Both the position numbers and the translations under genes were made by a program. The notes beneath the pieces are model-generated. The model had not been told where the DNA came from. It searched no databases and saw only the letters and a list, made by a program, of their open reading frames with translations. Shown here piece after piece: positions 1 through 45,080 of a stretch of 45,080 nucleotides of DNA (its first letter is position 1; the number at the start of each line of letters is the position of its first letter). The stretch spans positions 1-45,080 of the forward strand of contig DASRGZ010000184.1 of the NCBI GenBank assembly GCA_035650735.1, written 5' to 3'. This DNA comes from Chthonomonadaceae bacterium. GTDB taxonomy: Bacteria > Armatimonadota > Chthonomonadetes > Chthonomonadales > Chthonomonadaceae.

Positions 1-288
1 GCCGCCGCGTCCGACGATGACGACGTTGCCCTTCTGGGCGTACTCTTCCATAATCCGCTTGAGGGCGTGGAAATACTTCTCGGCTTCGTGCGGATGCTGC
101 CAGGATTCGAGGAGGCCGGGGGCGTGTTCGTCATAGTGGACCCCATAGGGCAGGGTGATGCCCGTCTCCTCCACCTCCCGGTCGAGGAGCTTGTTGTCTA
201 TGCACTCCCAGCCGAGGCGTTCTGCCACGGCGGGGGCGATGGTGGTCTCGCCCGCGCCGATCTGCCGCGAGATGGTGATAATGCCCAT
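1..288 (-). CDS. Cytidylate kinase-like family protein (3' end runs off the window)
   Basis: Manual translation from ATG at 288: MGIITISRQIGAGETTIAPAVAERLGWECID...GNVVIVGRGG. The ITISRxxGxG and VIVGRG motifs fit the family; RBS AGGAGG upstream. Not in the ORF track. Confidence 0.85.
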   Translation of the reverse strand, partial: MGIITISRQIGAGETTIAPAVAERLGWECIDNKLLDREVEETGITLPYGVHYDEHAPGLLESWQHPHEAEKYFHALKRIMEEYAQKGNVVIVGRGG

Positions 289-352
289 CAGGAACGTCCT
301 CCTTTCTCCGCGCGCAGCGTTCGCTCTGCGCGCATCTCGGAAACGTCCGATT

Positions 353-427
353 GTAACTTTTGTTGGTGAGGCCGTGCTCGTGCTGAATGTAGGGCAGGTA
401 GTCTTCTATGCAGTCCGCCAGGAATAT
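353..427 (-). pseudogene. Probable N-terminal remnant of a tyrosine recombinase/integrase
   Basis: GGAGG-N6-ATA then FLADCIEDYLPYIQHEHGLTNKSY, which resembles the Xer/integrase N-terminus (IEDYLxYLxxERGL). Lies ~115 bp downstream of the tRNA 3' end. Confidence 0.45.
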
Positions 428-541
428 AAAACACCTCCACACGTGGCGGTGACGTGGGAGGTGAAGGGGTAGAGCACAGGCTCTCACGCGGATTGTCCGG
501 GGTTAGAGTAGGACACTCTCTATCCTGAATGCGAAGGAAAA

Positions 542-613
542 TCGGGGTGACTGGATTTGAACCAGCGACCACTCGCCCCCCAGACGAGCACTCTACCACT
601 GAGCTACACCCCG
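542..613 (-). tRNA. tRNA-Pro (anticodon GGG), CCA not encoded
   Basis: Reverse complement CGGGGTGTAGCTCAGTGGTAGAGTGCTCGTCTGGGGGGCGAGTGGTCGCTGGTTCAAATCCAGTCACCCCGA folds as a cloverleaf: acceptor CGGGGTG/CACCCCG, T-loop GTTCAAATC, anticodon loop CTGGGGG. Confidence 0.97.
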
Positions 614-675
614 GTAACGTTGCGCTATCAAGAAGCGATCCGCATATGCTCACCCTTGATAGCCTGACGCCCTTC

Positions 676-704
676 ATTCTACCACGAATTTGCGCTAATT
701 ACAA
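676..704 (-). promoter_or_regulatory. Sigma70-type promoter of tRNA-Pro
   Basis: TTGTAA-N17-TAGAAT with extended -10 TG, about 60 bp upstream of the tRNA. Confidence 0.7.
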
Positions 705-776
705 GGGGAAAGCGAAGCTATTCCCTGTTTGGCCGTAAGAACGCAGTACGGTAATTCCTCTTTGCCTTCTCAGAAA

Positions 777-3143
777 TTATTTCTTAAACAGCCATACCTC
801 GCAAACCTGGCAGCCGCGGCCATTGCCTCCCAGGCCCGGCTCTCGTGACCAACTCAGCAGCAGCTCGCCGCCCGTACTCGCCGCCAGAGGGATGTCAAAC
901 TCCAGGGGCCGGGGCGGAGCCGGCTTGGCAATATAGGGGTGTACTTCCAGGTCCTCTCCGGCCACCAGGCGGATTTTGCGTATATCACCGCCCCCATAGA
1001 CAATTCGAATCCGGTAGGCGGCCTGCGGGTCCAGGCCCGTATAGCGCATCTGCAACGGCGTGTCGTAGAGCGTCTCGACATGGCGGGCCCAGGCGAACCG
1101 CCCGGGGGTGCCTGAGAAGCCAATCCGCGCCGAGCGATAGGTTCCCGGATCCCGCTCAAAATCCAGGTCGGTCAGCAGGTGATCCCGACGTGCCGGATTG
1201 CCCGGCTCATCGTAAAAACCGCCCGGGCCGGGGTCCGTCCAGCGAACGATCTCCTCGATCCCTTGCAGGCGATCCGGCTCCTGGGGCCGCTGGCGCAGCT
1301 CCGCAAAGCGCTGCTTCAGCCAGAGCCGATTATTGAGCGGCGCATCTATGCTATCGAGATTGGCGCCTCGCTCTACGGCGATGGCCTGGTAGCGCTCCAC
1401 GCTCAACTGCATCCGAATGCTCTGGTAGAGGGCTTCTGCCAGCTCAAAGACGCGCGCGCGCCAGTCGGCGGCGATGGGGTGGGTGACCGCCCGATCCAAA
1501 ACGGCTTCGGCGTCGGTCAGGGCGGTGAGCGATCCCCTCCGGGCGGCCCCGCGTAAAATCTCCAGGGCCTGATCTTCCAGACTCTGTTCGTAGAGCAGGC
1601 GGCTGCGGATATAGGCGTCGTAATAGGCGCGGTAGAGCGCCTGCTGGAAGCGCCAATTCAGGCGGTCTTGCGGGGATGCCGCCCGTTCCATGGCCTGGAA
1701 CTGGTAGAGCGTCGTGTAGACGCCTTCATTGGTTAAAAGCGCTCCCTGCCAGTTGCGCTCGAGGGCCAGCAATCCCTGCGCGAAGGCCTCCGTATAGCCC
1801 TCGCCCAGGAAGTAGCGGCTATAGTCCCGCAAGATGGCGAGCACGTCGGTATCCGGGTCCCATTCGAGCGCGCTCCAGACGATCTTATTGACGTCGTCGT
1901 TGCAGCCTTCCGAATAGGTAATAGAGCCGATAGTGAACTGCTGTAACTGCCGAGCAATATGCGCCTGGGCCAGAGGACGCGGGTTAATGCCCTCGCGTCC
2001 TTCGGTGAGGGCATAGGCCAGATCCCAATCCGGAACCGGATACTCACATTGCCGGCTGTGGGTGATGTCGGGATAGTGCCGGATAGGGTATCGGTCCGGG
2101 ATAAGGGCGCGCAGCTGGGGCAGGCTCACCCGAACCTGCGGCCCGAACACAATCCCGTTCAGCCAGGCGGGAGTCTCGGCGCGTAAGACCGCCACCAGCT
2201 CGTCCAGCCAGGCCTGCGAGAAGCCCTGCGGGGAGAGCCAGAGCTGCGCCTGCGGGTGATGGCGGCGGAGCGATTGGGCCTGTTCTGCCAGCAGGTTCAG
2301 GAGCGCTTTCGGCGGCGTGTGGCCAGGGTCGCCTCCGGGCACGAACACGGCGTCAATGCGCGGCAGTTGGCGGAACACCTCGCCCCACTCCGCAAGCGCA
2401 GACGCGACCGTCTGCGGGTTGGAATAGTCGGGGTCCATAGCCGGATACCAGATCCAGACATCCAATCCGTACTCGTCCAGCAGCCGCGCCATGCCGATCA
2501 TCATCTCCATCGGCGGCAGCGGGAAGTGCGGGCTGTCCGCGTCGTCGTCGGAGCGGGGCGGAATGAGCTCTACGGCGTTGGTCCCAAAGACGGCCAGGTC
2601 GCGGATATACTGCTCCCACATAGGAAGCGACCAGGCATCATAGGAGTTTGTCTTGGGCCGGTAGCCGAGTTGGTGCCCTCGCAGCGGGGAGCGGGGTGCG
2701 GTGGCGATATTCAGGTCGGCGGGCAGAGCGACCGTGTTTCTGCCCATGCGCAGCATGCGCAGCAGTCGGCCCACGCCGAAGAGCACGCCGCGCGTGTCGT
2801 TGCCTGCTGCCAGCACGACCGGCACTGTGGAGGCCCGATCCTCCTTCACCACGCGGAGCCGGTAGCCTTCGGGTTTGCGTTCGCCGGAATCCTGGGCCAG
2901 CGCGCCTACGTTGTCGGGGACAAAGGAGGCCAGTGCGGCAGCGGTCCCGACAGCGATGACGGGGTCTGCGCGGGCAGGCCAGGCCTCGGCGACCGGCCAG
3001 CGAATCTGAGTCCGCTTCTCAACCTCCTCCACCAGCATCGTCACGGCTTTCGCCTCCGACCCGGAAAGATCGGGCGGCACGGCAATCGTCGCCTGGCGCA
3101 GGTCTATCAGGTCGGCTGCCGGGTCCCCTAGCGTAAAGCCCAT
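777..3143 (-). CDS. Uncharacterised large protein, putative glycoside hydrolase (GH20/GH67-like N-terminal domain plus barrel plus C-terminal beta-sandwich)
   Basis: 788 aa from ATG 3143 with RBS GGAAGGAGG. Pattern PEGYRL...GNDTRGVLFGVGRLLR followed by PxxxLRG is typical of GH20/GH67-type N-terminal domains. Confidence 0.55.
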   Translation of the reverse strand: MGFTLGDPAADLIDLRQATIAVPPDLSGSEAKAVTMLVEEVEKRTQIRWPVAEAWPARADPVIAVGTAAALASFVPDNVGALAQDSGERKPEGYRLRVVKEDRASTVPVVLAAGNDTRGVLFGVGRLLRMLRMGRNTVALPADLNIATAPRSPLRGHQLGYRPKTNSYDAWSLPMWEQYIRDLAVFGTNAVELIPPRSDDDADSPHFPLPPMEMMIGMARLLDEYGLDVWIWYPAMDPDYSNPQTVASALAEWGEVFRQLPRIDAVFVPGGDPGHTPPKALLNLLAEQAQSLRRHHPQAQLWLSPQGFSQAWLDELVAVLRAETPAWLNGIVFGPQVRVSLPQLRALIPDRYPIRHYPDITHSRQCEYPVPDWDLAYALTEGREGINPRPLAQAHIARQLQQFTIGSITYSEGCNDDVNKIVWSALEWDPDTDVLAILRDYSRYFLGEGYTEAFAQGLLALERNWQGALLTNEGVYTTLYQFQAMERAASPQDRLNWRFQQALYRAYYDAYIRSRLLYEQSLEDQALEILRGAARRGSLTALTDAEAVLDRAVTHPIAADWRARVFELAEALYQSIRMQLSVERYQAIAVERGANLDSIDAPLNNRLWLKQRFAELRQRPQEPDRLQGIEEIVRWTDPGPGGFYDEPGNPARRDHLLTDLDFERDPGTYRSARIGFSGTPGRFAWARHVETLYDTPLQMRYTGLDPQAAYRIRIVYGGGDIRKIRLVAGEDLEVHPYIAKPAPPRPLEFDIPLAASTGGELLLSWSREPGLGGNGRGCQVCEVWLFKK

Positions 3144-3190
3144 TTCCTCCTTCCTCCTTCCATGCCATAAAGAGCCCTTCGGTTGTTCTT

Positions 3191-3299
3191 CGGGCGGCTG
3201 AAGCCGCAGCAACAAAAGCACTAAACCCGCCTGCGCGGGTTCGGGTTTAGTCGGCGTAGGCCGACTTTGTGCCTTGGTTGCAGCGAATTTATTCGCCCG
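3191..3299. repeat. REP-like palindromic doublet (family B)
   Basis: Imperfect long IR CGGGCG...CGCCCG enclosing hairpins AACCCGCCTGCGCGGGTT, AGTCGGCGTAGGCCGACT and GCGAATTTATTCGC. Its right half recurs at 12083-12133. Confidence 0.8.
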
Positions 3300-4425
3300 C
3301 TATCGAAACGCCATAGAGGGAAGCCGCGTTCTCATAGAGCATTTGCCGGGCGGCGCGCTCCGCCTGTTTTGCCTCCAGCCAGCCGTCTGCCTGGAGCGTT
3401 CGGAGGGCGCTCTCCAGACTCTGGCGTATGTAGAGACTGCCCAGATAGAACAGCTCGGGAAAGCTGAAGGCATCGGTCGCCAGCATCACTTTGGAGGTGG
3501 GTGCCAACTCCAGAGCAGCGCGAAGGGCTGGCGTCCCGCCATGGGCGGTAAACGGAATCGTCAGCGAGAGGTCTACAAAAACGTTGCTATACAGGGAGGC
3601 CAGGTAGCCGGCCTCGCGGCAATACGGATAGGTATGCAGCAGGACAAAGGAGGCCCCGCGCAGCGCCTCCTCTTGCAGCAGAGGCCGCAAATGGAGCGGG
3701 TTCGCCAGGCGTAGGTCTAGGTCGTCGTCGCCGAAACCGGTGTGAAACTGCACCGGCAGCTCCTGCGCTGCCGCCACCTCCAGGCCGATGCGCCCCAGAT
3801 ACTCCAGCAGCGTCCTGTCGGTCAGCCGCACGCGGCCCTCCTGCCGCGCCCTAGCCCGGAGCGCAGGATAGGCGTCTGCCGCCTCGGCGCGGGAACGGGG
3901 CAGGAACGGCAAGCCGCCGCGATAGGCCGCGATGCTTTTGAAGGCGACGATACCGCGCGCGCGGGCGTCGGCCAAGCGCGCGCGGTATGCCTCCTCCAAC
4001 TCAGTAAAGCTGTTGGTCTCCACAAGGAGCTGCTCGATGAGGGTTTCCAGCCGCAAGACCTCGTAGAGGGCGCAGGGCAGAAACGCACGCTGCTCCTCCA
4101 GCGTGTAGTTCTCTGCTTCCCGCAGGCCGGTGTCTACCAGCATCGCCGCGATATGGGCCGCCGCGATCAGTTGGCGCGCATATGGTTCCGGCGGCAGGCT
4201 CCGACGCGCTGCCAGCACGCCGGCTTCGGTCGGCTCACAGCCCAGCAGCGCCGCCAGATCGGCCAGTCCGCGGGCGTAGAAGAGATGGAAAGGGATATGC
4301 GCCGCCATCGCCGGGTCGGCGCTTTCGCTGAAGTGGCGCCGGAAGGCCGTCTCGTCCAGCGCCGCCAGCGGGCGCCTCAGGGCATGGCAGTGATGATCTA
4401 GCAACGGAATGGCCGCGAGATCCAT
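3289..4425 (-). CDS. Amidohydrolase family protein (FluG/NodGS N-terminal-like)
   Basis: Motifs LDHHCH, FKSIAAYRGGL, PVQFHTGFGD, VLLHTYPY and ATDA. Confidence 0.9.
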   Translation of the reverse strand: MDLAAIPLLDHHCHALRRPLAALDETAFRRHFSESADPAMAAHIPFHLFYARGLADLAALLGCEPTEAGVLAARRSLPPEPYARQLIAAAHIAAMLVDTGLREAENYTLEEQRAFLPCALYEVLRLETLIEQLLVETNSFTELEEAYRARLADARARGIVAFKSIAAYRGGLPFLPRSRAEAADAYPALRARARQEGRVRLTDRTLLEYLGRIGLEVAAAQELPVQFHTGFGDDDLDLRLANPLHLRPLLQEEALRGASFVLLHTYPYCREAGYLASLYSNVFVDLSLTIPFTAHGGTPALRAALELAPTSKVMLATDAFSFPELFYLGSLYIRQSLESALRTLQADGWLEAKQAERAARQMLYENAASLYGVSIAGE

Positions 4426-4434
4426 GACGGTAGC

Positions 4435-5784
4435 TCAGTATTTGTAAAAGTGATTGGCGATCTCAAAGTCTATATCCTGGCCGCGGTAGGCCTCGACCTC
4501 CGAGCGGCGCACCGTCAGGTAGGAACGCGCCAGCAATGGGCCGAGGGCTTCCGTCAGGACGGTATCGGCTTCCAGGGCCGCTACGGCCTCATCCAGGCCG
4601 GTGGGCAGGCGGTGGATCCCCTGTTCGCGGCGTTGGGCCTCGGTGAGCGAGGCGGGATCGACCTCGGTGGGAGGGCCGGGATCGAGTCGGCGGTCCAGGC
4701 CATCCAGGCCGGCGGCCAGCAGTCCTCCCAGCGCCAGGTAGGGATTGCAACTCGAATCGGCGGCTTTTAATTCCAGGTTCACCGTCCCGGAGGCATCGCT
4801 CCAGTAGGGGGAGGCGATGCGCAGGGCCGCCTCGCGATTGTCGTGGCCGTAGACGGCGAAGGCGCTGCTCCAGCTTTGGGGCTGCAATCGCCGGTAGGAG
4901 TTGACGCTGGGGCAGGTGAGCGCGACCAGGGCCGGCAGATGGGCCAGCACGCCCCCCAGGAAGTGGCGTCCGCGCTCGGAGAAGCTGTCGGCGGCATTCG
5001 GATCATAGAAGAGGTTATGCCCCTGCGCATCCCAGAGGCTAAAATGGATGTGGCCTCCGTTGCCGGCCCTATCCGGCCAGGGCTTGGGCGCTAACGAGGC
5101 GTACAGGCCGTGGTTCCAGGCGACGCCGCGTATGGTCTCGCGCAGCTTCAGGTGATTGTCGGCGGCTTCCAGGGCATCGCCGTGGTGGATCGAGATTTCG
5201 TGCTGCCCGGGCGCCAGCTCCGGGTAGTACTGCTCCACGATCAAGCGCTGCACGTCGAGAGCGCCGACCAGATCATCCACAAAAGCCGCCGCCTGCGTCA
5301 TGGCAATGGAAGAGAAGCACAGGGTTTGATCGAAGGGAACAAAGGTGCCGTCGGGCTGGCGCTGGGCCAGGGAGAACTCCGCCTCAAAGGCCGCGCGCAG
5401 ATTCAGCCCTTGCGCCGTCGCGCGCTCCCGCATCCGTTTTAAGAAAGAGCGCGGGCAGGCTCCCCAGGGCGTGTGGTCTTGCGTGAGCATATCGCAGGCA
5501 AAGGCGGCGGCATGGGGTACATAGGGCAACACCGTAAACGAGTCCGGGTCCGGCACCAGGCGTATCTCGCCTACCGGCCCCATGCCCTCCAGCGGCTGGA
5601 GCTGATCCAGACTGTTCATCGCCATCATGGCAACGGTGAGGCCGATGCCGTCCTGTATGCGGGCAGGCAGGCCCGACAGGCCGGTGGTCTTGCCCCGAAT
5701 AACTCCGCCGTTGTCACAGTAGAGAAAGCGGGCCAGGCGGACGTTGGCATCCTGGCAGGCTTTGAGAATGTATTTGGGTCCCAT
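4435..5784 (-). CDS. Glutamine synthetase-like gamma-glutamyl ligase (FluG/NodGS C-terminal-like)
   Basis: ATG 5784 with RBS GAGAGGAG. Motifs EAEF, ELAPGQHEI, PKP..AGNGGHIHFSLW, NSYRRL, NREAALRI and NLELK. Confidence 0.9.
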   Translation of the reverse strand: MGPKYILKACQDANVRLARFLYCDNGGVIRGKTTGLSGLPARIQDGIGLTVAMMAMNSLDQLQPLEGMGPVGEIRLVPDPDSFTVLPYVPHAAAFACDMLTQDHTPWGACPRSFLKRMRERATAQGLNLRAAFEAEFSLAQRQPDGTFVPFDQTLCFSSIAMTQAAAFVDDLVGALDVQRLIVEQYYPELAPGQHEISIHHGDALEAADNHLKLRETIRGVAWNHGLYASLAPKPWPDRAGNGGHIHFSLWDAQGHNLFYDPNAADSFSERGRHFLGGVLAHLPALVALTCPSVNSYRRLQPQSWSSAFAVYGHDNREAALRIASPYWSDASGTVNLELKAADSSCNPYLALGGLLAAGLDGLDRRLDPGPPTEVDPASLTEAQRREQGIHRLPTGLDEAVAALEADTVLTEALGPLLARSYLTVRRSEVEAYRGQDIDFEIANHFYKY

Positions 5785-6097
5785 TGCCTTTCTCCTCTCT
5801 TGCGGATGAGGGCGCCCCCATGTGAATAGACTCTGACTTCCTGTTCGCCATCGGCCTCGATGTTCCTGCATCCAAGCAAAGCCCGGATTGAATGCCTCTG
5901 GCAGGCCGAATCCTGCCGCACACAGGATTTATTGCCGCTACGGTGTCTCTAATCGCAGGAGGTGCAAGGTTTTCCCGCGAAGACTATAAGAGTGATCCTT
6001 GCTGCTTAGATGCGTATATTACTCTAGAAGTAGGCAGCCAACAGAGTTCTCCGCTGCTTTTGCCGCTCATCGGATGGCTCGGGGGAGGGCGCAACCC

Positions 6098-10413
<4,316 letters not shown>

Positions 10414-10417
<4 letters not shown>

Positions 10418-12033
10418 AGATTCTGATCGCCGAAGACGACCCCATTCCCCGCCGCCTGCTGCAGGCCACGCTGGTCAAAGCCGGCTATGAGGTGGTCATG
10501 GCAAAGGACGGCGAGGAAGCCTGGCAGCTCCTGCAGCAGGCCGAGGCGCCCAACCTGGCGATCCTGGATTGGCTGATGCCGGGCCTGGATGGGGTGGAGG
10601 TCTGCCGCCGCGTGCGCCAGCGGGCCCAGGCTCCTTATGTCTATATCCTGCTGCTGACCTCCAAGGATCGCAAGGAAGACCTCATCGAGGGCATGAACGC
10701 CGGGGCCGACGACTATCTCATCAAGCCCTTCGATCCCCATGAGCTACAGGTGCGCCTGCGCGCCGGACAGCGTATCCTGGACCTGGAGACCGCGCTGCGC
10801 AACTCGCTGGAGCAGTTGGAGCAGGCGCGTCATCGGGAGGTGGAGACCGGCGCCCGGATTCAGAAGACGCTGCTGCTGGGCCAGCCGCCCCGTGCGTTGC
10901 CCGGAGCGCAGGTTGCCGCCCTGACCATCCCCTCCCAGCAGATAGACGGTGACTTTTACGATTTCTTCCAGCACAACGACGGCTGCCTGGATGTGGTGGT
11001 AGGCGACGTCATGGGCAAGGGGGTGCCTGCCGCGCTGCTGGGGGCCGCGATCAAGAGCCATTTCCTGCACGCGCTCAGCCGCCTGCTTGGCCCTGCTGGC
11101 CCCGGCAACCTGCCCACTCCCGAACAGATCGTCACGCTCGTTCATGCCGAAGTGACCCGGCAGTTCATCGGCCTGGAGTTCTTCGCCACGCTCTGTTACG
11201 CGCGCTTCGACCTTTCGGAGCGCCAACTTACCTTTGTGGATTGCGGGCACACCAAGACCATCCACTTCCGGCAAAAGGCGGGCGCGTGCGCGCTGCTGGA
11301 GGGGGAGAATATGCCGCTGGGCGTCAGCGAGAAGGAGGTCTACCGGCAGGTTGCCGTTCCCTTTGAGGCCGGTGACCTCTTCTGCTTCTATTCGGACGGA
11401 GTGACGGAGGCGCGGAACCCGGAGGATGCGTTCTTTGGAGTGGACCGCCTGGTCGAGCTGGTGCGAGCCAACGGGCAGAGCGCGCCGCAGGCGTTGCTGG
11501 ACCGCATTCACGGGGCCGTCGTCGCGTTTTCCGGCGCGGAGACGTTCTCAGACGATCTGACCTGCGTGGCCATCAAGATAGGCGCTGTCGAGGCGGCTTC
11601 GCCCCTCGCCCATGCCGAGCTGGAGGTCTCCAGCGATCTCTCGCAGCTGGCCCCGATTCGGGCGTTCGTGCGCCAGTTCTGCCGCAATCTCCCGTCCCCG
11701 ACGCTCGACGAGGATAGCCAGAGCCAGCTTGAGCTTGCCGTCAATGAGGCCGCCAGCAACGTCATGCGCCACGCCTATCGCGGTCGCACCGATCAGCCGA
11801 TCCGTATCGAGGCCGAGGCGTTTGCCGACCAGATCCGCATTCGTATTCTCCATTCTGGAGAAGAGTTCGATCCGGCTAAGGTCCGTCCGCCCGCATTCGA
11901 TGGCACGCGCGAGGGCGGCTTTGGCGTCTATATGATCGGCCAGAGCGTGGACGAGGTCCGTTATTCCCGCAACGCGCAGGGACAAAACACGATCTGTCTT
12001 ATCAAAAACCGCAAACCGGTTCCGGGTGGATGA
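10414..12033 (+). CDS. Receiver - PP2C/SpoIIE phosphatase - RsbW-like Ser kinase fusion
   Basis: REC (ILDWLMPG); PP2C motifs GDFYD, GDVMGKG, YSDGVTE, SDDLT; C-terminal [16 protein letters not shown]...GGFG. ATGA overlap with the kinase gene. Confidence 0.92.
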
Positions 12034-12035
12034 GG

Positions 12036-12133
12036 CCCTCACCCCCCACCCCTCTCCTACGCTGCGGGGGAGGGGAGCAAAGAGTCGGCGAACGCCGACT
12101 GGGTGCCTTTGTTGCCGCGAATTCATTCGCCCG
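12036..12133. repeat. Composite repeat: CCCTCACCCC hairpin (family C) plus family B half-element
   Basis: CCCTCACCCCCCACCCCTCTCC...GGGGGAGGGG at 12036-12077, then AGTCGGCGAACGCCGACT...GCGAATTCATTCGCCCG at 12083-12133. Confidence 0.8.
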
Positions 12134-12154
12134 AACGCCATAAGGAGAGACACG

Positions 12155-12493
12155 ATGGAGATGAGCGTGGAGAAGATAGGCGATGTAGCGGTGGTGACGC
12201 CGCGCGCCGAGCATCTGGATGCCAGCGTGGTAGAGGAGTTCAAGCGCGACATCGGGCCGATACTGGAGACAAATCGCAACGTGCTGCTGGATATGAGCGA
12301 GCTGCAATTTGTGGACAGCGCCGGTTTGGGGGCCATCCTGTCGTGCCTGCGGCGGCTGAGCGCAGCCGAGGGCGATCTGAAGCTGTGCGGGCTTTCCAGG
12401 CCGGTGCGCGCCGTCTTCGAGATTGCACGCATGCACCGCATCTTCGACATCGCCAACACGCGCGAAGAGGGAATCCAGGCTTTTCGGCATTAG
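12155..12493 (+). CDS. STAS-domain anti-sigma factor antagonist (RsbV/SpoIIAA-like)
   Basis: RBS AAGGAG; 112 aa; phosphoacceptor motif LDMSELQFVDSAGLG. Confidence 0.93.
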   Translation: MEMSVEKIGDVAVVTPRAEHLDASVVEEFKRDIGPILETNRNVLLDMSELQFVDSAGLGAILSCLRRLSAAEGDLKLCGLSRPVRAVFEIARMHRIFDIANTREEGIQAFRH

Positions 12494-12540
12494 CGCCGGG
12501 GCCTTTATTAGCCCGGTTCTAGCCGAGAGAGGAACCAGCC

Positions 12541-14190
12541 ATGGCATCCAACGAGCTTGCGGCGTCGCCTCCCATCGCCGAGGAAACGCCGACCATCACC
12601 GCCGAGATAGAGGAGATGGAAGATCGGCTCGGGCCGCTCCTGGAGCGCCCCGAAGAGCCGTGCGCCTTTGTCATCTTCGGGGCCAGCGGCGATCTAACCG
12701 GGCGCAAGCTGATTCCGGCGCTTTATAACCTCTTCTGCCAGGAGCTGCTGCCGCGCGGCTTCGCCGTGATCGGCTACGCGCTCACGCCGATGGAGGACGC
12801 CAGTTTCCGCCAGCAGATGCGCCAGAAGGTCAAGGATTCGCCGGAGGTGTTGGCCTTCCGCCCGAAGCTCTGGGACGAGTTTGCCCCGGCCCTGCACTAC
12901 CTCGTCGGCGACTTTGAAAACCCAACGGGCTACCAGCAGCTGGCCGAACGGCTGCGCGAGATGGACGCGCAATACGGCTGTGGCGGAAATCGCGTTTTCT
13001 ATCTGGCGACCGCCCCCACTTTCTTCGCCCCCATCGTCGCCAACCTGGCAAAACACGGCCTCATCAACCGCAACAGCAGCGGCGAAGGCTGGGCGCGCCT
13101 CGTCGTCGAGAAGCCCTTCGGGCGTGACCTGGCAAGCGCGCAGGAGCTCAACAAGGCGCTCCGCAGTGTCGTCGAGGAGGATCAGATCTATCGGATAGAT
13201 CACTATCTGGGCAAGGAGACGGTCCAGAACATCCTCGCTTTCCGCTTTGCCAACTCCATCATCGAGCCTATCTGGAACCGCCAGTATATTGATCATGTGC
13301 AGATCACGGCGGCGGAGACGCTGGGCGTGGAGCATCGGGGCAAGTATTACGAGGAGGCGGGCGCTCTGCGGGACATGTTCCAGAACCATCTCTTTCAGCT
13401 TCTGGCCCTGGTGGCGATGGAGCCGCCGGTGCGCCACTACGGGCAATCGGTGCGCGACCGCAAGGCCGACGTGCTGCGCGCCGTGGTGCCCCTCAACCCG
13501 GAGAATCTGGCGGAATCGGCGGTGCGGGGCCAGTACGGGCCGGGGAAGATAGACGGCGTGCCGGTGCCCGGCTATCGGCAGGAGCCGGACGTCGCCCCCG
13601 ACTCCGCCACGGAGACCTACGCCGCGCTCAAGCTAACGCTGGATAACTGGCGTTGGGCGGGCGTGCCGTTCTATCTGCGCTCCGGCAAGCGCCTGCCTCG
13701 AAAGCTGACCATGATCGCCATTCAGTTCAAGCGCGTGCCCCATCTGTTCTTCCGGCGAACGTCGCAGGACCAGATCGAGCCGAACACGCTGCTGATCCGC
13801 ATCCAGCCGGACGAGGGCATCGCGCTCAAGCTTGGAGCGAAGGCCCCCGGATCGCGCATGGTCATCCGCCAGATGCAGATGAACTTCTCCTACGGCGCGG
13901 CCTTCGGGGAGTTTCCGGCCACCGCCTATGAGACGTTGCTGCTCGACGCGATGCTGGGCGACCCGACCCTGTTTAACCGCAGCGATGCGGTCGCGCTCTC
14001 CTGGGACATTCTGAGGCCGGTGCTGGAGACCTGGCAGGCCACGCGCGCCTTCGTCTCTTTTCCCAACTACGCGGCGGGAACCTGGGGACCGGCTGCCGCC
14101 GACGCGCTGCTGGCCCGCGATGGGCGCGCCTGGCAAAACGCGACGACGCTGCCCCTGTTCACGCCGACCGCAGCGGAGCGGAAAAGCTAG
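12541..14190 (+). CDS. zwf: Glucose-6-phosphate 1-dehydrogenase
   Basis: Motifs [28 protein letters not shown] and [13 protein letters not shown]. Confidence 0.97.
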
Positions 14191-14193
14191 AAA

Positions 14194-14417
14194 TAAACCA
14201 CCCGCTCCGCTAGAGACACAGAGACACGGAGAAAAACCAAAAACTAATTCAGACAGGATGAACGGGATGAACTGGATTTCAACAACCTAGACAAACTCTG
14301 TTTCTCCGTCTTTGCGCAATCCTGTAAATCCTGTTCATCCTGTCTAAAAATCTGGTCTTTCTCTCTGTTTTTGTTGTTCCTCTGTGTCTCTGTGCCTCTA
14401 GCGGAGCGGGTGGTTTA
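14194..14417. repeat. Nested inverted-repeat (MITE-like) element (family D)
   Basis: Outer IR TAAACCACCCGCTCCGCTAGAGACACAGAGACAC / GTGTCTCTGTGCCTCTAGCGGAGCGGGTGGTTTA. Inner IR AGACAGGATGAAC... / ...GTTCATCCTGTCT at 14251-14345. Confidence 0.85.
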
Positions 14418-14441
14418 ATTTGTATTGGGCGGAGGAGAACG

Positions 14442-16898
14442 ATGGGACGCACGATAAGCAGGGACGTAACGGCGGCGCAATCCGCATTTGAGGTCGCCAT
14501 TCGCCAGCATGTGCAGTACTCGCTGGCCAAAGAGCCGGAAAATCTCTCCCATCGGGACGTCTTCCAGGCCGCGGCGCTGGCCGTGCGCGACCGGATGGTA
14601 GACCGAATGCTGGAAACCGAGCACCGATATCGGCAGGCGGATGCCAAGCGCCTCTACTATCTCTCCATGGAGTTTCTCATCGGGCGCTCGCTGGGCAACA
14701 ACCTCTGCAACCTGGGGCTGTGGGACCACTGCGCCGAGGCGCTGCGTGCGCTGGGCGCCGATCTGGAGGAGGCGCAGGAGAGCGAGCCGGACGCGGCGCT
14801 GGGCAACGGCGGGCTGGGACGCCTGGCCGCCTGCTTCCTGGACTCCCTGGCGACCCTGGATATGCCCGGCTACGGCTACGGCATCAACTACGAGTACGGC
14901 CTGTTCCGCCAGGAGATAGACAACGGCTACCAGAAGGAGAACCCGGATAACTGGCTGGCCTACGGCACGCCCTGGCAGATCGAGCGGCCCGAAGAAGCCT
15001 GCCTCGTGCCAATGTATGGACGGATCGAGCACGGCGAAGACCGCTACGGCAACTACAACCCGATGTGGCTCGATTGGAAGCATGTCGTCGGGGTGCCCCA
15101 CGACATGCCCATCGTCGGCTACGGAGGGCGCACGGTCAATTATCTCCGGCTTTTTTCGGCCCGCTCCTCCTTTGAGTTTGACATGCAGATCTTCAATACG
15201 GGGGACTATATCCGGGCCGTGCAGCAAAAGATCGGCTCCGAAACGGTCTCCAAAGTCCTCTATCCCTCGGATACCATCGAGGCAGGGCGCGAATTGCGGT
15301 TGCAGCAGGAGTATTTTCTCGTGGCCTGCGCCCTCCGGGACATCGTTCGGCGCTACACGCAGGATCACGCCACCTTCGATCAGTTTCCTTCCAGGGTCGC
15401 CATCCAGCTAAACGATACGCACCCGGCGCTGGCGGTCGCGGAGCTCATGCGGATTCTGGTGGACGAGAACGATCAGCCCTGGGAGACGGCCTGGGAGATC
15501 ACGCAGGCGACGCTGGGCTATACCAACCACACGCTGCTGCCGGAGGCGCTGGAAAAATGGCCGGTGTCCCTGATGGAGCGCGTACTGCCGCGCCATCTCC
15601 AGATCATCTATGAGATCAACCGCCGCTTCCTGGATCAGGTGGCCTCCGTCTGGCCGGGCGACATCGGGCGGCTGCAGCGTCTGTCCCTGATCGAGGAGGG
15701 AGCGCACAAGCAGGTACGGATGGCGCACCTGGCGATTGTCGGCAGCCATTCGGTCAACGGCGTCTCCGCCCTGCACACCGAGCTGATCAAGACCGCGCTG
15801 GTGCCCGATTTCTACCAGCTCTGGCCGGAGCGGTTCAACAACAAGACCAACGGCGTGACCCAGCGCCGCTGGCTGCTCAAGGCCAACCCCGGCCTGTCCA
15901 ATCTGATCACGGAAACCATCGGCGACCGCTGGATTACCGACCTGAACCGCCTGCGGGAACTGGAGCCTTACGCGGAGGATGCGGGGTTCCAGCAAGCGTT
16001 TCTGCGGGTCAAGCGCGACAACAAGGCCCGGTTGGCGGGCCTTATTCGGGAGACGGCCCGTGTGGCTGTTGACCCGGACGCGCTGTTTGACGTGCAGGCC
16101 AAACGAATTCACGAATACAAGCGCCAGTTGCTGAACGTGATGCATATCATGGATGAGTACCTGAGCTTGATCGAGGACGGCCAGGAGCCGGTCGTGTCCC
16201 GCGTCTATATCTTTGCGGGCAAGGCCGCGCCGGGTTACTGGGCCGCCAAGCAGATCATCAAGCTCATCCACAGCGTCGGGCAGGTCATCAATAACGATCC
16301 GCGCGTCCAGGGACGCCTCAAAGTCGTGTTCGTTCCCGATTACCGGGTCACCCTGGCGGAGCAGATTATCCCCGCCGCCGACTTGAGCGAGCAGATTTCG
16401 ACGGCTGGCAAGGAAGCCTCAGGGACCGGGAACATGAAATTTGCGATGAACGGCGCGCTAACTATCGGCACGCTGGATGGGGCCAATATCGAGATACAGG
16501 AAGAGGTCGGTGCGGAAAATATCTTTATCTTCGGGCTCAAGGCCGAGGAGATCCAGCAGATGCGGGAGCAGGGGACGTATCACCCCTGGGAGCACTACGA
16601 GCGTTCTCCGGCGCTGCGGCGGGTCCTGGATGCCCTGAACGAGAACGTCTTCTGTCCCAGGGAGCCGGGCTTATTTGGCTGGATCTATCAGGTGCTGCTG
16701 TACGGCGGAGATCCCTATTTCCACCTGGCGGATATGCCCTCGTATAGCGAGGCGCAGGCACGGGCGGGCCAGGCGTTCACCGATCCGGCAAGCTGGGCGC
16801 GCAAGGCCATCCTGAATGTGGCTCGGACCGGGAAGTTCTCCAGCGACCGCACGGTGGCGGAATACGCCAGGGACATCTGGGACGTCAAAAGCATCTGA
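14442..16898 (+). CDS. glgP: Glycogen/starch phosphorylase
   Basis: Motifs LGNGGLGRLAACF, QLNDTHP, KRIHEYKRQ and the PLP motif EASGTGNMKF; RBS GGAGGAG. Confidence 0.97.
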   Translation: MGRTISRDVTAAQSAFEVAIRQHVQYSLAKEPENLSHRDVFQAAALAVRDRMVDRMLETEHRYRQADAKRLYYLSMEFLIGRSLGNNLCNLGLWDHCAEALRALGADLEEAQESEPDAALGNGGLGRLAACFLDSLATLDMPGYGYGINYEYGLFRQEIDNGYQKENPDNWLAYGTPWQIERPEEACLVPMYGRIEHGEDRYGNYNPMWLDWKHVVGVPHDMPIVGYGGRTVNYLRLFSARSSFEFDMQIFNTGDYIRAVQQKIGSETVSKVLYPSDTIEAGRELRLQQEYFLVACALRDIVRRYTQDHATFDQFPSRVAIQLNDTHPALAVAELMRILVDENDQPWETAWEITQATLGYTNHTLLPEALEKWPVSLMERVLPRHLQIIYEINRRFLDQVASVWPGDIGRLQRLSLIEEGAHKQVRMAHLAIVGSHSVNGVSALHTELIKTALVPDFYQLWPERFNNKTNGVTQRRWLLKANPGLSNLITETIGDRWITDLNRLRELEPYAEDAGFQQAFLRVKRDNKARLAGLIRETARVAVDPDALFDVQAKRIHEYKRQLLNVMHIMDEYLSLIEDGQEPVVSRVYIFAGKAAPGYWAAKQIIKLIHSVGQVINNDPRVQGRLKVVFVPDYRVTLAEQIIPAADLSEQISTAGKEASGTGNMKFAMNGALTIGTLDGANIEIQEEVGAENIFIFGLKAEEIQQMREQGTYHPWEHYERSPALRRVLDALNENVFCPREPGLFGWIYQVLLYGGDPYFHLADMPSYSEAQARAGQAFTDPASWARKAILNVARTGKFSSDRTVAEYARDIWDVKSI

Positions 16899-17715
16899 GC
16901 GCATGGTCGCCGGGCGGATCCAAGGTCGGTGGTTCCGGCCCGGTACAGACCGCGCACGCGCTGCGTCCCTGTCTTCGCGCTTCCGGGTTCAGCCGGCCCT
17001 CTATCCAGTCGAGGAATCGGTGAAAGCGCGCCTGAACAACCTCAGACGGGGTATGGATGTCGCCGAGCGCAAAGTGCGGACGGTCGTACTCTACGGCAAA
17101 GGGACAGGCATGGAACTGGCCGGCGCTGGTCAGCGTGGGGTAGCACCGGTAACACAGGTTGGGCTCCCCTGGCGCCTCGGGTCTCTCGCGCTGCCTGCCG
17201 ACCGGCACCACAAAGGCATGGGAGAGAAAGAGGCGACCGGGATGGGCCGCGTGGTAGGCGCGGAGATAGGCTAGAGCTTTGGCCGGCAGAGGCGGCTCGC
17301 CGGTGCCGGTGGTGATGGCGTAGTTGAGAACTATACGTAGATCGAGATCGGCCTCCAGCAGCGCGGTCAACACATGCGGACGCAGGCCGTTGCTGAAGAT
17401 CGTGATGGCCCCGGCAAAGCCTAGAGTGCGCAGGCAGGTAATCGTCCAGCGCAGGTTGTGGGGATCGAGCGTCGGTTCCCCGCCATAGATCTTAAGGCTG
17501 CCCTGCCGGGCCACCAGCCGCACGGCGGCGCGCAATACCTCCTCCGTGAAAGGGACGTGGTGCCCTTCCGGGGCGCCGCTAACGCAGCAGAAGGCGCAGG
17601 CGCGATTGCACCGGGAGCCGTGATAGAGATGGAGCTCATCCAGTCTGCCGGGCTGCGGTTGGATGGCAAGGACGGAGTTCTCGAACGGCGGGAAAATTTG
17701 TTGGCTAGCGCTCAT
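16885..17715 (-). CDS. Radical SAM protein with C-terminal Cys-rich (twitch/SPASM-like) region
   Basis: CNRACAFC (CxxxCxxC), GGEP, SNG; extra cysteines in CYRC, HACP and CAVC. Confidence 0.88.
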   Translation of the reverse strand: MSASQQIFPPFENSVLAIQPQPGRLDELHLYHGSRCNRACAFCCVSGAPEGHHVPFTEEVLRAAVRLVARQGSLKIYGGEPTLDPHNLRWTITCLRTLGFAGAITIFSNGLRPHVLTALLEADLDLRIVLNYAITTGTGEPPLPAKALAYLRAYHAAHPGRLFLSHAFVVPVGRQRERPEAPGEPNLCYRCYPTLTSAGQFHACPFAVEYDRPHFALGDIHTPSEVVQARFHRFLDWIEGRLNPEARRQGRSACAVCTGPEPPTLDPPGDHALRCF

Positions 17716-17815
17716 TTTGCAGTCGCTTTTCGGAACGAATTTAACTTAACCAATCTTTGCTGTCTATAAGAAAAAGCCCTCCTTCCGCTCTCATCTGGAA
17801 AGGAGATCTTCGCGC

Positions 17816-18982
17816 ATGGGCCAGTCTTCGCTGCATACCGGACCGACCGAAGCGCCCGAGAAACGCGCCATGTGGTTTTCCTGGGCGCTGGTGCTGCTGT
17901 TCCTGTTGATGGTGGTCGCGACCGTGCAGTATTTCCAACGCCACAAGCCCTCCAACGCCTTAACCGGCGACTCCGAGGAGGCCACCGCGGCGCTCTCGGA
18001 CCTCCTGGAGAAAACGCCCCCGACACGGCGCGTCCCGCTCCTGCTCAAGGACGTCGGCGATCCCAGCCCGGGCTTGCGCTATGCGGCGGTGGATGCCCTG
18101 GGCGAGGAACATGGCCCGGCGGCAGCCGAGGCTATCGAGCGGGCTTTCACCGATTCCTCTTCCGTTGTCCGCCAGCGCGCTCTGGAGGTACTGCCTAAAG
18201 TGGACCCGGAACGCGGCTTCCGGATGCTGCTTTCGGGGCTGCGCGATGAAGACTCCTGGATACGGGAGGCTGCCGTAACGCAGCTGGCCCTGGTCGTCCG
18301 ACAAGCGCCCGCCACAGGCAAGCGCGCCGTCCCGACCCTCATCGCCGCTCTGGACGACCCTGATCTCGTTGTTCCCACGCTGGCCATGCGCGTGCTCCAG
18401 ATAGTAACCGGGCATCCCTGGCGGATCAAGCACCAGACACCTCCGGCTCAACGGCAGGCTATCATCCGTCATTGGCAGCAATGGTGGGCAGGCGAACGCG
18501 CCCACTGGAACCTGCCAACGGAATTTGCCAACGTCGCCCCCATTCGTCCGCTGCGGGGCGATCCGGCCCCCGACTTTCGGCTCCGGGACACAGAGGGCGG
18601 CGCGATCAGTCTATCCGCCCAGCACGGCAAGGTGACGCTGCTCAGCTTCTGGGGTACCTGGTGCCCTCCCTGTCAGCAGGAGGTTCCCGATCTGGTCAAG
18701 CTCGATCAGACCTACCGGCAGCAAGGGCTGGACATTATCGGAATTGCGCTGGGTGAGCTGGAAGGCGCGGAAGGGTTGCGGCGCTGGTGCCGGGCGCACG
18801 GGGTCGGCTACCGGCAGGCGCTCTCCAGCGAGGCGGTGCAGGAAGCCTATGGCGACATCCATGAGGTGCCGGTCTCGGTGTTGATTGATAGGAAAGGCGC
18901 TATCCGGTATCGGTGGGAAGGCGAGCGCGATTTTGAAACCTTTCGAGCGGCGGTGGAGCGGCTATTGCAGGAGGCGCCTTGA
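17816..18982 (+). CDS. Membrane-anchored HEAT-repeat plus TlpA/thioredoxin-like fusion protein
   Basis: N-terminal TM helix; HEAT-like repeats (LKDVGDPSPGLRYAAVDALG, DSSSVVRQRA, DEDSWIREAA); C-terminal APDFRL...FWGTWCPPCQQEVP. Confidence 0.88.
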   Translation: MGQSSLHTGPTEAPEKRAMWFSWALVLLFLLMVVATVQYFQRHKPSNALTGDSEEATAALSDLLEKTPPTRRVPLLLKDVGDPSPGLRYAAVDALGEEHGPAAAEAIERAFTDSSSVVRQRALEVLPKVDPERGFRMLLSGLRDEDSWIREAAVTQLALVVRQAPATGKRAVPTLIAALDDPDLVVPTLAMRVLQIVTGHPWRIKHQTPPAQRQAIIRHWQQWWAGERAHWNLPTEFANVAPIRPLRGDPAPDFRLRDTEGGAISLSAQHGKVTLLSFWGTWCPPCQQEVPDLVKLDQTYRQQGLDIIGIALGELEGAEGLRRWCRAHGVGYRQALSSEAVQEAYGDIHEVPVSVLIDRKGAIRYRWEGERDFETFRAAVERLLQEAP

Positions 18983-19064
18983 GGTTAGCTATTCCCTCTC
19001 AAGGTTCCAGGGGCTGGGGTTCTACTCGGCTAAGCAAGTTGCAAGAGTCCCTGGAGGTTAGATA

Positions 19065-19167
19065 ACCCAAGTTGCTACCTAGGAACACGTTTGAGAGAGA
19101 ATCGCTCTGGAAACCGGCTTTTGCATCACCGTTTGCCTTCTCGAAGAGGCAAGGTAGCAACTTGAGT
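19065..19167. mobile_element. 103-bp MITE with 16-bp terminal inverted repeats and 6-bp target duplication
   Basis: TIRs ACCCAAGTTGCTACCT / AGGTAGCAACTTGAGT (15/16 match), flanked on both sides by TAGATA (19059-19064 and 19168-19173). Confidence 0.8.
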
Positions 19168-19192
19168 TAGATAATCCCTGGCCGGGGTTGCC

Positions 19193-19222
19193 TTGACACC
19201 GCCCGCATCTCCCGACTATAAT
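19193..19222 (+). promoter_or_regulatory. Consensus sigma70 promoter of the GH57 gene
   Basis: TTGACA-N18-TATAAT. Confidence 0.75.
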
Positions 19223-19294
19223 AGCGCGAGCCTTGAGGATATTCCCGGCAAACAGCCGCCCGCCGGCGGCGCAGCCCGAAAGGAAACGCCTGCG

Positions 19295-20560
19295 GTGACC
19301 CTCGTTACGTTTTTCTTCTTTGCGCACCAGCCTGTGCGCCTGCTTCCCTATGAGCGCCGCCGCCACGATGGGCCGGTCGCGCCCGAACAGTTCTACGACT
19401 ACTACTTTGATGAGGAGCTGAACCGCACCGTCTTCCAGAAGGTGGCCGAAAAGTGCTACTACCCGGCCACCCGCCTGTTCCTGGATCTGGTTCGGCAGCA
19501 CAAGGATACCGATAAGCCGTTCCGCATCTCCTACGGCCTGTCGGGCACGTTTCTGGATCAGGCCCGCCGCTACGAGCCGCATCTGATTGAGATATTTCAG
19601 GAGATGGCCGCCACCGGCTGCGTCGAGTTCACCGGAGAGACGTATTATCACTCGCTCAGCAGCCTGTTCGATTGGCAGCGCGTCGAGTTCCAGGAGCAGG
19701 TCAACAAGCACGCTGCCGAGATCGAGCGGCTGTTTGGCCGCCGCCCGACCTTCTTCCGCAACACCGAATGCCTGTTCAATAACGGCATCGCCGCCACTGT
19801 CCAGAGCCTGGGCTTCGAGGGCATCCTCACCGAGGGCGTGGACTGGCTGATGGCGGGCTGGCGCTCGCCCGATTTCGTCTACACGGCCCCCAGCGGCCTG
19901 CCCGTGCTGCTGCGCAACTACCGCCTCTCCGACGACATCGGCTACCGCTTCCCCAATCGCAACTGGGAGGGCTGGCCGCTGTCTGCCGAGACGTTTGCGA
20001 ACTGGCTGGCAGCGAATACGGATATGAACGTCACGCTCGCCCTGGACTACGAGGCGTTCGGGGAGCATATCTGGGCGGATACGGGCATTTTTGACTTCCT
20101 GCGCGCCCTCCCCGACGCCATCAAAAAGCATCCGCAGCTGGAGTTCTCCACGCCGACCGAGGCCATTCGCCGCCTGCCGCGCTGGGGCGAGGTTTCCGTG
20201 GACGACTACGCCACCATCTCCTGGGCCGATAAGGAGCGCGATACCTCCGCCTGGCTCGGCAACGAGATGCAGCAGTTCTGCTTCGAGGAGATGAAGCGGA
20301 TGGAGGAGCCTATCAAGGCGACCGGCAATCCCTACTTCCTGGAAGCCTGGCGGCTGATGCAGACCAGCGATCACCTTTACTACCTTTCCGACAAGGCCCT
20401 GAGCGACGGCGACGTGCATAAGTACTTCAGCGCCTACGGCAACCTCTTCGAGAGCTTCATCCGGCTCCATACTGCCCTCTTCGATCTCTTCCACCGCGCC
20501 GACCGCCTGCTCCACCCCGCGCCGTCTCCCGTCCGCACCTTTACTGATGCCGAAACCTAA
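19295..20560 (+). CDS. Glycoside hydrolase family 57 protein (alpha-amylase-like)
   Basis: Motifs HQP, ETYYHSL, FRNTE (nucleophile Glu), DYEAFGEH, SWAD and TSDH. GTG start at 19295 after AAAGGA. Confidence 0.92.
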   Translation: MTLVTFFFFAHQPVRLLPYERRRHDGPVAPEQFYDYYFDEELNRTVFQKVAEKCYYPATRLFLDLVRQHKDTDKPFRISYGLSGTFLDQARRYEPHLIEIFQEMAATGCVEFTGETYYHSLSSLFDWQRVEFQEQVNKHAAEIERLFGRRPTFFRNTECLFNNGIAATVQSLGFEGILTEGVDWLMAGWRSPDFVYTAPSGLPVLLRNYRLSDDIGYRFPNRNWEGWPLSAETFANWLAANTDMNVTLALDYEAFGEHIWADTGIFDFLRALPDAIKKHPQLEFSTPTEAIRRLPRWGEVSVDDYATISWADKERDTSAWLGNEMQQFCFEEMKRMEEPIKATGNPYFLEAWRLMQTSDHLYYLSDKALSDGDVHKYFSAYGNLFESFIRLHTALFDLFHRADRLLHPAPSPVRTFTDAET

Positions 20561-20673
20561 AGCCCGAAGCGGCCTTTACGCGCCTGTGGTAAAATGTCTG
20601 CAAGCTAGAAAGGTTTCTAATCCGAGGGCAGCCTCGTAACGATTGAGCCGCTATCATTTCGCGGGAGGGGAAG

Positions 20674-22170
20674 GTGGGCACGGAAAAGTTCATCCTGGCG
20701 CTGGATCAGGGCACGACAAGCTCGCGGGCGATACTGTTTGACGCGGCGGGACGGGTGCGCGGCGTCGAGCAGCAGGAGTTCCCGCAGATCTACCCGCAGC
20801 CCGCCTGGGTCGAGCACAACCCGGAAGACATCTGGAACAGCCAGCTTGCGGTTGCGGCCCGGCTGCTGCAATCTCAAAATGTATCCGCCAGCGACATCGC
20901 TGCCATCGGCCTGACCAACCAGCGTGAGACAACCCTCCTCTGGGAGCGGGCCACCGGTCGGCCCGTCGCCAACGCCATCGTCTGGCAGGATCGGCGCACG
21001 GCCCCGCTCTGTGACGAACTTCGCGCTGCCGGCCACGCGCCCCTGTTTCAATCCCGCACCGGCCTGACGCTCGATCCCTATTTCTCCGGCACGAAAGTGC
21101 GCTGGCTGCTGGATAGCGTGCCCGGCCTGCGTGAGCGGGCGCAGCGCGGCGAGATCGCCTTCGGAACGGTGGATTCCTTCCTGCTCTCGCGGCTCTCCGG
21201 CGGCAAGATCCACGCTACCGATGTCTCCAATGCCTCCCGCACCTTGCTCTACAATATCGTTACCGGCGACTGGGACGACGAAATCCTGGCCCTGCTGGAT
21301 ATTCCCCGCGCTCTCCTGCCGGAAGTGAAGCCGAGCAGCGCCCTCTACGGCGAAACCGTTCCTTCGTTGCTGGGCGCGCCCGTCCCACTGGCGGGCGTGG
21401 CGGGCGATCAGCAGGCGGCGACCTTCGGGCAGGCGTGCCTTCAGCCGGGCATGGTCAAGAATACCTATGGCACCGGCTCCTTCCTGCTAATGAACACCGG
21501 CCAGACGCCCCACTTCTCCGACAACGGCCTCCTCACAACCATTGCCTGGCAGATCGGCGACAAGATCACCTACGCGCTGGAGGGCAGCGTCTTCATCACG
21601 GGCGCGGCGGTGCAGTGGCTCCGCGACGAATTACAAATCATCCGTACCGCCGCCGAGATCGAGCCTTTGGCGGCCTCCGTGCCGGATAGCGGCGGCGTCT
21701 ACTTCGTTCCGGCATTCGTCGGGCTGGGCGCGCCCTACTGGGACGCCTACGCGCGGGGCACTATCGTCGGGCTGACGCGCGGCGCCGGGCGGGCGCACAT
21801 CGCCCGGGCCACCCTGGAGGCTGTCTGCTACCAGACGCGCGACGTGCTGGAAGCCATGCGCGCCGACAGCGGCCTGGAGATCGCAGAGCTGCGTGTGGAC
21901 GGCGGCATGACGGTCAACAACTTGCTTCTTCAGATGCAGGCCGACCTTCTGGGCGTTGCCGTCGTCCGGCCCGCCGTCACGGAGACGACGGCCCTGGGCG
22001 CGGCCTACCTGGCAGGATTGGCCGTCGGCTACTGGCGCGACACCTCGGAGATCGCCGCCAACTGGGCCATAGGCTCGACGTTCCACCCGCAGATCGGCGC
22101 CGAGGAGCGGGCCGCGCACGTGCAGGGCTGGCAGCGGGCCGTCGAACGCGCCCGCGCCTGGGCGGCATAA
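20674..22170 (+). CDS. glpK: Glycerol kinase
   Basis: Motifs [36 protein letters not shown] and KNTYGTG. Confidence 0.98.
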
Positions 22171-22175
22171 GATTC

Positions 22176-22348
22176 CAACAGGATGAACAGGATTTAGCAG
22201 GATTAAACAGGATTTCTTAAAACCAACCCAACCGAATACCTATGCCTCTGGACTTCAAGCTGATTGGAAGGCTTTTGTCTCTCTAGCCCTAATCCTGTAA
22301 ATCCTGAGTAATCCTGTTCATCCTGTTGAGATTTTTTAGCGGGTGGTT
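22176..22348. repeat. Family D element (ACAGGAT / ATCCTGT inverted arrays)
   Basis: Four CAGGAT units at 9-10 nt spacing facing four ATCCTG units (22176-22328), followed by AGCGGGTGGTT, the same end as the 14194-14417 element. Confidence 0.85.
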
Positions 22349-22370
22349 CAGATAGAGAGGCAGGTTCCGC

Positions 22371-24074
22371 TTGGGATCGGAGGATTTAGGCAGCGGTCGC
22401 TATCGTGCGCTTGTGGGCCAGGAGTTTGACCTGCTGATCATCGGCGGGGGCATTATTGGGTGCGGCATTGCGCGGGATGCGGCGCTGCGCGGCCTGCGTG
22501 TGGCGCTCTTTGAGAAGGAAGACTTCGGCTACGGCACCTCATCGCGTTCCACGCGCCTCATTCATGGGGGCCTGCGCTACCTGGAGCGCTATGATTTCGG
22601 CCTCGTTCAGCAAGACTTGCGTGAGCGCGAAATCCTACTTCGGATCGCTCCGCATCGGGTCAGGCCGCTGCCGTTCCTGGTTCCCCTCTATCGCCGCTCT
22701 GCCTTCTACCGGGCCAAATTGCGCGTCGGCATGTGGCTCTATGATGTGCTTTCCTACGGCAAAAGTCTCCCAAACCACCGCTTCCTCAGCCGCGAAGAGA
22801 CCTTACAGGCTGAGCCGGGACTGGCGCCGGACGGATTGCAGGGCGCCGCGCTCTACTATGACGCGCAGGCGTCCTTCGCCGAGCGCCTCTGCATAGATAA
22901 CGTGGTAGATGCCGCCGCGCACGGCGCACAGGTTTACAATCATACCGAGGTGACAGGACTGCTGCGCGGCGAGAAGGGCTGGGTTACGGGCCTGAGAGTG
23001 CGGGACAGGCTGACGGGCGAGGAAGCGGAGGCGCGGGGAGCCGTCGTTATCAATGCGGCGGGGCCGTGGGTGGATGCGCTGGAACAGAAGCTGGCCGGCT
23101 CCTCCCGTCCGCGCCTCCGCCTGACCAAAGGCATCCATTTCGCCGCGCCGCCCGCCGTGCGGCACGCGCTCGTGCTCTTTTCGGAGACGGATGCGCGCCT
23201 GTTTTTTGTTATTCCCTGGATGGGCTATGCCTGGGTCGGCACGACCGACACGGATTTTAACGGCGATCTCGATGCCGTGCGCACCACTGGCGAGGAGGTC
23301 TGCTACCTGCTGGAGACGGTGGGAAAGGTGCTTCCGCGGGCGGATTGGCGCAGCATCTACTTCACCACCGCCGGCGTGCGCGCCCTCGTTCGGGAGGACC
23401 GTCCGAGCGCCCGTGAGTCGGATGTCTCCCGCAAGCACCGGCTGGTTGTCCACACGGAAGCAGAAGGTCTGGCCGGCATGATTTCGGTCCTGGGCGGCAA
23501 GCTCACGGCATATCGATCTATTGCCGATGAGGTCGTCACCAGAGCCTATCGGCTGCCAACCGAGCAGTATCTTGCAAAGAATCCGGGCGTCCGCCTGCGC
23601 CTGCGTCCGCTGCGGCCCTGCACCACCCAGAAACGGCCCTTGCCCGGCGGTGACTTCAAGGATCTGGAGACTTTGCGCGAGGAGGCCCGCCAACACGCCG
23701 CCGCTCTCGGCCTCGATGCGGATCAGGCCGACCATCTCGTTTTTCTCTACGGCACGCGCTACACGCACATTCTGGACCTTATCCGGCAGAGGCCGGAATT
23801 GGGCCGACGCTTCGCCCCCGCCTACTCGGATGTGCGCGCGGAAGTCCATCACGCCGTCGCGCAGGAGTTTGCCCGCACCGCCCGCGATTTCCTAATGCGC
23901 CGTGCGCCCCTCTTCTTCACCCCGGACCAGGGCCAGCAGGCCGCGCTGCCGGTCGTGGAGGAGATGGCGGACCTTTTCGGTTGGGATGAATCCCGTTGCC
24001 AGGCCGAATTGAGCGCCTACCAGGCCCAGGTCGCGCGGGCGCAAGCCTTCCGGCAGGAGATGAGGAAAAGCTAG
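22371..24074 (+). CDS. glpD: FAD-dependent glycerol-3-phosphate dehydrogenase
   Basis: Motifs IIGGGIIG, GTSSRSTRLIHGGLRYLE, NAAGPW, GTTD and GGKLTAYR; directly downstream of glpK. Confidence 0.93.
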   Translation: MGSEDLGSGRYRALVGQEFDLLIIGGGIIGCGIARDAALRGLRVALFEKEDFGYGTSSRSTRLIHGGLRYLERYDFGLVQQDLREREILLRIAPHRVRPLPFLVPLYRRSAFYRAKLRVGMWLYDVLSYGKSLPNHRFLSREETLQAEPGLAPDGLQGAALYYDAQASFAERLCIDNVVDAAAHGAQVYNHTEVTGLLRGEKGWVTGLRVRDRLTGEEAEARGAVVINAAGPWVDALEQKLAGSSRPRLRLTKGIHFAAPPAVRHALVLFSETDARLFFVIPWMGYAWVGTTDTDFNGDLDAVRTTGEEVCYLLETVGKVLPRADWRSIYFTTAGVRALVREDRPSARESDVSRKHRLVVHTEAEGLAGMISVLGGKLTAYRSIADEVVTRAYRLPTEQYLAKNPGVRLRLRPLRPCTTQKRPLPGGDFKDLETLREEARQHAAALGLDADQADHLVFLYGTRYTHILDLIRQRPELGRRFAPAYSDVRAEVHHAVAQEFARTARDFLMRRAPLFFTPDQGQQAALPVVEEMADLFGWDESRCQAELSAYQAQVARAQAFRQEMRKS

Positions 24075-24088
24075 TGGGCGGCCTCGGC

Positions 24089-25774
24089 CTATGGGCTGTG
24101 CCGTTGGGCGGCGGCATAGACGGCGGCAGCGTCGGTGAGGCGGCCCAGGTCGCGCAGCCGATCAGCCGCCTCGATCAGCAGATCGCTGCGGTCGGGGTGC
24201 CGACGCGCCGCCTCCAGAAGCCCGGCGATGCGCTGCTCGGCAAAGAAGCGATCTTCGGCATCGGGGCTTTCCAGGGCGCGCAGGGGCGTGGGCGGCGGGT
24301 AAAGCTCCGACTCTCCCAGGATATAGTCCACGAGGCGATCCAGGTTGCGGTCGCGGCCCGGCGCCAACTCCGCCGTGCTCTGGTAGCAGATCTCCGCGTT
24401 GATAAAGTCGCTTGCGACCCGAACTTTGGAAAAAGGAATGCTCATGCCGAGGAAGTAGCGGTACAGGAAGCGGTACGCTAGGCGCTGTGTCTCCAGGGAG
24501 CGGCCTCGCTCCATGACCTCCACCATAATGGAGGGAATGTCCTCCGGGGCATTGACCTCATAGGTGAACCCGCTCTCCTTGTAGAAGCCGACGCCCGCAT
24601 GCACTATCGGCAGGCCCAGGCAGGCCATCTCCAGCCCGGCAGTGGTGCCGTAGGTCAGGCCCGCCGAGGCCAGGTCCATCAGCGAGTAGGTGCTGACCTC
24701 TTCCTGCGGCAGGATCACGCGCACGTTCTGCGGCGCGGAAGCCTTCAGCGCCTCATAGCGGCGCAGTACGCGGTCGTCTATCTTGGCGTACTCCTCCTCG
24801 TGCGGGTGGATGCGGATGACCAGCGTGTATTCGGGGTGCTCGCCAAACCAGGCGACCGTGCGCTCGATCCACTCCCGCTGGCTGATCGGGGCGGCGCGCG
24901 TCGCCATGGAAGCCTCGCACTCCGAGCTGGTACAGAGCAGCGCCATCGGCTGATCGGGCAGATTGGCGGCGGCGCGCACCTGCTGCAAGTCCTGCGGCGA
25001 GGGACTGAAGGCCCACCAGCCCATATTCTGTCCGCGCCGACGCTCGGTGAGCAGACGCTCCACGGCCCGCAACTCCCCGGCGGTCAGCGCCACCTCCTTC
25101 CACTCCCGCCACATCCGCTCGAATCTCCCCTGATTCCAGACCGGCGCGTTGACGTTGAGCGTGAGCGTATTGTCCTGGAGGCCGCGCTCATGCGTGACGA
25201 CCCGGATGCCGCGCGCTTTAGCCAGTTCCAGGGCGACCCGGTGCAGGAAGAACACGCCGTTGAGCGTCACCAGAACATCGGGCTGATGCCGCTCGAAGAG
25301 GCGCGGCAGGCAGACGGCGGCGGTGGCCGCGCCGAGCAGATAGTCTCGATAGGATTGCGCGACCTCGGGGCGACCGAGATCGGGATCGGGCGTGTTCCAG
25401 CAGTTCAAGAGCTCTGTCCAGACCCACTTGCCGAGCGGCAGCCCCTGGTATTGTGCCTCAGAAAACTCCTCCACGCGCAGGCTTTGCGCCCAGGCCGCCA
25501 GTTCCTTCCGGTCTTGATCCGTCAGAACGGCCTGCATATACTCCGCCGTGTGATGCACTTTGGGCAGTTCCCGCTCCGTAAAGCCCCGGCAGAGCTTGCA
25601 GCGCATCTCCGGCGTATGCGTGCGGACGGGCGCCATGCCGCAATCCGGAAGGCCCTGGCAGGTAATAAACCGGGCGGAGTGCCCGCGCTGCCGGATTGCG
25701 TAGGCCAGCGTGATCTCCCACATCGTATGGGGAATCCAGGGCGTATAGGGACTGAAGAACAGGACGGATTTCAT
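24089..25774 (-). CDS. Capsule-synthesis-like (KpsS/GT-B) protein, candidate CMP-nonulosonate glycosyltransferase
   Basis: Start MKSVLFF has an ATGA overlap with the upstream gene. Motifs THERG, IRIHPHE, STYSLMD and YGTTAGLEMACLGLP. Last gene of the glycan cluster. Confidence 0.7.
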   Translation of the reverse strand: MKSVLFFSPYTPWIPHTMWEITLAYAIRQRGHSARFITCQGLPDCGMAPVRTHTPEMRCKLCRGFTERELPKVHHTAEYMQAVLTDQDRKELAAWAQSLRVEEFSEAQYQGLPLGKWVWTELLNCWNTPDPDLGRPEVAQSYRDYLLGAATAAVCLPRLFERHQPDVLVTLNGVFFLHRVALELAKARGIRVVTHERGLQDNTLTLNVNAPVWNQGRFERMWREWKEVALTAGELRAVERLLTERRRGQNMGWWAFSPSPQDLQQVRAAANLPDQPMALLCTSSECEASMATRAAPISQREWIERTVAWFGEHPEYTLVIRIHPHEEEYAKIDDRVLRRYEALKASAPQNVRVILPQEEVSTYSLMDLASAGLTYGTTAGLEMACLGLPIVHAGVGFYKESGFTYEVNAPEDIPSIMVEVMERGRSLETQRLAYRFLYRYFLGMSIPFSKVRVASDFINAEICYQSTAELAPGRDRNLDRLVDYILGESELYPPPTPLRALESPDAEDRFFAEQRIAGLLEAARRHPDRSDLLIEAADRLRDLGRLTDAAAVYAAAQRHSP

Positions 25775-26778
25775 CGGTTCGCTCTTTCCAGTAGCTCGGT
25801 AACGGCCACGACGCGCTTCTGCGCGCTCGATTGCAGGGCGGCCAGCGCCACCGCCACCGCCTCGCGGCCCGCGACGCCATCGCACAGCGGCGTCTGGCCG
25901 GACTGCACGCACTCCAGGAAGTGCGTTAACTCCGCACGGTACATCGCATCCGGCGGGCAGGGAACGCGCTCGCAGCGCCACTGCCGGGTCCGGCGCGTCC
26001 AGAGGCGCACGGTCTCTTCGGTCTCCTCCCAGCGGATCATGCCCTCTGTGCCGGTGATCTCGCAGCGGCGGGTCATGACCGGGTCGAGGTAGTTCAGGTG
26101 GATGTGGAAGAGCGCGCCGCCGGCATAGCGGACCGTGACCAGCGATACGTCCTCTGTCTCCATCTGAAGGTGGAGCGTATCCGCCAGCGCGCTGACCTCA
26201 CACGCCGGGCCGAACAGCCAGCCCGCATAGTCGAGTTCATGGGAAGCATCCAGCGTCACTCCACCGCCCCATTCCCGCCGCGCCACATAGCCCTGCGCGT
26301 AGTTTGCTTTCCAGGGATAGGTTTCGGGCATGTACTGCCCGCAGTGGATCGTGCCGCACAAGACGCGCCCGATCTCGCCGGCCTCCAGCCACTCCTTGAC
26401 GCGGCGCAGGCCGGGCTGAAAGCGCATGGGGTAGCCCACCATCAGGCGCAGGGCGCGCGCCGCGCATAGCGCCAGCAGCTCCTCCATGCCCTCCAGCGTA
26501 TGCGAGAGCGGCTTTTCGACGAAGAGATGGCAGCCCGCCTCCGCCGCCTGCCGCGCCTGTGCCGCGTGCAGGTGGGTCGGCGAGCAGATCAGGGCCGCGT
26601 CGGGGGCGGCGGCCAGCGCTGCAGCATAGTCCCCAAACGTCAGTGCGCCGAGCGCCTCCGCGCGGGCGCGGCCTTCCGGCTGCGGGTCATAGGCCAGCAG
26701 GATATGCCCTCCCATCGCGTGCAGCAGGCGCAAGTGCCGCGCGCCAATCGAGCCGCAGCCAACAACCAGGAGCTTCAT
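25771..26778 (-). CDS. Gfo/Idh/MocA family oxidoreductase
   Basis: Motifs VVGCGSIG, HLFVEKP and GGGVTLDASHELD. Confidence 0.92.
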   Translation of the reverse strand: MKLLVVGCGSIGARHLRLLHAMGGHILLAYDPQPEGRARAEALGALTFGDYAAALAAAPDAALICSPTHLHAAQARQAAEAGCHLFVEKPLSHTLEGMEELLALCAARALRLMVGYPMRFQPGLRRVKEWLEAGEIGRVLCGTIHCGQYMPETYPWKANYAQGYVARREWGGGVTLDASHELDYAGWLFGPACEVSALADTLHLQMETEDVSLVTVRYAGGALFHIHLNYLDPVMTRRCEITGTEGMIRWEETEETVRLWTRRTRQWRCERVPCPPDAMYRAELTHFLECVQSGQTPLCDGVAGREAVAVALAALQSSAQKRVVAVTELLERANR

Positions 26779-26788
26779 GTTCGATTCT

Positions 26789-27541
26789 CTAGGCGGCATG
26801 GGCCGCCGGGCGGTAGTGCGCCCTCCAGGAAGGATGTTCCTGGGGAGGACAGGCGTAGGCGATGGCGTCCTCCAGGTGGATCAGGCCATCCTTGCGGGGC
26901 CGAACCTCCGCATAGAGGCGGGAAAGGAAGCGGTAATCCTCTTCGGTCTCCAGGGCCAGGCGCAGATCCGGGCAGGTCAGGCGCGGCGGCGGCGGAAGCT
27001 GCGCCACCTCAAACAGATCGCGGCGGGCGCTGAGAAAGGCGTGGATCTGTTCCCGTTCGCGGGACTCGGCGGCCAGGCCGGCGGCGCGCCGGAGCGTACG
27101 CAGTGGCATGGCCGCCGTCGCCGTGCCGAGAGGCAGACGGCTGACCGTGACGTAATCCATGCCGCTATCGAGCGCATAACGGACGCAGGCATCCAACATC
27201 TTCGGATCAAGCAGCACGTTATTGAGCGTGCAGTGCGCCACGATCTGCGCTTCCACCATGCGGGCAGCGTGCAGGACGCGCTCGAACACGTCATCCGGGC
27301 TGCCGGTAAAGCAGGGAACGCCTATGTCAGCGCAAAGCTCCCGGATAGGCCGGTCCGACGGATGCTCCGATGTGGCGACCGCCACGTTGGCCCCAAACTG
27401 GGCCGCGCGAACCCGGCGCAATACCTGTTCCAGCGCCGTCGTCTTGCCCAGGCGGAGCAGCGGCTTGCCCGGCAGGCGGTACGACTGCATCCGCGCCGGC
27501 ACGATAGCGACAATGCCCGTCGCGTGCATAATCTCCTCCAT
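26789..27541 (-). CDS. SpsF-like cytidylyltransferase-family protein (possibly degenerate)
   Basis: Motifs IVPARMQSYRLPGK, GSPDDVFER, REQI and LRLALETEEDY. Confidence 0.8.
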   Translation of the reverse strand: MEEIMHATGIVAIVPARMQSYRLPGKPLLRLGKTTALEQVLRRVRAAQFGANVAVATSEHPSDRPIRELCADIGVPCFTGSPDDVFERVLHAARMVEAQIVAHCTLNNVLLDPKMLDACVRYALDSGMDYVTVSRLPLGTATAAMPLRTLRRAAGLAAESREREQIHAFLSARRDLFEVAQLPPPPRLTCPDLRLALETEEDYRFLSRLYAEVRPRKDGLIHLEDAIAYACPPQEHPSWRAHYRPAAHAA

Positions 27542-27640
27542 GAAAATGCTCCTGTCCGTGGCTCCCTCCCTCGTCGTCCTCCGTGGCTCAGAAAGGAGAG
27601 AGTTCCCATGAATGGTCCTTTACCCATGCGCATGAAAAGG

Positions 27641-27684
27641 CTTCCCCCTCCCCTGTTCTTGGGGAGAGGTTGGGGGTGGGGGCC
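27641..27684. repeat. Family C hairpin, reverse orientation
   Basis: CCCCCTCCCC-TGTTCTT-GGGGAGAGGTTGGGGGTGGGG. Confidence 0.7.
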
Positions 27685-27727
27685 TGTTTTCGTGGTAGCG
27701 CATATAGAATTGCGGTAGCCGTTGGCT

Positions 27728-28498
27728 CTAATCGAGTTGCGCAAACGAGATCGTCGAGCCGAAGGCGAACCGCTCAATGCGGAGGCGGTTGAGGTCGAAC
27801 GCCTCCAGCACGGCCGCCGTTTCTCCATGCCAATCCTTCAGGTTCAGCTCGTCAAAGGCGAGGATCGCGCCTTTGGGCATACGCGGCAGGAAATACTCCA
27901 GCGCGACACGGGTGGGCGCATAGACATCGAAATCCAGGTAGAGCAGGCTGACGATCAGGTGTGGGTTCTCGGCCACGTACTGCGGGATGGTTTGTGTCGC
28001 GTCGCCGCGCACCAGCTCCACTTTCGGAATGTGCCCGACGAAGCGGTTCTGATCGTAGAGCGCGACGCAGCGCTGGATCTCGGCGTAGGAGTCGACCGCG
28101 AAGCCGCCCGTGTGCGCCTCGCCGGAGGCGCTGCCGGCGTCCCTGGCATCCAGCGGGCGGAAGCCTTCAAAGGTATCAAAGCCGATGACGCGCCGCTGGT
28201 GATTGACCGGCTCGAAGATGGCGCTCAACTGGGCAAAGGTCATCAGCCCGCCCCCGAAGAGCACGCCGCACTCGACAATGGAACCCTGCACGTTGAGCGC
28301 GCGCTTGAAAATCTCATACTTGATCAGGAAGTTGGTCAGGTTCTGGCGCGGCACGTACATCGGGAAGTTCATCAGCTTCTCGACGGCGGAGTAAGGGCTG
28401 CCTTCAAAGCGCTCCTCCAGTTGCTCCATGTAGGTCTTCTCGCGATCCGTGCGCAAATTCGTGGAGAAGCGATACGGTTCAGATTGGGTGAGGGTCAT
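27728..28498 (-). CDS. TylF/MycF/NovP-family O-methyltransferase
   Basis: Motifs GSIVECGV, GFDTFEGF, LYLDFDVYAPT and FDE. Confidence 0.88.
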   Translation of the reverse strand: MTLTQSEPYRFSTNLRTDREKTYMEQLEERFEGSPYSAVEKLMNFPMYVPRQNLTNFLIKYEIFKRALNVQGSIVECGVLFGGGLMTFAQLSAIFEPVNHQRRVIGFDTFEGFRPLDARDAGSASGEAHTGGFAVDSYAEIQRCVALYDQNRFVGHIPKVELVRGDATQTIPQYVAENPHLIVSLLYLDFDVYAPTRVALEYFLPRMPKGAILAFDELNLKDWHGETAAVLEAFDLNRLRIERFAFGSTISFAQLD

Positions 28499-28953
28499 GG
28501 CTTTGCTCCTTCGACAGCGTTGCGGTAGTAGCCCGCGCGGACGACCATCGGATTGCCGGATACCAGGGAATAGGGCGGTATCTCCACGCCGTCCACGATG
28601 GTTCCTGCGGCGATAACGCTGTGGTGGCCGATATGCGCGCCGCCCTTGACGACGCTATGCGAGCCGATAAAGACGTTATGCTCGATGACGATGGGCCGCC
28701 GGTCTATTGTCTCCTGGATGCCCAGGCACTTCTTGTGCGAGTCGGCGACGTTGATGGCGACAAAGGAGGCGATGTCGCAGTTATCGCCGATGACGACGCG
28801 GCTGTGATTGGCGTTTACCTCGGAAAAGCCGCCGATGTAGACGTTGGCGCCGATCTCCGGCTCGCCGTGTATCCAGACCAGCGGGTGAAACCGATTCGGC
28901 ATGTTGTCCATCATCGCCAAAAACAGGCGCTCAAACTCTTCTATTTCCATCAT
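28495..28953 (-). CDS. Hexapeptide-repeat acyltransferase
   Basis: Left-handed beta-helix repeats (IGANVYIG, IGDNCDIA, IEHNVFIG, IGHHSVIA) and GNP. Confidence 0.9.
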   Translation of the reverse strand: MMEIEEFERLFLAMMDNMPNRFHPLVWIHGEPEIGANVYIGGFSEVNANHSRVVIGDNCDIASFVAINVADSHKKCLGIQETIDRRPIVIEHNVFIGSHSVVKGGAHIGHHSVIAAGTIVDGVEIPPYSLVSGNPMVVRAGYYRNAVEGAKP

Positions 28954-28965
28954 GGCGTAAAATAG

Positions 28966-29105
28966 ACCTCACCCCCGGCCCTGCTTCCGGCAGGCTAAAC
29001 CCTGCCGCTGTAGGGCCTGCGGCCCGCTGCCCACCTACGTGGGCAGGAAAACAGAGAAGCCGGGTCACTCCCTTCCCTTTTAGGGAAGGGGGCCGGCGGG
29101 TTAGG
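28966..29105. repeat. Full-length ~140-bp family C element
   Basis: Terminal IR ACCTCACCCCCGGCCC / GGGCCGGCGGGTTAGG. Internal hairpins GGCAGGCTAAACCCTGCC and CCCTTCCC-TTTTA-GGGAAGGG. Confidence 0.85.
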
Positions 29106-29119
29106 CTAGAGTCCGCGCT

Positions 29120-29857
29120 TCAAGCGGCGGATAGCCGGTGCTCGCAGAGGCGCGGCAGGTCTGCGCGCGCGGCGTTGCCCGACAGGAGAATATCCAGGCT
29201 ATCGTCGCCACAGTTCAAGAGCAGGTCAAAGACGCTCAGGTGCGAGCAGAATTCGCCCCAGAGCTGCGGGTAGGTAGGATGGCGGTAGTCCTGGAAATAA
29301 ACGGCGATGCCCGCGCGATGGAAGCTCGCCACGTCGGCATAGTCCCTACCGAGCGCACCGAAAATATAGGTGTCTGCTCCCAGCTTTCGGCACATATCCA
29401 GCACCAGGTCAGATTTCTGGCCCTCCAGGTCGATCTCGCGTCCCAGGATCAGGCGCGGACGCAGGCCCAGCGCCTCCAGCAGATAGCGGAACATGGCCTC
29501 GTTGAGGGCATTGAGATGCGTCCACTCCCGGCTGTAGAGGTCGTGGAGGAAGGGCGCATAGCGGCTCCAGTAGCGCGCCTTGCCGTAGCTCAGCTCAAAC
29601 GACCGCCAGTGTTTGTGCCGCCAGTCTTCCTGGTTATTGATCTCCACCTCGGTCAACCGCTGGTCGAAGCGCCTGCTGGTGCGCACCGGCACGGTCAGCC
29701 AGGCCGGGCCGTTGGCGGTCTTAATCTTGTTGCGGTTGTTCCAGTCCTTTTTCAGGTACTGGACGGTGTCCAGGTAGACGAAGGCATCCGCCAGGGCGAT
29801 CTTGTGGAACAGGCCCAGCCAGGGCAGATAGACGGGCTGATGGGCAGTTAGGATCAT
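29120..29857 (-). CDS. WbqC family protein
   Basis: Motifs HQPVYLPWLG, NRNKIK, WLTVP, YPQ and LSVFDLL. Confidence 0.93.
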   Translation of the reverse strand: MILTAHQPVYLPWLGLFHKIALADAFVYLDTVQYLKKDWNNRNKIKTANGPAWLTVPVRTSRRFDQRLTEVEINNQEDWRHKHWRSFELSYGKARYWSRYAPFLHDLYSREWTHLNALNEAMFRYLLEALGLRPRLILGREIDLEGQKSDLVLDMCRKLGADTYIFGALGRDYADVASFHRAGIAVYFQDYRHPTYPQLWGEFCSHLSVFDLLLNCGDDSLDILLSGNAARADLPRLCEHRLSAA

Positions 29858-31197
29858 GGCAGTCGCTCCAGGGCGCGGGCAATATGCTCCACCTCGTCGT
29901 CGGTAAGGCCGGGGTAGAGGGGCAGGGAGACGGCCTGCGCGGCCAGCCGCTCCGCGTTGGGGAAATCCGCCGGATTGAGGTGGAGATAGCCCTCACCCCC
30001 GGCCCCGTGTGCAGGGTGTAGGGGATAGGGGGTAGGGGGTAGGGTCGCCCCCACCCCTTCCCCTCCCCCAATTGTAGGGGAGGGGAGAGCAGAATCCGGG
30101 TCACCCCCTTCCCTCTCAGGGAAGGGGGCCGGGGGGTTAGGTAGTACAGGAGGGCTGTGACGCAGATAGCGGTGCAGCAACTCGTAGGTGGCGATGGGCC
30201 GGATGGCGCGGATGCCCTCTGCGGCAAAATAGTCCAGCGGCCAGTCAGCGCTTCCCTTCTCGGCGGAGTTCTCCACCTCCGGCACAAGGACAAACCGATA
30301 GTAAACCGGTTGGGCGTCGGCGCGGGCCTCCTGCGCGCGCCAGCCAGAGGGCAGGGCGCAGCGATAGCGGGCGGCGATGGCGGCGCGGCGTGCCAGTCGT
30401 TCCGGCAGGCGGGCTAACTGGCTCCTGCCGAGCGCCGCCTGGAAGTCGGTCATCTGGTAGTTGTAGCGGACGCGGTAGGTGGGGCGGCAATCGAAGTCGC
30501 GCAGATCGCGCACCGTCTCCATGAGAGTGCGCGGCCCGACGACCATACCACCCTGTCCGGTGGTCATCAGCTTGGTGGCATAGAAGGAAAAGATGGCGAT
30601 GTCGCCCAGCGTGCCGGCTTTGCGCCCCGCCACAGCCGCCCCGATGGCCTGCGCGCAGTCCTCGACGACGGGCACGCCCAGCGCCCGCAGCGCGCCGATG
30701 TCGGCGGGAAAGCCATACGTATGCGGCGCGATGATCGCCTTCGTGCGCGCGGTCAGCAGGGCGTGGACGTGGGCCGGATCCAGATTAAAATCGTTTGGCG
30801 ACACGTCGGCCAGAACCGGCGCTGCGCCCGCGTGGCAGACCGCATTCAGCACCGCCGAGCAGACATAGGTGGGCAGGATAACCGCATCCTCCGGCCCGAC
30901 TCCGAGCGCCAGCAGCGCCAGATGTAGCGCCGTCGTGCCGCTGGAGACCGCGACCGCGTCGCCCTCCAGGCCCAGGAAGGCGCAGACCTCCTCTTCGAAG
31001 GCGCGCGTCTGGGGACCCTGCGCGATCCAGCCGGAGGCCAGCGTCCCACTGACGGCGGCGATATCGGCGTCCGTGATCAGCGGGCGGTTATGCGGTATCA
31101 GGGGGCGTGCCCCGGCGGTTAGCGTCTCCGTCTTCATTTCGGCTTCATTGCGCGCAGCGTCCGTTCGTAGGAGCGGGCGTGTTTCGGCGGTTAGCAT
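29854..31197 (-). CDS. DegT/DnrJ/EryC1/StrS sugar aminotransferase carrying a 60-aa repeat-derived insertion
   Basis: Motifs SSGTTALHLAL, EDCAQ, FSFYATK (PLP lysine) and SLPLYP. Alternative start at 31137. Confidence 0.92.
   Translation of the reverse strand: MLTAETRPLLRTDAARNEAEMKTETLTAGARPLIPHNRPLITDADIAAVSGTLASGWIAQGPQTRAFEEEVCAFLGLEGDAVAVSSGTTALHLALLALGVGPEDAVILPTYVCSAVLNAVCHAGAAPVLADVSPNDFNLDPAHVHALLTARTKAIIAPHTYGFPADIGALRALGVPVVEDCAQAIGAAVAGRKAGTLGDIAIFSFYATKLMTTGQGGMVVGPRTLMETVRDLRDFDCRPTYRVRYNYQMTDFQAALGRSQLARLPERLARRAAIAARYRCALPSGWRAQEARADAQPVYYRFVLVPEVENSAEKGSADWPLDYFAAEGIRAIRPIATYELLHRYLRHSPPVLPNPPAPFPEREGGDPDSALPSPTIGGGEGVGATLPPTPYPLHPAHGAGGEGYLHLNPADFPNAERLAAQAVSLPLYPGLTDDEVEHIARALERLP
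29991..30170. mobile_element. 180-bp family C palindromic insertion, in frame within the DegT gene
   Basis: AGATAGC occurs at 29984-29990 and 30164-30170, exactly 180 bp apart. IR CCTCACCCCCGGCCCC / GGGGCCGGGGGGTTAGG is shared with 28966-29105. Confidence 0.85.
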
Positions 31198-31904
31198 CGG
31201 GCGAGAACCAGATCGTACATATACCAGGACTGCCAGATATGGGGGTCCATCGTACGGATTTCGGCTGCCATGCCGGCCCGACCGGCCAGGTCGGCCATCT
31301 CCTCCGGGGCCAGCCAGAGCAGGCGTTCGTTGCGGGCGCGCAGCAGCGCCTTCTGTTCTGGCGTGCGATCCAGCCTGGCGATACCCGATAGGTAGTCCGC
31401 TTTGTGCTGGATATCGGGATTGCCCGCCACCAGCGCCCTGCCGCCGGGAGCCAGCACGCGCGCCACCTCCCGGAGCGCCGTCTGTACCTGCTCTCTATCC
31501 GGAAGGTACTGAAGAACGCTCCAGCAGAGAACCCTGTCGAAGGTTCCCTCCGGGAAAGGCAGGGCCAGCACGTTGGCCTGCCGTACCTCCACATGGGGAA
31601 ACTTGAGGAGATGGCGGGCTGCATTCTTCACCTGGCCCTGCGCGTAGTCCACGCCCACGGCGTAGCGTACCCAGGGCGCGAGCATCTGCAGGACGTGGCC
31701 GCTGCCGCAGCCGATGTCCAGGAGAGAGCTCTCGCCGGAGAACTCCAGCTTGGCGCAGATGTCGGCCAGAAGGTAGAAGAACTCGGCGGCGCTGGCGCTG
31801 CTGCGGCCATTCGCTTTTGCCGGATGTTCCGCCTGCGCCGTCTCCTCCCAGAACCGCAGCCAGTAATCGTCTCTCTCGGCCTTATTCATCAAAAGCGTGC
31901 ACAT
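31191..31904 (-). CDS. Class I SAM-dependent methyltransferase
   Basis: Motifs LLDIGCGSG, GVD, LPFPEGTFDRV and RVLAPGG; RBS AGAGGAG. Confidence 0.9.
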   Translation of the reverse strand: MCTLLMNKAERDDYWLRFWEETAQAEHPAKANGRSSASAAEFFYLLADICAKLEFSGESSLLDIGCGSGHVLQMLAPWVRYAVGVDYAQGQVKNAARHLLKFPHVEVRQANVLALPFPEGTFDRVLCWSVLQYLPDREQVQTALREVARVLAPGGRALVAGNPDIQHKADYLSGIARLDRTPEQKALLRARNERLLWLAPEEMADLAGRAGMAAEIRTMDPHIWQSWYMYDLVLARC

Positions 31905-31952
31905 GCCGTCTCCTCTTTGCCTTGTCACCCGGTGGGGCCGGGGGTTAGGTCA

Positions 31953-32963
31953 TCAGCTTGCAAGCGTGAGCGTGGAGGCCTGCCGCCGCAGGATCAGGCG
32001 TTCCATCGCGTCTGCGATGCGGGCGGGGCCGTTGCCGTCCAGCAGGGCGCGGCCTGCCTCCGCCATAGCGGCGCGCTCCCGCGAATCGGCCAGCAGGCAC
32101 GCAACTTCCGCGGCTAGAGACCCCACTTCGGCTTGCGATGCGGGCAGGGCGCGGAGCGTCCCCACGCTCTCCAGGACGGTGGCAAGGGCCATGTGACGGG
32201 CCTCCTCGGCCAGCGCAATAGCCGGCACGCCGCACGCCGCCAATTCATACAGCGTTACCCCGACAGCGGTCACGGCCAGCCGATGCGCCTTCATCACCGA
32301 AATCATATCGGTGACGGCGGCGCGCACGCTCACTGCGTGCGGGTATGATTCCAGCAGGTCGCATAGGCTCTCGCGATGGTGATACCCCGGCCCCAGAATT
32401 ACGGTCATCGTCACGGGCGGTTCCAAAGCGCGCAGCCCTTCCAGAACCCGCGCGGTCAGGTTGGTCGGGTCGCTCCCTCCCAGGGTGACGACGAGGTCTC
32501 GCGTCGGGGGAACGCGCGGCGTCTCGGCGACTCGGCGCGGGATGAGGGCGTAGCGCGGCCCGCCCAAAACGCGCTGGCCGGAGTCCGCCGGAGCCTCGCG
32601 CCAGATCATCTGTGTGTTGATCAGCAGGTCGGCGGGCAGCGGCGCGGCTTGAAAATCATCGAGAACGATCAGCGGATATTGGGCGCGCAGCAGGGCCAGC
32701 GTCTCGGCGTCATAGGCCGGCAGATCGCAGACAATGGCGTCTGGTTGGAGGCTCTCGGCCACCAGGTGCAGGTCGTGCTCCGCTTCCAGCGGCAGGAAGC
32801 GCCAGGCCGAATGGAACCAGTGCGTCTGATCCAGCCGGTCCTGCGAGGCAAACCAGACCGTATGCCCGCGTCGGGCCAACTCATCGGCCAGAGTCGCCAT
32901 GCGGGCCAGATGCCCATAGCCGATAGCCGCGTTCGCATCCACGCGCAGCAGGCGAACCGCCAT
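31953..32963 (-). CDS. PseG/SpsG-like UDP-diacetamido-trideoxyhexose hydrolase
   Basis: Motifs RVDANAAIGYGHLARM, LDD, GPRYALI, TLGGSD, GVTLYE and DGNG. Confidence 0.85.
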   Translation of the reverse strand: MAVRLLRVDANAAIGYGHLARMATLADELARRGHTVWFASQDRLDQTHWFHSAWRFLPLEAEHDLHLVAESLQPDAIVCDLPAYDAETLALLRAQYPLIVLDDFQAAPLPADLLINTQMIWREAPADSGQRVLGGPRYALIPRRVAETPRVPPTRDLVVTLGGSDPTNLTARVLEGLRALEPPVTMTVILGPGYHHRESLCDLLESYPHAVSVRAAVTDMISVMKAHRLAVTAVGVTLYELAACGVPAIALAEEARHMALATVLESVGTLRALPASQAEVGSLAAEVACLLADSRERAAMAEAGRALLDGNGPARIADAMERLILRRQASTLTLAS

Positions 32964-32964
32964 C

Positions 32965-34011
32965 TCAGATAACCTCCCAGGTGATCGGCTGGTCGGCGGC
33001 CAGAGAGACACGGGCCACGCGCCCGACGACGTTGTTCCATTCACGCGGCGGCAGGCCGGTGCCGGGCCGCTTGAGCGTCAGATGCTCCGGGGCCAGCCGT
33101 GTGCCCGGCGCAATGGGAACGCGCGCCACAATGCTGCGGTGGCAGTCGCGGCGCATCGCCTCTTCTTCCGGGCTCAGCGCAAAGACCGAGCGCCCCAGCG
33201 CCGCCTCCACGTCCCGCACGCCCGCCACAAGCCGGCTCAGCGTGGTCGGGTCGGCAGAGAACCGATGATCGGGGCCGATCCGGCGGTTGTCCAGCGTGAA
33301 GTGCTTTTCGATGAAGCACGCGCCCAGGGCCGCCGCGCCGATGGCCGCCGCTACGCCCTCGCTGTGGTCGGAGAAGCCAACCGGCACGTCGAAGGCGCGC
33401 CGCAGCGTCTCCATGCGGCGCAGGTGAACCTCTTCGATGGGGGTGGGGTAGAGCGAGATGCAGTGTAGGATCACGATGTCGTCGTTGCCGACGGCGCGGA
33501 TGGCCTCCACGGCGTCCTCGACCTCGCCGAGCCGCGCCATGCCGGTTGAGATCACCATCGGCAGACCCGCCGAGGCGAAGGCGCGCAGCAACGGCAGATT
33601 GGTCAAGTCGTCGGAGCCGACTTTGATCGCCGGCACGCCGATCTCTACCAGTACCTTAAGGGCCTCCAGGTCAGCCGGCGTGGAAAAGTAGAGAATGCCA
33701 GCCTCCCGCGCGCAGGCGGCCAACTCGGCGTGCGCCCGGTAGGGCAGCTCGTAGCGGCGGAACATCTCCAGCATGCTCTCGCGCACCTGCTTGCCGCCCG
33801 TCTCGTAGGCATACTCCTGCCCGGCGCCGACAAACTCCTCGGCCCGGAACACCTGGAACTTGATCGCGTCCGCCCCGCAGGCCGCCGCCATGCGGATCAT
33901 CTCTTTGGCCGTCTCCAGATCGCCGTTATGGTTGATGCCCGCTTCGGCCACGATCAGCGCCGGGTGGCCTTCGCCCAGGCAGCGGTTGCCAAACTGTACG
34001 GTGTGCGCCAT
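32965..34011 (-). CDS. Nonulosonic acid synthase (NeuB/PseI/LegI/SpsE family) with SAF domain
   Basis: Motifs AEAGINHNG, AIKFQ, STG, LHCISLYP, GFSDHS, IEKHFTL and KRPGTG. Confidence 0.95.
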   Translation of the reverse strand: MAHTVQFGNRCLGEGHPALIVAEAGINHNGDLETAKEMIRMAAACGADAIKFQVFRAEEFVGAGQEYAYETGGKQVRESMLEMFRRYELPYRAHAELAACAREAGILYFSTPADLEALKVLVEIGVPAIKVGSDDLTNLPLLRAFASAGLPMVISTGMARLGEVEDAVEAIRAVGNDDIVILHCISLYPTPIEEVHLRRMETLRRAFDVPVGFSDHSEGVAAAIGAAALGACFIEKHFTLDNRRIGPDHRFSADPTTLSRLVAGVRDVEAALGRSVFALSPEEEAMRRDCHRSIVARVPIAPGTRLAPEHLTLKRPGTGLPPREWNNVVGRVARVSLAADQPITWEVI

Positions 34012-34038
34012 GTAAGCTGCTCCTCTGACTTAAAAATA

Positions 34039-34083
34039 GCCCTCACCCCCTCCCCTTCTCCCACACTGCGGAAGAGGGGAGGC
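34039..34083. repeat. Family C hairpin
   Basis: GCCCTCACCCCCTCCCCTTCTCCCAC...GAAGAGGGGAGG, similar to 12036-12077. Confidence 0.75.
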
Positions 34084-34130
34084 ATTTTCGCGCGAGAGGC
34101 GCCCTATAGGGACATGGGAGGCTGAGGTCT

Positions 34131-34826
34131 CTAGATCTCCAGCAAGCGGGCCAGAATCTCGGCCCGGGCCAAGTCATCTGCGTCGTCAATATCGGCGGAG
34201 CGCTCCCAGGGCAGCCGATAGCCGCGCAGGCCGGGGCCGTAGAAGGTGCGGTCGCGCCGGAACGCCTCCACGCGCGCCCAGCGGATCGCCCCGCTCGGAC
34301 AGACCAGCGCCCGTGGGGCCTCTCCGTTGGCCCAGCCGACGGCCGTATCGAAGTAGCGGTGCAAGCCCGCCGGGGTCTCCTCCAGCGCCCAATAGGGTTT
34401 GAGCCAGCCGTAATCCACGACCGACATGAGGTAGTCGGCTCCTTCCGCCTCCAATTGCCACAGGCTGGCGCAGAGGTCGGAGGGCAGGCGCAGCGGGCAG
34501 TTGGGCATCAGGAGGCAGAGCAGATCAAACGTCGCGCCTTCCGTCTCCAGCGCGTCGAGCGTATGTAGGGCTGCCGCTTCCAGCGTGGCCGTGTCCGTGG
34601 CGAGATGGGCCGGCCTCCAGACGACCTGCGCGCCGTGCTCCTGCGCGATGGCTCCGATCTCGGCATCCTCCGTACTGACCACGATCCGGGCGAAGAGGCC
34701 GCAGTCTTGCGCCGTGCGGATGGAGTGCGCGAGGAGAGGCAGGCCGCGAAAGGTCAGGATATTTTTGCGGGGCAGGCGTTTCGATCCGCCGCGAGCCGGA
34801 ATGATCGCAAGGCGTGAGTTGAGCAT
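34131..34826 (-). CDS. Acylneuraminate cytidylyltransferase (NeuA/PseF family)
   Basis: Motifs IIPARGGSKRLPRKN, VSTED, PLR and DIDDADD. ATG 34826 with GAGGA RBS. Confidence 0.93.
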   Translation of the reverse strand: MLNSRLAIIPARGGSKRLPRKNILTFRGLPLLAHSIRTAQDCGLFARIVVSTEDAEIGAIAQEHGAQVVWRPAHLATDTATLEAAALHTLDALETEGATFDLLCLLMPNCPLRLPSDLCASLWQLEAEGADYLMSVVDYGWLKPYWALEETPAGLHRYFDTAVGWANGEAPRALVCPSGAIRWARVEAFRRDRTFYGPGLRGYRLPWERSADIDDADDLARAEILARLLEI

Positions 34827-35169
34827 AGCGTGCCTATCCTCTGCGCGACGTCGCGGCCTATCGCGGCGCCCGTAGGGGACGCCAGCGCGACGCAAACAGG
34901 GTAGAATGATGGAAGGACTGCGAAGTGGTCAGAAAGCGGCAAGGTCCTCCGGGCTATGGGAGCGTTCGGAGCTGCGCTCGCCAGTATTATCGGTAGGTTC
35001 CGGCGAGAACATCAGGGAAGGAGAGGCAGCAGAAGGGGGCGGAGCGACACGTTTGCTGGAACTGAAGGGGATGGCTGGCCGTCCTAACGGCGGCATATCT
35101 TGCGTGCCGTGCCGCCAGGAAGCGCTTTGTGGGCGGCGCATTTGTCCGTCGGAGAGGGAGGCCCAGACA

Positions 35170-36009
35170 ATGCTTAATGATGACACGCGCACACGCGCAG
35201 GAGGATGCACGCTGTTCATCGCGCTGATTATAGCCGCTTTTGCGCTCTTTAACTATTTTGGCTCGACGCAGAAGAACCCGGTCACGGGCGAGACGCAGCA
35301 TGTCAGCCTGACCCCGACGCAGGAGATCCAATTGGGGCTGCAGGCGGCGCCGCAGATGGAACAGGAGTTCGGCGGGCTCTCGAAGAATGAGCGCGCTCAG
35401 GCGTTGGTGGAGAAGGTTGGGGAGCGCATCGTCGAGCGCTCTGATGCCCAGAAGACGCCCTATAAGTACGAGTTTCATGTGCTGGCAGATAGCAGCACGA
35501 TCAACGCCTTCTCCTTGCCGGGCGGGCCGGTGTTCATCACGATGGCCCTGCTGAACAAGCTGCGCACGCAGGGGCAGTTGGCGGGCGTGCTGGGACATGA
35601 GATCGGTCATGTCGTCGCGCGGCACGGCGCGGAGCAGTTGGCGCAGAAGCAGCTCACTCAGGGGCTCGTGGGCGCGATTGGCGTGGCTTCCTACGATCCC
35701 AACCATCCCTATAGCAGCCAGCGCACGGCGGCGCTGGCTGCGGCCATTGGACAGCTTATCAACTTGAAATACAGCCGGAAAGATGAATTAGAGGCGGATA
35801 AGCTCGGGGTAAAGTTCATGTCCGAGGCCGGTTATGACCCACGGGCCATGATCGAAGTGATGAAGGTCTTGGAAGCGGTCGGCCAGAAACAGGGGCGCAC
35901 GCCGGAGTTCTTCAGCACGCACCCCAACCCGGAGAATCGCATCACCCGGATCAAGGAAGATATTCAGCAGCTTTATCCCAACGGCGTGCCGGAAGGATTG
36001 CAGGATTAG
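35170..36009 (+). CDS. M48 family zinc metalloprotease
   Basis: N-terminal TM helix; motifs NAFSLPGG, HEIGH, YSRKDELEAD and STHP; RBS GGGAGG. Confidence 0.93.
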   Translation: MLNDDTRTRAGGCTLFIALIIAAFALFNYFGSTQKNPVTGETQHVSLTPTQEIQLGLQAAPQMEQEFGGLSKNERAQALVEKVGERIVERSDAQKTPYKYEFHVLADSSTINAFSLPGGPVFITMALLNKLRTQGQLAGVLGHEIGHVVARHGAEQLAQKQLTQGLVGAIGVASYDPNHPYSSQRTAALAAAIGQLINLKYSRKDELEADKLGVKFMSEAGYDPRAMIEVMKVLEAVGQKQGRTPEFFSTHPNPENRITRIKEDIQQLYPNGVPEGLQD

Positions 36010-36061
36010 GATTAGCCGCTCGAAAGCTTATCCGTCCACCCTTGAATCCGCCGTGGAGGGG

Positions 36062-36094
36062 TTTTCCCCGCCCGCACAGGTGGGCGGGGCTTTC
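36062..36094. terminator. GC hairpin, putative terminator between convergent M48 gene and rpoN
   Basis: CCCCGCCC-GCACAGGT-GGGCGGGG followed by CTTTCT. Confidence 0.45.
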
Positions 36095-36343
36095 TGCCTG
36101 CACAGGCATCGCAAGGCGGAGGGCTGTCGCAAGGCAGAGGGCTGTCGCAAGGTGTGTCGCAAGGCGGAGCCGGAGGCCGTAACTCCGGCGACCCTAGCAG
36201 TGGGCCGAACCATTGCAGGCCCGACCCTGGCAGTCCGTTGAGCGGCGTCCCTTGCAGTCAGCAGGCCTGGCTAGGCGGAGGCGCGAGCGAGTGCAGCGCC
36301 GACCCTTGCAGCGCCCCACAGCGGCAGGGTTTAGCCTGCCGCA
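36093..36343. repeat. Mosaic array (family E: 4x TCGCAAGG, 4x G(A/T)CCCT(A/G/T)GCAG) embedded in a family C core
   Basis: Motifs counted directly. Flanks CTGCCTGC.CAGGCA and CCCACAGCGGCAGGGTTTAGCCTGCC match 42338-42400 and 28985-29046. Confidence 0.85.
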
Positions 36344-36358
36344 ATGAGGACGGCAGAC

Positions 36359-37810
36359 TTAGCGGCGGCGGCGTGCCGAGGACAGGATTTTCTCCTGATC
36401 CCGGTATTTGACGACCGTGCGCCGCGCCACGGTAATGCCCCGCTCCTTCAGCCGTTCGACGATCTGCTGGTCGGAGAGTGGGCTGGCAGGATCTTCGTTC
36501 TGGATGATCTGCTCAATTGCATCCTTGATCGAGAGCGAGGAATTAAAGAAGATGTCGAAGCTGACCACTTCCTGATTGGGAAGCTGCACGAACTTGTTGG
36601 CCGTAGCGCGGCTGACCGTGGACTCGTGGATATTGAGCATCTTGGCGACGCGCGTGCGGGTCAGCGGCCGCAGGAATTGGCGCGAGCCCGTCTCCAGGAA
36701 CCCGGTCTGGCAGTCCACAATGCAGCGGGTGATCATCTTCAGGGTCTTGCGCCGCTGGTTGATGTGGCGGATAAACAGCTCCGCGCGCTCGACATACTCG
36801 GTGATATGCTTCTTGTCGTCATCGCTGTGGTGGCCGTTGCCGCTCTTGATCTGGTTGTAGGCGTCGCGGTAGGTGGGGTTGACCCCAAGCATGAAGGGTT
36901 CGGCGCCCAGCACCTCCACATCATAACCAAGCTCGGTGCGCCGAATGATGACATCGGGACGCACGGCGGCGCGGCTGTTGGTGGGACGGTAGGCCCAGGG
37001 AGGACGGAACTGGTTGGCCGGATAGGGATTGAGGCGCGTGCGGATATACTCGATGACCTGCTTGGCCTCGTCCACGGAGATGCCGGCAGCGCGCGCCAGC
37101 TTCAGGTAGCGGCGCGCGGTGACGTGCTCGAAATGGTCGCGCACCAGCTTTTCCGCGATGGCGTTGCGCTTGCTGTTGCCGGGCGTAGTGTCTTCATCGC
37201 GCAGGTAGCGCAACTGCAGCAGCATGCACTCCTGCAGGTTACGCGCGCCCACTCCGGGCGGATCGAAGGTCTGGATGATCTCCAGGATGCGGCAGACCTC
37301 CTCGCAGGAGACGCCCAACTCCTCGGCAATGTTCTCTACGGTATCGCCCAGCCAGCCGTTATCGTCCAGGTTGTTGATCAGGTACTCGCCGATCCAGTAG
37401 TCTTCGCTGGGCACGGCGGCGCGCAGCAGGCCCCGCAGATGTTCCTGTAGCGTCATCTCGGCTTCCAGATTTCCGACGGGGTCATAATCCTCATCGGTCT
37501 CCAGGGGGGGCGTGCCGAAGAACGAGTCGTATTCGGCCTCGTGGTCGCCGGAGTCAAGCGTTTCCGCCTGCCGCTCCGTCTCCTGCTCTTTGGCGCGGCG
37601 GGCCGAGCAGTAAGGGCAGGCGGCAGGGTCAATGCAATCCCCGTTGCATGGCTGATCCTCAATCGTATCCAGGGCCGGGTTCTCGAACAGCTCGTTCTCG
37701 ACGGTCTGCATCAGCTCCATCGTCGTCAGCTGCAAGATGCTGTTGGCCATGATCAGCCGGGGATCGATTCGCTGGGTGATAACTTGCCGTTGATCGTGTT
37801 GGATCTGCAC
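36359..37810 (-). CDS. rpoN: RNA polymerase sigma-54 factor
   Basis: Motifs ELFENPALD, DPPGVGARNLQECMLLQL, HESTVSRA and the RpoN box ARRTVVKYR. GTG start with GGAGG RBS. Confidence 0.96.
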   Translation of the reverse strand: MQIQHDQRQVITQRIDPRLIMANSILQLTTMELMQTVENELFENPALDTIEDQPCNGDCIDPAACPYCSARRAKEQETERQAETLDSGDHEAEYDSFFGTPPLETDEDYDPVGNLEAEMTLQEHLRGLLRAAVPSEDYWIGEYLINNLDDNGWLGDTVENIAEELGVSCEEVCRILEIIQTFDPPGVGARNLQECMLLQLRYLRDEDTTPGNSKRNAIAEKLVRDHFEHVTARRYLKLARAAGISVDEAKQVIEYIRTRLNPYPANQFRPPWAYRPTNSRAAVRPDVIIRRTELGYDVEVLGAEPFMLGVNPTYRDAYNQIKSGNGHHSDDDKKHITEYVERAELFIRHINQRRKTLKMITRCIVDCQTGFLETGSRQFLRPLTRTRVAKMLNIHESTVSRATANKFVQLPNQEVVSFDIFFNSSLSIKDAIEQIIQNEDPASPLSDQQIVERLKERGITVARRTVVKYRDQEKILSSARRRR

Positions 37811-38118
37811 CGTTGGAACCTCCGCATCGCGTCGGGAAGGGATCCACGCCCGGTGTCTAGCCTTCCAGAGCGCAAGGAGCTGGCAAAGCCCTTATCTAGC
37901 GCGCGTCTCCTGGGCTTTCCGAAACAGCTGTGCCAGGTCTGTCGCTCCTGTTGTCGCCTTCCATTGTCGGCTGGTCTTGCCGGTGGCTTCAGAGGATTGC
38001 CGGCTGAAAGCGCGAACGGTTCCCGCTTCTGTGCCGCCGACAGGAGCGGCCAACAAGACAGCAAGGCTATCGGAGCCTTCCCTGAGGGAGGCCACCATTG
38101 CCAGGAACCGCACTCCCT

Positions 38119-38147
38119 ATTATAGGGGAAAGCGGCAGGGCTGTCAA
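38119..38147 (-). promoter_or_regulatory. Perfect consensus sigma70 promoter upstream of rpoN
   Basis: TTGACA-N17-TATAAT on the minus strand, ~300 nt before the rpoN start. Confidence 0.85.
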
Positions 38148-38469
38148 GCCGCAGAACGCTTTTTCCTTTTCCGACACGAGGGATTCTGGCAAGAAATCCG
38201 GAAAAAATACGGGCCGGCAGAGCCGCGCAGGAGGCGCATCTTCCCCGCTGGGCGCCAGGCCGGAAAGGCCCGGAAACAAGGGAGGACATTTTTGCGGCCT
38301 TCGCGAATGTTGCCCCAGAAAAGCATGGCAAGTTGCCCGGGAGCCCTCCGATGGAAGAGGGCCGCGACGAGGCCGCCAACCTATGCGGCAGAGCAAAATG
38401 CCAGGCAGAGAAGCCCTACCCCGCGCGCCCTGGTCATGGGAAACGGCCCTGTCCCCTCTCGAAGGAGGG

Positions 38470-38567
38470 AGGCGCATTCCTGCAATCCAACACCTAAAGG
38501 TTGAGAAACTCAACGTCAAAGGAATGCAGGGCAATCAGGCGCATTCCTGCAATCCAACACCTAAAGG
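38470..38567. repeat. Perfect 31-bp direct repeat with a 36-bp spacer
   Basis: AGGCGCATTCCTGCAATCCAACACCTAAAGG at 38470-38500 and 38537-38567. Confidence 0.9.
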
Positions 38568-38578
38568 AGCTACGGATC

Positions 38579-39358
38579 ATGCCAGAACCGACCGCATCCA
38601 TTCAATTGATCGTTTTCGGGCAGCGCAATCGAGACGACATCGCCGGCGTCCTCCGGGACGTCAAGACCGCCGGCTACCCCGCGTTTGAGGCGGGGGATAT
38701 GTACGAGTCTTACGGCGAAGAGACCACACGCCGCCTGCTCGCCGAAACCGGCCTGCGCGTCTCCGGCGCCCATTTCGGCTATCGCGATTACGCCGACGCC
38801 AAACGGCTGGACCGGCATATCGCCTACGCCAAAGCGGTCGGCCTGCAAAACCTGATGTGCTCCGGCGTGGCCGACCCCAAGACCGCCGAGGGCTACAGGC
38901 AGTCGGCCAGGGTCTTCAACGAGGCCGGCAAACGGCTCAAGGACGAAGGGCTGATCTTCAATTACCACAACCACGCCTGGGAGTTCGAGGATCTGGGCGG
39001 CGTCAACGGCATGGAGATCCTGAGCCAGGAGACCGACCCGAATCTCGTCAAGTTCAATATGGATGTCTTCTGGGTCTACTACGGCGGCCAGGATCCCGTG
39101 GGCTTCATTCGCCGTCACGCCGACCGCGCCGGCTACTTCCACTTCAAGGATGGCCGCAGGGTAACGGACGCCTCGGGCAAGGCGCAGCCCGAGTTCCTGG
39201 AGCTGGGGCGCGGCGACGTGGATCTGAAGGCGGCGATGGAGGCGGCACGTCAGGTAGGCGCCACCTGGATCGTGGCCGAGCAGGATAATACGAAGCTGTC
39301 GCCCCTGGAAGCGGCTACCATCAGCCGCAACTATATGCGTGACGTCCTCGGCGTCTAA
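38579..39358 (+). CDS. Sugar phosphate isomerase/epimerase (xylose isomerase-like TIM barrel)
   Basis: Motifs YHNHAWEF, DVFWV, HFKD, ELGRGDVD and AEQD; RBS AAGGAG. Confidence 0.9.
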   Translation: MPEPTASIQLIVFGQRNRDDIAGVLRDVKTAGYPAFEAGDMYESYGEETTRRLLAETGLRVSGAHFGYRDYADAKRLDRHIAYAKAVGLQNLMCSGVADPKTAEGYRQSARVFNEAGKRLKDEGLIFNYHNHAWEFEDLGGVNGMEILSQETDPNLVKFNMDVFWVYYGGQDPVGFIRRHADRAGYFHFKDGRRVTDASGKAQPEFLELGRGDVDLKAAMEAARQVGATWIVAEQDNTKLSPLEAATISRNYMRDVLGV

Positions 39359-39371
39359 CTCCTCTCGACGA

Positions 39372-39572
39372 CGGAATAAATTCCTTCGCAGGGTAGCGTT
39401 CCGCCTAGTGTCCGCCTACGCGGACACCAAAGAGCCTATTGAAAGGTGGTGTCCGCAAGGGTGCCGCTAGACGGAGCGCCCAACCATGGCAGGCGCGACC
39501 CTTGCAGTCCGTTGTAGGCCCGACCCTGGCAGTCACTGAGCCGTAGGCTACAGAGTGAGGGAATTTATTCCC
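39372..39572. repeat. Family B-like element enclosing family E motifs
   Basis: Bounded by GGAATAAATTCC / GGAATTTATTCC. Contains hairpin GTGTCCGCCTACGCGGACAC and GACCCTTGCAGTCCGTTGTAGGCCCGACCCTGGCAGTC. Confidence 0.8.
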
Positions 39573-39641
39573 TTGTGACGGAGGGCCATTTCGGGGTGGG
39601 CAGCCAGAAGGTTACACGCACTTTCTCAGCAGGAGTCTAAA

Positions 39642-40766
39642 TTGACGATGAAACGCTTATCTCTCTTTGGAGGACTGGCGCTGCTTCTCCTTGTTGCGCT
39701 GGCCGGCTGCGAGCCCAGCAAGAACCAGGGGGCCACGGCGGAAAGCGGCCCGCCAGGCGCCGGAACCAGAGCCGCCAACGCGGCGGCGAGTGCGAGCGCG
39801 CAGGCGTTCAACAAGCCGCGCAAGCCGGACGGTCCCATTTCTATCAAGGTCATCACCAACGGCAATTCGCCCTTCTGGGACTCGATGGGCGAAGGGCTGA
39901 AGGTGGGCCTGAAGGAGGTCGGCGCGCAGGGCGGCTGGGCGGCCCCGCCGCAAACCGACAACAGCAGCCAGAAGGCCGTCTTCGAGTCGGCGCTCTCGGC
40001 CAACGTGGACGGCATTGCCGTCTCCCCGATCCAGGCGGACGCCTTCGCGCCCGTCATTGACGCCGCCATAGACAAAGGCGTGCCCGTCATCACCTTCGAC
40101 TCGGATGCGCCTAAAAGCAAGCGGCTGGCCTATATCGGCACGGACAACTATCAGGCGGGAATCAAAGCTGGCGAGGAGGCGGTCCGGCTCTTGCCCAACG
40201 GCGGCAGCTTCGTGGCCTTTGTGGGCAACATGACCGCCGAGAACGCCCAGAAACGCTACCAGGGCTTCCTAGATGCCGTCAAGGGGCACAACATTACGAT
40301 GCTGCAAGACCCGTATGAAGATGACAAGGATGCCGTCGGACGCGCCCATGCCAACGTCGCCGACGCCATCACCAAATACGGCAACAAAATCAACGGCTTC
40401 CTCGGCCTCTACTCCTATAATGGCCCGGCCATCGTGGATGAGGTGCAGAAGGCCGGCCTGATCGGCAAGGTCAAGATCGTCTGCTTTGACGGCGAGCCGC
40501 GCACCCTGGACAACCTGGAACGGGGCGTAGTAGATGCCACGGTCGTACAGAAGCCCTATGAGTTCGGGCGTCTCTCGGCCAAGCTGTTGTATCTCATTAA
40601 CCGGAAAGGGCTGGAGGCCGCCCTCAGTCAACTACAGCCCGAGCTCGATCAATTGGGCATGAAGCGCAACGGCAACATCATTGACACCGGCGTGACCGTC
40701 GTGACGCCGGCCAACGCCAAGGAGTTCATCAAGGATCTACATGCGAAACATCTTACATCCACCTGA
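39642..40766 (+). CDS. Sugar ABC transporter substrate-binding lipoprotein (RbsB-like)
   Basis: Lipobox LAGC; motifs SPFW, VITFDSD, YIGTDNYQAG, VCFD and QKPYEFG. Start is 39642 TTG or 39648 ATG. Confidence 0.92.
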   Translation: MTMKRLSLFGGLALLLLVALAGCEPSKNQGATAESGPPGAGTRAANAAASASAQAFNKPRKPDGPISIKVITNGNSPFWDSMGEGLKVGLKEVGAQGGWAAPPQTDNSSQKAVFESALSANVDGIAVSPIQADAFAPVIDAAIDKGVPVITFDSDAPKSKRLAYIGTDNYQAGIKAGEEAVRLLPNGGSFVAFVGNMTAENAQKRYQGFLDAVKGHNITMLQDPYEDDKDAVGRAHANVADAITKYGNKINGFLGLYSYNGPAIVDEVQKAGLIGKVKIVCFDGEPRTLDNLERGVVDATVVQKPYEFGRLSAKLLYLINRKGLEAALSQLQPELDQLGMKRNGNIIDTGVTVVTPANAKEFIKDLHAKHLTST

Positions 40767-41844
40767 GACTTCGACGGATGCGGCGGTGGTGGAGGCGGTA
40801 CACGGCCAGCCTCCTCCGCTGTCGGCTCAGGCGCTGGCCACGCGCGAGCTCAGCGTGCTGGCGGTGCTGATCCTGCTGGGCGTCGTCATGCTGTTCACTC
40901 CCGCCCGCTCGGCCTTCTATAGCGAGCGCAACCTGCAAAACATCCTGTTGCAGGTTGCGCTCCTGGCCATCTTTGCCATCGGGGAGACTATCGTCATCAT
41001 CGCGGGCGGCATTGACCTGTCGCTTGGCTCGCTGATCGCCTTTACCAGCATGCTGCTGGCCTGGATGGTGACCCATTTCGACGAGCGCATGTATACCAGC
41101 GCGGCAGTTGGGCTGGCGATTGCGTTGACGCTGCTGATCTCGTTGGGGATCGGGGGCATCCACGCCACGCTGATCCACCGGCTGCGGCTGCCGGCATTTG
41201 TCGTCACCCTGGTTTCGCTGCTGGTACTGCGCAGCCAATCCCTGGTCATGAACCATCACCAGCAGATCGTCATCGCGCCGGAGAAGTATCCTCTGTTCGA
41301 CTGGCTGGCTAACGGCAAGCTGCCGATTTTCGGCTGGCGTCCCGGTGCAGCTGGCATTGCCGAGCCGCGCTTTCCTATTCCCGTGCCAGCGATCCTCTTG
41401 ATCCTGATCGCCCTCGCCACGCATGTGCTGCTGACGCGCACGCGCATGGGACGCTATCTCTATAGCGTCGGCAGCAATGAACAGGCTACGCTCCTTTCGG
41501 GCGTGAACGTCTTCTACGTCAAGCTGTTTGCGTACGGGGCGAGCGCGCTGCTGGGCGGCGTGGCGGGCATCTTGTGGGCGGGCTATGGCGGCCAGGGCGA
41601 CCCGCAGATCGGCAACGCCTATGAGCTAGACGCGGTGGCGGCGGCGGTCGTCGGCGGGGCGAGCCTTACCGGCGGGCAGGGCAGCGTCCTGGGAACCGTA
41701 CTGGGCGCGTGTCTGCTGCACTCGATCTTTAGCGCCATTAACCTGACGCTCAGCGAGCCGTCGCTGTGGCGGGGCACGGTGGTCGGCGGCGTGCTGCTTC
41801 TGGCCGTTCTGGCGACGGCGCTGCAGCAGCGGCAGCGGGGCTAG
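40741..41844 (+). CDS. Sugar ABC transporter permease (RbsC-like)
   Basis: Motifs GGIDLSLGS, PAFVVTL, GRYLYSVGSN and YELDAVAAAVVGGASLTGG. Start codon uncertain. Confidence 0.93.
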   Translation: MRNILHPPETSTDAAVVEAVHGQPPPLSAQALATRELSVLAVLILLGVVMLFTPARSAFYSERNLQNILLQVALLAIFAIGETIVIIAGGIDLSLGSLIAFTSMLLAWMVTHFDERMYTSAAVGLAIALTLLISLGIGGIHATLIHRLRLPAFVVTLVSLLVLRSQSLVMNHHQQIVIAPEKYPLFDWLANGKLPIFGWRPGAAGIAEPRFPIPVPAILLILIALATHVLLTRTRMGRYLYSVGSNEQATLLSGVNVFYVKLFAYGASALLGGVAGILWAGYGGQGDPQIGNAYELDAVAAAVVGGASLTGGQGSVLGTVLGACLLHSIFSAINLTLSEPSLWRGTVVGGVLLLAVLATALQQRQRG

Positions 41845-41889
41845 CTGGGGTTAAGTCCGCCGCGCGAAAGCCTAACGAGGAGGCGAGAG

Positions 41890-42273
41890 ATGGCCGTGCA
41901 CGAGAAGCATTTCACCCTGGAGCAGGCGCGCAACGAACTGCCGGGGCTGCGCCGTCGCTTCGCCCGCATCCGGGAACTGCTGGCCGAACTCCAGCAGGCG
42001 CAGATGGAGCTAGAGCAGATCCAGAAGCTGATCCGCAGCAATGGGCAGGCTTCCAGCCATCCCGACTATGGGGAGACCCTCCGCGAATTACAGGATCTCG
42101 TCACCCAGATCACCGAGCGCGGCATCGAAATCAAAGACCTGGCGAGCGGGCTGGTGGATTTCTCCCATTGGCGCGAGGGACATGAGGTCTACCTGTGCTG
42201 GCTCTACGGTGAGGAGGACATCCGCTACTGGCACACCCTCGACGGCGGGTTTGCCGGGCGCAAGCCCCTCTAA
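41890..42273 (+). CDS. DUF2203 family protein
   Basis: Motifs FTLEQA, GIEIKDL..GLVDF, VYLCW..GE, WH and GFAGR; RBS GAGGAGG. Confidence 0.88.
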   Translation: MAVHEKHFTLEQARNELPGLRRRFARIRELLAELQQAQMELEQIQKLIRSNGQASSHPDYGETLRELQDLVTQITERGIEIKDLASGLVDFSHWREGHEVYLCWLYGEEDIRYWHTLDGGFAGRKPL

Positions 42274-42337
42274 GCCTGCGCTCAGAGCCATCGCGTCGCT
42301 TTCCCCTCTCGGAAAACGGCCCACTCGCTCCGGGGCC

Positions 42338-42400
42338 TCTGCCTGCGTAGGCAGGCAGCGGGCCGTAGGCCCCACAGCGGCAGGTTTAGCCTGCCAGGAA
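42338..42400. repeat. 'Empty' family C core
   Basis: TCTGCCTGCGTAGGCAGGCAGCGGGCCGTAGGCCCCACAGCGGCAGGTTTAGCCTGCC is close to the reverse complement of 28985-29046. Confidence 0.8.
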
Positions 42401-42412
42401 AGCCCATCGGCG

Positions 42413-42961
42413 TCACGATTGGTTGATAAGCTCCTTTACCTGCTCCTCCAGCGAGGTGTCGCCAGGCGTATAGCCCTCGATGCGGGAGCGGATCTGGCCC
42501 TTCCGGTCAATTACGTAGAGGGTTGGAATTGAGGGGGAATTGTATTTGTCGGCAATATCCGGGATGTCCTCCGCAAAGATAATGGGATAGGTCATTCCTA
42601 GCTCCCTCCGCATCTGCGGCACCATCGCCCGCGTGGAGGAATCGTCCACCGAGACGCCGATGACCTGCAAGCCCCGATCCTTATATTTCTTATACAGCGC
42701 CTCGACCTCCGGGATGCTCATGCGGCACGGCCCGCACCATGTCGCCCAGAAGTCCAGCAGGACGACCTTGCCACGCAGCGCCGAAAGCGAGGTTTCGCCG
42801 CCGGGCAGCTTCGGAAACTTCAGATCGGGCGCCTGCCGCACAGGCTCCGGCTTCTGCACGCTGGGCGACTCTGTACCGGGCGGCTGGATAGTCACCAGCC
42901 GCACAAACAACGCCCCCAGGACAACGCCCAATAAGATAAGCAGCAATCGCATTCGTAACAT
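42413..42961 (-). CDS. TlpA-family thiol:disulfide oxidoreductase
   Basis: N-terminal TM helix; motifs APDL, DFWATWCGPC and IPTLYVIDRKG. Confidence 0.93.
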   Translation of the reverse strand: MLRMRLLLILLGVVLGALFVRLVTIQPPGTESPSVQKPEPVRQAPDLKFPKLPGGETSLSALRGKVVLLDFWATWCGPCRMSIPEVEALYKKYKDRGLQVIGVSVDDSSTRAMVPQMRRELGMTYPIIFAEDIPDIADKYNSPSIPTLYVIDRKGQIRSRIEGYTPGDTSLEEQVKELINQS

Positions 42962-43201
42962 TGCTTTTGTTTTGCTCCCCTTGTCTTTGCCCGCAGCCGT
43001 CTTACGGCAAGCAAGCCTCCTGTTGCTTCTTCATACGTTTTTGCCGTTACCTGAAGTTCTATGCCGCTTCGCGCCGTACTAGAGAAAAATCCTCGCGGCG
43101 ATTGCGTAAAGGAAACTGAGGCGTTCTCTCTACCGCACGCCCTTTCCATGCCGATAACAGGATATGCCGCCGCGCAAGCGTAACACACAGGAGGATTCTT
43201 T

Positions 43202-44830
<1,629 letters not shown>

Positions 44831-45080
44831 ACCTAACCCCCCTTCCCTACGAGGGAAGGGGGTGACCCGGCTTCTGCGCTCCCTGTCTCTGCCCGCGTAG
44901 GTGTCGCAAGGCGGAGGGCTGTGGCAAAGCGGAGGCAGGGGCCGTAACCCTGCCGACCCTGGCAGTCCGTTGCAGGCCCGACCCTGGCAGTCAGCGGGCC
45001 TGGCTAGGCGGAGATCGCCAGGCAGAGCCGCGAACCGTTGAGCGGCGTCCCTGGCAGTCGAGCGAGCGCAGCGCCGCCCC
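44831..45080. repeat. Family C element end followed by a family E mosaic array (continues past the window end)
   Basis: ACCTAACCCCCCTTCCC..GGGAAGGGGGTGACCCGGCTTCT matches the reverse complement of 29055-29105 and 30089-30141, followed by TCGCAAGG and GACCCTGGCAGTC modules as at 36107-36313. Confidence 0.85.

Follow-up and report, generated by a model that had tools for sequence, protein, structure and literature searches.

A palindromic repeat of apparent BoxC/TM type carried in frame by a sugar aminotransferase gene of a Chthonomonadaceae bacterium

A sugar aminotransferase gene of a Chthonomonadaceae genome carries a 180-bp insert, and this insert is probably a non-coding, modular hairpin repeat of BoxC/TM type that landed in the gene and is tolerated there. 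The gene lies in the stretch of 45,080 nucleotides that was analysed as a whole (hereafter the window).

Insertion site and host enzyme

The gene, its downstream neighbour and the borders of the insertion have the following positions in the window:

29854..31197, minus strand: DegT/DnrJ/EryC1/StrS sugar aminotransferase gene with the insert, 447 aa, or 427 aa from the ATG at 31137
29120..29857, minus strand: wbqC-like gene, whose ATG overlaps the aminotransferase stop (ATGA)
29984..30163, no strand assigned: 180-bp insertion, alternatively placed at 29991-30170 because the direct repeat allows its edges a shift of 7 bp; on the minus strand it reads as 60 residues rich in Pro and Gly, which the model shows as disordered
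29984..29990, plus strand: direct repeat AGATAGC, left copy
30164..30170, plus strand: direct repeat AGATAGC, right copy

The initial annotation had reported AGATAGC twice at a spacing of exactly 180 bp, and the copies were indeed found at 29984 and 30164, in a repeat that cannot be extended in either direction. The frame at 29854-31197 on the minus strand passes through the 180 bp without a stop (447 aa), in agreement with the reported translation of the insert as a Pro/Gly-rich peptide of 60 residues, and since the ATG of the wbqC-like gene overlaps the aminotransferase stop, this frame reaches its natural coupled stop. Deletion of the 180 bp gave a sequence equal to that of the homologue P0004 at the insert site (ELLHRYLHLDPAGFPEAE), so that excision does restore a normal DegT C-terminus as had been claimed, and the single clean 60-column gap expected from DegT orthologues was found in an alignment with 29 non-self database homologues and the protein of one relative (n = 30). 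The insert folded better than its shuffles (z = −4.4 as DNA and −4.6 as RNA; 0 of 200 shuffles equally good). No empty allele of the gene was found among 54 metagenome loci or the best 120 database proteins (118 of them non-self, 343–382 aa), and the closest homologues are 55% identical, so the edges and the age of the insertion can only be inferred. A further insertion of about six residues relative to the homologues lies at 30270-30310 (the VPEVENSAEKGS region) and is not repeat-derived according to the k-mer census.

Regarding the direct repeat, flanking direct repeats of length 7 or more were observed in 6 of 144 elements (4%) compared to about 4% in shuffled pairings, and this lack of enrichment rules out AGATAGC as a target-site duplication of the whole family. 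Because direct repeats are not enriched and ATAGC is the most frequent 5-mer preceding the left arm of the family (36 of 477), AGATAGC may reflect microhomology between the target and the element end. It would then be the footprint of a single event, left by such microhomology or by a staggered cut; in either case it still defines the exact borders of the insertion event in the aminotransferase gene.

It is most improbable that an assembler spliced the repeat into the gene. Short-read contigs do break within the hairpins, and one database record holds the aminotransferase as two pieces of 362 and 66 aa (P0123/P0122) split within the insert; we read that record as an assembly gap, since its break coincides with a short-read contig break (30114). 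Contigs from four runs were aligned to the region, and those of X3 and X5, which belong to a separate study, join gene and insert sequence at both edges with zero differing letters (29067-30017/30018 and 30114-31300 for X3; 30114-30278 in place of 30114-31300 for X5), the right junction being bridged with 50 insert-specific bases and the left with only 27–28. No contig of the four runs spans the full insert and none shows a joint that skips the 180 bp, although contigs drop rare variants, and the joined empty form is absent from the contigs of the separate study. Furthermore, an artefact is not expected to preserve the frame in 25 genes. The suspicion of an artefact in the reads thus found no support, as independent contigs agree at both edges.

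The host protein belongs to Pfam PF01041 (E = 2.4e-84, 284 bits against a cut-off of 19.8). Its PLP lysine motif FYATK and its C-terminal SLPLYP are both intact, and the PLP lysine as well as S404, P406 and P409, located beyond the insert, are invariant in all 119 aligned sequences, the aminotransferase included. In an AlphaFold model based on 119 sequences, the mean pLDDT was 87.8 and 332 of 427 residues reached 90 or more, while only residues 332–382, belonging to the insert, were below 50 and lacked secondary structure. The top Foldseek match of the model was GDP-perosamine synthase 3bn1 (E = 9.7e-37, TM 0.88 on the target), and this match, PF01041 and the invariant Lys together place the protein among DegT aminotransferases of fold type I. 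It shares fold and catalytic residues with 3bn1 and ArnB, whereas the disordered insert of 60 residues in the small C-terminal domain is extra to DegT aminotransferases. The initial annotation had proposed checking whether the insert is a surface loop; in the model it is disordered and placed in a coil of the small domain with the remainder of the enzyme intact, but we infer rather than observe that this loop is exposed to solvent and that the enzyme is active. The 60 residues are most likely a harmless floppy loop.

Alternatively, this could be a young pseudogene, in frame by luck, with a disabled or destabilised enzyme whose loss is harmless through paralogues or loss of the glycan. The insertion site comes a few residues after the region of the C-terminal P-x-H/Y motif, close to the substrate cleft, some modules of the insert are 100% identical to other copies, by which the event may be recent, and there is no orthologue close enough for a selection test. 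Because the genome has many DegT paralogues, the need for the insert-bearing copy and its activity are not established, and a recent, mildly harmful insertion would look alike. We nevertheless judge a pseudogene unlikely, as all invariant columns are kept, the fold outside the insert is confident, the stop still overlaps the start of the next gene, and equal or longer inserts occur in the single-copy genes ligA, murD and priA. The gene belongs to a cluster for sugar modification that also contains neuB-like, methyltransferase, wbqC, acetyltransferase, TylF and cytidylyltransferase genes.

Modules, genomic distribution and class of the repeat

The insert is pieced together from modules that recur tens to hundreds of times across the genome, and it matches 377 distinct loci on 147 of 224 contigs, contrary to the lack of genome-wide repeat homology that would have spoken against the initial reading. 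Module copies were counted by genome search with reversed-sequence controls, which gave 0–2 matches. The modules of the insert and the related copies in the window are as follows:

29988..30008, plus strand: left arm, the reverse complement of a G-rich tail (TM_ECO type-B-like motif), pairing with the right arm
30014..30045, plus strand: 7-bp G-rich short tandem module, 55 copies (control 0)
30046..30090, plus strand: middle C-run/G-run hairpin with arm, a variant module with 2 close copies
30088..30104, plus strand: conserved linker, 67 copies (control 0)
30105..30141, plus strand: BoxC/PIT/TM-type motif, 74 copies (control 0)
30142..30163, plus strand: 22-bp tail unique to the insert copy
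28960..29105, plus strand: intergenic family member with the same left arm and right hairpin and a different middle module
44832..44883, minus strand: intergenic right hairpin module, continuous with modules from a different repeat family
27644..27685, minus strand: further intergenic hairpin module of the family
34033..34081, plus strand: further intergenic arm-plus-hairpin module of the family
12035..12077, plus strand: further intergenic arm-plus-hairpin module of the family

The left arm has 141 genome copies at up to 3 mismatches (reversed control 2). The motif at 30105..30141 is composed of a pyrimidine 9-mer, a loop, the complementary purine 9-mer, a second loop and a third G-rich tract ending in GGTTAGG, and GAGGGCT in the tail (30150-30156) is able to pair with AGCCCTC (29988-29994), closing an outer stem. 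The intergenic copies had been described as having the same terminal inverted repeats and hairpins as the insert, which is only partly correct. With the copy at 28960-29105 the insert has two parts in common, the left arm (20 nt, 95%) and, beyond a different middle, the right hairpin module (51 nt, 90%); with that at 44838-44883 it has only the right hairpin in common, inverted (46 nt, 91%). Modules are shared, not the whole element.

In a k-mer census of the genome, 1,944 repeat clusters were detected (219 kb, 3.4% of the DNA), among which 699 (115 kb) contain motifs of the insert family; these are modular and range in length from <30 to >600 bp. Against gene calls obtained with our own hexamer model (5,099 genes, 79% coding), 553 of the 699 clusters are intergenic, 64 lie over a 3′ end, 6 over a 5′ end, 44 at contig ends and 32 inside genes. 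Leaving out 4 internal clusters without downstream coding signal, 28 clusters in 25 genes, each flanked by coding signal on its two sides, are in frame, the aminotransferase gene included, and these 28 stand beside the 553 intergenic ones in the count that the initial annotation had called for. Of the 655 clusters away from contig ends, 28 or about 4% are thus intragenic, even though coding sequence makes up 79% of the genome.

Other modular palindromic families also crowd the genome (in the window at 36107-36343, 39368-39576, 42336-42384 and 3200-3300), with modules nested inside the insert family. The segment 19061-19170 holds an element of uniform 110-bp length that is bordered by terminal inverted repeats; it has 72 near-full genome copies and resembles a recent classical MITE. 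A/T-richer elements with inverted arms of 54 and 36 nt and short tandem units of AATCCTG type are located at 14191-14420 and 22169-22335, the former having 28 near-full genome copies. At G000:C193:32048-32156, a gene that resembles one for a Uma2-type endonuclease is apparently broken by a repeat from a different family.

By sequence, the insert repeat belongs with the BoxC/PIT/TM_ECO-type repeats. The TM_ECO consensus, defined by Holder et al. 2015 (PMC4666352), matched the genome 5 times exactly and 166 times in relaxed form (reversed controls 0 and 2), and the insert has one relaxed match (30105-30141), where the three-tract architecture of pyrimidine stem, purine stem and third G-rich tract is present, but no exact match, by which it departs from the class. 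Its left arm corresponds to a type-B-like tail in reverse complement, and its right end is of TTA type; the left motif lacks a hairpin of its own. As described in PMC4666352, BoxC/TM_ECO repeats have the same order of pyrimidine 9-mer, loop, purine 9-mer, loop and G-rich tract, are likewise spread over phyla and have no transposase alongside; their inverted pairs of motifs with TTA- and CCG-type tails may have a counterpart in the two ends of the insert. On the other hand, E. coli K-12 has 23 copies in that account, always intergenic, whereas the present genome has about 700 clusters in long mosaics, 28 of them in frame.

The parallel with Rickettsia palindromic elements (RPE) drawn in the initial annotation is a fair analogy as regards in-frame insertion of a genome-wide palindromic repeat in many genes. 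RPEs (Ogata et al. 2000, 2002), in the summaries given by PMC10969869 and PMC3733652, measure about 150 bp, encode a conserved peptide and lie in ORFs in nearly half of the cases, and in both systems a palindromic repeat of 100–200 bp is found in frame in unrelated housekeeping genes as well as in intergenic positions, with the host fold predicted to be kept. The insert family differs from that description in being G/C-rich, modular, variable in length (<30 to >600 bp), read in every frame and intragenic in only about 4% of copies. While in-frame and intergenic placement is shared, neither a fixed unit of about 150 bp nor a conserved peptide was found, and no NCBIfam model matches the inserted peptide at E 1e-8, nor does any Pfam family. 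Judged by length, frame use, peptide and intragenic share, the family functions like RPE but is not RPE, and the NCBIfam result gives no hint of kinship.

Repeats of the GTAG and CGTC REP type also form intragenic, in-frame clusters, adding up to 43–82 aa (Di Nocera et al. 2013, PMC3733652), and occur in similar hosts (ligase, UvrD/REP helicase and pseudouridine synthase genes); the arms of the present family, however, show no visible GTAG or CGTC tag, and different repeats accompany the RAYT-like genes of the genome. A RAYT gene between copies of the insert family, as in REP/REPIN, was not seen in this genome, the Y1 genes being flanked by other repeat families. Concerning MITEs, for which in-frame fusions are another known case (PMC3184786), terminal inverted repeats are present, their imperfect arms pairing in the fold, but a constant target-site duplication is not, at the above 6 of 144 elements, and the short genes listed out of 46 with flanking repeats on each side included no cognate DDE transposase. 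A single weak Rfam match, to sX13 (27 bits against a gathering cut-off of 50), was taken as a chance C/G-run match.

In-frame copies in other genes and genomes

Hosts of the in-frame clusters include ligA, purL, priA, prmC, murD, glnE, NFACT, waaA, hpnI and a PcrA/UvrD helicase gene, among others. NCBIfam cut-offs were passed by ligA, purL, priA, prmC, murD, glnE and hpnI, and at E 1e-15 eight of nine tested hosts are single-copy (ligA, purL, priA, prmC, murD, glnE, waaA and NFACT), the helicase host having two distant paralogues in the genome. The insert in ligA, of about 108 residues, lies in a loop that is variable anyway, and it is absent in all 19 of the 20 searched relatives whose match spans the site, the remaining one matching the C-terminal part only. 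In a genome of the same genus (G001), family hairpins of different make-up are in frame at the same murD loop and also lie at the same prmC site, where its contig ends; its ligA has no family insert.

The element is not shaped to code, since family clusters of 120–250 bp have 1.58 open frames out of six compared to 1.55 in shuffles (256 clusters), and family arms inside genes are read in all three frames and both orientations (13/5/3 and 12/7/2); the inserted residues comprise 18% Gly and 17% Pro. Under random insertion about ten broken genes are expected per open one (1/3 × 1.58/6). Of two coding-signal screens for disrupted genes, one returned 7 candidates and the other 20, and on inspection no candidate was clearly broken by the insert family; the screens used our own hexamer model rather than homology and so miss decayed pseudogenes. 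The pattern fits purging of gene-breaking insertions and survival of chance in-frame ones: copies would land widely and those that break genes would be removed by selection, the survivors being those whose length happened to be a multiple of three, whose frame happened to be open and which had landed in a loop. Such survivors would be translated as disordered Pro/Gly-rich loops without effect of their own, and modules would be gained and lost in place after landing.

We regard it as very unlikely that selection favours an RPE-like family for supplying a functional peptide, which would amount to adaptive protein innovation. Such selection could account for inserts that persist in essential genes and for the same loops being occupied in the sister species G001, but there is no fixed frame or peptide, which largely refutes it. 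In addition, open frames are no commoner than in shuffles, just 28 of the 655 clusters away from contig ends are inside genes, shared sites differ in module content from one species to the other, and the inserted peptide has no Pfam or NCBIfam family. The statement of the initial annotation that the family creates new protein sequence holds only in the sense of tolerated Pro/Gly loops, which are a minor fate of copies in a genome that is mostly coding.

The strict motif was found in 2 of 31 related genomes (that of the window and G001). It also occurred in at least 127 loci in records labelled Chloroflexota, Planctomycetota, Desulfonema, Nostoc/Anabaena, Poribacteria, Latescibacteria and Armatimonadota, with no neighbour gene shared across these loci. 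Among the loci listed, 14 ORF matches span the motif, and 9 of 10 such proteins that were scanned have Pfam families, such as a Nostoc pseudouridine synthase, a UvrD helicase and an N-acyltransferase; three are glycosyltransferase-41 fragments with inserts at one site in opposite reading orientations. An element specific to one lineage, as initially implied, is thus not what we see, the motif and in-frame copies being present in several phyla. Glycosyltransferase-41 paralogues of two genomes (L131, L146 and L159-L161) have an in-frame repeat at the same loop in opposite orientations.

DUF559 genes and their possible part in the spread of the repeats

The association with DUF559 emerged from a direct search for this family. 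In five repeat-carrying genomes of several phyla, which were chosen for carrying the repeat, 12 DUF559 matches corresponded to 11 genes, and 11 of 11 had Y/R hairpins within 300 bp on both sides. Beside the DUF559 genes there were 34 hairpins in 6.5 kb, and at greater distance 1 in 20.3 kb. Among relatives selected without regard to the repeat, 22 DUF559 genes were retrieved from 30 strong matches, and 9 of 22 were bracketed on both sides and 16 of 22 on at least one (3 and 7, respectively, in a stricter test of the same 22 genes). As controls, 0 of 5 weak or helicase-fused DUF559-like domains and 3 of 539 random genes of the window's genome were bracketed. Complete hairpin-DUF559-hairpin cassettes were found in frame in folC of G001 (L192, G001:C569) and in tilS of a planctomycete record (L187). 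The DUF559 gene ycjD of E. coli K-12 is followed, 167 bp beyond its 3′ end, by an exact TM_ECO, and a degenerate hairpin overlaps this 3′ end, with none evident on the 5′ side. The bracketing of DUF559 genes differs from the description of TM_ECO in PMC4666352, according to which there are no mobility genes nearby. A literature search joining DUF559 or ycjD to BoxC/triplex repeats found nothing, its coverage being partial; the supplement of PMC4666352 (flanking-gene table) may list ycjD.

Within the PD-(D/E)XK superfamily, DUF559 has been placed together with Vsr and a homing endonuclease of a group I intron (PMC3424549). The arrangement resembles REPtrons and TIRtrons in that one small nuclease gene is enclosed by inverted copies of a repeat which also occurs dispersed by itself (PMC3733652), with the difference that the enclosed gene is DUF559 and not a Y1/HUH transposase (RAYT or TIRYT). 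We tentatively propose, as a reading that is quite possible though short of probable, that BoxC/TM repeats form the termini of a selfish element of a so far unrecognised class, which depends for its spread on a Vsr-like nuclease, DUF559 (YcjD), and not on a transposase. The full cassette could then sit in frame in essential genes (folC, tilS) as a passenger domain with no need of an intein, and loss of the nuclease, or movement of hairpins in trans, would leave Pro/Gly loops that later grow and shrink by exchange of modules at the same permissive loops across species and phyla. The scattered repeats would be non-autonomous ends of the cassette, and the candidate nuclease might nick DNA so that repair copies the hairpins to new sites.

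A Y1/HUH transposase of RAYT/TIRYT type may instead move the repeats, or they may arise without a dedicated enzyme through replication slippage and repair at triplex-forming DNA, with DUF559 as a passenger or preferred neighbour; we consider this possible though short of probable. Y1 transposase genes are present in the genome, a stand-alone DUF559 gene is absent from this assembly, and family modules nest with other repeat families. Holder et al. also link TM motifs to local instability without a mobility gene (PMC4666352). On the other hand, the two RAYT-like genes are flanked by other families, and the 11 of 11 bracketed DUF559 genes of repeat-rich genomes are set against the few bracketed random genes and the unbracketed weak or helicase-fused domains.

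Each of these RAYT/TIRYT-like Y1 transposase genes (L014 and L015; G000:C166:80026-80454 and about 12520-12950) lies inside its own repeat family, and that of L015 appears frameshifted. Since they are flanked by other repeats, RAYT/TIRYT was rejected as the mobiliser of the insert family in this genome. The sole DUF559 match of the assembly was rejected as well, being a domain of a large helicase-like protein without hairpins. DUF559 in phages was limited to 3 weak records. At L207 (G004:C1:18290-21610), a DNA methyltransferase gene contains a segment that is presumably an intein and has a DUF559 domain inside it; Pro/Gly sequence of hairpin origin and a change of frame are found upstream. In the fabI-ycjD-sapF locus of E. 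coli K-12 (L223), ycjD adjoins the TM_ECO motif; ycjD there occupies the place of the eefRABCD operon of other phylogroups (PMC12817139).

A single in-frame insert would be unsurprising, because in-frame palindromes are already known. What is new here is that a variant of BoxC/TM type is amplified, mosaic and presumably translated; BoxC/TM repeats, always intergenic in E. coli and with no known way of spreading, are here read in frame in essential genes. The inserts map permissive loops in 25 enzymes and account for Pro/Gly-rich 'extra domains' that confuse annotation. Spread driven by DUF559 is the testable part of the case: because the hairpins bracket DUF559 genes across phyla and adjoin ycjD of E. 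coli K-12, the spread of BoxC/TM repeats can be tested in a laboratory strain.
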